64,000 bases of DNA from Pirellulales bacterium (GCA_963733035.1 CAVTBU010000008.1:416001-480000); one strand, 5' to 3'. Shown: positions 1 through 64,000, numbered from the stretch's first letter. Numbers and translations: made by a program. The notes: generated from the sequence alone by a model not told the origin.

Positions 1-683
1 CGGTAGTCGATGACGAACACCACATGTTGGGCATCATTACGCACGACGATGTGATTGACGTTCTCCGCGAGGAAGCCAGCGAGGACGTTTACCGCATGGC
101 CGCCATGGAACCACTCGTGGAGAACTATTTGGAAACGAGCTTTCACTCCATTTGGTGGAAGCGTTCCTTTTGGCTATCGTGGCTGTTCTTGGCCGAAATG
201 CTCACGTTGTTTGTGATGAAAGGATTCGTGCACTCGATCGAACAGATTGTGGCATTAACGCTATTCGTCCCCCTGTGTATTGCCACGGGTGGGATGTCCG
301 GCACACAAGCTGCGACATTAATTACGAGAGCCATGGCATTGGGGCACATCACACTGGCGGATTGGTGGCGTGTGATTCGTCACGAAGTTGCCGTCGGTCT
401 GGCAATCGGTTCGACGCTGGGCATCATGGGTTTCGTGGGAGCCTATTTGACGCCGGACGTGACGAGTCTTGGCGGAGCAAACCCGTGGATGTTTTCACTA
501 GTTATTTCACAGGCGGTGATGGCGATCTGCTTGTGGGGGACCCTGGTCGGCTCGATGTTGCCGTTGGCGTTTCGCCGATTGGGATTTGATCCCGCCTATG
601 CGTCGAGCCCCTTTGTGGCGACCTTTGTGGACGTGACAGGTATTTTGATTCTATTCTCACTGGCCGAACTGTATTTGTTTTGA
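1..683 (+). CDS. mgtE: Magnesium transporter MgtE (5'-truncated by window edge)
   Basis: The frame is open from base 3 (VVDDEHHMLGIITHDDVIDV, end of a CBS domain). It continues into the MgtE membrane domain with GG.SGTQA and DPAYASSPFVATFVDVTG motifs. Confidence 0.93.
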   Translation, partial: VVDDEHHMLGIITHDDVIDVLREEASEDVYRMAAMEPLVENYLETSFHSIWWKRSFWLSWLFLAEMLTLFVMKGFVHSIEQIVALTLFVPLCIATGGMSGTQAATLITRAMALGHITLADWWRVIRHEVAVGLAIGSTLGIMGFVGAYLTPDVTSLGGANPWMFSLVISQAVMAICLWGTLVGSMLPLAFRRLGFDPAYASSPFVATFVDVTGILILFSLAELYLF

Positions 684-794
684 AAGAAGGGTCGCCTGTC
701 GCGGTGACTCGTGAACCTGTCGTCGCGAAGGAGTATCCTTAGAAGCATCGAGGGTACGGCGTTCACGACCCGAAGTTATTGAAAGGTGTCTGCA

Positions 795-1508
795 ATGGCT
801 GAATTGGGGGTGAATATCGACCATGTCGCAACTGTACGCCAGGCGCGGCGAACAACCGAGCCGGATCCGGTTTGGGCGGCCACACTGGCCCAACTGGGCG
901 GTGCCGACGGCATCACGCTGCACCTACGCGAAGATCGCCGCCACATTCAGGACCGTGATCTACGTGTGCTTCGCGAAACCGTCACGGTGAAACTAAACCT
1001 GGAGTTGGCGGCCGAGCCGGAGATCGTCTTGATCGCCTGCCAAAGCAAGCCAGATCAGGCCACGCTTGTTCCCGAAAAGCGAGAGGAAGTGACCACCGAA
1101 GGCGGACTTGATCTCTTGTCCAACAAACAACGAGTGTCCGATGCCGTCGCCCGGCTCCGCGACGCCGGAATCGGTATCAGCCTCTTTCTCGATCCCGACC
1201 TCAAACAGCTCGACGCCGCCAAAGACTTGGGGGCTGACGCCGTCGAATTGCACACCGGCGAATATGCGCTTGCCGTGGGCGAGAAGGAGCAGGCCGCCCA
1301 ACTTCTCAAACTCGGGGCCGCCAGCCAACATGTTCGCTCGCTGCACATGACGCTGCATGCGGGTCACGGGCTTACCTATCGCAATGTCAAACCCGTCGCC
1401 GCGATCGAAGGGATGTCGGAACTGAACATTGGTCATAGCATCGTCGCCCGGGCCATTATGGTCGGATTCGAACAGGCCGTGCGCGAGATGAAACGACTCA
1501 TTTCGTAG
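795..1508 (+). CDS. pdxJ: Pyridoxine 5'-phosphate synthase
   Basis: [40 protein letters not shown] and ELNIGHSI motifs. ATG at 795 follows GAAAGG. Confidence 0.97.
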
Positions 1509-1669
1509 CGCGCCAAACCGGCCGGGGGCTACGGTGCAACGCGTCATCTTGCTACATTATTGAGAAGACTACCGTTCATTCCGCGTCCGGAAACGACTCC
1601 GATCTGATCAACGCTCGAAACAGTGCGTCGACACGCCAGCCAAGCTCCAATCGAAGGAAAGACTTTGCC

Positions 1670-2557
1670 ATGACGACCAAAGGGGAAGCGTTCGCCGGCC
1701 TCAGCGTCGCGCTCACGACGCCATTCAACACCGAAGGCGTCGACTACGATCTACTACGGGCTCAAGTTGAATTCCAAATCGAAGCCGGCACGACGTGTCT
1801 CTGTCCCGTCGGTACAACGGGCGAATGCCCTACGCTCAGTCACGACGAACACGAACGAGTGATCGCTTCGGTCGTGGAATTTGCCGCTGGACGTGTTAAG
1901 GTGATGGCCGGCACCGGCTCGAACAGCACGAAGGAAGCACTGCGACTAACAAAATTCGCCGAGCAGCACGGGGCGGATGCGGCACTGGTCGTCGCACCCT
2001 ACTACAACAAGCCGACCCAAGAGGGCATGTACGAACACTACAAGGCGCTGGCTGAAGCCGTGGGCATCCCAATTTGCGTTTACAACATCCCTGGCCGCAC
2101 GGGCAAAAACATTGAACCCGAAACGATTGCTCGGATGGGGGAACTGGAAAACATCACGATGGTCAAAGAGGCCACCGGTTCGATGGATCAGGCCTCGCAG
2201 GTGATGTCGCTGTCGAACCTGACGGTCCTGTCAGGCGACGACAGCCTGACTTTGCCGCTGATGGCCATCGGCGGGCGGGGCGTAATTTCGGTGGTGGGGA
2301 ATATCGTGCCGCGAGACCTGCTCGCCTTAGTCAAGGCATTCGACGGCGGTGACTTCGCCGGCGCACTCAATTGGCACCGCAAGCTATTTCCGTTGTGTCG
2401 CGATATGTTGGGATTGGCCACTAACCCCATTCCAATCAAGGCCGCCATGCGGCTGCTCGGACGCGACAGCGGACAACTACGCATGCCGATGACTCCCCTC
2501 GATGCCGTCAACGAGGCCAAATTGCGTTCGACGCTTGGCAGGTACGGGCTACTCTAA
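1670..2557 (+). CDS. dapA: 4-hydroxy-tetrahydrodipicolinate synthase
   Basis: GTTGE, GTGSNST, PYYNKP, YNIPGRT (substrate-binding Arg present), VKEATG (Schiff-base Lys), LSGDD and TNPIPIK. Confidence 0.95.
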
Positions 2558-2763
2558 CCGGCGACTAGTTCCCTAATTTTCCGCACAGACACTACAGTCG
2601 TGCTCTCGGTACGAATTCGTAGTGGAACTCGTCGGCCTCCGGGGCAGAAACTTGCCGCTCCGGGAATCCCTCCTCGCACTTGATCGAGACGGATGACCTA
2701 TGTTTTCGATGGTTCAACAAGCATCGCTTTGATATCGCCCAGCCCTCGACGAGCGAGCACGCA

Positions 2764-3753
2764 ATGATTTTGGCGCAAACCTGGTCGATGTCCATTTCGG
2801 CGGCAGTATTGTTGGCAGCCATGGCCACCCTGGGCTATGTGCTAGGCAGGCGGCGGCCCACGCCGCAGAATTCGAAGTGGCCCGAATCCCGACACGAAAT
2901 CACTCGTGCTCTCGGCGTGGCCCAGGAGCTCGAAGCCATTGCGTATCGTTTGCGGAAGAGCATGGCCTTTCACGTACCGGCGATCGTCAAATTCAACACG
3001 AAATTGCACCGCTGGGAAAAGAACTCCGATGTGTCGTGGCACGAACTGTGTGAGAGAGCGGACGAAGTTCTCAAGCCTGCGTTGCGTCTCAGCAACGAGA
3101 TCTCACACGCATACGCGGACCTCTTGCAGCAAATGACTCACCTGAGCACATTTGCCGAACTGCGCACCGATCCTCTGACGGGGATCGCCAATCGGCGCAC
3201 GTTTGACGAATCCTTGGAAAAGCTCCTGGCTCAACATCAGCACGCCGACGAAGCACCATTGGCAGTCGCGATGCTGGATCTTGATCATTTCAAGCAAATC
3301 AACGACGTTCAGGGACATCTTGCAGGAGACCGGGTGCTGCAAGACTTGACGCAGTTGCTGAGAGCCGCCGTTCGAGAAGGTGACGTAGTCGCTCGCTTTG
3401 GTGGCGAAGAGTTCGTCGTTCTGATGCCTCGCACCCCACTTTCCACCGCATGTGGCGTCTCCGAGCGCATACGGCAGCGCGTCGAAGAGAAGCTTGCCAC
3501 GACCGTCAGCATTGGCCTGGCAGCTAGTGAAGCCACGGAAGCCGCCGCCACTCTTGTTTCACGTGCCGATATGGCGCTGTACACGGCCAAAAAAGAGGGT
3601 CGCAATTGTATCGGTGTGCACGAAGGAGGCTTGGACGTCATCGCTACCGTCCATACGGCGCCTGTGCGCCCGGCCGATCAACCGTTCTCGACGGCGGTCG
3701 TTGCGAATACGTTGCCAGACACGATTCCTTTTGCGCAGCGAGAAGTCTGCTAG
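2764..3753 (+). CDS. Membrane-anchored diguanylate cyclase (GGDEF domain)
   Basis: N-terminal hydrophobic helix and helical linker, then TDPLTGIANRR, DLDHFKQIND, GHLAGD, an RxxD I-site (REGD) and a GGEEF active site. Start is uncertain. Confidence 0.92.
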   Translation: MILAQTWSMSISAAVLLAAMATLGYVLGRRRPTPQNSKWPESRHEITRALGVAQELEAIAYRLRKSMAFHVPAIVKFNTKLHRWEKNSDVSWHELCERADEVLKPALRLSNEISHAYADLLQQMTHLSTFAELRTDPLTGIANRRTFDESLEKLLAQHQHADEAPLAVAMLDLDHFKQINDVQGHLAGDRVLQDLTQLLRAAVREGDVVARFGGEEFVVLMPRTPLSTACGVSERIRQRVEEKLATTVSIGLAASEATEAAATLVSRADMALYTAKKEGRNCIGVHEGGLDVIATVHTAPVRPADQPFSTAVVANTLPDTIPFAQREVC

Positions 3754-3992
3754 CGCGGACGCACATCTCCGCCTCGCTGTGGCCGGTCGGCATGCGGCAC
3801 ACGTCGCACCATGCCATCACCCGGCCTTCTCCTGTCGAATGCTACAGGATTTTTGCGCGATTAGCCCTAGTCCCTCGCGCGATAGTCCTATAAAACGTCG
3901 GAACAACGTCCCTTCGATTCGCGGCAACCGATGGCGCTCGCTAGGCGGCACGGCGGCCACTTTTGTTCTCCGACCGCACGAAAGGAACGTCG

Positions 3993-4958
3993 ATGAACTC
4001 CTCGTCCACATACGAAACTCGACACGTAACAGCATCGCAAACATTTCTGAGCGACGTCCAATCCGGCCTCCGCGCACCGGAAAAGAACTTGCCTTCCAAG
4101 TACTTTTACGACAAGCGAGGGTCAGAACTCTTTGACCGCATTTGTGAACTCGATGAGTATTACGTCACGCGAACCGAGCTCTCTATTATGGAGCAGTTTG
4201 CGTCCGAAATGGGGAAACAGATCGGTCCTGGCGTAATGCTCGTCGAATATGGAAGCGGCAGCAGCCTAAAAACGCGGCATCTGCTTGACGCCTTGCCCGA
4301 GCCGAACGCCTACGTGCCGGTCGATATCTCCGGTGAGTATTTGCGGCAGGCTGCCGCCGAATTGGCGGCTGACTATCCGCAAATTGAGATCCTACCGGTG
4401 TGTGCGGATTTCACCAGTGCTTTCAAGCTGCCGGCATCGTCGCGTCCGGCATCTCACATCGCGGTGTATTTCCCCGGTTCAACGATCGGCAACCTGCTGC
4501 CGAAACGAGCGACAAACGTTCTGCGTCAGATTTCATCACTCTGCGGTCAAGGCGGCGGGTTGCTAATCGGCGTCGATCTGAAGAAAGATGTCGCCACAAT
4601 CGAAGCCGCTTACAACGATGCCAGGGGAGTGACGCGCGAGTTCAATCTCAATTTGCTTCGTCGGATCAACAGAGAATTGGGGGGGGATTTCGAGATTTCG
4701 CAGTTTCGGCATCGCGCGGTGTACAACCCGATTAAGGGACGGGTTGAGACGGACTTGGTCAGCCGTCAATCGCAGACGGTCACGATTGCTGGCGAAACGT
4801 TTGAGTTTGACGAGGGCGAGGCGATTCGCACGGAGTACTCACATAAGTACACCGTCCAGGAGTTCGCCGAACTGGCCGCGTCAGCCGGGTTCGTGCTTCA
4901 CCGCCACTGGACCGACGGCGATTGCAACGTTGCCGTACTCCACCTGGTAGTCGAATAG
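3993..4958 (+). CDS. egtD: L-histidine N(alpha)-methyltransferase
   Basis: LPSKYFYDKRGSELFDRICELDEYYVTRTE, EYGSGSSLKT, FPGSTIGN, AYNDARGVTREFNLN and TEYSHKY. AAGGAA RBS before ATG 3993. Confidence 0.95.
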   Translation: MNSSSTYETRHVTASQTFLSDVQSGLRAPEKNLPSKYFYDKRGSELFDRICELDEYYVTRTELSIMEQFASEMGKQIGPGVMLVEYGSGSSLKTRHLLDALPEPNAYVPVDISGEYLRQAAAELAADYPQIEILPVCADFTSAFKLPASSRPASHIAVYFPGSTIGNLLPKRATNVLRQISSLCGQGGGLLIGVDLKKDVATIEAAYNDARGVTREFNLNLLRRINRELGGDFEISQFRHRAVYNPIKGRVETDLVSRQSQTVTIAGETFEFDEGEAIRTEYSHKYTVQEFAELAASAGFVLHRHWTDGDCNVAVLHLVVE

Positions 4959-5239
4959 CTACTCGGTGACGAGAACGCCTTTCCAAAAAGCAATCCGGCC
5001 ACGGATGTGTTCGGGGCGGTCAGTGGCTCGGCATAGTACCATGCTGCGCCTGGATTTGTATGACCGTCGACAACGACGTCGTAGTATTTCGCCGTACCCT
5101 TCCAGCCGCAATAGGTTGTGTTATCGCTGGGCTGAAGGAATTCCGACCGCACCGACTCCGGTGACAAATAGTGGCTTCCCTCCACGACCGTGGGATCACT
5201 CTCGGCAATCACATGTTTGTTCCAAACCGCTCTAACCAT
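4959..5239 (-). CDS. DUF427 (NTP_transf_9-like) protein with a probable 1-nt indel near 5013-5016
   Basis: MVRAVWNKHVIAESD..VEGSHY..CGWKGTAKYY..NPGAAWYY. After a one-base shift the typical C-terminus EHIRGRIAFWKGVLVTE* appears, ending at 4959. GGGAG RBS. Confidence 0.85.
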
Positions 5240-5265
5240 TGGCAACTCCCTTACAAAGGACGCCG

Positions 5266-6810
5266 CTATTCTTGCACGGCGGGGCGGCGTTTCAACCCAC
5301 GCGGTACAACGACCCATTCAATTAGGTCAATGGAAAGCTGCAAGAGAAGGGCCAAGAGGGCTGCGGGGATGGCCCCCGCCAGAATCAGCGAGAAGTCATT
5401 CAAACGGATACCTCGCAAGATGGGCTGCCCCAATCCACCAGCGCCGATGATCGCCCCCAGAGTCGCGAAGCCCACATTCTGCACGCCGGATGTACGAATG
5501 CCGGCCAAGATGGTCGGCAGGGCAATCGGCAACTCAATCTCCACCAGCCGCGCCGCCGGTCCCAAACCGAGAACCGTGGCCGACTCGATCGCGCCCCGCT
5601 GAATCCCCTCAATGCCGGTATATGTGTTGCGGACGATCGGCAACAGGCAGTAGCAAAACAGCGCCAGGATCGCCGTAACCGATCCCTCGCCGACGCTTTG
5701 ATACCCGAGCGCAACAACGATTGGCAACAACAGCACTAGCAGCGCGAGAGACGGAATCGTCTGCAGCAATCCGACGCCAGCCATCACGAACTTGCCGCTC
5801 CGCGGCCAGCGCTGGCAAAACACGCCCAGTGCGATCCCCGCCACGATCGCCGGCAATAGCGAGCGACGCACCAAATCGAGATGCTCTCCGACGTGCCGCA
5901 TCACCATCCGCGTCCGCGAAGCCCGTTGCACTTCGACCTCTATACCAATTTGTCGATTGAGAAACTCAGCCGCCGCCTGCGCTTTGGACAGGCGCCCCGA
6001 TTCGACGACGTCGTTGAGCGATTGCATCTCAGCTTGGGAGATTCGTCCTTCTAAATCACGGATGGCATCGAGCAGCTGCGGATAGTCAGCGACTGCTTGC
6101 TCGCGATACAGCCACACGGCATCGTATTGGGGAAAGAACGAAAGATCGTCATCGAGCAACACCAAATCCCCGCGTCGAATCATGGCATCGGTCGAATAGA
6201 CCTCCATCACGTCGACCTCGCCGGCCAGCAACTGGCGATAGGCAACATCATGGTCGACGCCCGCGACGTTGCGCTGCGGTAGACTGTAGTAACGCTTGAG
6301 CGCCGGCCAGCCGTCGCCACGGTCCAGAAACTCATGATTGAAGGCAAATTGCAACTCCGGCAATCGCTTCAGATCGGAAATCCGCGATACGCCCAACTCC
6401 TTCGCTCGGTCGCGTGTGAGCGCGAGTGCGTACGCGTTATTAAAACCCATCGACTGAGACATGCCGATGCCGCGCTCTGCGAGCAGCTTCCGCATGGCCT
6501 GTTGGTCCGAGACATTTTTTCCGGCTAAGATCTCCTCGGTGATCGTGCCGGTGTATTCCGGATAGGCGTCGATCTCGCCCGTGGCCAGAGCATCGAACAC
6601 AATTCGCGTGCCGCCAAGCTCTCGATAGTGCGCCGTGTCCAAGCCACCGTCAGTCGCCAGCAGCCGCAAAGCCTCACCCAAGATGACTGATTCAGTAAAT
6701 TTTTTCGAGCCAATGCGCACCTGGACTTCGCGACGGGGTAGGGGCACCAAGCCCGCCGTCAGCAGCAAGAGTGTGAGCGCGGTCAGTCGAATGATCGGCC
6801 CATGTTTCAC
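5266..6810 (-). CDS. ABC importer: quaternary-amine (OpuAC/ProX-like) substrate-binding domain fused to a permease; ergothioneine/betaine-type candidate
   Basis: IGSKKFTES, YPEYTGT, NNAYALAL, VYSTD and FFPQY in the N-terminal SBD. C-terminal TMD has QTIPSLALL, LPIVRNTYTG, an EAA-like loop and IGAGGLG. Confidence 0.88.
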   Translation of the reverse strand: MKHGPIIRLTALTLLLLTAGLVPLPRREVQVRIGSKKFTESVILGEALRLLATDGGLDTAHYRELGGTRIVFDALATGEIDAYPEYTGTITEEILAGKNVSDQQAMRKLLAERGIGMSQSMGFNNAYALALTRDRAKELGVSRISDLKRLPELQFAFNHEFLDRGDGWPALKRYYSLPQRNVAGVDHDVAYRQLLAGEVDVMEVYSTDAMIRRGDLVLLDDDLSFFPQYDAVWLYREQAVADYPQLLDAIRDLEGRISQAEMQSLNDVVESGRLSKAQAAAEFLNRQIGIEVEVQRASRTRMVMRHVGEHLDLVRRSLLPAIVAGIALGVFCQRWPRSGKFVMAGVGLLQTIPSLALLVLLLPIVVALGYQSVGEGSVTAILALFCYCLLPIVRNTYTGIEGIQRGAIESATVLGLGPAARLVEIELPIALPTILAGIRTSGVQNVGFATLGAIIGAGGLGQPILRGIRLNDFSLILAGAIPAALLALLLQLSIDLIEWVVVPRGLKRRPAVQE

Positions 6811-7535
6811 TTTGCCACCACCTGCGAGTTGACGAACTCGCGCACGAAATCGGTGCTTGGCCTTTCGACGATATCGGCGAACGCCCCTTGTTGCACAATC
6901 CGGCCTCCCTGTAGCACGCAGACAAGATCGGCGAACCAGCTCGCTTCCACGAGATCGTGCGTCACCAAAAGTACTGTGGCGCCGGTACGAACAAAAGCGG
7001 CTTTAAGATCACGTTGTAATCCCGCGCGGATTAATGGATCAAGCGCGCCCAATGGCTCGTCCAGCAACAACAGCCGTGGCTTGAGGAAAAGAGCTCGCAT
7101 CAGGCTCAAGCGCTGCCGCTGCCCGCCGGACAGTTCATTGGGAAAGCGAGTGAGCGCATCGCGTGGAATTTCGGTCATCTCGACCAGTTCGTCGAGCCGA
7201 TCGTCGATCCGACGGCGTGGCCATCCCTCATGCCGGGCCATCAGCGTGACGTTGTTGATTGCAGTCAAATGAGGAAACAGCCCGCCTTCCTGGATCACGT
7301 ATCCAAGCTTCCGGCGCACCTCTCCGAGCGTCTTCGCGCCCACAAGCACATGGTCGACTCTAACTTCCCCCGTCGTCGGAGTGATTAGCCCGGCGACCAT
7401 CCGGAGGATGGTCGTCTTGCCGCAGCCGCTAGGTCCCAGCAATACGGCAACCCTCCCCGCGGCAATCTCCAGATTGAGAGGATGCACGACCGTGTTGCCG
7501 TCAAAGGTCTTGGAAACGTTCCGAAACGCGAGCAT
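6807..7535 (-). CDS. ABC transporter ATP-binding subunit (OpuA/ProV-like)
   Basis: GPSGCGKTT, GYVIQEGGLFPH, LSGGQRQR, LLLDEP and VTHD. GGAGG upstream of ATG 7535. Stop overlaps the permease start. Confidence 0.93.
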   Translation of the reverse strand: MLAFRNVSKTFDGNTVVHPLNLEIAAGRVAVLLGPSGCGKTTILRMVAGLITPTTGEVRVDHVLVGAKTLGEVRRKLGYVIQEGGLFPHLTAINNVTLMARHEGWPRRRIDDRLDELVEMTEIPRDALTRFPNELSGGQRQRLSLMRALFLKPRLLLLDEPLGALDPLIRAGLQRDLKAAFVRTGATVLLVTHDLVEASWFADLVCVLQGGRIVQQGAFADIVERPSTDFVREFVNSQVVAK

Positions 7536-7640
7536 GCTTGGCGTTTCCTCCACGGGGCTGCGAGAGATTTCCGATTGCCGTCCAGGGGATCCCCCCATTG
7601 CCAGCATGGAGGACCAAGCGTCCTGGGTCAACTTCGATAT

Positions 7641-8900
7641 TCACCGTGCGACGTCGCGAGCGAGGCGAACGCCGCTGAATTGCCACCGCGTTTCCGGTGG
7701 AAAGAAATTGCGGAAAGTCGACCGGATGTGCCCCGCGGGCGTCGCACACGATCCACCACGCAATACATACTGATTGCACATGAACTTGCCGTTGTATTCA
7801 CCGAGTGCGCCGGCGGGCGCGACATACCCGGGGTAGGAAGCGTACGGACTCTGCGTCCATTGCCACAGTTCGCCGAACATCTGAGCGGGTGAATCCCGCA
7901 ATGCAGCCGCCTTTCGTGGATGGTAGCATCCGGCCTCGACGAACGTCCCTTCGATTGGAAGCTCACACGCCGCTCGTTCCCATTCGGCTTCCGTGGGCAA
8001 TCGAGCGCCAGCCCAGCGGGCGAACGCATCGGCCTCAAAGTAGCTAAGATGTGCCACGGGTTCGTCGTTCTCGATCGGTTGCAGACCCGCTAGCGTGAAT
8101 TGGCACCAATGACCGTTCTGCTCAACCCAATAGAGCGGCGCTCGCAGGCCCTCCTCACAGACGGCTGTCCACCCCAGCGACAGCCACAATTCTGGCCGTC
8201 GGTATCCGTCCTCGGCCATAAATCTCAAATACTCTCCGCACGTTACCAATCGATCCTGAAGTTCAAACGGGGCGAGGAACACATGATGTCGCGGTCGTTC
8301 GTTGTCAAAACTAAAGTCCACGCCACTGTGGCCGATTTCGGTCAGTCCCCCCTCGAATACGAGCCATTTCGCCGGTCCAGCCGAACCAATCGTTGTGTCA
8401 TCCTCCTTGCTCCGATAGACCGGCCACAATGGGTTGCACGACAACATGTGCTTGATGTCAGTGAGGATCAGTTCCTGGTGTTGCTGCTCGTGGTTTAACC
8501 CCAGCTCCGCGATTTGCACGAGTTCGGCGTCGGACGACTGTTCCAACAGTCGCTCCATGCGGGCATCGATACTGCGGCGGTAACCAAACACCTCGGCTAC
8601 CGTGGGCCGCGTAAGTAAACCCCGTTTCTGTCGAGGAAAGGGTTCGCCGACGCTGTTGTAGTAGGAATTGAACAGGAACTGATACTGGCGAGAGAACGGG
8701 TGATAATCGGATTCCCAGCGGCTTAAAACGAAAGTCTCAAAAAACCAGGTCGTGTGGGCCAAGTGCCAGCGTGTCGGACTGGCGGCCGGCATTGACTGCA
8801 CGACGAAATCTTCGGCAACTAGCGGTTCACAGAGATACTCCGTAAACCGCCGTGTCGCGGCAAAACGCTCGGCCATTTGATCGTTCATCGCCACACCCAC
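7641..8900 (-). CDS. egtB: Ergothioneine sulfoxide synthase EgtB (DinB + FGE-like domains)
   Basis: QSMP.ASPTRWHLAHTTWFFE, LFNSYY, iron ligands HEQQHQE, FDNERPRH, RLPTEAEWE, GALGEYNGKFM and RNFFPP..RWQFSGVRLA. Start is 8900 (GTG) or 8888 (ATG). Confidence 0.95.
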   Translation of the reverse strand: MGVAMNDQMAERFAATRRFTEYLCEPLVAEDFVVQSMPAASPTRWHLAHTTWFFETFVLSRWESDYHPFSRQYQFLFNSYYNSVGEPFPRQKRGLLTRPTVAEVFGYRRSIDARMERLLEQSSDAELVQIAELGLNHEQQHQELILTDIKHMLSCNPLWPVYRSKEDDTTIGSAGPAKWLVFEGGLTEIGHSGVDFSFDNERPRHHVFLAPFELQDRLVTCGEYLRFMAEDGYRRPELWLSLGWTAVCEEGLRAPLYWVEQNGHWCQFTLAGLQPIENDEPVAHLSYFEADAFARWAGARLPTEAEWERAACELPIEGTFVEAGCYHPRKAAALRDSPAQMFGELWQWTQSPYASYPGYVAPAGALGEYNGKFMCNQYVLRGGSCATPAGHIRSTFRNFFPPETRWQFSGVRLARDVAR

Positions 8901-9864
8901 TGAGATGTCAAGCAGCCACTGTTTTCATGTCATTCTAACGGGCAGTCAAGTACCTTGATCATCACGTTCGACCGTCGACCGTGACCGTCCCCTGGGTCTA
9001 AATCATCCTTACCGGTCGTGCTCAATCCAAGCGATGTTGACGTGATGCGTAAAGCGTGCAAGGACTCGACGGTGGTGTCACAGTCCTTGAAATTGAGTCG
9101 GATTTCCTTCAATTGCCGGCGAAATCAGGACGGCGGCATGAAGGTTAAAAAAGCTACGAGGCTCAAGAAGCCTGAGGATGAAACGCGCGGCGGGTTGTCA
9201 GACTTTCGGTCGACAGCCCTATGTTGACACGCATTGCCGAGGGGATCTGGATCGCGGCTCTTCAAAGTGTACCGCGGCCTGCGAGCTTTGAACCGCGATT
9301 CAAGCCTGCGAGCGAAGGGCATGCAAGGTGTTGCGTCGCTCGTGAGGAGTTCCGAGTTGCGAGCCACGCCCGCGTGACGACGAGACGAGGCTGGCCGCGT
9401 CAATCCGTGAATCGGCGCCCGCGACCAGGCGGCACCTAGCGGCGCGTTGGCAAACCGTGTCGTGACGACGCATGGAATGCCCGCGATACACATCGTGCTT
9501 CGACTTTGGCGTCGTGAGGAGCTGACAGTCCGGCAAACGAAAACGGCACTGCTTGGGAGCGAGTGCCGGCGGTTGCTATCGGCAGCGGGAGCAAAACATC
9601 GACAACGTCGCGTGTCGTAATTTCTTTTTCACTCCCGCCGGCGGCAGCTTGCTGAAGTCGCTGTCAATCGTCGAAAGACTCGTGGGAGCACCTGGCATTG
9701 AAAGTAGATCGCGGCATCACCGGCGGTCGTGAAAGACACGCTTGGCAATGCGGTTCGCCTGACTCACGCGTTTTCAGGCGATTTCAAATACAACATGATT
9801 TGAGTAGGTGCGGAAACCAGCGCGCGCAGCCCGAAGACCATGGCTAAATCTCGACTCGTCTAGT

Positions 9865-9918
9865 CTCACGAATACAAAACAACTTGCTCATCTTATCTTC
9901 ACAATTAGGCGGTAGCTT
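9865..9918 (+). promoter_or_regulatory. Putative Pho-box-like direct repeats plus -10 element upstream of the LTD/PEP-CTERM gene
   Basis: CTCAC (9865), CTCAT (9887) and TTCAC (9898) lie on an 11-bp register. TAGCTT begins 10 nt after the last repeat. Confidence 0.35.
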
Positions 9919-9995
9919 GCTGCCGGTGTCCCAGACTGGTGTCTGTGGCCAGGACGGGCGATCTGTCCAACACTCACCCAAGGAGATGAGATCCA

Positions 9996-10661
9996 ATGAA
10001 ATTGCAGTGTGTTGCAGCGTCTGCTGTCATGTTTACGGCCATCCTCACAGGGGTTGCCCGGGCCGACATGTGGATTACCGAATGGGCATATTCGGCAGGC
10101 AGTGGTGAATACGTTGAGTTCACCAATGTCGGGACCAGTGCGGTCGATCTGACCGGCTGGAGCTTTGATGACAGCAGCGAGATTCCGGGTAGTTTCTCGC
10201 TCAGTCCGCTTGGAACTGTGGTGCCAGGCGAGTCCGTAATTATCACCGAGGCGGTCGAAGCTGATTTTCGCGCCGCCTGGTCCTTGCCTGCTTCGGTCAA
10301 AGTACTCGGCGATAACATCAACAATCTTGGCAGGGGCGACGAAATCAATCTATATGATGACTCGGACGCTCTCGTCGATCGATTGACCTACGGTGACCAG
10401 GATTTCCCAGGTAGCATTCGTACTCAAAATGCGGGCGGCAATCCCATCACGCCGGCGGCGCTCGGTGCAAACGATCCCTACCAGTGGCAGTTGTCCTATG
10501 TCGGCGATCCCTTTGGTTCCTACCTATCTAGCTTTGGAGACATCGGCAACCCTGGCACCTATGTCGTACCAGAACCAACTGCCTTGCTACTATTTGTCGT
10601 GGGTGGGCTGTCGTTGAGCATCGCGCGGGCCAAGAGTCTTGCCCGCTATCGCGCTGCCTGA
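9996..10661 (+). CDS. PEP-CTERM surface protein with lamin tail domain (LTD)
   Basis: Signal peptide ending ARA-D; ITEW..GEYVEFTNVGTSAVDLTGWSFDD (LTD); C-terminal VPEPT + hydrophobic helix + basic tail. Confidence 0.85.
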   Translation: MKLQCVAASAVMFTAILTGVARADMWITEWAYSAGSGEYVEFTNVGTSAVDLTGWSFDDSSEIPGSFSLSPLGTVVPGESVIITEAVEADFRAAWSLPASVKVLGDNINNLGRGDEINLYDDSDALVDRLTYGDQDFPGSIRTQNAGGNPITPAALGANDPYQWQLSYVGDPFGSYLSSFGDIGNPGTYVVPEPTALLLFVVGGLSLSIARAKSLARYRAA

Positions 10662-11235
10662 GCGCCAGCGCTATTGTCCGTATCCGACAGTCCGACTCGA
10701 CGGTCGTACGACAAGATCCGTCGCTGGCGTGGCCGCGACCGTGAGGCCTGCCCATCCACTTTGGCAACTGTCGCGCGATTGGCTCGCGGACGTCAAACTC
10801 GAACCGCATACAGACCAGCTTTGTGTGCGGTTTTTTCGCGCCATTTCACTGTGTCTTCTGTCATCAATCGGCGCGACAGCTGTCTTGCCGTCGCCCACCG
10901 CTCAGTCGGTCAGACCATGCTCGCCGCTAATAGGCCAAGCATTTCCACAACAGAAAATGACGGCGGGCCGATTCCCGCGGCGGAACATGAACGCTACACG
11001 CGCGAATGCGTGGGCTGAAAGCCACGCTGTTCGCAAATCGGTCAGTCTCGTTCACGCATTTCCTGGCAATTGACATTAGCAACTGACGCGAATTGGCGGG
11101 ACCGGGTGAAATGTGGCCAACTTTGCGAGTTTGGCATGGCAACTGCGACGCCTGTTGCACCGACTGTGGTCTCCGCGCAGTTGTCGACGATTCTACGAAA
11201 ACTATGGGAAATCTCATTCGGATCGGAGGACCAAC

Positions 11236-11881
11236 ATGCATATTCTAACTTCGAGTGCAACAACACTGCTGCTCGGGTTGACGGCGTTGGCCAGCGCAGA
11301 TAACCGAGCCAACAAAGGTGGAGCAAGAACTTGAACGACGCGCTGAAAATCAAACTGCGCTGCCAAACAGTAGTCCGCAGGCAACGGACCAGGTGACGGT
11401 CAGCGGCACGGCCGATGCAGGGGCGAATAACCAGCAAAACGTCAATACAGGCACGAACAACGAAACGAGCGACAATACCAGTCGTCAAGGCGACAACTGG
11501 CGATATGTGCGGCACAACGGTCGCTGGTGGTATTGGACGCCCAACAACAACTGGGTCATTTGGTCGGGTGGTCGTTGGGTACCGTATGCTCAGTTCCAAC
11601 AGGCGTTTCGTAGCCGTGGCTTTAATGGCTCGTACCGAACCGGCTATCGCGGCAACTACAACGGCCGATACTTCGGACCTGGTTTTTACAGTCCGGGCAA
11701 CTTTGGTGGCTACTACGGTCCCGGCTACGGTTTTGGCTACGGCCCCTATGGCAACTATGGTTGGGGCCCCGGAGGCTATAATCAAGGTGCGGCGGCCGGC
11801 GCCAACATTGGCGGCACCTTGGGCGGTCAAACCGGCGCGGGTATCGGTGCAGCCATCGGTGGCGCAATCAACGGAAGGTGA
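11236..11881 (+). CDS. Secreted Gly/Tyr/Trp-rich low-complexity protein with C-terminal glycine zipper; probable indel near 11296
   Basis: GGAGGA RBS then ATG 11236 giving signal peptide MHILTSSATTLLLGLTALASA. The frame shifts to ITEPTKVEQELE..., then WRYVRHNGRWWYWTP, GPGYG repeats and GANIGGTLGGQTGAGIGAAIGG. Confidence 0.7.
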
Positions 11882-11916
11882 TCATTTCGCAAGCACTACT
11901 CATTGAGCAGTCAATC

Positions 11917-11952
11917 ATCCTTCCAGGCTTCTCGGGCCTGGAAGGATTTTTG
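11917..11952 (+). terminator. Intrinsic terminator
   Basis: Perfect 12-bp stem ATCCTTCCAGGC / GCCTGGAAGGAT with a 7-nt loop and a T-run, 35 nt after the stop at 11881. Confidence 0.8.
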
Positions 11953-12069
11953 CTGCGCTGCAGACGACTGCCATCGTTCGGATAGTTGCCGCCGAGAGGT
12001 GCATTCGGTGATAATAATGACTCGCACATTTCAACACCATCACGTCGGATTTCAACGTTTGGGTACAGC

Positions 12070-12684
12070 ATGGGCAACGGTGATATCGCACGCCTGATGC
12101 GGTGGCGCTACCGGCAAGCGCGGCACACAATGGGCCGTGCATTTCATGACTACAACCTGATGGTCTATGCGGCGCGAGACGATGACAGCCGCTTGACCGC
12201 CGTCACTTCGCTATATGGGGCAATCATGGATGATTGTTTTCGCCACGGCGAAGTTTATACGTTCGGCGATTGCCACGGCGTGGCCTGTTGGCTTCCGCCA
12301 CCGCGAGCCGTACCGACCTTCTGGCGACAGGCGCGATCCGGGATGCTGGCGCTGCCATGGCACTTTGGGCTGTCCGGATTTCGCAAGCTAACCGCTTTCG
12401 ATGACGTTGCGCGGCGTCTACATCACAATCATGCGTCGATGCCGCACTGGTATCTGGCTGCGATCGGTGTTGACCCAGAACATCAAGGCCGAGGGATCGG
12501 CAGCGCCCTGATGCGGCCGATGCTCGAGCGGGCTGACCGCGACGGCTTACACTGTTGGTTAGATACACATCAGGAACAGAACGTGCGGCTGTACGAGCGC
12601 CATGGGTTTGACGTTTGCGAGCGCGTCGAACTGCCGGACCACCCAATTCCGGTCTACGGTATGCTACGCAAGCCGCGCGGCTAG
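12070..12684 (+). CDS. GNAT family N-acetyltransferase
   Basis: HWYLAAIGVDPEHQGRGIGSALM (motif A) and NVRLYERHGF. Start is uncertain. Confidence 0.88.
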   Translation: MGNGDIARLMRWRYRQARHTMGRAFHDYNLMVYAARDDDSRLTAVTSLYGAIMDDCFRHGEVYTFGDCHGVACWLPPPRAVPTFWRQARSGMLALPWHFGLSGFRKLTAFDDVARRLHHNHASMPHWYLAAIGVDPEHQGRGIGSALMRPMLERADRDGLHCWLDTHQEQNVRLYERHGFDVCERVELPDHPIPVYGMLRKPRG

Positions 12685-12727
12685 GTGAGCCCACGTCGCA
12701 TACCATCAAATTTGCGAGCGCCCGATC

Positions 12728-13414
12728 ATGGAAATCCTAATCTTTCTTCTCTTCTTGACACTGATTGTCATTTCTGCAATCTATGCGTACCGGAAGGCAG
12801 CACAGCGACGCAAGGATTTGGCCGCACTGGCTCAGCGCCTTGGCTGGCAGTTCCGTTCCGGCAACGACCGGGAGCTGACTGCTCGCTTTGGTGCGCTACG
12901 TTGTCTGGACCAGGGTTCCAACCGCTACGCGTACAACATTCTCGAAGGCCACCTCGGTGATCGCGCCATTTGCGCCTTCGATTATCACTACGAAACCTAC
13001 TCGACCGATTCGAAAGGTCATCGCACGACCAACCATCACCATTTCTCGATGGCCGTGCTGGAGACCGGACTACCGCTCAAACCGCTGTTCATCCGCCCGG
13101 AGGGTTTCTTGGATCGGATTGGCGAGTTCTTCGGCCTCGACGACATCGACTTTGAGTCGAGCCAGTTCAGTCGAGAGTTTCACGTCACCAGCCCCGATCG
13201 CCGCTGGGCGTTTGACGTAATCCATCAGGCCACCATGGAGTTCCTGCTGGCCGCTCCCCGCTTCACAATCCAAATGGCCGGCTCGCGGGTATTCATTTAT
13301 CGTGCCAGCTGCTTCGAGCCGGCCGATTTCAAAAGTGCCCTGGACGTGGCTAGCGGCATCATCGACCGTTTGCCGAACTACCTACTGCGTGAGTGGAAAG
13401 GAGCTACTCGATGA
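12728..13414 (+). CDS. Membrane-anchored hypothetical protein (DUF3137-like), coupled to lemA
   Basis: N-terminal TM helix and DIDFESSQFSREFHV..D.RWAFDVI motif. ATGA overlap with lemA. Confidence 0.7.
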   Translation: MEILIFLLFLTLIVISAIYAYRKAAQRRKDLAALAQRLGWQFRSGNDRELTARFGALRCLDQGSNRYAYNILEGHLGDRAICAFDYHYETYSTDSKGHRTTNHHHFSMAVLETGLPLKPLFIRPEGFLDRIGEFFGLDDIDFESSQFSREFHVTSPDRRWAFDVIHQATMEFLLAAPRFTIQMAGSRVFIYRASCFEPADFKSALDVASGIIDRLPNYLLREWKGATR

Positions 13415-13983
13415 ATTCCTCTCTGATCGTATTGGCAATCGTGGCCTTCGCCGCCATCCTCGTCCTGGCTTGGGTCATCGGCCTTTACAACGGCTTGGTA
13501 CGAGCCAAGAACACGTGTAACGAATCATGGGCCGACATCGACACCGAACTCCGCCGCCGATACGACCTGATTCCAAATCTCGTCGAGACCGTGAAAGGAT
13601 ATGCGGCGCACGAGCGCGAAGTGCTGGAGCGAGTCGTTCAGGCCCGCAACGCAGCAGTCGCGAACCACGGTTCGCCCACCTCGCAAGCACAAGACGAAAA
13701 CACCCTAAATAACAGTCTGCGCCAGTTGTTCGCCCTGTCGGAAGCATATCCAGATCTCAAAGCAAACCAGAGTTTTATCGAGTTGCAACAGGAGTTGGCC
13801 AACACGGAAGACCGTTTGCAGCGCGCTCGCCGGTTCTACAACAGCAATGTCCGCGACATGAACAATCGACTCGAAGTCTTCCCGTCGAACATCGTGGCCC
13901 AGATGTTCGCGTTCCAAGCGGCCGAGTACTTTGAGATTGAGGATCCTGCCGTGCGAGAGGTCCCAACAGCGAAGTTCACCTAG
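13411..13983 (+). CDS. lemA: LemA family protein
   Basis: TM helix, YNGLV, RRYDLIPNLVETVKGYAAHE, EAYPDLKANQSF and RRFYNSNV. Confidence 0.95.
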   Translation: MNSSLIVLAIVAFAAILVLAWVIGLYNGLVRAKNTCNESWADIDTELRRRYDLIPNLVETVKGYAAHEREVLERVVQARNAAVANHGSPTSQAQDENTLNNSLRQLFALSEAYPDLKANQSFIELQQELANTEDRLQRARRFYNSNVRDMNNRLEVFPSNIVAQMFAFQAAEYFEIEDPAVREVPTAKFT

Positions 13984-14162
13984 TCCGCGAACCTTGTGCA
14001 ACTTAGCCAATCGATAGATTTTTTGCGTTCCGTACGACCGGTACGTTCCTGCATCTGTTCCAGCCGCAGGCAGGATAGTCCTGATGTAAGCTTGTATGTG
14101 GGTACCGAAAAAGGCAACGAGTCGCGGGCTCACCGTTCGCTTCACAACCAGGGCTGGCGACT

Positions 14163-14999
14163 ATGCGACGACGTGAGTTCATCGTTTCGGCGTGCTTGAT
14201 GATCGCGGGCGGCAACTGGGCCTCGGCCGGGCAATTGCCTCAGGAGTTCGTTAATCTCTACCGGCCAGCGCTCAATAGGTTGCGTGAAGCATATTCCAAA
14301 GTAACCGTCGAGGGCACGCTACGCGTTGAGCTACCGCGAGAGGAAAAGTCGAGCGAACAGGGATTCGTCATGCGGGCCGACGGCAAGAAGCGTCGCCTGG
14401 ACTTGCGCACATTGGCGCAACAGGGCATGGGTTTGAAGGTGGGGGCCACCGAAATGTCGATGGCCACACCGTATGGTTCGCTCAACACCTATACAAATCC
14501 CGATTCCAAGTTCTTCGACGATGCCCAGCAGCGCAAATATGACGGCATCGTGTCCGAAATCGATCGGCGCTGTTTAGTTACCTATCCCTATGCGCTGGAC
14601 TCGAAGAGCACAATCCTCGACATGCTGCAAAGTCCGGCCGTGAAGGTGAAGAGCGTCAAATGGACTCGCTCACAGGGCCAGCCGATGGTCCAGGTCGACT
14701 ACCAGCAGGATGGCGAGCATGCCGGTTTCTCGGGCACGTGGGAATCGATGTTGATCCTGTCTCCGGAGGACGGTTGGGCCTTGCGTAGTTTTACGCGTAC
14801 GCTGCAAGGTGGTTCCAGTCGAGTTAGCCAGCGCGGAGAACTTCAGTACGCCGGCATCGAAGACGGCGCCCCACTTCTGCAGTCCATCAGCGTGGAAACG
14901 AGCCAAGGCGGCCGCGTCGTCCGCCGCGAGGGTATCACGGTTGATGACACGACTTTTGGCGCTCCAAACCAATATCTCTTCGATTCATTCACTTTCTAA
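14163..14999 (+). CDS. Secreted hypothetical protein with twin-arginine-like signal
   Basis: MRRREFIVSACLMIAGGNWASA resembles a Tat signal with an AxA site. The mature part is beta-rich and I recognise no family. Confidence 0.65.
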   Translation: MRRREFIVSACLMIAGGNWASAGQLPQEFVNLYRPALNRLREAYSKVTVEGTLRVELPREEKSSEQGFVMRADGKKRRLDLRTLAQQGMGLKVGATEMSMATPYGSLNTYTNPDSKFFDDAQQRKYDGIVSEIDRRCLVTYPYALDSKSTILDMLQSPAVKVKSVKWTRSQGQPMVQVDYQQDGEHAGFSGTWESMLILSPEDGWALRSFTRTLQGGSSRVSQRGELQYAGIEDGAPLLQSISVETSQGGRVVRREGITVDDTTFGAPNQYLFDSFTF

Positions 15000-15081
15000 T
15001 CGCCGGTCTCTCCGAAATCCTTGGGCAAATGGTGATGCCGCGCGGCGTCTGACGGTTACTACCGCGTGAGAGGAGTGACCG

Positions 15082-15807
15082 ATGAAGCTACCAGTCGTCG
15101 ACGGCCTAATTCGTAGGCGTATCTTGGTCAACTATCGGGCTGACCCACAAATCGTTGCCCGATTGTTGCCGCCGCGATTGCGGCCCCAGGTGCATGCCGG
15201 GAATTCCTTGGTTGGGATTTGCCTAATCCGGCTAGAGCAAGTTCGGCCGCGACCGCTGCCCGCCCGGCTTGGAATCCAAAGCGAGAATGCCGCACATCGG
15301 TTTGCCGTGGAGTGGGATGATGACACTGGCGCCAGGCGCAACGGTGTTTTCGTACACCGTCGCGACACCAGTTCATGGCTCAATTGCCTGGCCGGGGGAC
15401 GTGTATTTCCTGGCGAGCACCACTTGGCAAAGTTCGATGTCGCCGAATGCAATCCGGAAGTGGCGCTCTCGATGCATTCTCGCGATGGGAAAGTGGCAAT
15501 CGAGGTGTCCGGCCACGCAGTCGACACATGGCCACGCGAATCCACATTCACCTCGCTGGCCAGTGCGTCGGCCTTTTACGAGCGGGGCTCGTTGGGTTAT
15601 TCGACTACCGACGACCCGCATCGCCTGGATGGACTTGTTCTCAAAACAGCCGAATGGGCAGTCCAGCCGTTTGCAATTGACCACGTGGCGTCCAGCTACT
15701 TCGACGACGACGCAAGATTCCCACCAGGTAGCATCGCACTCGACCATGCCCTGCTCATGCGCGACGTCCGACACCAGTGGCACGGCGCTCCAGACCTGTG
15801 CGTGTGA
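15082..15807 (+). CDS. DUF2071 family protein
   Basis: GLIRRRILVNYRADP, GICLIRLEQVRP, SENAAHRFAVEW, AGGRVFPGEHH and LDHALLMRDVRHQW. AGGAG RBS. Confidence 0.78.
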   Translation: MKLPVVDGLIRRRILVNYRADPQIVARLLPPRLRPQVHAGNSLVGICLIRLEQVRPRPLPARLGIQSENAAHRFAVEWDDDTGARRNGVFVHRRDTSSWLNCLAGGRVFPGEHHLAKFDVAECNPEVALSMHSRDGKVAIEVSGHAVDTWPRESTFTSLASASAFYERGSLGYSTTDDPHRLDGLVLKTAEWAVQPFAIDHVASSYFDDDARFPPGSIALDHALLMRDVRHQWHGAPDLCV

Positions 15808-15819
15808 ATGGCGGCGAAG

Positions 15820-17379
15820 CTAGGTCTTGGCCCGCTGGAGGGCTCGGTCGATGCGTTTGAGGCAGGCGTCCTTACCGAGAATCTCCAGGCAATCGTAGAG
15901 CCCCGGACCGACGGACTTGCCAGTCGTCGAGACGCGAATGGCGTGGATAACATCGCCGGTTTTGATTCCTTCGGCCGTCACAAATTCGTGCAAGATGGTC
16001 TCCAGGTTCTGCGCATCGAACGGTTCGGCGGCCGCCAGCTGGTCACGAAACCTGGCAAGCAGTTCTGTTGTCCCTGGTTTCCCCAGGTTTTTTTGAAATG
16101 CCTTTTCGTCGTAGACGATCTCATCCTGAAAGAAGAAGTCGGCGTAGGCCAGAATGTCGCCGAACACCTTGAGCCTGTCGCCCGCCGCTTCCACGATTCG
16201 GGTCAGTTTTGGTCCCACCTCACACGGTGTCGGCGTAGGGACCAGACCGGCCCGCTGCAGATAGTCAAGCATCGTCGCCACTTTCTGCTTCAGCGGCAAC
16301 TTCTGCATGTAGTGATCCTGGAAGGCCCAGAGCTTCTTGGGATCGAAGCTGGCGGGGGCCTTGGTCACGCGGTCGAGCGAAAAGTTGTTGATCAGTGTCT
16401 GCCGGTCCATGAATTCCGTCTTGTCGTCTAGCGACCAACCGAGCAGCACAAGGTAGTTAATGATCGCGTCGGGCAAGTAGCCAACCTGTTCGTAGAAATC
16501 CACGATCACTGGATTGAACGTGTCGGCCGACGTCGCAAGCCCGAGCGCCTTGGCGATCGCGACTCCGTGTTCATTGACCAAGGCAAAATCGCGGTTCTTC
16601 AGGTATTTGTCGAGTTTGCGCTTGCTGAGTTTGTTTTTGCTCCCCGGTTCGGCCACGTAGGGCAGGTGGGCATACTGCGGCAATTCATAGCCAAGCGATT
16701 GGGCAATGTAAATCTGCCGCGGCGTGTTCGATAAATGTTCTTCAGCCCGTATGACATGCGTGATTTCGAAATCGTGATCGTCGACGACACTCGCCAAATG
16801 ATAGAGACACGTGCCGTCAGCCCGTTGGATGACGTGGTCTTGTTCTCGTGCCCAGTCGAATTCCACGCGGCCTCGCACCAGGTCGTCGATCACCAATGTC
16901 CCTTCCCGGGGCATTTTCAACCGCACGACGGATAGTCGTCCCTCGGCCTCAAAATTCTTTTGTTGATCGGTGGTTTCGGCCATCCAGCGACGGCTGTAGA
17001 GAAATGGCCGCTTTTCGGCCTGGGCGGTTTCGCGTTCGGCCTGAATCTCGTCGGTAGTGGCATAGTCTCGATACGCGAAGCCGTCGGCCAAAAGCTTCTC
17101 AACTGCCGCCTGATACTTCGCGAGACGTTTCGACTGGTAATACGGTTCGAAAGGACCGCCAACTTCGGGTCCCTCGTCCCAGTCGATACCCAGCCACTTG
17201 AAGCCGTGCAGAATTGGCGCGAGCGCCGCGTCTACATTTCGTTCGGCGTCCGTATCGTCAATCCGCAACAGAAACTGTCCACCGTGCCGTCGCGTAAAGA
17301 GCCAGTTAAATAGCGCCGTCCGCACGCCGCCAATGTGCAGGAAACCAGTCGGACTGGGGGCAAAACGAGTACGAACCAT
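15820..17379 (-). CDS. gltX: Glutamate--tRNA ligase
   Basis: [17 protein letters not shown] (HIGH), [25 protein letters not shown] (KMSKS-like) and a C-terminal anticodon-binding domain. Confidence 0.97.
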
Positions 17380-17469
17380 AAGAGCACGTGTACCCAACGG
17401 GAGTGCGATCGCCAAACGAACGGCCCATTATGCCCGAAGGCGGGGGAATGGGAAAGGACGACGGTATGC

Positions 17470-18330
17470 CTAGGACGGCAGTTGGCCAATGATCCCAACC
17501 AAAAACTTGGCCAGACTCTCGGAAGCCACCAGTGCGTCTTCCTTCAGTTGCCACATGTCCTTGACGCTCGAAGGGCGGCGCATGATCGCGCCCGCAGCAG
17601 CGCCCAGCCGGCCGGCCGTCGATTTCTTGTTTACCATCAAGTCGATGTCTCGAGGCAGCGTACGATTTACGCCGTCGATAACTATGCGGACCGATAGGAA
17701 GCGCGTTTTCCGTTGGCTACAGACATCGGCAACTCCCAGCGTTTCCATGTCGACCGCCATTGCCTGATGCTGTTGTCCGATCCTGCGCTTCTCGTCCGGC
17801 TCGCGGATCACACGATCGACCGTGACCAAACGTCCCACGTGCAAACGCGGTCCGGGCGGCAGCTTAAGATCGATCACAAACTGTTGGCCGCTTTCGTCAA
17901 CGACACTGTCGGCGACCAGTATATCACCCTGCTTTAGTCGTTCGTCCAAGGCCCCAGCAAATCCGGCAGATATGATCCACCGCGGGTGATGCCCAAAAAT
18001 GAGAGCTTCGGTAGCCCTCGAAGCGCGTTCTCGTCCGGTGCCGCTCTCCACAATGATTGTCCGCTTGTTGCCGAGCCCCCCCTCGCGCGCGACGAATCCA
18101 GCTCCGGCAGTTTTGACCAAACCGGCAAGCTTATCGACCAGTCCACCCGCTTCGATGCCGAGGGCAAACACAAGGCCGACATGACAGATTTCAGGCTCAC
18201 GTTTCTCCACTTCCGGTGGCTCATTCGAGGGGCTCTGCGGCATGGCCTCTCCGGCGGCCTGCATCGCAGCCGCGCGCACGCGTTGCTGGGCCTGGCCCAT
18301 CAGGTAGTTTCGGAGCAGAGACTGCCACAT
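17470..18330 (-). CDS. hpnG: Hopanoid-associated nucleoside phosphorylase/nucleosidase (HpnG-like)
   Basis: PNP_UDP fold motifs VFALGIEA, ISAGFAGAL and AVDMET. It lies directly downstream of hpnH. Confidence 0.75.
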   Translation of the reverse strand: MWQSLLRNYLMGQAQQRVRAAAMQAAGEAMPQSPSNEPPEVEKREPEICHVGLVFALGIEAGGLVDKLAGLVKTAGAGFVAREGGLGNKRTIIVESGTGRERASRATEALIFGHHPRWIISAGFAGALDERLKQGDILVADSVVDESGQQFVIDLKLPPGPRLHVGRLVTVDRVIREPDEKRRIGQQHQAMAVDMETLGVADVCSQRKTRFLSVRIVIDGVNRTLPRDIDLMVNKKSTAGRLGAAAGAIMRRPSSVKDMWQLKEDALVASESLAKFLVGIIGQLPS

Positions 18331-18531
18331 ACAACGACTTCCACGGGAGCAATCAACACGAGTTCCCTCATTGTAGCGGGCATAGGTGCCCGAATTCCAA
18401 TCCAACTCGTACTCAGAGCAGCAAGGAGGGTCACGTGCAGACCGACATCCGTACGCGGTTTGGGCCCGGAAACGTCGCCCCATGTCAACTTCCCTTGCTC
18501 GCGTGCCGGGAAAGTGAGCCGCGTCGACAGT

Positions 18532-19551
18532 TTATGCAAGTTGCCAGAGGGCCATCTTCAGCGTGTCACCAAGTCGTCGGTTGACACCCAAAACGGCGGC
18601 CGGCTCGAAGCCGCAGTGGACCATGCAATGCTCGCAGCGGGCGTCATTGCCGCGGCCGAGCTTGTCCCAATCCGTGTTTTCCACCAAGTCATTGAACGTT
18701 TTGTGATGCGTATCAGTGATCAGGTAGCAGGGACCTTTCCAACCGCGAACATTGCGGGTTGGATTGGCCCAGGCGGCACACTTCAGTTCGCGTTCGCCTC
18801 GCAGGAATTCGAGGTAAATCGGTGAGGTGTTCAAGCGGTAGCCAGCCAACAGCTCCTTGGCCTGACGGAACTTTGCGTGAATGTCGTCACGGGTCATGAA
18901 TATTTCTTGCGCGCCCAGCGGATTGATTTGGTGCACCGCGGCGTAACCGTATGCGGGTGACATCATGAAGCCGTCAACGCCCAACTCCGTCAAGTAACTC
19001 AACAGCACGGCAATCTCGTGCATATTGGTTTCCTTGTAGATCGTCGTATTCGTGCAAACCAGAAAGCCGGCGGCCTTGGCGGCCTTGATCCCTTCGATCG
19101 CCTCGGCAAACACACCCTCACGTTCGACGGCCAAGTCGTGCGAGGCCTCCATGCCGTCCAAGTGAACGTTCCAAAAGAAACGATCGGTCGGCTTGAAGCC
19201 GCTCAGCTTCTTGAGAGTAAACATGCCGTTGGTGCATAAATAGATGTGCTTCTTGCGCTCGAGAATCTTGGCCACAAGTTCCTCGATATGGGGATAGATC
19301 ATTGGCTCGCCGCCGCAGATGCTCACGCACGGAGCACCGCACTCGTCGACAGCCGCCAGGCACTCGTCCACCGTGAGCTTATCCTTGATCGTATTGGAAT
19401 ACTCGCGAATCCTCCCGCAGCCGGTGCAAGTGAGGTTGCAGGCGTGCAACGGTTCGAGCATCAGCACCAACGGAAACTTCTTTTCACCGGCCAGCTTCTT
19501 CTTAAGCAAGTAGCTGGCCATCGTGCGAGTGAGCGAGAACGGAAAACGCAT
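18532..19551 (-). CDS. hpnH: Adenosyl-hopene transferase (radical SAM)
   Basis: KFPLVLMLEPLHACNLTCTGCGRI (CxxxCxxC), SICGGEP, NPTRNVRGWKGPCYL and CEHCMVHCGFEP. Confidence 0.95.
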   Translation of the reverse strand: MRFPFSLTRTMASYLLKKKLAGEKKFPLVLMLEPLHACNLTCTGCGRIREYSNTIKDKLTVDECLAAVDECGAPCVSICGGEPMIYPHIEELVAKILERKKHIYLCTNGMFTLKKLSGFKPTDRFFWNVHLDGMEASHDLAVEREGVFAEAIEGIKAAKAAGFLVCTNTTIYKETNMHEIAVLLSYLTELGVDGFMMSPAYGYAAVHQINPLGAQEIFMTRDDIHAKFRQAKELLAGYRLNTSPIYLEFLRGERELKCAAWANPTRNVRGWKGPCYLITDTHHKTFNDLVENTDWDKLGRGNDARCEHCMVHCGFEPAAVLGVNRRLGDTLKMALWQLA

Positions 19552-19589
19552 CGGGATCCTCCCTGAGCGTGATAATTCAATGTGGAAAT

Positions 19590-21720
19590 CTAGGAATTAA
19601 GATCTTCGCCGATGCCGCTAAACGCCTCTCGTCGTGCCAATTCGAACGCCGGATCGTCGCAAACGGCTGCCCACTGCGAGAGGGCCAGCAGCGGAAAATA
19701 AATTGGGTAATAGTGATATCGCAGGTAGAACACTTGCGGAAAGCCTGTGCCCGTGAATTCCTTCTCGGGCCACACCCCATCCTCGCGCTGGTGTGTGACG
19801 AGATACTCTATTCCGCGGGCCACTGCGGCGCTTTTGGCTCGACCAGCGGCAATCAAACCCAACAGCGCCCAGGCCGTCTGCGAGGCCGTGGTCGGGCCTT
19901 GCCCGCGCAAATACGGCCGAGCATAGCTGTCGGGTGTTTCACCCCAACCACCCGAGGGCTGTTGGCACGACAATAACCAATTCGCGCCAAGAACCATCGC
20001 AGGGTCGTCGGCTCGTACGCCAACCGCGTTTAACCCCACAAGCACCTGCCAAGTACCGTATATGTAGTTGACACCCCAGCGCCCGAACCAGCTTCCGTCG
20101 GCCTCCTGATTACAGCAAACATAAGCCACGGCACGGTCTACGACCGGGTCGCCCAACTTACGACCGAAGCCAGCGAGCATCTCCAAGACACGCCCGGTCA
20201 GGTCAGGCGTGCTCGGGTCAATCATCGCATTGTGATCGGCAAACGGAACATGGCAGAGGAACTCATGATTGTTGTCTCGATCGAACGCGCCCCAGCCACC
20301 GTCGCGATTCTGCATCGCCAAGACCCAGTCGAGCGCTCGCTTTTGTACGCCCGCCGCGCGATCAATCTCGGTGATTCGGTGGCGTACTTCGGTTGCGGAT
20401 TTGACTCTCCCATGATCGACCCAGTTCGGATCAGGAGCGGCTTCCTGGAATGTTGCTTCCGTTTGCGAGGCCAGCGCCATCAACACCATGACCGAATCGT
20501 CAATGTCGGGATAGAATTCATTGGCATATTCAAAGCACCAACCACTCGGCTTGGCGTCGACCATGGAGGCCCAATCGCCGCTTCGCGTCACTTCTTTGTC
20601 AAGCAGCCACGCGACTGTCTTACGTGCGGCTGGGTGATTTGGGGATATTCCGCTGGCGGCCAAGGCGCGTAGGGTGATCGCCGTGTCCCACACCGGCGAC
20701 TTACACGGTTGTAGTCGAATCGTGTCGTCCTCTTCGATGATCAGTCCGTCGAGGTGTTCGTGGCAATAACGCAATTCGGGGCTGTCGTCCGTATAGCCTA
20801 GACATTTCAGTGCAATGATGCTCCAAACCATCGGTGGGAAGATCGCCCCCAAACCTTCGCTACCGACAAATCGTGCAAGCACCCATTGTTCCGCCGACTT
20901 GATCGCGCGGCGACGAAGCGGCTGCCAGACCTTCAACCGGCTGCACACCTTGAGAACCTTGTCGACCGTGCGAAAAAACCGGTCCCAGCTGAGCCATCCG
21001 GTTCCGTTCCCCTTGCCAGGGCAACGCAATGGGGGCCAATCGGCCGGCGCCTTGAGGAATAGCTCCGAAATGCCGAACTTTGGGTCGAGCCGCGCGACCG
21101 GCTGACAGGCCGACATTATCGAAAGCGGCACGATGATCGTCCGCGACCAGGCACTGACACGATACAGGTTAATTGGGGACCAGGTCGGCAAAAGCAGCAC
21201 TTCGGGTGGAACGACCGGGCATTGGTCATAGGGAATCTGGCCCAACAATGCCAAATAAAAACGAGTGAAACTGTTGACCGCATCTGCGCCGCCATGAGAC
21301 AGAATGGCGGCACGTGCCCTTTGCATGGCGGCCGAACTAGGATCGTGACCGGTCAGTTTAAGCGCGAAATAGGCCTTTACGCTGACGCTGATGTCGAGAC
21401 TGCCGCCGGGATGTGTCGTCCAGCCCCCTTCCGGTAATTGCTGCTTAAGTATGTATTTCGCCGCCTTTCGAGCAACCTCCTCCGACTGCCGGCCCAAGAA
21501 CGCCAGCAATAGGATGTATTCACTCTCGAGGATGGTGTCGCCTTCGAGTTCCGCTACCCAGTGGCCATCTGCATGCTGATGACCGAGAAGCCAATCGCGC
21601 AGTGCGCTCAATCGCTCGCTTGAGTGATAACGCGAGATGAGAATCGGCAGGAAAGGTGGAACGGGAGCCCGACGGCTCTTGGCCGGAGGGCAAGGCGCGC
21701 GAGTGCAGGTTCGTACTCAT
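19590..21720 (-). CDS. shc: Squalene--hopene cyclase; probable 1-nt insertion near 21600
   Basis: GHWVAELEGD, QPCKSPVWDTA, YPDIDD (DxDD), QW repeats, GRWGVNYIYGTW and TGTGFPQVFYLRYHYY. The N-terminus MSTNLH..LKRAIERT joins RDWLL after removing one base. GGAGG upstream of 21720. Confidence 0.95.
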
Positions 21721-21821
21721 GTTTTCTAGATGCCTCCGTGCTGCGAATCTTCCCTGATTCGCCGAGTCCGGCATTTTTGCCGATGATCACAATCTATGCC
21801 ATGCGCACAGCCACGACAAGA

Positions 21822-23972
21822 TCAGTGAGCTATCACTAGATACATCCGACCACGGTGGCCTGCTAGCATGGGTAATTCACGGAGCACGCCCGACGCGACT
21901 AATTCATCGAAGACTCGTGGCTCGACAAACTCCGCAAATCCATAGTTGCCTGGCGAACGATAGCGATCGATCTCGGGCCAATGAACGTAGACATGGGAGA
22001 TCCTGTGGTCTAGTAGCGTCGCGCGCACGTCGGCGGGCGACCGACCACGAACCAGTTGCTCGAAGATTGAATCGTCGAACACCGTATTGTATTGCGCGGG
22101 CACTTCCAAATCGAACGGCTGCGCGTCGCCAATTAACAACACCCGGCGCACCTCGTCTGCATGCTCGTTGAGGTACGCATGCCATGGATCCAAGCTTATG
22201 GATTCCTCACGCAGCACGTCGAGCGGCGCCAAATAGCGATTGTCAGAGATGGGGCCCCCGGCAATCAACACGAGGCTGTAGGCGAGGCCAACGATCAACG
22301 AACCCAGCAAGGTCCGCCGCCAGGCAAGCGAAGCGTTCCACGTTGCCCCCAAGCCAGCCAACAATGCGGCTAGCGGCCAGAGCGGTACCAAGAACCGGTC
22401 GATCCGATGCGTCAGCAACCACCACAATGCGAAAATGTAGGCAACCATCGCCACGAGCACCCATACGACCTGCCGCGATCTCCGTTGGCACAACGCTAAA
22501 CCCGCCAGCGGCACCACGAGCGGGCTGAGCCAGGTTCCAGCGATTAGGCAGGCCCACAAGCGCGTCACGAAATCCGCTAGGGCAAAGTTCGGAGGGCGGT
22601 GAGCGGCCTGCCACTGCGCTTCCTTTTCTGGCGTCCGTGTAGCGCCGTCAAAGACCTGATAGAGCAGAGGGTAAACCGGATTGCCCGTGAGTACCGCGTT
22701 CTTGGCAAACCACAAACCGCAGCCAAGCAACATGCCCGCAACAAACACTGCGCAGGCAGTTGTTGCGCTCCGGCGGCCAAGGTAAGTCCAACTGCAATAG
22801 GCGACATAGAGCGTCAGTGGCACGGCACAGTACACGACCGCCGGGTACTTTGTCGACACGGCTCCGCCCGCCAGAAATCCAGCGATTCCCAACACGCCGT
22901 TTTGGCCAAATCCACCGACTTCGGTCGGTTTACTTTGTTGCGTCCTGCCGTGCCATACGAGCATGACGAATAGCGCCGCGAACAGGTAGAACGCAAAGGC
23001 ACCCTCGATGAGCGCATGTGTGGAGACGATTGCCACCCAGGGAATGGAAAGGTAGACAAGCGCGGCTACGATTCCTGCCGCTGGAGAAGCGAATCTGCAA
23101 CCAGCCGCATAGAGTAGCAGGGAGGTCAAGGGCGCGAACAGGGCGATGAGCGTCTTGCCCACCAAAGCCCCGGTCCACCAATCGCCGGTAACGACCATGG
23201 CGCACAGGGCCAACATCTCGGCCCCCAACGGCATGTTCGCGTAGACATTGTGCGGCAGAAACGTGATTCGACCCGCCTGAAAGAACTCCTTCGGAGCCTG
23301 CAAATGGTATTCGCGGACATCAAAGTCCATTGGCGGCAGCATGGCTGAACCGATGATCGCCAGGGTAAACGGGAGGAGTAGCCAAAGCCATTGCGGACGC
23401 CAACTCCACGTTGTCATTGCGTCCGGCGTGAGCGGACCGGGGGAGATCTTGCAGGTTCCCGACTCGCATCCGCGAAACCGTCTCATCGCGGCCGCAGCAA
23501 TGCCGGCGGCAATTCCGCCCCCTAGGAACAGATCGGCCCGTAATCGTCCCGCCAGCCCCAGTGCCAATGTGATGATCGACACAGCGTTCATTCCGACTCC
23601 AATTGCCAGCAGCGTCATTTCCAAGCGGGTCACCACGCGATCGACGCGCAACAGCCGCAGGATGAGCCAGCCGACCGAGGTCGCTCCACCGAGAATGCCG
23701 CTGGCTACAAACAGAATCCAAAGCCGCTCACCGAGCGAATCCCATGTCACGCCGCGAAACCAGGCGGCAACCAAGTCGTCCGGGCGCAGCAACGAGACCA
23801 ACAGGTACTCGCCGCGCGGCGTTTCGGTTGCATCTTTCGCGGGCATTAGGAGGAACACCGCGACGTACCCGATCAGCCAAGCGCACGCCAAAACCACGGC
23901 ACCCGGGCTGGATGCCATCACGGGCCCGCTGCTTGATGCCTGACGACGAAGTTTTGACGCCGAGTTGCTCAC
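21822..23972 (-). CDS. Multi-pass membrane glycosyltransferase, GT-C/ArnT/PMT-like
   Basis: Many TM helices with PPMDFDVREYHLQAPK, NVYANMP, STKYPA, KNAVLTGNPVYP and RIDRF. Start is uncertain (23918/23972/24032). Confidence 0.7.
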   Translation of the reverse strand: MSNSASKLRRQASSSGPVMASSPGAVVLACAWLIGYVAVFLLMPAKDATETPRGEYLLVSLLRPDDLVAAWFRGVTWDSLGERLWILFVASGILGGATSVGWLILRLLRVDRVVTRLEMTLLAIGVGMNAVSIITLALGLAGRLRADLFLGGGIAAGIAAAAMRRFRGCESGTCKISPGPLTPDAMTTWSWRPQWLWLLLPFTLAIIGSAMLPPMDFDVREYHLQAPKEFFQAGRITFLPHNVYANMPLGAEMLALCAMVVTGDWWTGALVGKTLIALFAPLTSLLLYAAGCRFASPAAGIVAALVYLSIPWVAIVSTHALIEGAFAFYLFAALFVMLVWHGRTQQSKPTEVGGFGQNGVLGIAGFLAGGAVSTKYPAVVYCAVPLTLYVAYCSWTYLGRRSATTACAVFVAGMLLGCGLWFAKNAVLTGNPVYPLLYQVFDGATRTPEKEAQWQAAHRPPNFALADFVTRLWACLIAGTWLSPLVVPLAGLALCQRRSRQVVWVLVAMVAYIFALWWLLTHRIDRFLVPLWPLAALLAGLGATWNASLAWRRTLLGSLIVGLAYSLVLIAGGPISDNRYLAPLDVLREESISLDPWHAYLNEHADEVRRVLLIGDAQPFDLEVPAQYNTVFDDSIFEQLVRGRSPADVRATLLDHRISHVYVHWPEIDRYRSPGNYGFAEFVEPRVFDELVASGVLRELPMLAGHRGRMYLVIAH

Positions 23973-24196
23973 GTTCGAAAGTCTCAAGAATTGGCCGTTT
24001 TGCCGGCATTCGCAACTACAAACCGCTGCCAATCGCTGGTTTTCAAGCTAGGTTTGCCTAGCTAGACTGGCATCAACCGCCGTACGCGGCACAGGCCAGG
24101 GCATCGCGGGCCGCCTCCCTCTAGTGTATCTCCCGCAACGGCCGCCATCCTACAACGCACCGTTTCCGCGCCACTAACCTCTCCACACGACCCAAC

Positions 24197-25216
24197 ATGG
24201 CTGCCGACAAACTTCAAGGAATCTTCACTCCCAATATTGTGCCGCTCGACGCACGCGGCGAGATCAACGAACCCGAACTGCGGCGCTACACCGATTGGCT
24301 CATTGAGCGCGGAGTGCATGGGCTGTATCCCAACGGGTCGACCGGTGAGTTCACACGGTTCACGACCGAGGAGCGGCGACGGATTATTGCGATCATGGCC
24401 GACCAGAACCATGGCCGCGTGCCGATTTTGGCCGGCGCCGCCGAAGCGAATACCCGAGAAACAATCGCGGCCTGCGAGTATTACCACTCGCTGGGCGTGC
24501 GGGCGGTAGCCATCGTTTCGCCGTTCTACTACAAACTCAGCCCGCAGGCAGTGTACGCCTACTTCAAGGAGATTGGCGACAACACGCCGATTGACGTCAC
24601 TCTGTATAACATTCCAATGTTCGCCTCGCCGATCGACGTGCCGACGGTGCAAAGGCTGAGCGAGGAGTGCGAGAAGATCGTGGCGATCAAGGACTCCTCC
24701 GGCGACTTGCCCCACATGATTCGCATGATCCAGGCCGTGCGGCCGAACCGTCCGGACTTCACCTTCCTCACCGGTTGGGATGCCGCACTGATGCCAATGC
24801 TGCTGATCGGTTGCGACGGCGGCACCAATGCCACCAGCGGCGTCGTGCCCGAAATTACGCGAAAGCTCTACGATCTGACGGTCGCCCGGCGGATCGATGA
24901 AGCCCGCGAGTTGCAATTCAAACTCGTCACGCTGTTCGACAAGATGATTTTGTCGGCCGACTTTCCCGAGGGCTTCCGGGCGGCCTTGCGACTTCGGGGC
25001 ATCGACACCGGCGTCGGCCGCCAACCGTACTCGCCGGTCCAGCACCTGCAGCTCGAGACGCTGACCAACTCGCTGGCTTGCCTGCTGGCCGAGGAAGGCT
25101 TTGCCGACGAGCCGATCGGTGGCTGCCCGGTTGGAGCTGAGAAGATCGACCCACAGCAAGTCGGTCGAATTGTGCAGGGCGTGCTGGCCGAGCTCAAGCA
25201 ACGGGGACTGGCTTAG
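24197..25216 (+). CDS. DapA/NAL-family class I aldolase with C-terminal extension resembling a microcompartment encapsulation peptide
   Basis: GSTGE, YNIP and AIKDSSG (Schiff-base Lys). It lacks the DapA YNIPGRT Arg. Tail: [35 protein letters not shown]. Confidence 0.88.
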
Positions 25217-25713
25217 CCCGCCACGCGGCACGCGCAGGAACCCGCTGCGGCGACATCGCCCCCATATTTTGTGTCGGGCTGGCTCGCATCGTTTTCTCGA
25301 AAATTGTCGTTGAGCCGGGTCGCGGCGGGAGTTTTTCGTCGCAAACTTCTTTTCCATGGGAGGCCGAAAAACCCCGCGCTGAATGTCACCCAAATACGCC
25401 ATTCCTCCTTGCTTAACCATGGCCGTGACTACCTCGCCGTCCCTCTAAAATCCAACCAGCATACGTTAGCCTAGGTGGCGGCCCGATTTCAAACCGATGT
25501 GGCTGGGCACCGGGGATTGTGGTCGTTGCCACGTTCGCGAGCGGCACTCAGACGGCGGGGGCGTAGAATCCTAGAGTCAAAGCCTTTTTGACGTCGGTGT
25601 CCTATTTGGCTGTCAAGTTGCGCCTAGAGGAATAGCGGGCGAACGAGTCTCCCGTCCGCTGAACTGTCCTTTTCCCCGGGGATTGCGTAGCGGCCCTCCC
25701 TGGGGTGTCTGCT

Positions 25714-25760
25714 GCGAAGCCCGCGTCGCGTAAATTTGCGGCGCGGGCTTTGCCTTTTTG
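25714..25760 (+). terminator. Intrinsic terminator-like hairpin in an intergenic region
   Basis: 17-bp stem 25714-25730 / 25737-25753 whose three non-Watson-Crick positions are all G-U on the + strand, with a 6-nt loop, followed by CTTTTT. Confidence 0.65.
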
Positions 25761-26066
25761 GCGATCCGGCGCTTACTTGCCTGAGACGCCCGACACGTCA
25801 AGTTTGCATTTCTTGCGGCCAGAATGGCCGAGGGACTTCGCCCCAATCAACGGACACTGCGGCCTAGGTATTACGCGATTTCATTGGTCCCGCCCGTACG
25901 ACCACTGGTCCCTACAATCGGTTATAACCGCAGAATTGTATGCCGCGCGTTCGTGCACGCCGTTCGCGCAAACGGGTTCTGTGGACAGTCGTCCGGCCGC
26001 GAATCAGGATGGAAGTTTCTGTCCTCCACCCGCGTTCACGACAGTCTCCACACAGCGATTCCCATC

Positions 26067-27422
26067 ATGACCGTCCGACGAGCGATTGCCTGCGGCTTTC
26101 TGATTCTCTCAATAGTACATGCCGATGCCTGGGCCGCGCAGCCGCTGTCGGTGCAGTTCCAGAACGAGTCGGGCCACGCGGATTCCGATGTCTACATCGG
26201 GTTCGTCGGACCAGGAGCCCTTAACGCCACGAACGCCGCCAATGGCACGCCACTGGCGGTCAGCCAATACGGCGCCGAACACTGGTACACGCTCGACTCG
26301 CTCCCTCAGGGCATCGACTTGGCGTCATTCAGCGGCCGCATTTATGTGGGCTACGGCAGCCCCTGGTCGTTTCCCTATGCCGGCTACGAACCTTCGCCGT
26401 CCTCGCCGAGCGACCCGAACTACCTGAATCGCTACGACAAGATGGAACTCACATACAACGGGAATCCGGCCGACGTCGCGGACACCACGTCGATCGACTA
26501 CTTCAGCGTGCCCATGCGGCTGAACGTTTTTCAGGGGGGCACGTCGGGCACGTTGAAAGGAAGCCTCTCGGCATCGTCCACGCAAACGACGGTCGACGCC
26601 GTGCGCGGCCTGACGACACCGCCGGACGCGGCTGTGGTGACTAACGGCAGCGGCGACTTCGTGCGTGTCATCGGCCCTAGCGCCTATCCACCAGCTCCCG
26701 GCTTGCCGGCGTCACCGTATGGCAGCTTCGATCCGTATCTGACCTACCTACGAGACGACTACGCACCCTCGCACGGCGGCACCATGGCCACGATCAAAGG
26801 TCATTTCAACGGCGTGGGTCCCTCGCCAGTGACTGCAGACACGATGGCGCAGGACTATAACTTCACGGCGACCATCGACGCCCAGAAGGATATCATTCTG
26901 ACAGGCAGCGCCACCGACATCGGTTCGCACACGCTCCTGTTTTTGCACGACGACCTGATCAATCCGTCGGGTATCTACGGCGCTAATCCGACGTTTTACC
27001 TGGATGGCTCGTCGATCGCCTCGACGCCGCAGAACGATGTCTACGGTTGGATCATCGGCGATTTGCTTGCGGGTTTGAACATCGGAGCGGTCGGGAGCAC
27101 GGTGCTCGACGGCCCAGTTCAGGTGGGCACCCTGGATAGCCAGGACTGGTTCACCCTTTCCAACCTGTTTTCCGGCCTACAGCCCGGACACGCGAACTAC
27201 TATAACCAGTGGGCGGCTTCGATGAGCACGATTTCCGAAGCCTATAATTTTGCCTACTCCGATCGTTTCGCGCACGTCACGGCTCCGCTCGACCCAGCGA
27301 AAGTTGACACGCTACAAATCGTGTTTCTCGGCCAAGTACCCGAACCATCGAGCTATGCGATGTTGGCGATGGGAGCGGGCTTGCTGCTGGGTATGCATCT
27401 TCGCGCGAAGCGCCACGGTTGA
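26067..27422 (+). CDS. PEP-CTERM protein with GH64/thaumatin-like beta-1,3-glucanase-type domain
   Basis: Signal peptide; SGRIYVGYG, PSSPSDPNY, DKMELTY, TSIDYFSVP and YNFAYSD resemble GH64 motifs; C-terminal VPEPSS + TM + basic tail. Confidence 0.72.
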   Translation: MTVRRAIACGFLILSIVHADAWAAQPLSVQFQNESGHADSDVYIGFVGPGALNATNAANGTPLAVSQYGAEHWYTLDSLPQGIDLASFSGRIYVGYGSPWSFPYAGYEPSPSSPSDPNYLNRYDKMELTYNGNPADVADTTSIDYFSVPMRLNVFQGGTSGTLKGSLSASSTQTTVDAVRGLTTPPDAAVVTNGSGDFVRVIGPSAYPPAPGLPASPYGSFDPYLTYLRDDYAPSHGGTMATIKGHFNGVGPSPVTADTMAQDYNFTATIDAQKDIILTGSATDIGSHTLLFLHDDLINPSGIYGANPTFYLDGSSIASTPQNDVYGWIIGDLLAGLNIGAVGSTVLDGPVQVGTLDSQDWFTLSNLFSGLQPGHANYYNQWAASMSTISEAYNFAYSDRFAHVTAPLDPAKVDTLQIVFLGQVPEPSSYAMLAMGAGLLLGMHLRAKRHG

Positions 27423-27769
27423 GGTCGAACTTCCGGGTCCAGCAACGGACGCTCTCTTGCGGCAGGTTGCTACGTCGTCGCGCTTGGCCATTGGCCGTCG
27501 TAAATTGTCCGGAAGTGTGCTCGTCGAGACAAATTCGGCGCGTTTGTGTGCCGCACATGGCGCGCAGCGGCGCACCCTTTCGAGGGAGCGTTCTCATCGC
27601 GAATGTCAAGAATGCGACAATTGTAGGGCTACTGCCTAAACCACCTTTCTCGGCACCGGAAATGCTCTTCTCCATCGGCGGTGGTAGCAAGTATTGCTTC
27701 TTGGCAGGTGTTTGCCAGGAAGCGCAAATGTGGCTTTTAATGGCTCCGATCGCGATCGAGGAGGGTGCT

Positions 27770-28459
27770 GTGTTGCGCTACTTGTCCTGGGCCCTATTGG
27801 GTTTGCTCTATGGTCTCATTTGCTCGACCGCGAGCGCCGAAGCGATCGTTTTTTTCAACAGTTCGCAACTTGCAACGACGGTAAACACAGGCGTGACGTC
27901 AGATACGATAAGCAGCAACGGTTATTTGTTCACATACACGCTAGACAAGTTATTTACCGGCGGCGTCGGATTGACCGAGCCAATCGGTCGCCCAATTGCC
28001 GTATCGTGGCCCAGCGGCGTCGAGGCGCAGGCGGTAACGAGCGGCCCGAACCCAAGCGGGGCGCGAATCGTTATTCAGCGGGTCGATGGCGATGTGTTTG
28101 ACCTGGCCGCGTTCACGGCAAAAATACTTGCAAACACGGGTGGAGCCGGCGCATCCTTTGAAATCATGCCGTCTCTCAATGGAGAAGACGCCTTCAGCGA
28201 TCCGCTCTACTTCGATGCCACCGGCTACTACGGCAGCACCTTTTCCTACACCTCGTCTCCCAACTATTTGGGCAGCACGGCGCTGCTGAAAGGATACGAT
28301 CGATACACCATCGGTCTATACGTCGATTTTGCATTGACGGCACTCACGCTGGAAGGCGCGCCAGTGGTGCCCGAACCCGCGACTATAGCGCTGGCAGCTC
28401 TGGGCACTGGCGCCCTGGCAGCGGTCGGCATGCGACGAAGACGATTGCGACGGTTTTGA
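27770..28459 (+). CDS. PEP-CTERM surface protein of unknown function
   Basis: GAGGAGG RBS, signal peptide ending ASA-E, and C-terminal VVPEPAT + TM + MRRRRLRRF. Confidence 0.82.
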   Translation: MLRYLSWALLGLLYGLICSTASAEAIVFFNSSQLATTVNTGVTSDTISSNGYLFTYTLDKLFTGGVGLTEPIGRPIAVSWPSGVEAQAVTSGPNPSGARIVIQRVDGDVFDLAAFTAKILANTGGAGASFEIMPSLNGEDAFSDPLYFDATGYYGSTFSYTSSPNYLGSTALLKGYDRYTIGLYVDFALTALTLEGAPVVPEPATIALAALGTGALAAVGMRRRRLRRF

Positions 28460-28536
28460 TTCGCGATTGCATTGTGGGGAACGTCGTAGCCTGATAAGTG
28501 ATGGCGCGACGGCTTGGGGTTGGTGCTGAGATCGGC

Positions 28537-29481
28537 TCAAGGATGGGGTTGAAGCGTGCGCGAAAAGAATTGGTTGACCGCCGGCACGAGCCAATCGACG
28601 CGGATCAATGAGTGGGGGCAGTGGGCTGCCTTGCCCAGGCGAACGTAGCTCACGTCTTTGAGCCCGGCATTGTGGAGCGCAACGACGAATCGGTCCGCCG
28701 TTTCAACTCCGACCTGCGAGTCTGCGCCGCCGTATATCAGCAGCAAGGGGGGTGTTTGCGGTGAGATATGGTTGGCTGGCGAGGCCAAAGCGTACTTGGC
28801 GACGCGCGAACCACTCGGAGCACCTCCCAGGAATTGAGAGATTGCCGATCGGATCTGATTGTGGTCGTACTGATAGCGAAGATCGATGGGACCGCTGTCG
28901 CTAACCACGGCTTGCACCGTGCTGCAGTACTCTTGGTAGGGTCCGTCTCCCTCGAGATCGGCGGTTTTGTCGACCATTCCCAGCATCAACGCCAAGTGGC
29001 CGCCCGCTGAGTTTCCCCAGGCGCCGATCATGCGTGGGTCGATCTGATACCTTGCGGCATTGGCCCTCAGCCACCGAACGGCGCACTTGCAATCGTGAAG
29101 TGCCGCCGGGAATGGAGCTTGATTTGAGAGTCGGTAGTTGATTGACACGGCGACCATGCCAAGTTTTGCAAAGTCGATGATATTGCCCGGCGGGCGATTG
29201 TCGCCAGTTGAGAAGCTCGATTTGTCTCCTTCGAGCCAGCCACCGCCATGAATTACGATGATCGCCGGTCGCGGCTTGCCCCGATAGTCTTTCTGCATCG
29301 CGAGGTCGAGAACCCATTCTTTCACAGAACCTTCGCGGTATCGCAGGTTATGCAGCACGACGATGTCGTCGGCAGTACGCTCATCAGCGGCGGCAAGCGT
29401 CTTGACGACAATACTCTCACCGAGCGTGAGGAGGAGTAAGAAGGCGATGCCTGCGCGTATCAATGTGATATCGCGATCCAT
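28537..29481 (-). CDS. Secreted alpha/beta hydrolase (HSL/BD-FAE-like esterase)
   Basis: Signal peptide, HGGGW oxyanion motif, INYRL, GNSAGG nucleophile elbow, and C-terminal Asp (GGADSQV) and His (AAHCPH). Confidence 0.9.
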   Translation of the reverse strand: MDRDITLIRAGIAFLLLLTLGESIVVKTLAAADERTADDIVVLHNLRYREGSVKEWVLDLAMQKDYRGKPRPAIIVIHGGGWLEGDKSSFSTGDNRPPGNIIDFAKLGMVAVSINYRLSNQAPFPAALHDCKCAVRWLRANAARYQIDPRMIGAWGNSAGGHLALMLGMVDKTADLEGDGPYQEYCSTVQAVVSDSGPIDLRYQYDHNQIRSAISQFLGGAPSGSRVAKYALASPANHISPQTPPLLLIYGGADSQVGVETADRFVVALHNAGLKDVSYVRLGKAAHCPHSLIRVDWLVPAVNQFFSRTLQPHP

Positions 29482-29581
29482 TCGTTCAGCTCACTTTCTA
29501 GGATACCGGTAGAGACCGTTCGTCTAGGCCATCTTCACTCCGCTATCCGTCAGAATGGGTACCGATGGAGTCTCCCGTGGA

Positions 29582-30133
29582 CTACTTCGTTGACCGACGC
29601 CAGTCGGCGAGGGACAAAACCTCCGCGTAGGCAAACGCCAAAGCCGCCATCGCGGTACCATGGACGTCAGCGGCGGTTATCTTGTGGCCAGAGAAAGTTT
29701 GATCGCAGGTGGCGCAGGCGTCATGCACAACCTGGCAGCGATAGTCAAGGTCGGCGGCCGCGCGGGTTGTCCCTTCGACACACATGTGGCTCATCGCGCC
29801 GCAGATCAACAGCGAGTCGACTCCGAAGTGATCGAGAATCTCCTGGAGGTCCGTGTGCAGGAACGAATTCACCTGGTGCTTGGTGACGATGCGTTCGCCC
29901 TCGGCCGGTGCGACCGACGCGTGGATTTCGGCGCCACTCGATTCGGGCCGAAAGAATGGCGCCTGCGGACTCTCGAAGACGTGCCGCACGTGCACCAGCG
30001 GCCGCTGCTGGGCACGAAACTGGTCAACTAGCTCGGCAGCCGCGCGGCTGGCGGCATCAATGCCCGACAGCGGCAGTGCTCCGCCTGGGAAATAGTCGTT
30101 TTGCAGATCGATCACAAGCAGTGCCTGAGACAT
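29582..30133 (-). CDS. Isochorismatase-family cysteine hydrolase
   Basis: ALLVIDLQNDYFPGG, TKHQVNSF, GAMSHMCV and DACAT (Asp-Lys-Cys triad). Confidence 0.92.
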   Translation of the reverse strand: MSQALLVIDLQNDYFPGGALPLSGIDAASRAAAELVDQFRAQQRPLVHVRHVFESPQAPFFRPESSGAEIHASVAPAEGERIVTKHQVNSFLHTDLQEILDHFGVDSLLICGAMSHMCVEGTTRAAADLDYRCQVVHDACATCDQTFSGHKITAADVHGTAMAALAFAYAEVLSLADWRRSTK

Positions 30134-30193
30134 GGGTCTTACCTCGCGGACGATGATTTGTGCGGTGAACGGTCGGGGGTGCGTCAATTGCCT

Positions 30194-31306
30194 TCACGAC
30201 AGTCGGCCGGAAGCTTCGATCGGCCAGACGTCCACGACGCGGCCGTCTTCATGAACCACGATTTCGCGATGGAGGTTGCAGGTGGTGCAGGCATGGGTAG
30301 GAATCAATTGCAACAGTTCGCCGATTTTCCAATCGGGGGCGTTCCGCACGACGGCGTGTTCCTCGGAGAGGAAGTTCTTGATCTCCACTTCCGGGTAGTC
30401 GCGGATGCCCGGCGAGCCGAACTCGCAACCGGCCCCCTTAATGCCAATGTCGAGCACGGCTTTGTCCGGGGCAGGGCGGCTAATGACGCGAACCTGCACC
30501 GAAAGAGCAATTTCGAACTCCGGGGCCAGTCGCTTATATTGGCGGTCCATCGTCGCGTAGGTACCGGCCTGAATCTCGTCGATGCCTTCCATCGTGCCCG
30601 TGGCGTCGTAAGTGGCGCTCGAGCATCCGCTCACGCAATTGACGAGGATGCCGGCGGCTTCGATCATGCGACGCGTATCGATCGCCTGCTGCATGGCCGC
30701 TCGCGCACGCTCGCCGCGTTCGGCGCGATCGAGCACATTGACCAGATGCCCCTCGTACGCCTGCAAGCCTTCGAAGGCGACCCCCGGCAGATTGACCAAC
30801 TGTCGTGCCAGACGGAGAGCCGGCTCGCCCGGCGCGACGCCACAACGGCCCATGCCAATATCGACTTCGATCAACAGGTGCACGACCGATCCGGCGGCCG
30901 TCGCCGCGTTGGAGATCGCAACGGCTTGTTCAATGTGGTCGACCGCGACCGTGATACGACCCTGACCGGCCAGGCGGGCGAGCCGGGTTACTTTTGGCGC
31001 GCCAACAACCTGGTTGGCGATCAACACGTTTTCGATGCCATGCTCGACAAGGATCTCGGCTTCACTCAGTTTGGCACAGGTCATGCCAACCGCTCCGGCG
31101 GCAAGCTGCCGCTGGGCCAACGTCACGCACTTGTGATTCTTGAAGTGCGGCCTGAGCTGCGCCGGACGTTCTCGAAAGAACTCGGCCAGCCGGGCCAGAT
31201 TCCGGTCGCTGGCGGCGCGATCAAGCAGCAGCGTCGGGGTGTCGATTTCGGTCAACGGCTGACCGACTCTTGGATCGGCTGCCGCCTGGGAGACCTTTGC
31301 GGCCAT
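30194..31306 (-). CDS. DSD1 / D-threonine aldolase-like fold-type III PLP enzyme
   Basis: IDTPTLLLD, LRPHFKNHKC (PLP Lys), EVDIGMGRCGV, LQAYEGH, SEEHA and IPTHACTTCNLH (metal ligands). Confidence 0.9.
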   Translation of the reverse strand: MAAKVSQAAADPRVGQPLTEIDTPTLLLDRAASDRNLARLAEFFRERPAQLRPHFKNHKCVTLAQRQLAAGAVGMTCAKLSEAEILVEHGIENVLIANQVVGAPKVTRLARLAGQGRITVAVDHIEQAVAISNAATAAGSVVHLLIEVDIGMGRCGVAPGEPALRLARQLVNLPGVAFEGLQAYEGHLVNVLDRAERGERARAAMQQAIDTRRMIEAAGILVNCVSGCSSATYDATGTMEGIDEIQAGTYATMDRQYKRLAPEFEIALSVQVRVISRPAPDKAVLDIGIKGAGCEFGSPGIRDYPEVEIKNFLSEEHAVVRNAPDWKIGELLQLIPTHACTTCNLHREIVVHEDGRVVDVWPIEASGRLS

Positions 31307-31483
31307 GACCGTTTCTCATTCGTGGTGAAGGTGTGTGGAAAACATGGCGGTCGACGACCGACGCTCTATCTTATGCTAACCGCACTGGCCCCGAGGCACC
31401 ATCCAATCGGCAGGGCAGTTCGACCTTTGAAAGTCGAACGGGGATTGATTCGCCAACCAGGCGACTTCGAGCACGCTGCCAGA

Positions 31484-32437
31484 TTAGTGACTGGCCGTGT
31501 CGTAGCGCATGATCAAGATAGTCGACGACAGCACAATGGCCGCTCCCACGAGTGCCAGGGGTTGCAGCGACTCGCCGAGAATCGTCACGGCAAAAAACAC
31601 GCCGAACACCGGCACCAGGTAGAGCGAAGCCGAGGCCACGGTAACGCTCAAATGTTCGAGAACATAGAAGAACAGCAACATCGAAGCGCCATACATAAAC
31701 ACGGCCAGAAACCCGAACGCCAGCCATGCCGGCCCATCCATTGCGCGCAACGAACTAAAATCAAACGGTTCGACCCAGATCAACAGCGGTAGACTTGCCA
31801 ACGACGCCATGATGTAGCTGAAAATCAGGATCTCCACTTCACCAAAGCGTTCCAAGAGGCCCTTGCAAAACACGTTGTAAAAGGAGGATCCAAAACAGCC
31901 GACCAGGATCAGCAGGTTGCCAATCAAGTAGTCGCTTCGCAACAGTGCCGCCTGTTTCAGGTCTCCCGTCGACATCAACATCACACCAGCCAGCCCAATC
32001 ACCAGGCAAGCAATGCGGAGCCGCGAAAGACGCTCGTGCAGCATCACGGTTGCCAACATTGCCGTAATGACGGGGATCAGCAGATTCAAGATGGCACCGT
32101 TGGAGGCCAGCGAGCGGTGTATCCCAGAGGTCATTCCCAGTTGCGCGAGCACCTGCCCCAGCACGCCGGCCAGCGCGAATCGCCACCAATCGTTCCACGT
32201 CGGCCGCACACTGTTCGGGTTGCGACGCCGTTGCCAGATGAGGATCGGCACGAGCAACAGCGTGGTGATGTAAAACGGCAAAAACGTGATCGCGATCGGC
32301 GGCCAATCGCGGGCTTCCAGCACTTTGACCGCGGTTCCCTGACCGGCCCAAATCAAGTTCGCCGCCGCCAGGATGAACAAGTACCACAGTCCGATGACTC
32401 GGCGCGGAACGACGGCGGCTTCCGTGGAGTGATCCAT
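31484..32437 (-). CDS. DMT/EamA family transporter
   Basis: About 10 TM helices in two repeats, with ANLIWA, MLHERL and LVPVFGV..ILGE. Confidence 0.9.
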   Translation of the reverse strand: MDHSTEAAVVPRRVIGLWYLFILAAANLIWAGQGTAVKVLEARDWPPIAITFLPFYITTLLLVPILIWQRRRNPNSVRPTWNDWWRFALAGVLGQVLAQLGMTSGIHRSLASNGAILNLLIPVITAMLATVMLHERLSRLRIACLVIGLAGVMLMSTGDLKQAALLRSDYLIGNLLILVGCFGSSFYNVFCKGLLERFGEVEILIFSYIMASLASLPLLIWVEPFDFSSLRAMDGPAWLAFGFLAVFMYGASMLLFFYVLEHLSVTVASASLYLVPVFGVFFAVTILGESLQPLALVGAAIVLSSTILIMRYDTASH

Positions 32438-32441
32438 CGAC

Positions 32442-33839
32442 TCAAGGCTCCAGAGTAGCGATGCCAAAGCGGTCGGCGCCCATCGAGCTGCCCCGAAAGA
32501 CATACGGCGCAACGCCGGTTTCGGCCCGATACTGCTCGACGATTTCGGACAGCGCGTCGTCGGCGCCTGCGCGGCCCAGCACCGCGACGGTGCCGCCCCC
32601 GCCGCCGCCGGTAACCTTGGCGCCAAAAATTCCTCGCTGAGGACCTTGCCGGCGTGCCAGCTCGACGAGCAAATCGGTCTCTTGGCAACCGAGGCCGGTG
32701 TCGGTGTAGGCCCAATGCGACTGATGCATCAGTTCCCCCATCAGCATCGCGCCCTCCAAGTTTTCGCCCGCCCCCAGCCCACGCAACAGCTCGACGAACA
32801 GTTGCACGCGGTAGTTCTCCTCCACTGCGTAACGCGTGCATGCGCGAACGCGATAGACTACATCCGGACGGGCCTGCGTATAGGGATCGACGTGAATACC
32901 GGCGGCGTTCAGATACTCCTGGCCGGACATCGCGGTTGGCAGCTCGTTCTCGAAGGTACGAAAAACCGAGGGCGACATGTTGGCGAGATAGCCGTTCCAG
33001 CGCGGATCGGTCCACCGAGCAATCGACGACGATGCATCGAGCGTGACCGGCAGCCCCTCACGATCGCAGATCAGCTTGTAGCCCATGAAACCAGCGGCCC
33101 GGGCGGCTTCGTATTCGATTCCGCTGACCTGATGGCTCACACCCGAGTCGATCCCCCAATAAGTCAGTCCGGCAGGCAGATGCACCAAAGGCAACGGATT
33201 GCATGGCTGGCAGACCAGCGGTAAGACGCAACCTTCGTCGCCGGAGATCACGGCGATTTGATCCATGATTCCGCACGCACTTTGGGCGATGACGTTTTCA
33301 GCCCATTGGCAGGCCTGAGCGAGTGCCACGCCGGCCAAATCGACGCCATAGGCATGGGCGGCGGCCTTCATCACGGCCACTTCCACCGCAGCCGAAGAAC
33401 TGACTCCCTTATTCAGTGGAACGTCTGATTGCACCAAGACGTTCATGCCCCGTTCTACCTGCTCTGGATGGTGTTGCTTGAGCCAGTAGAACAAGCCGAG
33501 CACGTAAGCCGTCCAGCGCACGCTTTCGTCGCCGCCGACCAGCCGACGCACCGTGTCCTCATCGGTCAGCTCGTCGAGCGTAAACGTGACGCGGTCTCGC
33601 CAGCCCAGAGCAGCCATTTGCGGATTGGAAAGCACAATGGTGCGATCTTGGCGCTGCTGAGCGGCGGCCCAGGTCGCTTCGCGAATCGTGGCTTCAAAGA
33701 CCAACCCGCCCGTGTAATCGTCGTTGCCGCCCATCAGGTCCAGGCGACCGGGCGAACGGGCAATGTGAATGGGTTGCTCGCGGTCAAACAACTCGCCACG
33801 CTGGCGCATTGCGCGTGCGGCGGAGACGAATTCGGTCAT
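32442..33839 (-). CDS. GHMP-family sugar-1-kinase resembling the plant L-arabinokinase (ARA1) kinase domain
   Basis: SPGRLDLMGG.DDY, VPLNKGVSSSAAVEVA, CGIMDQ, WGIDSG, ENYRV, GAKVTGGGGGGTV and GSSMGA..FG. ATGA overlap with the upstream gene. Confidence 0.88.
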   Translation of the reverse strand: MTEFVSAARAMRQRGELFDREQPIHIARSPGRLDLMGGNDDYTGGLVFEATIREATWAAAQQRQDRTIVLSNPQMAALGWRDRVTFTLDELTDEDTVRRLVGGDESVRWTAYVLGLFYWLKQHHPEQVERGMNVLVQSDVPLNKGVSSSAAVEVAVMKAAAHAYGVDLAGVALAQACQWAENVIAQSACGIMDQIAVISGDEGCVLPLVCQPCNPLPLVHLPAGLTYWGIDSGVSHQVSGIEYEAARAAGFMGYKLICDREGLPVTLDASSSIARWTDPRWNGYLANMSPSVFRTFENELPTAMSGQEYLNAAGIHVDPYTQARPDVVYRVRACTRYAVEENYRVQLFVELLRGLGAGENLEGAMLMGELMHQSHWAYTDTGLGCQETDLLVELARRQGPQRGIFGAKVTGGGGGGTVAVLGRAGADDALSEIVEQYRAETGVAPYVFRGSSMGADRFGIATLEP

Positions 33840-35026
33840 GCCAGCCCCTCGATGCTCGAAAGCAGGTAATCGACGGCCTCGTCGGAGAGACGAGGGTGAA
33901 TCGGCAGGCTGACGTACTGATGAAACAGGGCTTCGCAACGCGGACATTCGCCTTCACCGTGGCCCAACTTGCGGTAGGCCGTGGTCAAATGAATGGGCAT
34001 GTAGTGCGACCAGACCTTGATCTGATAGCGGGTATAGAGTTCCCACATGAAGTCTTCCTTGCTCAGGGGAAACTCCGGTTCGACGAGCACGCAAAATACG
34101 TGATAAACGTGGCTGTTTTCTGGAGCCACGTGGGGCATGGTTAATCCGCGGACCTGGGACAGACGCCGGCGATAGGCATCGGCTATCTGCTGCCGGCGCT
34201 GGTTGAAGCCATCCAGCTTAGCCAACTGCACCAGGCCGACGGCAGCCTGAACATCGGTCATGCGAAAGTTATAGCCCACGTCATCAAAATCAAGCAGCCA
34301 GTAGCGTTTGCCCATCGGCTGGGCCGCTTCGTCGATGGGAAGGTACTTGCCTTTGGGGTCGTAAGTGCGGCAACAGAGCGACCGGTACGAGATCAAGCGC
34401 TCGTGCAGCTGGGGATCGTCGGTGGTGACCATGCCGCCTTCGCCCAACGTGACCATGTTCTTCTGTTGATGAAAGCTAAAGACGCCGATATCGCCCAGCG
34501 TGCCGGCTTTGCGTCCACGGTAGGTTGCCCCGGCCGTATGGGCGCAGTCCTCGACGATCCGAATGCCGCGCGGCCGAGCCAAGTCCGCGAGCGCGTCCAT
34601 GTCGGCGCACTGGCCGTACAGGTGCACCGGCAGAATCGCCTTGGTGCGAGGCGTGATTTTTCTAGCCACATCGACTGGATCGAGGTTGAAAGTACGAGGG
34701 TCGATGTCGGCAAAGACAACTCGAGCGCCGCGGGCGGCAATGGCGTTGGCCGTCGATATCCAACTGAGCGGCGTCGTAATGACCTCGTCACCCGGCCCGA
34801 CGCCGCAGGCGATCATGGCCAGTTCGAGGCCGGCGGTGGCGGAGGTCACGGCGAGCCCGAATTTCGTCCCGCAGTACCTAGCAAATGCGTCTTCGAATGC
34901 CTTGACCTTCGGCCCGCACGAGGGGGCCGAGGCCTCGAGCACCTCCAGCAGCGCCGCTCGCTCTTCCTCGCCGTAGCTCGATCCATGATTGAACTCGAGC
35001 TCGTAAAGTGCCTTAGGCAGTTGCAT
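33836..35026 (-). CDS. DegT/DnrJ/EryC1/StrS family sugar aminotransferase
   Basis: SATAGL, VGPGDEVIT, PVHLYG, EDCAH, FSFHQQKN..GEGG (PLP Lys), GYNFRM and SLPIHP. Confidence 0.93.
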   Translation of the reverse strand: MQLPKALYELEFNHGSSYGEEERAALLEVLEASAPSCGPKVKAFEDAFARYCGTKFGLAVTSATAGLELAMIACGVGPGDEVITTPLSWISTANAIAARGARVVFADIDPRTFNLDPVDVARKITPRTKAILPVHLYGQCADMDALADLARPRGIRIVEDCAHTAGATYRGRKAGTLGDIGVFSFHQQKNMVTLGEGGMVTTDDPQLHERLISYRSLCCRTYDPKGKYLPIDEAAQPMGKRYWLLDFDDVGYNFRMTDVQAAVGLVQLAKLDGFNQRRQQIADAYRRRLSQVRGLTMPHVAPENSHVYHVFCVLVEPEFPLSKEDFMWELYTRYQIKVWSHYMPIHLTTAYRKLGHGEGECPRCEALFHQYVSLPIHPRLSDEAVDYLLSSIEGLA

Positions 35027-35903
35027 CAATGGCCCTTTCGATCACTTGTTGGCAGGTGGGAAGCGGCGTACGGCAAACCGTGCGCAGTCGATCGGTCGCC
35101 AGAAAATCATCGCGTCCGCGTGGTGCTCGCCCGGGCACCGCGGAGTCTTGCGGCACAATCAACGATGGCTCCGCGCCCAGCCGGGTGGCGATGGCCCGCG
35201 CCAGTTCGTAGCGCGACATTTTGTCGCTTGCGCCGACGTGAAAAATGCCCCTTGCGTCGGGGTTGGAGCTTAGCTCGAGCAAATACGCGCACAGGGTGCC
35301 GACGTCGATCGGATTGCGAAACTCGTACGTGGGAGAAACGATCTGGTTTCCGGCCTGCAAATTGGCCGTTACTTTCTCGAGATACGAATTACCTCGCCCC
35401 AGAGCGCTACGCCCTAAAACCAGCGACAGTCGCACGATCGTGGCTGAAGGGAGCAACTCGGCAACAGCTTTCTCTGCCCGGGCTTTGGTCTGTCCGTACC
35501 AGTTGGGCGGCGTCGGCGGGTCCTCTTCGTGATAAATTCCCTTGGTGCCATCGAAGACGGCGTCGGTCGATGTGAACAGCATTCGTGCGCCACTTCGGGC
35601 GCAGCATTCCGCCACATGGATCGTGCCTTGCAGGTTGATCCGCTCGGCCAGGTCTCGCTCGCGCTCACAACGGTCGATGTCGGACAGCGCGGCCAAATGG
35701 GTGACGAATTGGGGCCGAACACGATCAAAGGCCTCTAGAACGCTGGGCCGGTCGGTGATGTCGATGGCTAGCGACCGATCCGCCTCGCCGGCGATTCGCG
35801 AGCCGCGCCAAACTTCGAAATGTGGCTCGGCGGCCAGCGTCCAGCGCGAGCCAACAAACCCGGTCGCTCCGACAATTAACAGCCGCGGTCTTGTGTTCGG
35901 CAT
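35013..35903 (-). CDS. Extended SDR, RmlD-like (dTDP-4-dehydrorhamnose reductase family)
   Basis: GATGFVG, STDAVFDG, YGQTK (YxxxK) and APRGRD. Confidence 0.9.
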   Translation of the reverse strand: MPNTRPRLLIVGATGFVGSRWTLAAEPHFEVWRGSRIAGEADRSLAIDITDRPSVLEAFDRVRPQFVTHLAALSDIDRCERERDLAERINLQGTIHVAECCARSGARMLFTSTDAVFDGTKGIYHEEDPPTPPNWYGQTKARAEKAVAELLPSATIVRLSLVLGRSALGRGNSYLEKVTANLQAGNQIVSPTYEFRNPIDVGTLCAYLLELSSNPDARGIFHVGASDKMSRYELARAIATRLGAEPSLIVPQDSAVPGRAPRGRDDFLATDRLRTVCRTPLPTCQQVIERAIDATA

Positions 35904-35921
35904 GGAATGATCAACCACCGC

Positions 35922-37497
35922 TCAAGGCATCTTCCGCTCGGCCGCCACAAGTTCCATCGTGCGCCACAAACGTAGCGGATGGTCTGTTTGCACCAGGTCG
36001 ATGCCCCACTCGATGGCCTGGCGATAACCCTGCACATCGACAAAAAAAGGGGCGTCCGAGAACACCTGAATCCCGTGAGCGTGGCAGTGTTCGATATACG
36101 ACTTCGATAACACGCGCCACGGCGTATCGACGGCGTACGGCTTAAGCGTCGTGGCCAGCGCATCGACTTGTGCAAGCGACCCCGCGCCTGGCATCGCACG
36201 AATGCGCGAGTCGATCTGCTTGAGTTTCGCGAGATAACCGGCGCCCTGATAGACAACCGTTCGCTCGGCCAGCCCGTGTTTCTCAAGCGCGGCGGCCAGC
36301 GCTGCGGGCGGAATATCCTTGGCGTCAAAATACAAGTTGACGTCCTTGGGAACGGCGGCCAAAAACTGTTCCAAGGTGGGCACATGCGCGCCTTCGAACC
36401 GACGACCAAACCAACTGCCGGCATCGAGCCCGGCGACGGTCGCGCTGGTCGCCTCACGGATCGGCCCCTTGCCCGTTGTCGTGCGATCAAGTTTGCCGTC
36501 GTGCAGCAGAAAGTATTCGCCGTCTCGCGACGGCCGAACGTCAAACTCGACGTAGTCGGCGTGGAGACGATAGGCCTTTTCGAACGCTGCCAGCGTGTTC
36601 TCCGGTGCATAGCGCGAAGCCCCACGATGACACGCGAACTTCACGGGACGCGGCTGCAATGCTCGATCGAGCAGGTGGGCCACGACTTCCTCGGGCACAT
36701 CGCTCAAGAGAAAATCCTGCGCCCGCCGAAGTGGCCTTGTCCCAAAAACTCGGCCCGTCCTGCTTGCCGGTTGCGTCAGCAAACACCTTGATTCCTCGAG
36801 CCCGCAACGAGGCGGCAATTGCCGGTGTGACATCCTCGGCGTGAAGTGCCACCGCCGCCGGCTGCAATTCGTCGAGCAGCGTGGCACAATCATCGGTCGG
36901 CCGACCTTGTTTGTCGAAATCGTTTGCGGAAACGTCGTTTGGCATGACTGCCAGGGTGCGCTTGGCAACGTCGCGTACGCCCCGCAGAGTGTCTTTGTCG
37001 CCCAAGACAAGGACTTGGCGCTCCATTCCGGCAGCCTTGATGGTCGCCACGAGTGCGTCGGCGGCGACGTCTTTACAGTCGAGGCATAGGTTGATCTTGT
37101 CTTTCGCGAGCGCCAGGCACTCGTCGAGCGAGAGCATCCGTGTTCCGCGAAAGCGTTTGGCAAACCAGCTTCCAGCGTCGAGTTTTTGGAGCTGCTCGAG
37201 CGTGTGATCTGCGACGACGCCTGCGCCATCCGTTTTGATATCCAGACGCTCGTCGGCGAACAGGACGTGATGGCCATCTTTTGTACGACGAACATCGACT
37301 TCGACCCACTCGACGCCGTCGTCGATGCACAATCCGATCGCCCGCTTGGTATTCTCGGGCGCCAGATGGGCCAGGCCGCGGTGGGCCACGACTGCGATGC
37401 TGCGCGGTGGCACAAGGGGCTGGAAGAAATCAATCGCCGGCTCTGCCATGGCCAAGGAACAGACGAGGCAAGCCAATCCTGCTGCAAACGGTTTCAT
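35922..37497 (-). CDS. Secreted tandem glycerophosphodiester phosphodiesterase (two GDPD domains); probable 1-nt insertion near 36716
   Basis: Signal peptide + AHRG..APENT..EVDV in one frame, and DFLLSD..CHRGASRYAPENT..EFDV..LHD..QTDHP in the next. The frames join as ..SAGA-DFLL after removing one G. Confidence 0.88.
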
Positions 37498-37703
37498 AGG
37501 CTGGGGATCGAGGGAAAAGCGGATACCGGAGGAAAGCAACCGGCGGTTTGTGCGAGACCCTGAAGATAACACAGCCGCGAGACGACGTCTATTCACTGTC
37601 TCGCGACGCGTACTGCCGACTGCAAATCAGCGGAATTTGTGTCCCGCGTCGCGGTCGCACGAGCCGGATGCCATAGCTTACGAAAGTTGCGCCGCGGGCA
37701 ACA

Positions 37704-40295
37704 TCATTTCGTCGAACCTGTCCACTGAAGAGCAGCGGCGGCCAGGCGTCCGAGATCGCTTGTCGGGCCCTGTGCTGCCAGGTCCTTAAGTAGTTGAACT
37801 GCCGCAGGCGTGTCGATTTGGGCGAGCAGTGCCAACGCACGTCGCAATGTCAATTCGCTTTGGACGTCGGGTTCGCCGGCCGCCAATCGCTTTTGCAAGA
37901 TCTGTTGGCGTAGATTCTCTTCGACCATTTCACCTTCGGTTGCGCGGTTGGGATCGACGACGTCCTTGACCGGGCGCAGCTTCTCGCCCAACAAATCGAC
38001 GGCATCGTCGGCCGCGGCAGCCAGTTCCCACATCGCCCGATAGGCCGCCGTGCCGTCGTCGCCAGCCAGATCGTCCCAAAGTGCGGCCGGTGTTTTTCCC
38101 GAGGCCGGCTCAGTCGGCCGCAGGTCCCATTGGTAGCCAACTCCGTCGGCGCCGCCGGTCAGCAGCGATTGGCTATTTCGGCCAAAGTCGACGTGATACA
38201 CGTGGCCCAAATGCTTGCCGACGCTCCAGACCTTGTCGCCGCTGGCTGCGTCGTAGAGGGCGACGTTTCCGTTCATGCTGCCCGTCGCCAGCCACAAACC
38301 GTCCGGAGAAAAGCTCACCGCCCCATAGACGAAACGCCCGTCCACGGCAAACTGGCTTTGCAGTGTCATGCGATCCGCCTGCCAGACATGCACCGTGGCA
38401 TCGAGGTGAGCGGTTGCCAGCAGGCCGCCCTGGGGGGCATAGCAAACCGTGTACATGCGAAGGTCGTTAGCGTCTGGGAAGACGGGCTTCAAGTCGATTT
38501 CTTGCCGTATTTTCCCGCTTTGACCATCCCAAAGTCGCACGGTCGAATCCCAACCGGCCGTGGCCAACTCGCCAGTGGGTCCAAAAGACAGACCATAGAT
38601 GCTTTTGTGGGGGAGTTCGGCAATCTGCTCGCCGGTGGTCAGATCCCAAAGATAGGCAAACGACTGGCGGAACACGCCAGCCGCCAGGCGGCTTCCGTCG
38701 TAGGAAAACTGCAATGCTTCGACCGTTGACTTCGGATCGCGACCGCGCGGCCACTCCCAGCGATGCACAACTTTTCCGGCGGCCATATCCCAGACCGTGA
38801 CCTGATTGTTGCCCCCTTCGCCCCCGCCGCCAGCCAACTGACGGCCGTCCGGCGAGAACGTCAGTTGGGCATAGCGAGTTCCAGGTAGATCAAACTTGCG
38901 CAGTTCGACTCCCCGATCGGCGTCCACGATGCGGATGGCACCCCAACCATCCTGATAGGCTGCGGTGCGGCCGTCGGGTGAGGCAGCCACGACCTCCGAC
39001 CCCCACACACCCTGAGGTAGTTCCATTTGCTTGTGAGCGGCCAGATCCCAACGCCGCACGGCTCCGTCCCATCCCGAGGAGTAAAGCATCTTGCTGTCGG
39101 CCGTGAATGCCAGGGACCAGGGGTACCAAACGTGTCCCTTCATCTCCGTAATTTGTGCGCCATTGAGGGCATCCAAGAGCCGTATCTTGTAGTCCGTGGC
39201 GCATACCCCCACCCAATTGCCATTGGGGCTGAACGCGACGGCTGAGGTGTAGTTTTCATGGGGATCATTAAGTGGGAGCACTTGAGACCAGAGTGGCCGC
39301 GCGGACCGGACGTCGTACATTCGCACGGCGCTGTCGCGCTCGGTGGTTACGATCTGCTTGCCGTCCGGTGAAAAGTCCATGCGAACCAGCCGCGATTTGA
39401 GTGGAATCCGCCGCTGTTGCTGGCCATCTTTCGCGTCGATGATCCGAATGAATTCCGGGTTGTCGCTGGTTACCACGGCCAGGTTGCGTCCATCGGGTGC
39501 AAAACGAACGTACCCATAAGGGCCGCCAAACTGCAGTCGGTCCCGATTCTGGTTTGGCATTTCGTGGGGATGATTTTCGATCTCAAACGCGCTGCCGTCA
39601 TTGCCATGAATCACGAGGATGCCCCCCGCGCTGCCGAGCGCCATCTGTCCGTCGGCCGTGACCTCGATTGAGCGATAGTCTCCCGAGCGCCCGGCAAAAA
39701 AAGCGGCCGGTCCTGCGGCATCATCGCCCCCCCGGTCGATCACCACATCTTGATGGCGGCCGGAGCGGGTCTCCCAAATTATCAGTCCACCGGTTCTTCC
39801 GGGAGTGTAGAACTCCTGGCTGTCGGACGTAAACGCGATGGCGTGGATTCCGTAGGCAGCTCCCGGCAAGCGAAAACCGCAGTCATTTGTCATCGCCTGC
39901 CAGCGCCGTTTGCCGGTGGCTGTGTCCCAGGCGATGACCTCGTCGCCCAATGTGACGAGCGTCTTTTCATCGGGAGACAGGGCCATGTCGTGAACTCCCG
40001 AGGGAGCATGAAACCGAGTCGTGCCGAGCCGAAATCGGGCACCCTCGGGCAGCGGATCACCAAGTGCGTCGTTCTTGGGCTGCGGTGGATTGCCGGCAGC
40101 CGATTGATCGGGGGGATTTTCTGCACCGAGCACGGCTGTTCCGCCTCGTTCAAGCAGGCAGCGCACCAATGGACCAGACGGAGATACCAGGAGAAGGGCG
40201 AAGCCAGCAATGGTGAGGCGAGCCAAGAACCGAAAACGTTGTGAAGATACTCGCGATGGACAGTCACCCGAGACAACCGAATGATTTGTGCGCAA
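37704..40295 (-). CDS. Secreted WD40-repeat beta-propeller protein (planctomycete type)
   Basis: DALGDPLPEGARFRLGT lead-in, many FSPDG/WD repeats, and a C-terminal helical (HEAT-like) domain LWDDLAGDD..AYRAMW. Confidence 0.9.
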   Translation of the reverse strand: MRTNHSVVSGDCPSRVSSQRFRFLARLTIAGFALLLVSPSGPLVRCLLERGGTAVLGAENPPDQSAAGNPPQPKNDALGDPLPEGARFRLGTTRFHAPSGVHDMALSPDEKTLVTLGDEVIAWDTATGKRRWQAMTNDCGFRLPGAAYGIHAIAFTSDSQEFYTPGRTGGLIIWETRSGRHQDVVIDRGGDDAAGPAAFFAGRSGDYRSIEVTADGQMALGSAGGILVIHGNDGSAFEIENHPHEMPNQNRDRLQFGGPYGYVRFAPDGRNLAVVTSDNPEFIRIIDAKDGQQQRRIPLKSRLVRMDFSPDGKQIVTTERDSAVRMYDVRSARPLWSQVLPLNDPHENYTSAVAFSPNGNWVGVCATDYKIRLLDALNGAQITEMKGHVWYPWSLAFTADSKMLYSSGWDGAVRRWDLAAHKQMELPQGVWGSEVVAASPDGRTAAYQDGWGAIRIVDADRGVELRKFDLPGTRYAQLTFSPDGRQLAGGGGEGGNNQVTVWDMAAGKVVHRWEWPRGRDPKSTVEALQFSYDGSRLAAGVFRQSFAYLWDLTTGEQIAELPHKSIYGLSFGPTGELATAGWDSTVRLWDGQSGKIRQEIDLKPVFPDANDLRMYTVCYAPQGGLLATAHLDATVHVWQADRMTLQSQFAVDGRFVYGAVSFSPDGLWLATGSMNGNVALYDAASGDKVWSVGKHLGHVYHVDFGRNSQSLLTGGADGVGYQWDLRPTEPASGKTPAALWDDLAGDDGTAAYRAMWELAAAADDAVDLLGEKLRPVKDVVDPNRATEGEMVEENLRQQILQKRLAAGEPDVQSELTLRRALALLAQIDTPAAVQLLKDLAAQGPTSDLGRLAAAALQWTGSTK

Positions 40296-40343
40296 GACTG
40301 TCCTCCTAGCCGGCGGTCGTGATTGTTATGTGGTCGTGCGCCG

Positions 40344-41261
40344 TCACTCGGGAAAGTGTCTCCGGGCAAAGGCGATCCACTTGCCGTCGGGCGACCAGGC
40401 TGGGTCGCGACTTTTGTCGGGTTGGCCAGGAAGCCGGCGGGGAGGCTGGTCGCCGTTCACGTCGATCACGTAGATGAACGAATCGATTGTGAAGGCCAAC
40501 TGCGAATCATCGGGCGACCAACTCACGTGGCCGCCAACCATGCCGTCGCGTTCGTAGCGCGGTTTGAACTCCTGACTCACGGCACCGACCCGGGCGATAT
40601 ACAATCCACGCGGACCATCCGCGGTTGCCCGCGAAAAAAATGCCAGACGCTGCCCATCATGCGACCAGTCATAGGCTGTGGGGCGCTGCGCAAACCCATC
40701 GACGAGTAGCCGGTCTTCGTTGTTGCTCAAATCGAGGTAGCGAACCGTGTTCCCTTGATTGAAGGCGATCTTGGTGCCGTCCGCGCTCCAACGGGGCCAG
40801 GTGCCTTCGATCACCCAGTCGCGTCCGCCCGTAGCGAGACTCTGCACCCAGATGCCGGCCCGCAGGCCTCCACCAAAATGATGAAAAACCAATTGCTGGT
40901 CGTCAGGAGACCAGTCGGGAGCGCCATGTCCTTCGATCTCCCGCAGGTTTGTTCCGTCGCGATTGACGATAAAAACCTTGCGTTCGCCGTTGGGTCCTTG
41001 CGAAACGTCGAAGGCAATACGCTGGCCGTCGTGACTCCAGCGGGGCGACCAGTGTTTCTTGAAGCCATCGACCTCCACGACTTTGCGCTCTTCGCTGCCG
41101 TCGATCTTCATGATGTATATTCCCAGGCCGTCGTCCGCACAAAGACCCACGGCCGGTAGCACAATAGCGGCTATCCACAAACCGATCGCCAATTTGCCAG
41201 CGGCGCAAATCACCTGATTCGGGGTCTGTCCTGTTCGCGGGCGACGAGTCGCGGGGATCAT
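40344..41261 (-). CDS. TolB-like PD40-repeat beta-propeller protein
   Basis: Signal-like N-terminus and repeats WSPRWSHDG, PDWSPDD, PRWSADG, VSWSPDD and PAWSPDGKWIAF. AGGAG RBS. Confidence 0.87.
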   Translation of the reverse strand: MIPATRRPRTGQTPNQVICAAGKLAIGLWIAAIVLPAVGLCADDGLGIYIMKIDGSEERKVVEVDGFKKHWSPRWSHDGQRIAFDVSQGPNGERKVFIVNRDGTNLREIEGHGAPDWSPDDQQLVFHHFGGGLRAGIWVQSLATGGRDWVIEGTWPRWSADGTKIAFNQGNTVRYLDLSNNEDRLLVDGFAQRPTAYDWSHDGQRLAFFSRATADGPRGLYIARVGAVSQEFKPRYERDGMVGGHVSWSPDDSQLAFTIDSFIYVIDVNGDQPPRRLPGQPDKSRDPAWSPDGKWIAFARRHFPE

Positions 41262-41308
41262 GAATTTCTCCTGGTGTTGGATCATCTGGTGATCCAACGC
41301 GCGGCGAA

Positions 41309-44131
41309 TTATGGCTGCGCATCCGGCTGGTCACCACCGGCTGACAACAGACTTTGCAATGCTTGGCGAAGCGTTTCATCAAATCGCGGTCCGCCGCCGA
41401 CGAAGAGCCGCGCGACTTTGCCGTCGCGGTCGATGACGACGGTTTGCGGGATGGCAGTGGCACCATACTTTTCGGCCACCAGCCCGTCGCGATCAAGGAC
41501 TACGGTCATCGTCAGTCCGAGACGCTCCAGTGCCGCTTTGATTTGCTCGGGTGTCTCCTGCAGATTGACCGCGACAAGTTCGACTTGCTGGTCCGCGAAC
41601 TCGCGGGCAACGGCATGAACCTGAGGCATGGCTTGCAAGCAAGGACCACACCAAGAGGCCCAAAAGTCGAGCACGAGCACCTTGTCCTTCCGGTCGGAGA
41701 GACGAAACTTGCCGCCTTCAAGAGATTGCAATTCGAAATCGGGCGCCGGCTTGCCGACCAGCGCAGACTCGACTCCCTCGATCGAGGCGTCCTCGGCCAG
41801 GCCATTTTCCTGAAATTCGAGCGGGTCGAGCGACGGTGTCAGCCTCCAGTTATGAAAGACGAGCGCGGCCGCCGCCTCTTCGATCGCGCTACCGACGAGC
41901 AGTTTGTCGATCTCGTTCAAGTCAACGCGACAATTGCCCAACAGTTTGCTTTGTCCGGTGAGAATCCCGGCTGCCACTTGTTTGGCCTCGAACGTCAAAC
42001 GGTTGCCGTTGGGTGGAATTGCCTGAACCCGCGTGGCGGACTGCTGCTCATCGGCCGGCGGCGACGCGGCCTGGTCGGTTTCATCGGCGTGCAACCAGAT
42101 AATCCGTGCCACGTTTTCGCGCGGAATGGTTTTGGTTTCCAGCCGAATTTCGACCTGTAAGTTTTTGTCGTCCATCGCCACGAGCCGGCCCCGCAGATAG
42201 TCGCCGTTGACGGCTCGTATCAATTGCGTGGGCGGGCTATCGCGCTGCATCCGCGGCAAGGTGAGCAGTCGGTCTCTCTTTTCCTTCGCGATATGAACAG
42301 GAGCTGCGTTGGGCAGCAGTTCCAGTACTTTCACGCTCTCGTGGGGTATGAACGTCGCGTCGGTAACGGGAGACTTGAACAAGATCCCATTCTCGTCGAT
42401 GGAAGCCATGGTACAGGGAAGCTTGTCTCCCGAGCGCAAGTGCAAAACGCATTCAGCAGGCGCGACAGCGGAGGGCTCTACGTTATCGCGGCGGAGGCCA
42501 TGGATGCGGAGTTGCCGGAGCACGTCTTGGTGGACGGCAAGCCTTCGAACCTTCGGCGTCGATCCCGCCGCCGGGTGGCTTACGGGTGGTGGCGGTTCGC
42601 GATAAATCACGCGCGCCGAGGCGCCGCGCTCGAGCGGACTTGCCACGCTACTGGCGATGGGCTGCCAAACGAGACAGCTATTCTTCCCCACGTCACCATC
42701 TACCAGTCGGCCGTGCAGCGTAACGCCATCCATTTCGAGCCGGCCAATGCGACCCTCCTGTTTTGGCGGGTCGCGCTCCGGTCGGACGACCGTGATTGCC
42801 TGCAGTGTGCCAAACTCCGGTGACCACGGCTCCCGGATGCCAGAGGACTTCACGAAAACCCGGTCGCCTTCAACCCGTACCAGATTGCCGCTGATGCGCA
42901 TTCCCGATAACAGCACCACCCGCAGGTTTCCCGACGCGACTTCCGCAGTCGCGCCGAACGTGCAGCCGGCCATCTCGTCGGCGGGAACCCGTCGCTCGCC
43001 ATCGTTGAACTTCACGACGAACTGGTTTTGCGCGGCGTCGTAGGATCGAACCGTGCCCACCTCGGTCGTGCCGCCGGCCAGAAGAACTTTGGTCTGGTCG
43101 GGTGGGCCAATCTGCGGGGGTTCGGCGTTCCATTTGTAGATCCGCAGATTCTCAACTCGCAGGTCGCCACCAAGGTTGTCGATGCTCAGACCGCCGAACG
43201 TCTGCCGATTCTTGCTCGCGACTTTCAGATCGGCAAGGAGTTTACCGTCGGCCGAGGCAACCAACATATGTCCTCCGGGCTGATCTAAGTAGATCTCGAG
43301 AGAAATCCTTCCCGGTTCCGAACTGAGTTGCTTCAGAACGCTAACGTCGCCGTCCCGCTCCGATTCGCACACGGCGACAAGCCGGTCGCCCCAAACTTCG
43401 ACGGAGTTCGAGCTGAGTTTTGTTTTCACTCCTTTTTTGACACCCAGGGACAGTTTGAAATTCGGCTTGGCAGTCCAGGAAAGATCAATTTCCAGCCGGG
43501 CTTTTCCAGGGATGTTCAGATCGCGATAGATGCCAGTCCCCTTGTCACTGGCGACGAAATGCCCGGCGTCCTCTCGCCAGCCGCCGTCCTTGCCGGAAAC
43601 TTCCCAACCATCGAGGCCCGTCAGGCCACTGAAGACAAACTCGGAATTGGTGCGACGCTGCATACGGCGAAGGACGGCCCGGTCGATGTGCAATGTCCCA
43701 AGTCTGGGAACCTCGACAACCGCGGATTCCTCGTCAAGCGCCTTGAGCGTGCCGACAAGCAAGTCGCCGCCGACTAATTCGAAGAAATAGGCACCCTCTG
43801 CCTGAGGAAACTCCCGAGGCGGCGGAAAGCGAATCCCCTCGACCGACGCGAGCGAAAACTGAAAAGGGCCGCCGAATCCGGGCGACTTCCAAACGAAGTG
43901 TTCACGGTCTCCCGACGCAACCAACTCGCCGACGGCACGGTCGCCGTTGGAAAGTAGGATAACCGCCTCGCTTGCATCGGCGGCCCGCGCCGCGCCGGCA
44001 ACCATTGCGGCCAGCACACAGACTCCGCCTGCAAGCCAGCCAGCGGCTTGAGAAGGACGGTCGATTGCCGGCCTTTCAACGGAAATCCGAGGCCGCTCTG
44101 GCAGGCACGCGAGGGGAGTGTTCATGATCAC
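41309..44131 (-). CDS. Large secreted protein with C-terminal TlpA/ResA-type thioredoxin domain
   Basis: Signal region, repeated L.NGD...G beta modules, and C-terminal PAPDFEL..VLDFWASWCGPC..AIPQTVVID. Confidence 0.87.
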   Translation of the reverse strand: MIMNTPLACLPERPRISVERPAIDRPSQAAGWLAGGVCVLAAMVAGAARAADASEAVILLSNGDRAVGELVASGDREHFVWKSPGFGGPFQFSLASVEGIRFPPPREFPQAEGAYFFELVGGDLLVGTLKALDEESAVVEVPRLGTLHIDRAVLRRMQRRTNSEFVFSGLTGLDGWEVSGKDGGWREDAGHFVASDKGTGIYRDLNIPGKARLEIDLSWTAKPNFKLSLGVKKGVKTKLSSNSVEVWGDRLVAVCESERDGDVSVLKQLSSEPGRISLEIYLDQPGGHMLVASADGKLLADLKVASKNRQTFGGLSIDNLGGDLRVENLRIYKWNAEPPQIGPPDQTKVLLAGGTTEVGTVRSYDAAQNQFVVKFNDGERRVPADEMAGCTFGATAEVASGNLRVVLLSGMRISGNLVRVEGDRVFVKSSGIREPWSPEFGTLQAITVVRPERDPPKQEGRIGRLEMDGVTLHGRLVDGDVGKNSCLVWQPIASSVASPLERGASARVIYREPPPPVSHPAAGSTPKVRRLAVHQDVLRQLRIHGLRRDNVEPSAVAPAECVLHLRSGDKLPCTMASIDENGILFKSPVTDATFIPHESVKVLELLPNAAPVHIAKEKRDRLLTLPRMQRDSPPTQLIRAVNGDYLRGRLVAMDDKNLQVEIRLETKTIPRENVARIIWLHADETDQAASPPADEQQSATRVQAIPPNGNRLTFEAKQVAAGILTGQSKLLGNCRVDLNEIDKLLVGSAIEEAAAALVFHNWRLTPSLDPLEFQENGLAEDASIEGVESALVGKPAPDFELQSLEGGKFRLSDRKDKVLVLDFWASWCGPCLQAMPQVHAVAREFADQQVELVAVNLQETPEQIKAALERLGLTMTVVLDRDGLVAEKYGATAIPQTVVIDRDGKVARLFVGGGPRFDETLRQALQSLLSAGGDQPDAQP

Positions 44132-44146
44132 AACCGGGAGTGCTGT

Positions 44147-45256
44147 CTATCGTTCGTAAATTGGCAAAAATCGAAAGTTCAAGGCCAAACCCAACAGCGA
44201 CATCGACGTGCCCAGCGGCTTGCCAAACTGAGACGGGATACTGCCGTCGTCGGCCTGAATCGATTTGAGCTGCCGAACCAAGAGCTTGTTCCATTTTTCC
44301 CAAGCCTCGACGTCTCCTTGAAACAGCGCCTGGGCCTGGTAGTAGCGGGTGTACTCGGGATAACTGTTGGATGTATTTTCGAGTCGTTCGGTGAGGTTGC
44401 CCAGCGCGGCCTTGAACTGCGGCAAATCCTTGCGCCGCGCGACCGCAAAGACCAACGTGGCGATGGAAGTGCGGGCTGGCGACTCGCCGCCCCCAATGCC
44501 TGAGTAGCCCACCTGTCCCGAGTTGGTGGTCATATTCGCGTAGTACTTGATAGCCCTGTCGACGGCTTCGTCCGGAACTTCAATGCCTGCATTCCGCGCG
44601 GCCAGCAGTCCAACCAGCACCGCGCCGCTGACCGAGGTGTCGGCGTCGCGGCTATCGGGCGAATAGCGCCAGGCCCCGAGGGGATTTTTCTTTTGCGAGG
44701 TGATCGCCGCGCGAACCGCCAGTTGCAGGGCCTCTCCGATGGAACGATGCTTTGGCTCGCTGCCAGTCCATAGGTTGCGGTCGTCGACCGTTCCGTAGGC
44801 CTCCGCCAATGCAAGCATGCCGAACCCGTGATGGTACATGCTGGAGCCGAGGTATCCGGTGTTCGAATCTTGTTGCGAGATGATGCTCCGCAGCGCGCGT
44901 CGAACGTGGCTGCTATACAGACCGAAGTTGGGATCCTCGCCCGATGCGAGGAACACCATCAGCGCCAAACCGGTGACACCAGGCCCAGTCTGGCCGCCTT
45001 GCCAATCGCCCGACTCGCGCTGCGTCGTTGCCAGGTACTGCAGACCTCGTTCGTAGATATCGCGCACATCGCGCGGGACGACGTCGCCCACGCGCGCATT
45101 GGGCAGTTGGGCATTGGCAGCCGAACCAATCGTGAATGCCCAGCAAATGACCGACAACAAGACCGGCCAAATGAGATTCTGCGCACGGTGCGACAAGGAC
45201 CGAAGTATCAATCGAGTTTTGCGTGTGTCTACCATCATGTCTCGTGGCGAAATCAC
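44147..45256 (-). CDS. Prenyltransferase/squalene-oxidase-repeat (alpha/alpha barrel) protein, probably exported
   Basis: RGLQYLATTQRESGDW, MYHHGF, GAWRYSP..DADTSVSG and QADDGS repeats. No cyclase DxDD motif seen. GTGA overlap with the upstream gene. Confidence 0.85.
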   Translation of the reverse strand: MISPRDMMVDTRKTRLILRSLSHRAQNLIWPVLLSVICWAFTIGSAANAQLPNARVGDVVPRDVRDIYERGLQYLATTQRESGDWQGGQTGPGVTGLALMVFLASGEDPNFGLYSSHVRRALRSIISQQDSNTGYLGSSMYHHGFGMLALAEAYGTVDDRNLWTGSEPKHRSIGEALQLAVRAAITSQKKNPLGAWRYSPDSRDADTSVSGAVLVGLLAARNAGIEVPDEAVDRAIKYYANMTTNSGQVGYSGIGGGESPARTSIATLVFAVARRKDLPQFKAALGNLTERLENTSNSYPEYTRYYQAQALFQGDVEAWEKWNKLLVRQLKSIQADDGSIPSQFGKPLGTSMSLLGLALNFRFLPIYER

Positions 45257-46080
45257 TCAGCGTCAATCACCTGCCCCTGAACCAACATTTGTTTCATCGC
45301 CTGACCTTGTTGCAGTTGCGGCTGCAGGAGTTCCCATTGTCGCTCGTCCAACAACGCCTGGAGGTCCTTTTCGGGCAACGTCGACAAGCGATACACGACG
45401 AGGTAGTAGTCGAATTGCCCAAACGTGGCTGGCGGTTGTGTCCGTTCGACCAACAGTTTGATCAAGGCATCGCGTTGCCGTTGTTCGAGCGGAACCCCGT
45501 CTTCCAACATCGAGATCGCCGCCTCGATGGCCGCTCGATACCGGAATCTGCGCCGTTCCTCCAAGGTTGCCTGGTAGTCGGCACCTTGCTCGGAATCGAG
45601 AATTGCTTTAAGCACTTTGGAATACAGCGACTCGGCCCCGAACAAGCCACTCGTCATCTTCGTCTGCAAGGGCTGAATCTCCTGCTGCCAAAACGGCCCC
45701 AGCGCGTTCGGATCATTCGCTAACTCACCAAACTTCCCGCGAACAATTTCGATTTCGTCAAAAAACCGCGCAATATCGCCGTCGGCGGCCAGTTGCAATT
45801 TCCGCTGTTGCGAGTCGGAAAGTCCAAACCTGCGGGCGGCGCTCGTAAGTTGCAGCTTGAGCCGATCTTCAATCTGCGAGCGGGCTTTGGTCGCGTTTTG
45901 GCGATTTTGGAAAACCCATTGATCGAAGTTGGCTTGATTAAAGACCATCTGCGGCTGCTGTGGCTGGGCCGGGGCAGGCGCGCCTTCCAAATCATCCGGC
46001 GCGGCCCAGCTCACGGCGGCATGCGCAAGAAGGGTGGCAATTCCCGACACCAACAACAGTGTTCGTACCGTCTGAGTCAT
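45253..46080 (-). CDS. Secreted helical hypothetical protein
   Basis: Signal peptide; LSDSQ/LDSEQ/LDERQ (LTxxQ-like) repeats; ATGA coupling in the operon. Confidence 0.75.
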   Translation of the reverse strand: MTQTVRTLLLVSGIATLLAHAAVSWAAPDDLEGAPAPAQPQQPQMVFNQANFDQWVFQNRQNATKARSQIEDRLKLQLTSAARRFGLSDSQQRKLQLAADGDIARFFDEIEIVRGKFGELANDPNALGPFWQQEIQPLQTKMTSGLFGAESLYSKVLKAILDSEQGADYQATLEERRRFRYRAAIEAAISMLEDGVPLEQRQRDALIKLLVERTQPPATFGQFDYYLVVYRLSTLPEKDLQALLDERQWELLQPQLQQGQAMKQMLVQGQVIDAE

Positions 46081-47111
46081 TCCGCAATGACCTCCAGCAA
46101 ACCGTTGGGACCGACTCGGGGGTCCACGGCAGCATCGGGCGGTTCAACGGGCTTTGCCTGTTCGGCCTGCCACCACTCGGTGTCGTCTTGCGGCTGAACG
46201 ATCGGACTTAAGAACTGAACGCCGCCGATCTTCGACAAACCTTGCCAGATTGACTTCTGTCCGGCATCCAGGTGCGGTTCCAAGAGGTCGTCCGCCACGT
46301 GCGGAAAATACTGCTCTCCGTAACGGCTGATCATAAGCCAGTGCTCCCAATGGTCTCGCCATTTCGACGAGACGGATTGCAAAATCTGCGCGCGTTGCTC
46401 GTCGCTCAAACACAGGGCGTCGTCCAAACGGGAGACGAAACACAGAATCGCTGCGCGTTTTCGCTGCGCGACGCGGGCTTCGGTTTGTTTCGAGTATTCG
46501 GCGAACTGCTCGGGCGACAGAATCGCAGGAAGTTGCTTCATCAGGTCGTCGCGAATGACGGTTGAGGGAGAGAATCCGTACTTGGCCGCGGCGTTGGCGG
46601 CGTTGCCCCCTTGCTGAATCTTGGCGTATTGCACCGCGGCTTCTTGCAGACCCTTTTCACCGGCAGCCAAGATCGCCGGACGCTGTTCGACAGTCGGCTT
46701 GCAGTACTGACGCACGGCGTTGAGCTCCGCCAACAGGATGGGCCGGAATTGCCGCTTCCACTGATCAACCAGCGCATTTTGGTTGTTCGCTCGCTGCATG
46801 AGTCCGTTAACCACAAGGTCCTTGTTGCCCGCATTGCGTATCACCAACCGTCGTACCGCGGGTGCGGCCGCGGCTTTGTTGGCTGCGGGTGCGGGCTTGG
46901 CCGCGGGCGCCGCCGCATCCGCGGCCGGTGCTACTGCCGGAGCCTGCTTGTTTTCGGCCTTCGCTCGCTTCACCGGTTCTTCTGCGCGACTCACAAGCGC
47001 GCAGCTTGAGACCAGAAGTAACATCAGGGCGGTCGTACGACAGCCAGCAATTTTCATAACACGCGTCTCATTTCCATGGGTTGGTTCAACGGCCGGATGT
47101 GCGCACATCAC
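46077..47111 (-). CDS. Secreted helical hypothetical protein (likely related to the downstream gene)
   Basis: Signal peptide, Ala/Pro-rich linker and LSPEQ/LSDEQ/LDAGQ repeats. Start is 47111/47108 (coupled) or 47057. Confidence 0.72.
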   Translation of the reverse strand: MMCAHPAVEPTHGNETRVMKIAGCRTTALMLLLVSSCALVSRAEEPVKRAKAENKQAPAVAPAADAAAPAAKPAPAANKAAAAPAVRRLVIRNAGNKDLVVNGLMQRANNQNALVDQWKRQFRPILLAELNAVRQYCKPTVEQRPAILAAGEKGLQEAAVQYAKIQQGGNAANAAAKYGFSPSTVIRDDLMKQLPAILSPEQFAEYSKQTEARVAQRKRAAILCFVSRLDDALCLSDEQRAQILQSVSSKWRDHWEHWLMISRYGEQYFPHVADDLLEPHLDAGQKSIWQGLSKIGGVQFLSPIVQPQDDTEWWQAEQAKPVEPPDAAVDPRVGPNGLLEVIAE

Positions 47112-50100
47112 GGTGCGGCGCGGTCGCTTTCCAAGCGGTTGAAGTATTCATCCAAGCCGGCGCGGAACTCCTCGGGAAGCGAATTTCCGGTCTCGCCGGT
47201 CGCTTGCGACACACCGTGATCCTCGCGAACCTCCTTGTCGTTGAGGCCCGAGCCGATCAGCGCCAAGGCCGAGTCGGTGGTGGTTCCGCCGCCACCGCCG
47301 CCGGGGTTGGAACCGCCTCCGCCGCCTCCATTGGGATTGATCCGCTTCGATTGCAGCAGCAGTTCAATCGCCTCGGTTTCGGCCGCAATCGCCGGCGAAC
47401 CGGTTTCCGGACGCCCGAGAATCTCGGCGGCTTCATCCATCACGCTTTCGACCTGCCCCAAAAGGTTGATCTCCTTGGCAAAATCCGCCTCGCCATCCGG
47501 CAGTTCGCGGATCCGCTGGGTCAGCGCGGCCACCCGCTTGGAGAGGCCCTTTTGCGTAGTCTGTAGACCGCCCGCGCGACGAGCATACTCCTTAGCTTCG
47601 AGCGCCGCGCGTGCCTGCTGGGCCACACGGGTGTCCTCTCGCAGGTTCACCTCGGCCTCCAAAATCTGCATCGCTTCGAGCACGATCGACGGCGGCAAGC
47701 TTCCCTTGGATTTGCAGCCCGGGCATTTGCCGGCACAAGCCGGATCGACCAGATTGTCGGCCCAACGATCGAAGGTATCGGACCAAAACTCACACTGAGC
47801 GATCGACATGCCAGTCTCCTTACGGACGTCATCGCTGAGTTGCCGCAGGCCGCCGACGGCGTCCTCCTCGCGCATTTCGTCGAGCACGGTTTTGAATCGC
47901 TGATAACGCCGTCGCTCGAAGTAGGCCTGCATATCGTCCATGATCGTCGATAGGTTTTGACTGCTGGCCTCCTCCAGCGTCGACACCTGTTCAAGAACCA
48001 CCTTCGCAGACGGGATCGGACTGCCGGGATGCCCGAACGTACCGGTGAGTTGATCGGAGATTTTGCCGGCAACCGAGTATTGCTGGCGGGCGGCCGCCTT
48101 GAGCCGTTTGACCAGCGTGCTGCCCTCGAGATTCGCCAGCACCTTGTTCAACTCGTCGGCGATTTTGTCAAACTCGGCCAGCAGGTCTTGCTGTGCCACG
48201 ACCGCCTCTTCGAGTTTTTCGCCCTCAGGTGTCTGGCCGTCCGACTTTTTGCCCTTTCCGGCGACCGTCGTGACCGGCAAGCGGAGCTTGGGACTCGAAT
48301 TCTTCTTGTTCGGTTCCTGAGCCTCTTCATCCTTGCTGGCCGGCTGTTGAGAACTCTCGGCGTCGACCACTTGCGGAACGGGCGAGTGTGGCTTGCTTTC
48401 GGTCGGCCGCGATTTCCCCTGGCCGCCGCGCACCTGGCCCGCCGTGGGTCCCTTGCTGGCCGCGCTTGCGATCTTGGCGGGCAACTGCGACGACTGCTTC
48501 AACAGGTCGGCCACGTTGGGCATGCGATTGCCGGCAATGTCCTTGAGAATCGCCAGCATCTCGGCCCATTGTTCCAGGTGGCCTACGCCAAACTCCGGAT
48601 TCCGCATCGCCTGGCGGACCAGTTCTTCGCCGTTGGTAACGAGTCCGCTCAGTCGGCGCCCGTTGGCGCGCTCGGCGGCCGACTGACTTTCGATGCGGCG
48701 CCGTGTGTCAGGCTGGTCGAGTTCGTCGGCCGACAGCATCCGCAATTGCTGGTTGGCGTGGTGCAACTGCAACTCGCGGTCGCGAACGTCCAGCGACTGG
48801 CGATGCCATTTACTCAGTTGCTCGGTCAACCAGATATAGTGCTGCTCGGCGCTGAGCACATAAAGTTGGTAGACGGGGGAGTACGATCGTTTGCGTCCGG
48901 GAAAGTAATCTTCCGCGAAAATGCGCACGCTGATCGGCTGCGGTTCAATGCCCAGCGTCTGCGCAAAAACGTGCCCGCCAGTTCCACGGCCTGCTTGGCG
49001 CTCGATCCGGCCGCCAGTACTTGCTCGCCGCGCGCGGGGGTTGAAACTTCCGACTTCTCGTCGCCCTGCCATTCGACGCCGACAACCTTGACGCCGAAGT
49101 CATCCTGAGCAGCAACCTTGAAGCTCAGCGTTTCGGAGACCAATACCACCTTCTTCCGAGGCAGGCCTTCGCAAGACACCGCGGGCGGCTCATCGTCGCG
49201 AGCAGTAATTGCGATCTTGAACGGCTCCATTCCGTCTAAACCGAACTCATCGCGCCACGAAATCGATAGCTCGCGCGAGGCATCGACCGTCGTGGGCGGG
49301 CTGCTGACGTCACGGGCCACGGGTGTAGCCGGTTGACCGTTCACGCGAGCGCTCGACAGCTTGCGGTTGGCCGTGGCCAGAAACGTCGCGGTGCTTCCTT
49401 TGACGAGTGAAATCGACCCGCCGCGGACGTCCTTCTTCAAGGGTTGCGAAATCTGCAGATAATCGGGCAATTGCACGTTGGCCACCACGGAGCTCAACTC
49501 GGGACGCAACATCGGCTCGATGCGGATCTGCTGTTTCACGTCGCCCACTTGAAGTCGGAACGATGTCTTGTCGATTTGGGGCGGCAAGTTGAATACGTAG
49601 CCGCCGTTTTGCAACGACGCCTCCACCGGACGCCCACTACCCAGTTGGCCAACGCCGGTCGCCGGTTGCCAGCGAGATTCGTCCAGCAAACGGACGGAAA
49701 TCGTGAGCGGCTCGCCGTGCGCGACGACCAGGTGCTCGGGGAGTTCGGCGATGCGAGTGAACGTGTAGCGCGGAATCGGCTCCCACGGACGAATAAATCG
49801 CGACCAGGCGTTTGAAGCCGCTGCCGGAAACAAAACCGAAACTCCGACTGCCAATGCCAGCGGGACCGCGGCCAGCCAGGCCCACATTCGATGTCGCGGA
49901 TCAGGCACGGCGTCGCGGAAATCTCGCTTTGCCGCGGTCTCGGCGACCTGTTGGATGGCTGCTTCGCAGAGCGCTCGCGAGCGGACCTGCTCGGATTCGC
50001 TGCGCACCAGTTCGATAATGCCGAGAATCTGGTCACCGATACTCGGATAGCGGCGGCTCAACAGGCGAGCCAATTGTTCCAGGCGCCGGTGCCTCCATAT

Positions 50101-50355
50101 CCAGCGATGCATGTAAAGAGGCACCAAAGCACAACTGACCAGCGCCGAAAGAAAGATCGTCACCCGCGCCCAGGTCGCCGTTTCGACGACGCGATCAAGT
50201 GCGAACAGGATGATGAACGCGACCGCGACCCCGAATACCGCGCCGCAGGCGGCTTCGACCAATTTGATGGTCCAGACCCGGCGCCGAAACTCCAATAGTT
50301 GCGCCTGCAACGAATCGGGTAGCTGCAGCTCCGAATTGAATCGTGCAACGCTCAT
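47108..50355 (-). CDS. Large membrane-anchored Ig-like/coiled-coil protein (DUF4175-like); probable 1-nt deletion near 48965
   Basis: Three N-terminal TM helices, Ig-like region, DEPPAV..AQDDFGV, a long coiled coil, and a C-terminal LPEEFRAGLDEYFNRL. ORFs 48826-50355 and 47108-49072 join at ELAGTF/AQTLG in a T5 run. Confidence 0.82.
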
Positions 50356-50465
50356 GGCAATCCTGCTCCTTCGATATCGGGATCGATCGGCACCACGTCA
50401 CGCAATCGTCGCCTTCGCCGACTCTCTATCCTAGTGAAATCAACGTCGTTGTACTCACATCCATC

Positions 50466-53400
50466 TCAAATCAATCCAATTGTCTTGCGCCCCACCCAAA
50501 ATGCGCCCAGCATCACCACCAAAACCGCCATCACGGCCGGATGGCACCACAGTTGCACGCGCCGCACCGAGGCCGGCGGATCGGGCATGGCGGCCAACGA
50601 CTCTAGCACCTGGTCGAGCCGATTCACGGCAATGACCTTTCCGCGCGTGACACGGGCCAATTCGTCCAACACATCGGGCCGCGCCGCCTGACCAATCCGC
50701 TCGATGGGGGCACCTTGCACGAAGAACGAGGCCTCCAACGTGGCACCCGTCTGCTTGCAAGCCAGTGTCACTTCGTGGCGACCCGACTCTTGCGTGGTAT
50801 AGCGTCCGGAGAAGGCCCCCCACTCGTCTCCAAAGGAACTCAGCCGCACGGTCTGGGCCTTGCCCGACGGAGCGACGACGCGCGCGGTAACGTCCCCCTG
50901 GGGGAGCGGCTCCCCGCTGCGTTCCATGACGTTTGCGTTGAGGGCAACGGTCTGCCGCACCTGGGGCTGTTCGGGCGAGTAGTACATGCGCATGGTTTCT
51001 CCCTTAGCCATGTTGCGCTGGTACGCCATCCAGCGTACCACCTGCCCCCAAAAGCGGTAGTGGTATTTATCCTCCACGCCTTTGCGCCATCGCCAAGCCC
51101 CGTCAGTTCCCATGAACAGCACTTTTCCGGCGCCGAAAGTCCGCGTGACCAATAGCGGTAGGCGGCCAAACTCGTTCGTTATGTCCTGGTGAACGCAGAG
51201 AACTTCGCTGCCCGGTTTGGCACGAACGACCGGCGCGTACCACTGAAACCCCGGCAGACCACCCCAGACCTCGATGTTCTCCCCCTGCGTGTCGGCAAGC
51301 TTGGTGAGCAGGCTGCGACGGCCCAACTCGGTCAATTCAAAATGGCTCGGCATCCGCGATCCCCACCCACCCGGTTGACTTGCATCGAGCACGACCGGCA
51401 GGAGGTCGGCCAGTTCCGAATCGAGCAGTGAGAGCTGCCGGCCTTGCCAGCCGGGCATGAAGACGAGGCCGCTGGCCTGGTGCTCGACCAGCCCGCGCAA
51501 CAGTCGACAGTCCTCGCTCGTTAGCTGGCCGTCTTCCAAGCCGACGTCGCCGAGAAAGACGACGTCGAACTTGGCCAACTCATCCAGCCCACTGGGAAAG
51601 GCCTTGATATAGTCCTTGTTACCTCCGCCAACCTTGCCCAGACCGGGATGAAAGAGCAGGCACGACAAATCGACGCCCGGATCGCGGGACAGGGCATTTC
51701 GCAGGTAGCGATATTCCCAGCGGGGGACCGACTCCACCAGCAGCACTCGCAGCTTTTCCTCGCGAATGGCGATGGGCGCCGAAAGCCGGTTGTTGTCGGC
51801 CAAGAGCTCGTCGCTCTGCTTGGGAACGTCAAGGGTCAACGTGTAGTCGCCAACCTCGGATGGTTTCCACAGAATCCAATCGTTCGTGCGTCCCATCGCG
51901 GCGACGCGTACTTCCTTGGTGAGTTGTTGACCGTCGGAGGCCGTGAGCGTGACATTGGCCAGGTATTCACGGGGCAGGGTGCTATCGATCGTAAAGGGAA
52001 CTCGCACGGCCTTTCCCACGATGCCAAACGTGGGCGAATCCAAACTCAGCAGTTCGACGTCGGGCAATCGCGACGGACTGCCGACCGGCACAACGAATAG
52101 CGGAATGTCTTTCAGTCGCAGCGCCGTCGCGGCCTGCACCGGTGGTTGGCCGGTGTTCCAGTCGCCGTCGGTGGCAAGCACAATGCCACGGAGATTTTTC
52201 AAACGCCTGGGGGCTTGGACCAAGGGCTCATAAAGATTCGTCTCCTTTTTGTCCTCGCCCCCGGAGAACGATTGCACGACCACGTTCATCCGCTCCTCGA
52301 GCGCGTGCCAAAAGGTGCTTTCGATGAGCGGCGCAATGGCCTCCCGGCGGGTTGCAACGGCCGCCGAAGTCGACTCGCCCATGGGAACGTCGCGGGTCTC
52401 CATACTTGCCGAGTCGTCCCACAACACAGCAATCGACGGTTTTTCCTCCGGTCGATATTCCTCAATCCATTCGGGTTGGTTGAACGCGACGGCAATCACA
52501 CAAACCGTGGCAAGCCGCAGCAGTTCCAACACACCATAATCGCGACGGTAGCCGCTGCGCCGCCAAGCCAGAAAGCACAGGGCCGCGGTGCCGCCAATCA
52601 CGGCCAGCGACACCGCGATCGACCACGGCGCCCACAGGAACGTCAAAGAGTGGTTGATCGTCATGCGTTTGCTCCCGCGCCGCGCAACTCGGGGCAGACA
52701 CAAGACGGCCTCCAAAATCAAGGCAATCAACATGGCCAGCAGGAATGCTCGCCAAATTTCCTGGACCAACGATCCCAGGTTGCCCGCCTGGTCCTCGACG
52801 CGAAGGTAATTCAGGTCGCGAAACAGCTCGTCGACGCGAGCGTCAGCCAAAACTGCACCTTCATCTTCCGCCGCAGGACGGTTCACGGCGAGCAATCGGT
52901 CATCCGCTTGATACACGCCGCGCTGGTACGCCGCTTCGGTCGACAGGCGATCGTCCTCCCCGCTTACTCGCTGCCAATTTCCTGGACTCTCATCGGTCTC
53001 TTGTCCGGCATCCAATTGCCGGGCCTTGCCAAGCACGGCCGCCCCGGCGGCAAGTGCACGTTGGACCGCGGCATAGAGCACGATGCCTTCGCGGGCCAGC
53101 GAAGAATCGCGCGGCGCCGGCGTCGTCGTCCACAGATAGATGCCGCCCCGATCGGTCGGCAGGCGGGCCAGCAAAGGCGCACCTCCCTCAAGCGTGATCA
53201 GTGAGGTTAGCTCGCCGGCTAACGTGCAATATCGCAGGACGTTAAGCTGTCCGACTGGCAGCGCGGCTCCGCTCAGGGTACGCGACACGAGGTCGTCGTC
53301 GCCGCGCCACGAACCGACCACGAAGCGGTCGTTTTGCGATTGCCAGGCATCCCAACTCAAACCCCACAGCTTTTCGCTCCCAGGGTTATCCGGCGGAAAG

Positions 53401-54641
53401 AGCATTACCTCTCCTCCCCGACGGACAAAGTTGTCCAAGAGCTCCGCATTCGCTCCGGTCGGAAGCGGCGCCTGCCAGAGCACCAGACCAATCTGGTCCC
53501 AAGCGACCGCGGCGAGTTGATCACGCGAGATCGATTCGGCCGTTGCCAACAGCGTCGGCTCGGGGCTAATGCCAGCCGCCAGCCGCAACGGGACTTCAGC
53601 CTGCTGGTTTTCCGCAACCACGATAGTCCGGCGTGGCGTTGGATTGGCGAATACAAAATAAAACTCGTCGTCTGTCGGGTTTGCATCAGTAGGGATGGCG
53701 ACGCGCCCCCAACCTTGCTGCCGATCGCGCGCGATCGGGATCCGGTGATTCTTAAGGTCGCTGTAGGCGCCGCTGAGCTCAACCGTTGCCACCGAGCGAG
53801 CTCCCTCGATTTCGAATTGGACGGGTACACTCACTTTGTCGGTCGTGTCGCCTTGGCGAGTCACGCGCAACGAGACGAGGAGCTCGGCGCCGTCGCCGGT
53901 TTCCTGGCGGCGAACCTCGGTCACGCGCACGGCCTGGTTGGCCACCGGCGTGCGGGGATAGGCCAACAGATGGAATCGCACGCCTTGCGGCAGCTCGAGA
54001 AACGCGTCGCGAAGCGTCGCCCAGCGCCCGCTCCGCGCGTTCCAATCGTTCTCGCGGAGGTCCGAGCAAATCCAGATTTCCGTGCGACCGGTGCGATTAT
54101 CGCGAATGTAGTCGTATGCCGCCTGCAAGAGCCTCGGCAGGTCGGCAGGCGCACTGGCCGGACCGGCGCTGGCCACGTTTAATAGCGCGGCGGGAGACTC
54201 CAATTCCATCGGCTCGTGCCGGACGCTTTCGATCAACACCCAGCGGCCGGAGCCGAGCGTTTCGAGCGTCCGCACGAGCTGGTTTCGTCCGGTATCGAGC
54301 TTCGACTCATCCGTCCCCGGCGCATGCTGCTGCATGCTGGGCGAACGATCGAGCAGGATGATCGTGGTATCGGCCTGCGTGCCGACCGTCAGGCCCAACC
54401 AGCCGCTGGCCAACGGCCGACTGACGGCAAACACCAAGGTGGCCACTACCACGGTGCGAAACAACAGAATCAGCCATTGTCGCAGTCGTGAGTAACCGCG
54501 TGCCATCCGCTGGGCGGAAAGCAAGAACATCATGGCGGCCCAACGAATCGTTTGAAACCGCCATTGATTGATGAGGTGGATGATGATCGGCAGTGCGATC
54601 AACGGCAGGCCAAGCAACAACCACGGCTGCAGAAAGCTCAT
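50466..54641 (-). CDS. BatA/VWA membrane protein read in frame with a second VWA + GATase-like membrane protein (second unit starts at ATG 52664)
   Basis: MSFLQP..LPIIIHL (BatA N-terminus), DRSPSM MIDAS, and EIWRAFLLAML..LEA TM end. Then MTINHS.., DDSASM..TDG MIDAS, PRWEYRYLRNAL and WRWR..FWGQVVRW. Confidence 0.85.
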   Translation of the reverse strand: MSFLQPWLLLGLPLIALPIIIHLINQWRFQTIRWAAMMFLLSAQRMARGYSRLRQWLILLFRTVVVATLVFAVSRPLASGWLGLTVGTQADTTIILLDRSPSMQQHAPGTDESKLDTGRNQLVRTLETLGSGRWVLIESVRHEPMELESPAALLNVASAGPASAPADLPRLLQAAYDYIRDNRTGRTEIWICSDLRENDWNARSGRWATLRDAFLELPQGVRFHLLAYPRTPVANQAVRVTEVRRQETGDGAELLVSLRVTRQGDTTDKVSVPVQFEIEGARSVATVELSGAYSDLKNHRIPIARDRQQGWGRVAIPTDANPTDDEFYFVFANPTPRRTIVVAENQQAEVPLRLAAGISPEPTLLATAESISRDQLAAVAWDQIGLVLWQAPLPTGANAELLDNFVRRGGEVMLFPPDNPGSEKLWGLSWDAWQSQNDRFVVGSWRGDDDLVSRTLSGAALPVGQLNVLRYCTLAGELTSLITLEGGAPLLARLPTDRGGIYLWTTTPAPRDSSLAREGIVLYAAVQRALAAGAAVLGKARQLDAGQETDESPGNWQRVSGEDDRLSTEAAYQRGVYQADDRLLAVNRPAAEDEGAVLADARVDELFRDLNYLRVEDQAGNLGSLVQEIWRAFLLAMLIALILEAVLCLPRVARRGSKRMTINHSLTFLWAPWSIAVSLAVIGGTAALCFLAWRRSGYRRDYGVLELLRLATVCVIAVAFNQPEWIEEYRPEEKPSIAVLWDDSASMETRDVPMGESTSAAVATRREAIAPLIESTFWHALEERMNVVVQSFSGGEDKKETNLYEPLVQAPRRLKNLRGIVLATDGDWNTGQPPVQAATALRLKDIPLFVVPVGSPSRLPDVELLSLDSPTFGIVGKAVRVPFTIDSTLPREYLANVTLTASDGQQLTKEVRVAAMGRTNDWILWKPSEVGDYTLTLDVPKQSDELLADNNRLSAPIAIREEKLRVLLVESVPRWEYRYLRNALSRDPGVDLSCLLFHPGLGKVGGGNKDYIKAFPSGLDELAKFDVVFLGDVGLEDGQLTSEDCRLLRGLVEHQASGLVFMPGWQGRQLSLLDSELADLLPVVLDASQPGGWGSRMPSHFELTELGRRSLLTKLADTQGENIEVWGGLPGFQWYAPVVRAKPGSEVLCVHQDITNEFGRLPLLVTRTFGAGKVLFMGTDGAWRWRKGVEDKYHYRFWGQVVRWMAYQRNMAKGETMRMYYSPEQPQVRQTVALNANVMERSGEPLPQGDVTARVVAPSGKAQTVRLSSFGDEWGAFSGRYTTQESGRHEVTLACKQTGATLEASFFVQGAPIERIGQAARPDVLDELARVTRGKVIAVNRLDQVLESLAAMPDPPASVRRVQLWCHPAVMAVLVVMLGAFWVGRKTIGLI

Positions 54642-55549
54642 CGCTGTGTCTTCGATTGAGCACGATTGATAAGGAAGCGCATCAGTGCCTGTTCGTAGTT
54701 CTCGTCAAGACAAATCCGGTGATAGTCGACGACCGATTCCAAGACCACGTCTCGCAACTGTTGCAAGTACTGCTGCAGGGCGCGCTGATAGCGGTCGGCG
54801 ATTTCGTTGGGCTCGGCAAAAATCGCCGGGCCTCCTTCCATATCGAGAAACCGCATCGGCCGACGGAATTGAAAGTCCAGCTCCAACGGATCCAACAAGT
54901 GAAACACGGCCACGTCGTGCCGGCAAAACCGCAAATGCTGGAAACAGCTTTTCAACGCCTCGGGTTCAACAAACAGGTCAGAAACGATAATCACCAGCGC
55001 CCGCTGCCGAATGGTTTCAGCCAACTCATGGAGCACCGAAACGAGCTGCGTTTCCCCCTCGGCCCGAACTTCTTCCAGCGTATCAAGAACCAACCGCAGG
55101 TGCGCGGCGTTTCGTCGTGGAGGGAGTTGCTGCACGATTCCCTTGGCAACGCAGGACAATCCGACCGCGTCTCCTTGTTGGCTGGCCAGATAGCCCAGCG
55201 CCGCCACAATCCTCCGGGCGTAGTCCAGCTTCGTGATTCCCGTCGAACCGAAGGCCATCGAACCGCTGGTGTCGAGGACGAAACAGCACCGCAGATTCGT
55301 ATCTGCCTCGAATTCCTTCACGTAGAAACGATCCGATCGACCAAACGCCCGCCAATCCAGCCGTCGCAGATCATCGCCCGGCACATACTTGCGATACTCG
55401 GCAAACTCGACGCTCGAGCCCCGGTGCGGGCTGGAGTGCCGGCCAGAGACGGTTCCTTGCATCGGCCGTCGAGCGAACAGCGGCACGGCCGCCAGTCGTG
55501 ATAGCGCTTCCGCATCAAGAAGAGTACTGGGCTGACTTGCTGGCAACAT
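54638..55549 (-). CDS. DUF58 protein
   Basis: GRHSSPHRGSSVEFAEYRKYVPGDDLRRLDW, VKEFEADTN and LDTSGSM. Confidence 0.95.
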   Translation of the reverse strand: MLPASQPSTLLDAEALSRLAAVPLFARRPMQGTVSGRHSSPHRGSSVEFAEYRKYVPGDDLRRLDWRAFGRSDRFYVKEFEADTNLRCCFVLDTSGSMAFGSTGITKLDYARRIVAALGYLASQQGDAVGLSCVAKGIVQQLPPRRNAAHLRLVLDTLEEVRAEGETQLVSVLHELAETIRQRALVIIVSDLFVEPEALKSCFQHLRFCRHDVAVFHLLDPLELDFQFRRPMRFLDMEGGPAIFAEPNEIADRYQRALQQYLQQLRDVVLESVVDYHRICLDENYEQALMRFLINRAQSKTQR

Positions 55550-55607
55550 GGCACGCGTCCATCCGGAAAACGACGGCGCAACCTGGTTACAGGATCCGCC
55601 GGGGCCT

Positions 55608-56636
55608 CTAACTCTCCTCGTCCATTTCTCCGATCAAGCGCCGCACGATTTGCTTGGCATCGATGCCCTGCGCTTGCGCGGCGAATGCGGTAATGACACG
55701 GTGCGTCAGCACGGGAATGGCCACTTCATGGACATCCTCCAGTCGCACCATGTAACTGCCGTGGAGAGCGGCACGGGCTTTGGCGCCCAATATCAGGAAC
55801 TGCACGGCCCGCGGGCCGGCTCCCCAGGAAACAAGAGGCTTCATCCACGCCGGGGCCGTGGGATCGGCAGGGCGTGTCTTGCGGACCAGTCGTGCGGCAT
55901 ATTGATAGATGTGATCCGGCACGGGCACGCGGCGCACCAGGTCCTGATGTTCGATGATCTCGGCCGCGGTCAAAATGTGGTTCAATTCCGGCAGTGCATC
56001 GCCCGTCGTCGTGCGGGCAATTAAAACCTCCTCCGCTTCCGACGGATAGTCGAGTTCGATCAGGAACATGAAGCGGTCGAGTTGAGCTTCCGGTAGTGGA
56101 TACGTGCCCTCCTGCTCAACTGGATTCTGCGTGGCCAACACGAAGAAGGGGGGCGGCAGGACAAACGTCTTACCAACCACCGTGACCTTCTGCTCCTGCA
56201 TGGCCTGTAGCATGGCGGCCTGCGTTTTCGGAGGCGCTCGATTGATCTCGTCGGCCAGCACAATGTTGGCAAACACGGGGCCATGAACGAATTGAAACTC
56301 GCGGCGTCCGTCGGCCACTTCCTGCAGGATGTCGGTGCCCGTGATATCCATCGGCATCAGGTCGGGCGTGAATTGGATGCGGCTGAAGTCGAGCGACATC
56401 GTTTCGGCGATCTTGCTCACCAGCAGCGTCTTTGCCAAGCCTGGAACGCCCATCAGCAATCCGTGCCCGCGTGCGAACAGGCAGATCGAAAGACGTTCGA
56501 TGACGTCGCGTTGGCCGATAATGACCCGCGACAATTCCTCCCGCAGCTTTCCATAGACTTCGCGCAAGCGGTCAATCGCTTGCACGTCGTTGTCACTGAG
56601 GCTGTGGGGAGCGACCAGATCGGACGCGCGTTGCAT
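55608..56636 (-). CDS. moxR: MoxR-family AAA+ ATPase
   Basis: GVPGLAKT, RIQFTPDLMP, LADEINRAPPKTQAA and ATQNPVEQEGTYPLPEAQLDRF. Confidence 0.96.
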   Translation of the reverse strand: MQRASDLVAPHSLSDNDVQAIDRLREVYGKLREELSRVIIGQRDVIERLSICLFARGHGLLMGVPGLAKTLLVSKIAETMSLDFSRIQFTPDLMPMDITGTDILQEVADGRREFQFVHGPVFANIVLADEINRAPPKTQAAMLQAMQEQKVTVVGKTFVLPPPFFVLATQNPVEQEGTYPLPEAQLDRFMFLIELDYPSEAEEVLIARTTTGDALPELNHILTAAEIIEHQDLVRRVPVPDHIYQYAARLVRKTRPADPTAPAWMKPLVSWGAGPRAVQFLILGAKARAALHGSYMVRLEDVHEVAIPVLTHRVITAFAAQAQGIDAKQIVRRLIGEMDEES

Positions 56637-56896
56637 CGCCGTTCTCCTGTTCCGTCATTCGACCAAGACATCCGATTGCCGAACGTTGAGTCCGGCCGTT
56701 GGCAAGCCCGCGCAATCGCACCCCTTCGCCCGAGCTAACCGTCACTGTCCAGATTGCGTACCCTCCATGATAGGCAATCGCCGTGGCGAAGCAAACAAAT
56801 TAAACCGGTGGTAAAAAAGTTCTCGCTACACGCTTCGGCGATGCATAGGAACCGAGACAATCTACGAGGACAGGAGAATGTCAAGGGAAAGGATCT

Positions 56897-57316
56897 TCAA
56901 CCTACATCATTGGACTTAGGTCGCCAGCCGGGCCCCTGCGGAGGTGCAAACACGAAAGTCACCAACACGAGCGTCCCGAAGACGCTGTAGATGACCATGA
57001 ACACCGTCGGGGACAGTTCGTAGAAAAGCAGTTCGTGTACCCAGTAGCCCATGAAGTCGCCCGGATAGCCAGACTGGCCGGAGCGGCTGCGGAAGTAGTT
57101 CTCCAAGTCGGTCAGCGGGCAGGTAATGTTCAGCCAGGATTGCAAAACGACAACGGCAATGGCGAGCAGATGGAGCCAGCGAAAGTAGAAGTTGCGAGCC
57201 CAACTCCGCTTGCGAGCGACGCCGTACATCACGGCCAACTGTCCGAATATCACAAAGGCCACGTAGGAGCCATGCAGTACCACTATCAGGTCGGCAAGGA
57301 TTTGATAGAGAAACAT
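56897..57316 (-). CDS. DUF2784 family membrane protein
   Basis: ADLIVVLH..FVIFG, FRWLHL and CPLTDLEN..R motifs. Confidence 0.85.
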   Translation of the reverse strand: MFLYQILADLIVVLHGSYVAFVIFGQLAVMYGVARKRSWARNFYFRWLHLLAIAVVVLQSWLNITCPLTDLENYFRSRSGQSGYPGDFMGYWVHELLFYELSPTVFMVIYSVFGTLVLVTFVFAPPQGPGWRPKSNDVG

Positions 57317-57364
57317 CGGCAAAGCGTTCCGACTCTAGCCTGGCTGGCGGCACGATGAGCCTAA

Positions 57365-57622
57365 TCACTTGCCTGCGCCGGGTTGCCGAGCCTCTAGGTA
57401 GTCGACGCAGGCATCCAGAGTCGCGAGTTGCCCATAATCTCGTTCGGGAATGTCAACCTGCAGCCGTTTGTCGAGCGCGATCAGAAAATTCAGAAAGTCC
57501 ATCGAGTCGATGTCGAGTTGATCACGCAAATTTACCTGCGGCTCAATTGACTGTGGGTCAGCCTCTGGCGCGATCTCGCCCAATACGTCCAACACGATGG
57601 CTCGAATCTGGTCGCGGTTCAT
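57365..57622 (-). CDS. Acyl carrier protein
   Basis: 85 aa, acidic, with LDIDSMDFL (phosphopantetheine Ser) and VDIPERDY. ATGA overlap with E2. Confidence 0.9.
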   Translation of the reverse strand: MNRDQIRAIVLDVLGEIAPEADPQSIEPQVNLRDQLDIDSMDFLNFLIALDKRLQVDIPERDYGQLATLDACVDYLEARQPGAGK

Positions 57623-58842
57623 AATTTGTCGGGTTCCTGTAATAGACGATCCACGGCCGCCAGGAATATTCCCCCGCGATGCCCATCGCTCACACGGTGA
57701 TCGCCCGAAAGCGTCACCGTGACCAGCGGTCGAGGCACGACCTGGCCGTCGACACACCACGGTCGCTCGACGATCTTGCCGACGCCAACCATCGCCACTT
57801 GCGGCGGATAGATGACACCGTAGACCGCTTCGACGCCCTGTTCTCCAAGACTGGTAACCGTGATCGTCGGCTCGGATATTTCGCTGGAGCGCAACGATCC
57901 GGCGCGCGTCCGATTCACCAGATCTCGCATCCGCTGCATGAGTTCGACAAGCGTGAGTTGATCGGCGTTGTGCAAAGCTGGCGCGACGAGACCTCCTTGC
58001 CGCAGTGCGATAGCCACTCCCACGTTGACCTGCCGTTTGAGAACGACCTGCTCATTCTCCCAAGTGGCGTTTAGCTCCGGTACCTCGTGCACCGCCAGCG
58101 CCACGGCCTTGAGCATGATCGCGCCATAAAGGATTCGCTCGGCGACAGGGCGCTCGGCGTTCTGCTTCGTTAACCAGTCGAGCGCACGGTGCATGTCGAT
58201 CGTCGTGTTCAGATAATAGTGTGGAATCTCGCGCTTCGAGCGGCTCATCGCCGCGGCGATCGTCCGGCGGATGCGGGCCTGCCGGTCAGCCGCTGGTGAA
58301 GCAGCCTCGTGCGCGGCCGGCGCTTTTACGGAAGTGGATGACGCCGCTGCCTGCTCGATGTCCTCGCGAGTGATCGCGCCGCCGTGTCCGGTGCCGTGAA
58401 CGGTCGAAGGATCGACGCCGAGTTGCCTGGCCAGCCTGCGGGCGGAAGGCGATATGGCCAGCCGCTGGCCGGTATGTGGCGCCGATATCGGAATCGGCGC
58501 GGCGCGGTGACTTAGCACGATTTTTGGCCTGGGGGTCGGCGGCTGGGACGTTTCGCGCGGCGAGGCGACCGGCGGAATTGTCTCGGACAACCTCGGCGCA
58601 GGCTGTCCATCGTCCCGAATAATTGCAAGCACGGTCCCCACCGGGACCTTTTCGCCCGGTTCGATCAAGAACCGTTCGATCGTACCGCCGGCGAACACTT
58701 CCACATCGATGTTGCCCTTTTCGGTTTCTACTTCGGCGATGATGTCGCCGCGCTGCACGACGTCGCCAACCTGTTTTCGCCAACTCGTAAGCGTGCCGGC
58801 ACTCATATCGGCTCCGAGTTTCGGCATCACGAATTCAGCCAT
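57619..58842 (-). CDS. pdhC: 2-oxoacid dehydrogenase E2 (dihydrolipoamide acyltransferase)
   Basis: Lipoyl domain EVETEKG, E3/E1-binding domain [21 protein letters not shown], and catalytic DHRVSDG. Confidence 0.92.
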
Positions 58843-58864
58843 GGCAAGCAATCCTGCGGGAAAA

Positions 58865-59847
58865 TCACTCGTTCCTAGCGCAAAGCTCACGGCACGCGTC
58901 AACGATCGTCGGCACTTGCGGCAATGCGGCGTCTTCCAATTGCTTGGCATACGGCATCGGCACTTCCGCGCTGCAAACGCGGGCAACCGGCGCGTCAAGT
59001 TCGTAAAACGCCTGCTCCATGATTTGAGCGGAGATCTCGGCTGACAGGCTGCCGGTGCGCCAACCTTCATCCACAATCAGCGCCCGATGCGTCTTCGACA
59101 CCGAGGAAATGATCGTTTGGCTATCGAGCGGGCGGAGCGCGCGAAGATCGAGTACCTCGGCTTCGATGCCGAGCTGCGACAGTTGATCGGCGGCGACCAG
59201 TGTTTTGCAAAGCGAGCCGCCATAGGTGATGAGCGTCAAGTCGGTGCCTTCTCGCCGAACGGCCGCTCGGCGAATGTCGGCCAGCGGGGCCTCTTCGTCG
59301 ACTGGTCCCTCCTGAGGGTAAAGCATTGCGTGCTCGAAGATGATGACGGGGTCCGGCTCGCGGAGCGCGGCCAGCAGCATCCCGCGCAGTCCTGGCTCGT
59401 CGCGGGCGCCAAGACGGTCAGCCCGGGAACGTGCGCATACCAGGCTTCGAAACTATGCGAATGCTGCGCCGCCAGTTGCCGGCCGGCACCAGTCGCCATC
59501 CGCACAATGACCGGCACATTGACCTGCCCACCAGACATATGGCGCAACGTCGCGGCGCCGTTGACGATCTGGTCGAGGGCTAACAGGCTGAAGTTGACCG
59601 TCATCACTTCGACGATCGGCCGCATTCCCCCCAGTGCCGCGCCCACGCCCGCCCCGACAAAGGCCGACTCGGAAAGCGGCGTGTCGCGAACCCGTTCGGC
59701 GCCAAATTCCTCGAGTAGACCATGACTACAGGCAAACGCTCCGCCATACCGCCCGACGTCTTCGCCCATCAGGAAAACCCGGTCGTCGCCGCGCAATGCG
59801 TCGCGCAATCCGCTCCGCACCGCCTCACGATAGGTCATCGTCGTCAT
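58865..59847 (-). CDS. pdhB: 2-oxoacid dehydrogenase E1 beta subunit; probable 1-nt deletion near 59387
   Basis: [16 protein letters not shown] and AAQHSHS, then after a frame shift [27 protein letters not shown] and PMPYA. Confidence 0.92.
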
Positions 59848-60925
59848 GGCTGCACCAGTTGCGAAGCTTGCGAGCGGTCGGCAGTAGGCTCACGGCGTCC
59901 GTTGGAAGAATTGCCGCTGCTTGCATCGGCACCCGCTGCCGGCGTGTGGACGTCCTTGAGCAGATCCTCGACCGGCTCGCAGGGACCGGCCTCGGCAGCC
60001 GCAATGGCCTCGGCAATCTGAGCGTCGACGTTCGCCTCCAACTTTCTCTGTTCCGTCTCCGACAGCAACCCAGCGTTTCGCAGTTTGCCGGCAAAGTTTG
60101 CAATTGGGCAGCGTTTCTTCCACTTCTCGACCTCGGCCTTATCGCGATAGAGCTCCGGGTCGTACATCGAATGCGCACGGTAGCGGTAGGTGCGGGCTTC
60201 CAACAGCATCGGCCCGGCGCCGAGCGTACGATTTCGACGGCTCGCGTCGTGGCGGCCTCGACGGCCAAAACATCCATGCCGTCCACCGCTTCGCCTTTCA
60301 TCGCGTACGCCTGAGCTTTTGCCTGGATGTCGGTCTGCGATTGGTGCCGCGCCAGCCCGGTGCCCATCGCGTACAAGTTATTCTCGCAAAAGAACAGCAC
60401 GGGCAGCTTCCACAGGGCAGCCAGATTAAGCGACTCGTGAAACTCTCCTTCATCGACGGCTCCATCGCCAAAAAAGCACGCCGTGACTCGCTGGCGTCCC
60501 TGCAGTTTGTTGGCCAGTGCCAGACCGACCGCCAGTGGTAAGCCGCCGGCAACGATCGCGTTGCCGCCGTAGAAACGCAGGCCAGCGTCGAACAGATGCA
60601 TCGAGCCGCCGCGCCCGCGACTGCAGCCGTTGGCCTTGCCATACATTTCGGCCATTACGCTGGCGGGCGAGATACCACGGGCAATAGCATGGCCATGTTC
60701 ACGGTAGGTCGCCACAATCTCATCGTCTGGAGTCAATGCCCGCATGGCACCGACGGCGACCGCCTCCTCGCCAATGTACAAATGCAGAAAGCCGTGGATT
60801 TTGCCCACCGTATACAGTTCCGCGGCCTTCTCCTCGAAGTGGCGGATCAACAACATTTCACGGAGCAACACGTGAGCGCGTTCACGTGACAGCGAGGCGA
60901 TATCTTCGAGGGTTTTATCAACCAT
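59844..60925 (-). CDS. pdhA: 2-oxoacid dehydrogenase E1 alpha subunit; probable 1-nt deletion near 60222
   Basis: [26 protein letters not shown] motif GDGA..ENN, then after a shift [16 protein letters not shown]. Confidence 0.93.
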
Positions 60926-62690
60926 TGGGTGCGTTTCCTGATTCAAGCGTTGACGTATCGCCTTCCGGCAAACCCAGCTCGCGGGCCTTGAGCAAGCGCC
61001 GCATGATCTTGCCGCTACGTGTTCGCGGGAGCGTTTCGACGAATTCGATTTCCTTGGGTGCGATCGCCGCGCCGAGACGCACCCTGGCAAAACCCAACAG
61101 CTCACGTCGCAGTTCGTCGGACGGTTCGTAGCCGTCATGCAGCGAAAGGAACGCCTTGATCACTTCCCCAGCCACCGGATCGGGTTTGCCGATCACGCCC
61201 GCTTCGGCAACAGACGGATGTTCAAGGAACGTGCTCTCGACTTCAAAGGGTCCCACCAGGTGACCCGAAGTCTTGATCACGTCGTCCTTTCGACCCACGA
61301 ACCAGAAGTAGCCGTCTTGGTCGCGGCGCGCCAGGTCGCCGGTCAGGTAGTAGCCGCCGACAAAACACTTCTGGTATCGCTCGGGCGCATTCCAATAGGC
61401 GCGAAACATGGACGGCCAGCCGGGCCGTAGCGCCAACTCTCCCTCAACATTGGGTTCGACGACTTCCTCGACTCCGCCACCGTCGCGCGTTCTGACAATG
61501 GCGGCCTCGATGCCCGGCAACGGTCGTCCCATTGAACCGGGGCGAATCTCCATGCTGGCGTAGTTGGCCACCATGATCCCGCCCGTCTCGGTTTGCCACC
61601 AGTTATCGTGAAACGGCAAGCCGAGCGCTTCGCGCCCCCAGACGACCGCCTCGGGATTCAGAGGCTCGCCGACGCTCGCCAGAAACCGCAAAGTCGAGAG
61701 ATCATAGTTCTGCGCAACGTCGGCACCCACTTTCATGAGCATGCGAATTGCCGTGGGCGCGGTATACCACACCGTTACATGCTGGTCCTGTAAGAGCCGA
61801 TACCAGCGATCCGCATCGAAGTCCGCTTCGTCGACGATGCTCGTCACGCCGTTTGTCAGAGGGGCGATGATGCCATATGAAGTGCCGGTAACCCAGCCAG
61901 GGTCAGCAGTACACCAGAAAATGTCATCCGGATGCAGATCAAGCGCCAACCTGCCGGTCGTATGGTGTGCGACGACCGCCTGGTGGACATGAACCGCGCC
62001 CTTGGGCGTGCCCGTCGTGCCGCTGGTAAAGTGGAGCAGGGCGGGCAATTCCGGATCGGTGGGCTCAATGGCGTATTGCATGTCCGCCGAGTCCATCAGG
62101 CTGCGGTAGTCGTGAGTGCCGGGAATGGCCGTCGGCTGCTCGCCGATTACGATCACGTGCTCCAACGTCGGTAGCCGGTTTCGCAATTTGGCCACCTTGC
62201 GTTTGTAAAGCGACTCAGTGGTCACCAGCACCTTGGCCTCGCCGATCGACAGTCGGGCTTGGATTGGCTCCGGACCAAACGCCGAGAAAAGCAGTGACAG
62301 GATGCTGCGGTTCTTCCAGGTTCCGAGCGCCGCCACATACAGCTCAGGCACGCGTCCTAGAAGCAGATAGACCCGGTCGCCCGAAGCAACTCCGAGTTGC
62401 GACAAAACGTTGGCGAACTGATTCGACAGTTGGGCGAGGTCGCAAAACGTGAAGTCGCGGGTTGCACTACCTTTGCTGACCCAACGAATCGCCACCTTAT
62501 CACGCAACGGACCGGCTGCGTGGCGGTCTATCGCTTCATAGGCAATGTTCAGCCCGTGTCCACCCGGGAGTCCATCGAGCTGCCGGGCGGCTTCCTTCCA
62601 GGAGAATTCCTTGCACGCCTCGTCATAGTCAACCAAGTTCGGGGTAACTTTCCGATCCCTTGCCGATTTATCGATAACGGCCCACGTCAT
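60918..62690 (-). CDS. acsA: Acetate--CoA ligase (short AcsA type)
   Basis: [46 protein letters not shown] and [12 protein letters not shown]. Confidence 0.93.
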
Positions 62691-63031
62691 CTTGCGACCT
62701 CGCAGTGACTAAGCATTCGAAGGTTGGCGTCGGAAACGAGTTCGCACATTCCATGCCATCTCGTTCCGATAACCGCGACGTCTGACTTTCGCGAGACACC
62801 ATGCCAAACGGGGGCAGCTCGGTCACTTCCCGGAAAGAATCTCAAACCAAAAGAATTGGGAAGCCGCTTCGTGCGAACAAACGCCTTGCCGCCAAAGACG
62901 TGCGATTTCGCTCGCGGAGCGTGCCGGAAAGCACGGCAATTGGTAAACGCCCAATCTTGGGCGGTGCCTGTATGCGAAACCCAGGGAACCGAAATCCATG
63001 CAGTTACGGTCGATCAGCGGCGCGGCCGGGG

Positions 63032-63838
63032 TCAGCGATCGAAGTTGTATTGCGGATTCTTGGGATCGAAGTCTTCATCGGTCAGACCTACGTTGAGACG
63101 GATGCAGGAATAGGTGTATTCCTCGACGAGCACGCAACCCTCGCCTGGCTTCTCGGGCCATGCATATCCTTCGTAGCGAATCGGCAAGTGCAGTTCATCG
63201 TCAACGTACACTCTGGCCATCGCGAATTGGTGTTGGGGGTTCCGTACCGGGTGAGACACCTGGACGCACCAAGTGGAGCGGCCATCGACCTTCGCTCCTT
63301 TGAACCACTTCACGTCGCAGGGACCGTCGACTTGCCGGTCGCGTTTGGCTCGTTCAATGAGCTTGGATGCCAGGTGCTTGAAGCCGATCATTGTAACCGG
63401 ATAACGCTGGCCACGCATTGCAATCAAACCGTCCGGCGCCAGCGAAACCGTGCCGATAATTTCGCCCACGCCGTGAGGATCATGGGCCAATAACATGCCG
63501 TCGTTTCGACCCTCGACGTAAATCAACTCACGACCTGCCAAGTAGGACGGTTTGAGAAACTTGAGATAGACGCTGAATGGCTCGTTGCGAATCTTGAGTT
63601 GCAAGTATTGGTAGTCTTGCAAGCGGTCGCCAACACGCTCTCGTTTCGTCAGCGTGGCGGTGTAATCTTCGATCTTTTCGGCCTGTTTGAATGTTTCTTG
63701 TGCCCAGCGAATCACGGCATCGAGTGGATGGGCTTTCTCGGCAGTCGGTTCGGCGGCCGCCGCAACGACGCACGGCAAACAAACAAGCAGCACGGCCACG
63801 CCTGAGAAGGCGCCGGCGAAGTGATTCGAATTGCTCAT
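63032..63838 (-). CDS. DUF1571 domain protein (secreted)
   Basis: Signal peptide, DYTATLTKRERVG, PFSVYLKF, GRE.IYVEG, RYPVTMIG, EEYTY and LTDEDFDPKNPQYNF. AGGAGG RBS. Confidence 0.88.
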   Translation of the reverse strand: MSNSNHFAGAFSGVAVLLVCLPCVVAAAAEPTAEKAHPLDAVIRWAQETFKQAEKIEDYTATLTKRERVGDRLQDYQYLQLKIRNEPFSVYLKFLKPSYLAGRELIYVEGRNDGMLLAHDPHGVGEIIGTVSLAPDGLIAMRGQRYPVTMIGFKHLASKLIERAKRDRQVDGPCDVKWFKGAKVDGRSTWCVQVSHPVRNPQHQFAMARVYVDDELHLPIRYEGYAWPEKPGEGCVLVEEYTYSCIRLNVGLTDEDFDPKNPQYNFDR

Positions 63839-64000
63839 GAGAATACTCCTCCTTGACGCTCGCCTTTGGTCAGCGAGATTTGTCGTTGAGAATCGTCGCG
63901 CGAGCCAAGCCCGCGCCTGATTCCCGCTCCATAGTCCATCCGTGAAGACCCGCCACATCAGGGGCGGAATATTATTGGTTGGAAGGCATCATAACAGGCC

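Follow-up and report, generated by a model that had tools for sequence, protein, structure and literature searches.

The Gene Cluster

The window, a 64,000-nucleotide stretch of DNA from a Pirellulales bacterium, carries seven genes between positions 29582 and 37497, all on the minus strand, and a profile scan assigned them to the families named in the original prediction made from the sequence (Table 1). The first five were predicted to overlap or to lie less than 20 nt apart, and the spacing read from the sequence agrees: 18 nt separate the stop of the GDPD gene (35922) from the ATG of the SDR gene (35903), the SDR and DegT genes overlap by 14 nt, the DegT and kinase genes by 4 nt, and the DMT gene starts 4 nt after the kinase. 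The operon had also been described as free of nucleotidyltransferases and glycosyltransferases, and none was found among the seven genes and the nine flanking ORFs scanned. A promoter scan returned two promoter-like sites against 1.9 expected, and the interval between the DMT and DSD1-type genes had no clear terminator in a terminator scan.

Table 1. Genes of the cluster, in the order of transcription.
Feature	Position	Strand	Family and place
Tandem two-domain GDPD-family phosphodiesterase	35922..37497	-	PF03009; accessory
RmlD-like extended SDR, 296 aa	35013..35903	-	PF04321; core
DegT-family PLP aminotransferase, 396 aa	33836..35026	-	PF01041; core
GHMP kinase, 465 aa from ATG 33839	32442..33839	-	GHMP N, C, and GalK-signature domains; core
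EamA/DMT transporter, 317 aa	31484..32437	-	EamA; core
DSD1/D-threonine-aldolase-like PLP enzyme	30194..31306	-	PF01168 + PF14031; neighbor
Isochorismatase-family cysteine hydrolase	29582..30133	-	neighbor, outside the cassette

A Recurrent Four-Gene Cassette

We collected 160 loci anchored on the DegT gene (135 clusters at 95% nucleotide identity) and counted neighbors among loci with room for them; 73 loci count as wide. The SDR accompanies DegT in 141 of 143 loci with room, the kinase in 145 of 148, and the DMT transporter in 117 of 122. The SDR, DegT, GHMP kinase, and DMT genes form a cassette that recurs in Planctomycetota and Acidobacteriota and is carried by many uncultured soil bacteria. 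The gene set is kept together in other genomes, on which the original prediction had made itself depend, and the four-gene core of the seven-gene pathway that it proposed is conserved; the DSD1-type and cysteine hydrolase genes, each at a single locus of the 160, fall away (see the last section).

The GHMP Kinase and Its Sister Module

The kinase has the GHMP N and C domains and the catalytic Arg/Asp pair of GHMP anomeric kinases (R32 and D193, in 67/67 sequences), and its sugar motif reads GGNxDY, compared with GEHTDY in GalK and GGIADY in the AbGHMP type. In a sequence comparison with PDB, AbGHMP ranks first (E 7e-109; PDB 9ULX/9ULY), while its structural model matches galactokinases best, and AbGHMP is not in the Foldseek list for that model. 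‘L-arabinokinase’ is the source label of 16 among the 120 homologues listed. GalK residues R28, D37, Y38, and D174 are kept and Y223 is present in 62 of 67, while E34 is replaced by Gly in all 67, as in the sister clade. The protein does not classify as a galactokinase: the E-H pair is G-N in 67/67, and TIGR00131 scores 120 against a cut-off of 227 bits. With the GGIADY-type motif of L-arabinokinases (ARA1/AbGHMP type), it shares the Gly but has Asn in place of Ile. The cassette kinases are a clade apart from the GalT-linked one, at the end of a long branch with full support.

The sister kinases, ten proteins from Acidobacteriota (38–43%) with the motif GGIADY or GGFADY, like AbGHMP, are probable L-arabinokinases. 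Their loci encode a GalT-like protein (10/10), GalE (6/10), XylA (2/10), and the same IMPase-like family that occurs with the cassette (10/10, 55–59%), and some also have pentose ABC, GalM, and GH51-like genes. Because the sister module sets GalT and GalE beside a sister kinase and the same IMPase-like family, DegT and the SDR would take the place of the C4-inverting GalT and GalE. The resemblance extends to the Leloir pathway (GalK-GalT-GalE) and to plant L-arabinose salvage (ARA1 with a UDP-sugar pyrophosphorylase), in which entry by a GHMP anomeric kinase likewise precedes C4 chemistry; those pathways, however, rely on GalT, GalE, or a pyrophosphorylase, whereas the cassette has a transaminase and a ketoreductase.

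The DegT Aminotransferase

Membership in the DegT family is clear from PF01041 (394 bits) and from the PLP aspartate (D160) and catalytic lysine (K189), both found in 80/80 sequences. The lysine, together with a score of 157 against 423 for the RfbH model, led us to reject an E1/RfbH-type dehydrase. The best-scoring models are PseC, ArnB, and WecE, all with scores below the cut-off (255 vs. 631 bits for the ArnB equivalog), and all three enzymes make a C4 amine of the L-arabino/D-galacto type. The window protein is 36% identical to E. coli ArnB and keeps the equivalents of W89, H185, K188, and H329; in the aligned rows, the sugar-pocket residues W89, H185, and H329 are found in 79/79, 80/80, and 79/79, respectively. 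Section 2.5 of PMC5936713 describes the roles of these three residues in ArnB, where W89 excludes N-acetyl sugars. Elsewhere, the DegT proteins depart from ArnB, with Ala replacing W34 in 78/78 rows, mostly Ser or Ala replacing P16, Gln replacing I187, and Tyr replacing R229. We take W34 to be the uracil-stacking residue of ArnB, with P16 and R229 presumably also contacting the nucleobase. The cassette resembles the arn operon, which makes UDP-L-Ara4N for lipid A, in having a DegT enzyme with the same predicted sugar, but it would run in the opposite direction and without UDP, and its loci lack ArnA and ArnT.

One locus of the 160 (L046) bears directly on this comparison. Its DegT, 71% identical and with Ala34 kept, lies among genes for a CDP-glucose pyrophosphorylase (RfbF), a CDP-glucose 4,6-dehydratase (RfbG), a flippase-like membrane protein, a Wzc-like protein, and glycosyltransferases. 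It is therefore probable that members of the subfamily accept an NDP-4-keto-6-deoxyhexose, and this weakens the argument from Trp34 and supports a 6-deoxyhexose. The L046 protein nests within SDR-linked clades and carries D223G and G226R, and, when it was used as bait, RfbF/RfbG were found at 0/80 metagenome loci. The cassette DegT is predicted to be a 4-amino-sugar-1-phosphate transaminase.

The RmlD-like SDR

The catalytic triad of the dTDP-4-dehydrorhamnose reductase RmlD is T104/Y128/K132, as given in PMC4832382. The SDR keeps the GxxGxxG motif and the triad (T or S in 68/68, Y136 and K140 in 69/69) but is only 26% identical to RmlD and falls short of the equivalog (161 vs. 224 bits). Unlike RmlD, which has D105, Y106, and W153 and an rmlABC context, it has all three residues replaced (Y106 by Ala in 68/68 and W153 by Leu in 68/69). 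The cofactor motif is mixed (of 69 sequences, 31 have D, 10 have S, and 8 have N at position 35, and 44 have R at position 36), and it was therefore not used to set the direction. RmlD-type enzymes are ketoreductases, and the SDR is predicted to be a 4-keto-sugar-1-phosphate reductase. By analogy, its product would be L-arabinose-1-phosphate, not xylose-1-phosphate, if the facial selectivity of RmlD is kept.

Neighboring Genes

The cassette loci are nearly devoid of machinery for nucleotide sugars. RmlA, RmlB, RmlC, GalT, GalE, ArnA, and ArnT are each found at 0/160 loci, an ArnC-like gene at one, and a nucleotidyltransferase (RfbF-like) at one, in line with the original prediction that homologous loci would not routinely include the latter; glycosyltransferase domains occur near 3/80 genome loci (L007, L029, and L046). 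The neighbors instead point to uptake. In the 73 wide loci, a TonB receptor is present in 50, DeoR/GntR regulators in 56, a secreted (α/α)6 family in 58, and an IMPase-like phosphatase gene in 20. XylB adjoins 4/160 loci and XylA two, penicillin-amidase-family acylases occur at four and HpcH aldolases at nine, and Gfo-family genes at 11, mostly at some distance from the core. Sequence searches of Pfam and PDB with the secreted family gave nothing above threshold; in fold, its model resembles AGE/cellobiose epimerases (Z 27.6, rmsd 3.6, 335 aligned) as well as GH76 (Z 23). In L215, a member of the family is fused to a GDPD. A PDB sequence search with the IMPase-like protein likewise gave no match. 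With a TonB receptor, a regulator, and secreted CAZymes or six-hairpin enzymes, polysaccharide-utilization-type loci resemble most wide cassette loci; they differ from the planctomycete version, window included, which lacks the receptor, the regulator, and the (α/α)6 family.

At L215, an SSS symporter (PF00474, E 1.6e-67) replaces the DMT. At L227, a PgtP/GlpT/UhpT-like MFS transporter adjoins SDR-DegT, and the 96%-complete genome has no kinase match at E<=1e-30, which is what uptake of a sugar that already carries its phosphate would predict. Two further genomes (L183 and L184) have a TonB-GDPD-DeoR-kinase-DMT arrangement in which the kinase shares the N39/E244 signature of the cassette kinases, and no DegT of the cassette subfamily was found there (best 36–39%); the signature is, therefore, not specific to deamination.

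In the genome of the window and three of the four other planctomycete carriers tested, the IMPase-like gene is absent. XylA, XylB, GalT-like, and UDPGP-family genes are present in the window’s genome, which has GT2 genes elsewhere. Counting cassette carriers only, XylA is encoded in 5/5 planctomycete genomes and AraA in 1/5.

The exported GDPD of the original prediction holds as to family and a signal-peptide-like N-terminus (judged by eye), but the gene is accessory (22/160 loci; 15/73 wide loci) and its ORF is not intact. Its length is 1576 nt (3n+1), and the frame changes near 36720–36710, whereas the tandem GDPD is a single ORF in nine planctomycete relatives. None of the contig pieces listed from four runs spans the break. 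An assembly error is favored over a real lesion because similar single breaks occur in core genes of several relatives on long contigs (L006, L013, L021, and L076).

A Proposed Route and Its Alternatives

We consider it about an even bet (probability ~0.5) that the cassette takes up a 4-amino-4-deoxy sugar, probably L-Ara4N (4-amino-4-deoxy-L-arabinose), and converts it to a pentose via 1-phosphates without a nucleotide. The steps are inferred from gene co-occurrence, families, residue changes, and neighboring gene sets. (i) Release and uptake: secreted phosphodiesterases and (α/α)6 enzymes would cleave phosphodiester or glycosidic bonds, for example, those of Ara4N on the lipid A of other bacteria, to set free the sugar or its phosphate, and the TonB receptor (in Acidobacteriota) and the DMT, a predicted inner-membrane importer, would bring it in. 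(ii) Conversion: the GHMP kinase would make Ara4N-1-phosphate, DegT would transfer the amino group at C4 to a keto acid, providing nitrogen and leaving a 4-keto-pentose-1-phosphate, and the SDR would reduce C4 to give D-xylose-1-phosphate (or L-arabinose-1-phosphate). (iii) Exit: where present, the IMPase-like phosphatase may free xylose for XylA/XylB; in the window’s genome, which lacks it, the XylA, XylB, GalT-like, and UDPGP-family proteins could take the product. Against L-Ara4N stand polar residues near C5/C6 (N39 in the kinase and Q188 in DegT) that could suit a hexose and the fact that xylose genes adjoin just 4/160 loci; against import, DMT proteins are often exporters.

The same sequence of uptake, phosphorylation, deamination, and reduction may serve another 4-amino sugar, such as Fuc4N (4-amino-4,6-dideoxy-D-galactose) from O-antigens or capsules, possibly via an N-acyl form; we give this perhaps half the credence of L-Ara4N. 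RfbF and RfbG beside the L046 DegT make CDP-4-keto-6-deoxyhexose, and D-fucose, with the ring stereochemistry of L-arabinose and no C6-OH, fits the E34-to-Gly change in the kinase; the acylases and HpcH aldolases are also in keeping with such a sugar. However, the sister kinases and the IMPase-like family found with both kinase groups are part of a xylose/pentose module, XylB/XylA adjoin four loci, no 6-deoxyhexose isomerase/aldolase cluster recurs among the gene clusters listed, and W89 disfavors C2-N-acetyl sugars.

The original prediction offered two options, an NtdABC-like route to an exported amino sugar and salvage or catabolism of a phosphodiester-linked one. Salvage fits better, and the former is unlikely. 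In it, imported L-arabinose would be phosphorylated to Ara-1-phosphate, oxidized at C4, aminated, and dephosphorylated, for export by the DMT or for the cell’s own envelope; free 4-amino-pentoses can cyclize to glycosidase-inhibiting imines. NtdABC/KabABC make kanosamine from glucose-6-phosphate by C3 chemistry and export it, and the NtdABC operon encodes a sugar-6-phosphate dehydrogenase (Gfo/Idh/MocA), a DegT protein, and a HAD phosphatase. The likeness lies in a DegT enzyme that would act on a nucleotide-free sugar phosphate beside an oxidoreductase and, in some cases, a phosphatase, and the logic of dehydrogenase, DegT, phosphatase, and exporter is parallel; the sister clade of the kinase holds probable L-arabinokinases, DMTs often export, and arabinose could be provided by glycosidases together with TonB receptors. 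The cassette differs in its anomeric kinase, its RmlD-like C4 enzyme, its uptake genes, and its IMPase-like phosphatase, and NtdA ranks low among the PDB matches of DegT (143 bits vs. 242 for perosamine synthase). Further points against this direction are the SSS symporter replacing the DMT (L215) and the sugar-phosphate-type MFS replacing both DMT and kinase (L227), the absence of ArnA and ArnT, the long kinase branch away from the GalT-linked clade, the ketoreductase nature of RmlD-type enzymes, and the common DeoR regulators, which mostly repress sugar catabolism.

Much less probable is that the cassette makes an ordinary NDP-amino sugar for a surface glycan and depends on a nucleotidyltransferase and glycosyltransferases whose genes lie elsewhere. 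DegT and RmlD family members usually act on NDP-sugars, according to PMC9309667, L046 shows such a use of the DegT, and the window’s genome has UDPGP-family and GT2 genes outside the cassette; yet the near absence of both enzyme types at the loci, the loss of RmlD Y106 and W153, and the uptake-like context argue against it.

Returning to L-Ara4N, a literature search on the pathway, the sister module, and the kinase found no description of them, nor a catabolic route for L-Ara4N; it covered few subscription journals. L-Ara4N on lipid A gives bacteria resistance to cationic peptides. With slightly less confidence than for the route itself, we propose a possible first breakdown route for this sugar, by which soil Planctomycetota and Acidobacteriota might strip it from the envelopes of dead cells by means of dedicated phosphodiesterases and the six-hairpin family and recover nitrogen and carbon, with ArnB-like and RmlD-like enzymes that work without a nucleotide replacing the GalT/GalE steps of a Leloir-type arabinose route. 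Soil recycling of the rare amino sugars in bacterial envelopes has been mapped only sparsely, and the cassette leads to a compact hypothesis of three enzymes that can be tested directly. If true, families of NDP-sugar enzymes work on bare sugar-1-phosphates, a secreted (α/α)6 family with no Pfam match gains a role, and enzymes for releasing or detecting lipid A-bound Ara4N could follow, of relevance to studies of polymyxin resistance. Such genes are currently labeled galactokinase, perosamine synthetase, and dTDP-amino-galactose transaminase, labels that are probably wrong.

Genes Outside the Cassette

A single pathway of all seven genes, in which the DSD1-type aldolase and the cysteine hydrolase would catalyze later steps, is highly improbable and already largely refuted by gene content: each of the two genes occurs at just 1/100 loci with room, and DSD1 orthologues (59–82%) lie in other contexts in 11/11 relatives examined, with no cassette DMT, kinase, or isochorismatase beside them. 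DSD1 matches were found in 16/40 related genomes, including all three of the same genus that lack the cassette. In favor of the seven-gene pathway are the shared direction of the genes, the last gaps (177 nt from DMT to DSD1 and 60 nt from DSD1 to isochorismatase), and a DSD-like gene (34%) that lies ~4.5 kb from one cassette (L080), but direction says little here because an esterase gene (28537–29481) and a WD40 gene (37704–40295) are also on the minus strand and the last two genes travel separately.

Gene Content and Conservation of the Cassette

The seven minus-strand genes belong to the families originally named for them, as confirmed by sequence and domain searches, and are separated, in order, by an 18 nt gap, overlaps of 14 and 4 nt, and gaps of 4, 177, and 60 nt. 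To establish which of them travel together, the DegT aminotransferase was used as a query against GTDB species genomes, returning 119 related stretches, of which the best 80 (67–85% identity), chiefly MAGs of Acidobacteriota and Planctomycetota, were kept; a variant DegT from locus L046, used as a second query, returned 490 metagenome stretches, of which the best 80 were likewise kept. Clustering at 95% nucleotide identity reduces the 160 loci to 135 clusters. In loci whose contig extends far enough, the RmlD-like SDR lies upstream of DegT in 141 of 143 cases, with the GHMP kinase (145/148) and the EamA/DMT transporter (117/122) downstream. The DSD1-type and isochorismatase genes each occur in 1 of the 160 loci. 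Of 40 related genomes, 16 contain a DSD1 match; among them are all three from the same genus, which are themselves devoid of DegT. No cassette DMT, kinase, or isochorismatase was found within 1.5 kb of DSD1 at 11 fetched DSD1 loci. Thus, the unit consists of four genes, joined by GDPD in 22 of the 160 loci, and the DSD1-type and isochorismatase genes, which the original prediction had included in the pathway, fall outside it. Judged by gene neighborhoods, the four genes make up a genuine pathway that is conserved and, it appears, has yet to be described: at abstract level, no published account of it was found.

The distribution is patchy: the cassette occurs in 0 of 400 other Planctomycetota (E ≤ 1e-90), 15 of 250 same-order genomes (E ≤ 1e-80), and 6 of 24 same-family genomes, and a kinase with >50% identity only in the center genome of a 401-genome Acidobacteriota sample. 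In the closest relative (L001:9908-10001; 85% DegT identity), the SDR is absent between GDPD and DegT, which are only ~90 nt apart. Tandem GDPD is fused to the SDR (830 aa) at L232:9549-12041, possibly an artefact of a frameshift-rich assembly, and GDPD is fused to a propeller-containing protein at L020:18207-21116. Separately, DSD1-type orthologues at L199 and L203-L205 immediately follow a conserved membrane protein gene whose product resembles, by eye, a sodium:solute symporter, which suggests a separate uptake/aldolase unit.

The window GDPD, first of the seven genes (1576 nt), has tandem domains, a signal-peptide-like start, and a frame change near 36720-36710; nine planctomycete relatives encode tandem GDPD in a single ORF, and no contig bridging the site was found among the public contigs checked. 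The source assembly comprises 6.6 Mb in 10 contigs and is 92% complete, and the window's closest relatives are labeled Planctomycetota, Planctomycetia, or Pirellulales, which makes a planctomycete the likely source. The N-terminal domain (window 36541-37497) reads VLFAD vs. FLLHD in the C-terminal domain and is less conserved in relatives (37–64% vs. 62–77%); by these two signs, it may be catalytically degenerate.

Nucleotide-Sugar Genes

The absence of NDP-sugar machinery, originally noted for the operon, extends across nearly all loci: searches with proteins from E. coli and from L046, a set narrow as regards glycosyltransferases, detected RmlA, RmlB, RmlC, GalT, GalE, ArnA, and ArnT in none of the 160 loci and RfbF/RfbG in a single one. 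The 110 proteins scanned against Pfam came mainly from the closer half of 211 candidate neighbor ORFs; GT domains were located at L007, L029, and L046. By its gene content, the cassette is very unlikely to be one for surface-glycan synthesis.

The L046 DegT (71% identical) lies amid Wza/Wzc-like genes, a flippase-like membrane protein, and GTs, with a CDP-glucose pyrophosphorylase and a CDP-glucose 4,6-dehydratase both above model cut-off; the predicted product would be a CDP-4-amino-4,6-dideoxyhexose. The cassette kinase was not found in this genome. In a rapidly built 29-row tree, the L046 DegT nests between SDR-linked clades; it carries D223G and G226R at sites elsewhere invariant. We read L046 as a later recruitment of a cassette-type DegT; judging by this case, the subfamily can probably accept an NDP-sugar.

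Kinase and a Sister Leloir-Like Module

The best PDB match of the kinase is AbGHMP, a bacterial GHMP kinase (9ULX/9ULY), at E = 7e-109 vs. 1e-25 for galactokinases. Ten Acidobacteriota AbGHMP-type kinases, 38–43% identical, occupy a different module containing a GalT-like and an IMPase-like phosphatase gene in 10/10, GalE in 6/10, and XylA in 2/10, with a pentose ABC transporter, GalM, a GH51-like gene, or XylA/XylB in some. This sister module, for which no description was found in the published literature at abstract level, would probably convert L-arabinose to Ara-1-P and, through UDP exchange and C4 epimerization, to xylose-1-P and xylose. The same IMPase-like family is present in 31 of 160 DegT loci (55–59% identity), and XylB/XylA adjoin four of the 160; because of these shared features, DegT and SDR appear to stand in place of GalT and GalE, both pairs acting at C4. 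The cassette would resemble a Leloir route operating on an amino sugar and without nucleotides, or a reversed arn pathway. On the features tested, it belongs with none of ArnB, RmlD, GalK, and NtdABC.

In alignment, the kinase keeps the catalytic and C3/C4-binding positions of GalK; GalK E34 is Gly in 67/67 cassette kinases and in the sister clade, from which cassette kinases depart at N39 and E244. A search of the assembly with E. coli GalK (E ≤ 1e-4) matches the window kinase (32442-33839) alone; GalT-like and GalE genes are located elsewhere.

Substrate of the Cassette

The best models for DegT are PseC (311 bits), ArnB (255), and WecE (233), all below cut-off; these three enzymes make an L-arabino/D-galacto C4 amine. 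L-Ara4N is linked to lipid A through a phosphodiester. DegT retains ArnB W89, which PMC5936713 describes as shutting out N-acetyl sugars in ArnB, and has Ala for ArnB W34 in 78/78 rows. The SDR retains the catalytic triad reported for RmlD in PMC4832382 and has lost RmlD Y106 and W153.

We favor the view that some 4-amino sugar is taken up and deaminated (probability roughly 0.75). That the sugar is L-Ara4N specifically, which PMC9309667 describes as added to lipid A, is an evenly balanced proposal; it is put forward because the predicted substrate is a 4-amino sugar of L-arabino type, with neither N-acetyl nor C6-OH, tied to phosphodiesterases and xylose genes. XylA occurs in 5/5 and AraA in 1/5 of the planctomycete carriers tested, with no phylum background rate to set against these counts. 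The source genome has XylA, XylB, GalE, two GalT-like genes, and one UDPGP-family gene, which could be takers of a pentose-1-phosphate.

Several observations count against L-Ara4N. Loci L183 and L184 carry a TonB receptor, GDPD, DeoR, kinase (47–48%), and DMT and keep the N39/E244 signature, yet DegT and SDR are missing there and no DegT of the cassette subfamily is present in either genome; in the source genome, the receptor, the six-hairpin family, and the IMPase-like gene were not found. L184 is also neighbored by GH76 and GH43. A different 4-amino sugar, e.g., of 6-deoxyhexose type, is favored by the L046 context and is a less likely contender than L-Ara4N.

Direction of the Pathway

Among 73 wide loci, each with >5 kb on either side, a TonB-type receptor is present in 50, a DeoR or GntR regulator in 56, an unnamed secreted-like family in 58, an IMPase-like gene in 20, and GDPD in 15. 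Three genomes with a sister DegT (47–50% identity) show single-case swaps. L215 has the order SDR, DegT, sodium:solute symporter, kinase, and six-hairpin/GDPD fusion; L227 has a PgtP/GlpT/UhpT-like MFS protein (no model reaching its cut-off), then SDR and DegT; and SDR and DegT are also carried on the short contig L228. No kinase match was found in the L227 genome (96% complete; E ≤ 1e-30) or the L228 genome (90% complete). These swaps fit import and would also suit DegT and SDR acting on a sugar phosphate. That the cassette runs in the biosynthetic direction is improbable.

Secreted (Alpha/Alpha)6 Family

Members of the unnamed family (430–690 aa, with signal-peptide-like starts) occur in 95 of the 160 loci, up to four per locus, in five paralogous subfamilies with 26–40% identity between them; Pfam gave nothing above cut-off. 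A model built from 13 sequences (pLDDT 78) folds as a six-hairpin, or (alpha/alpha)6, barrel nearest to AGE/cellobiose epimerases (Z 27.6), then GH76/88/105, a likeness of predicted structure only that says nothing on function.

Coordinates of features in the window and in homologous loci (L-numbers)
Feature	Location	Strand	Basis
Unnamed secreted family members	L015:4959-6254, L064:13516-15570, L011:16177-17820, L043:383-1909, L068:13608-15209		
Six-hairpin/GDPD fusion	L215:4586-6688		
Sister Leloir-like module	L185-L194, e.g., L193:6127-11886, L185:3110-15139		
DegT in exopolysaccharide locus with RfbF and RfbG	L046:6712-20037		
PEP-CTERM protein with GH64 beta-1,3-glucanase-like domain	window 25824-27422	+	domain scan
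PEP-CTERM protein, adjoining the preceding gene	window 27419-28459	+	domain scan
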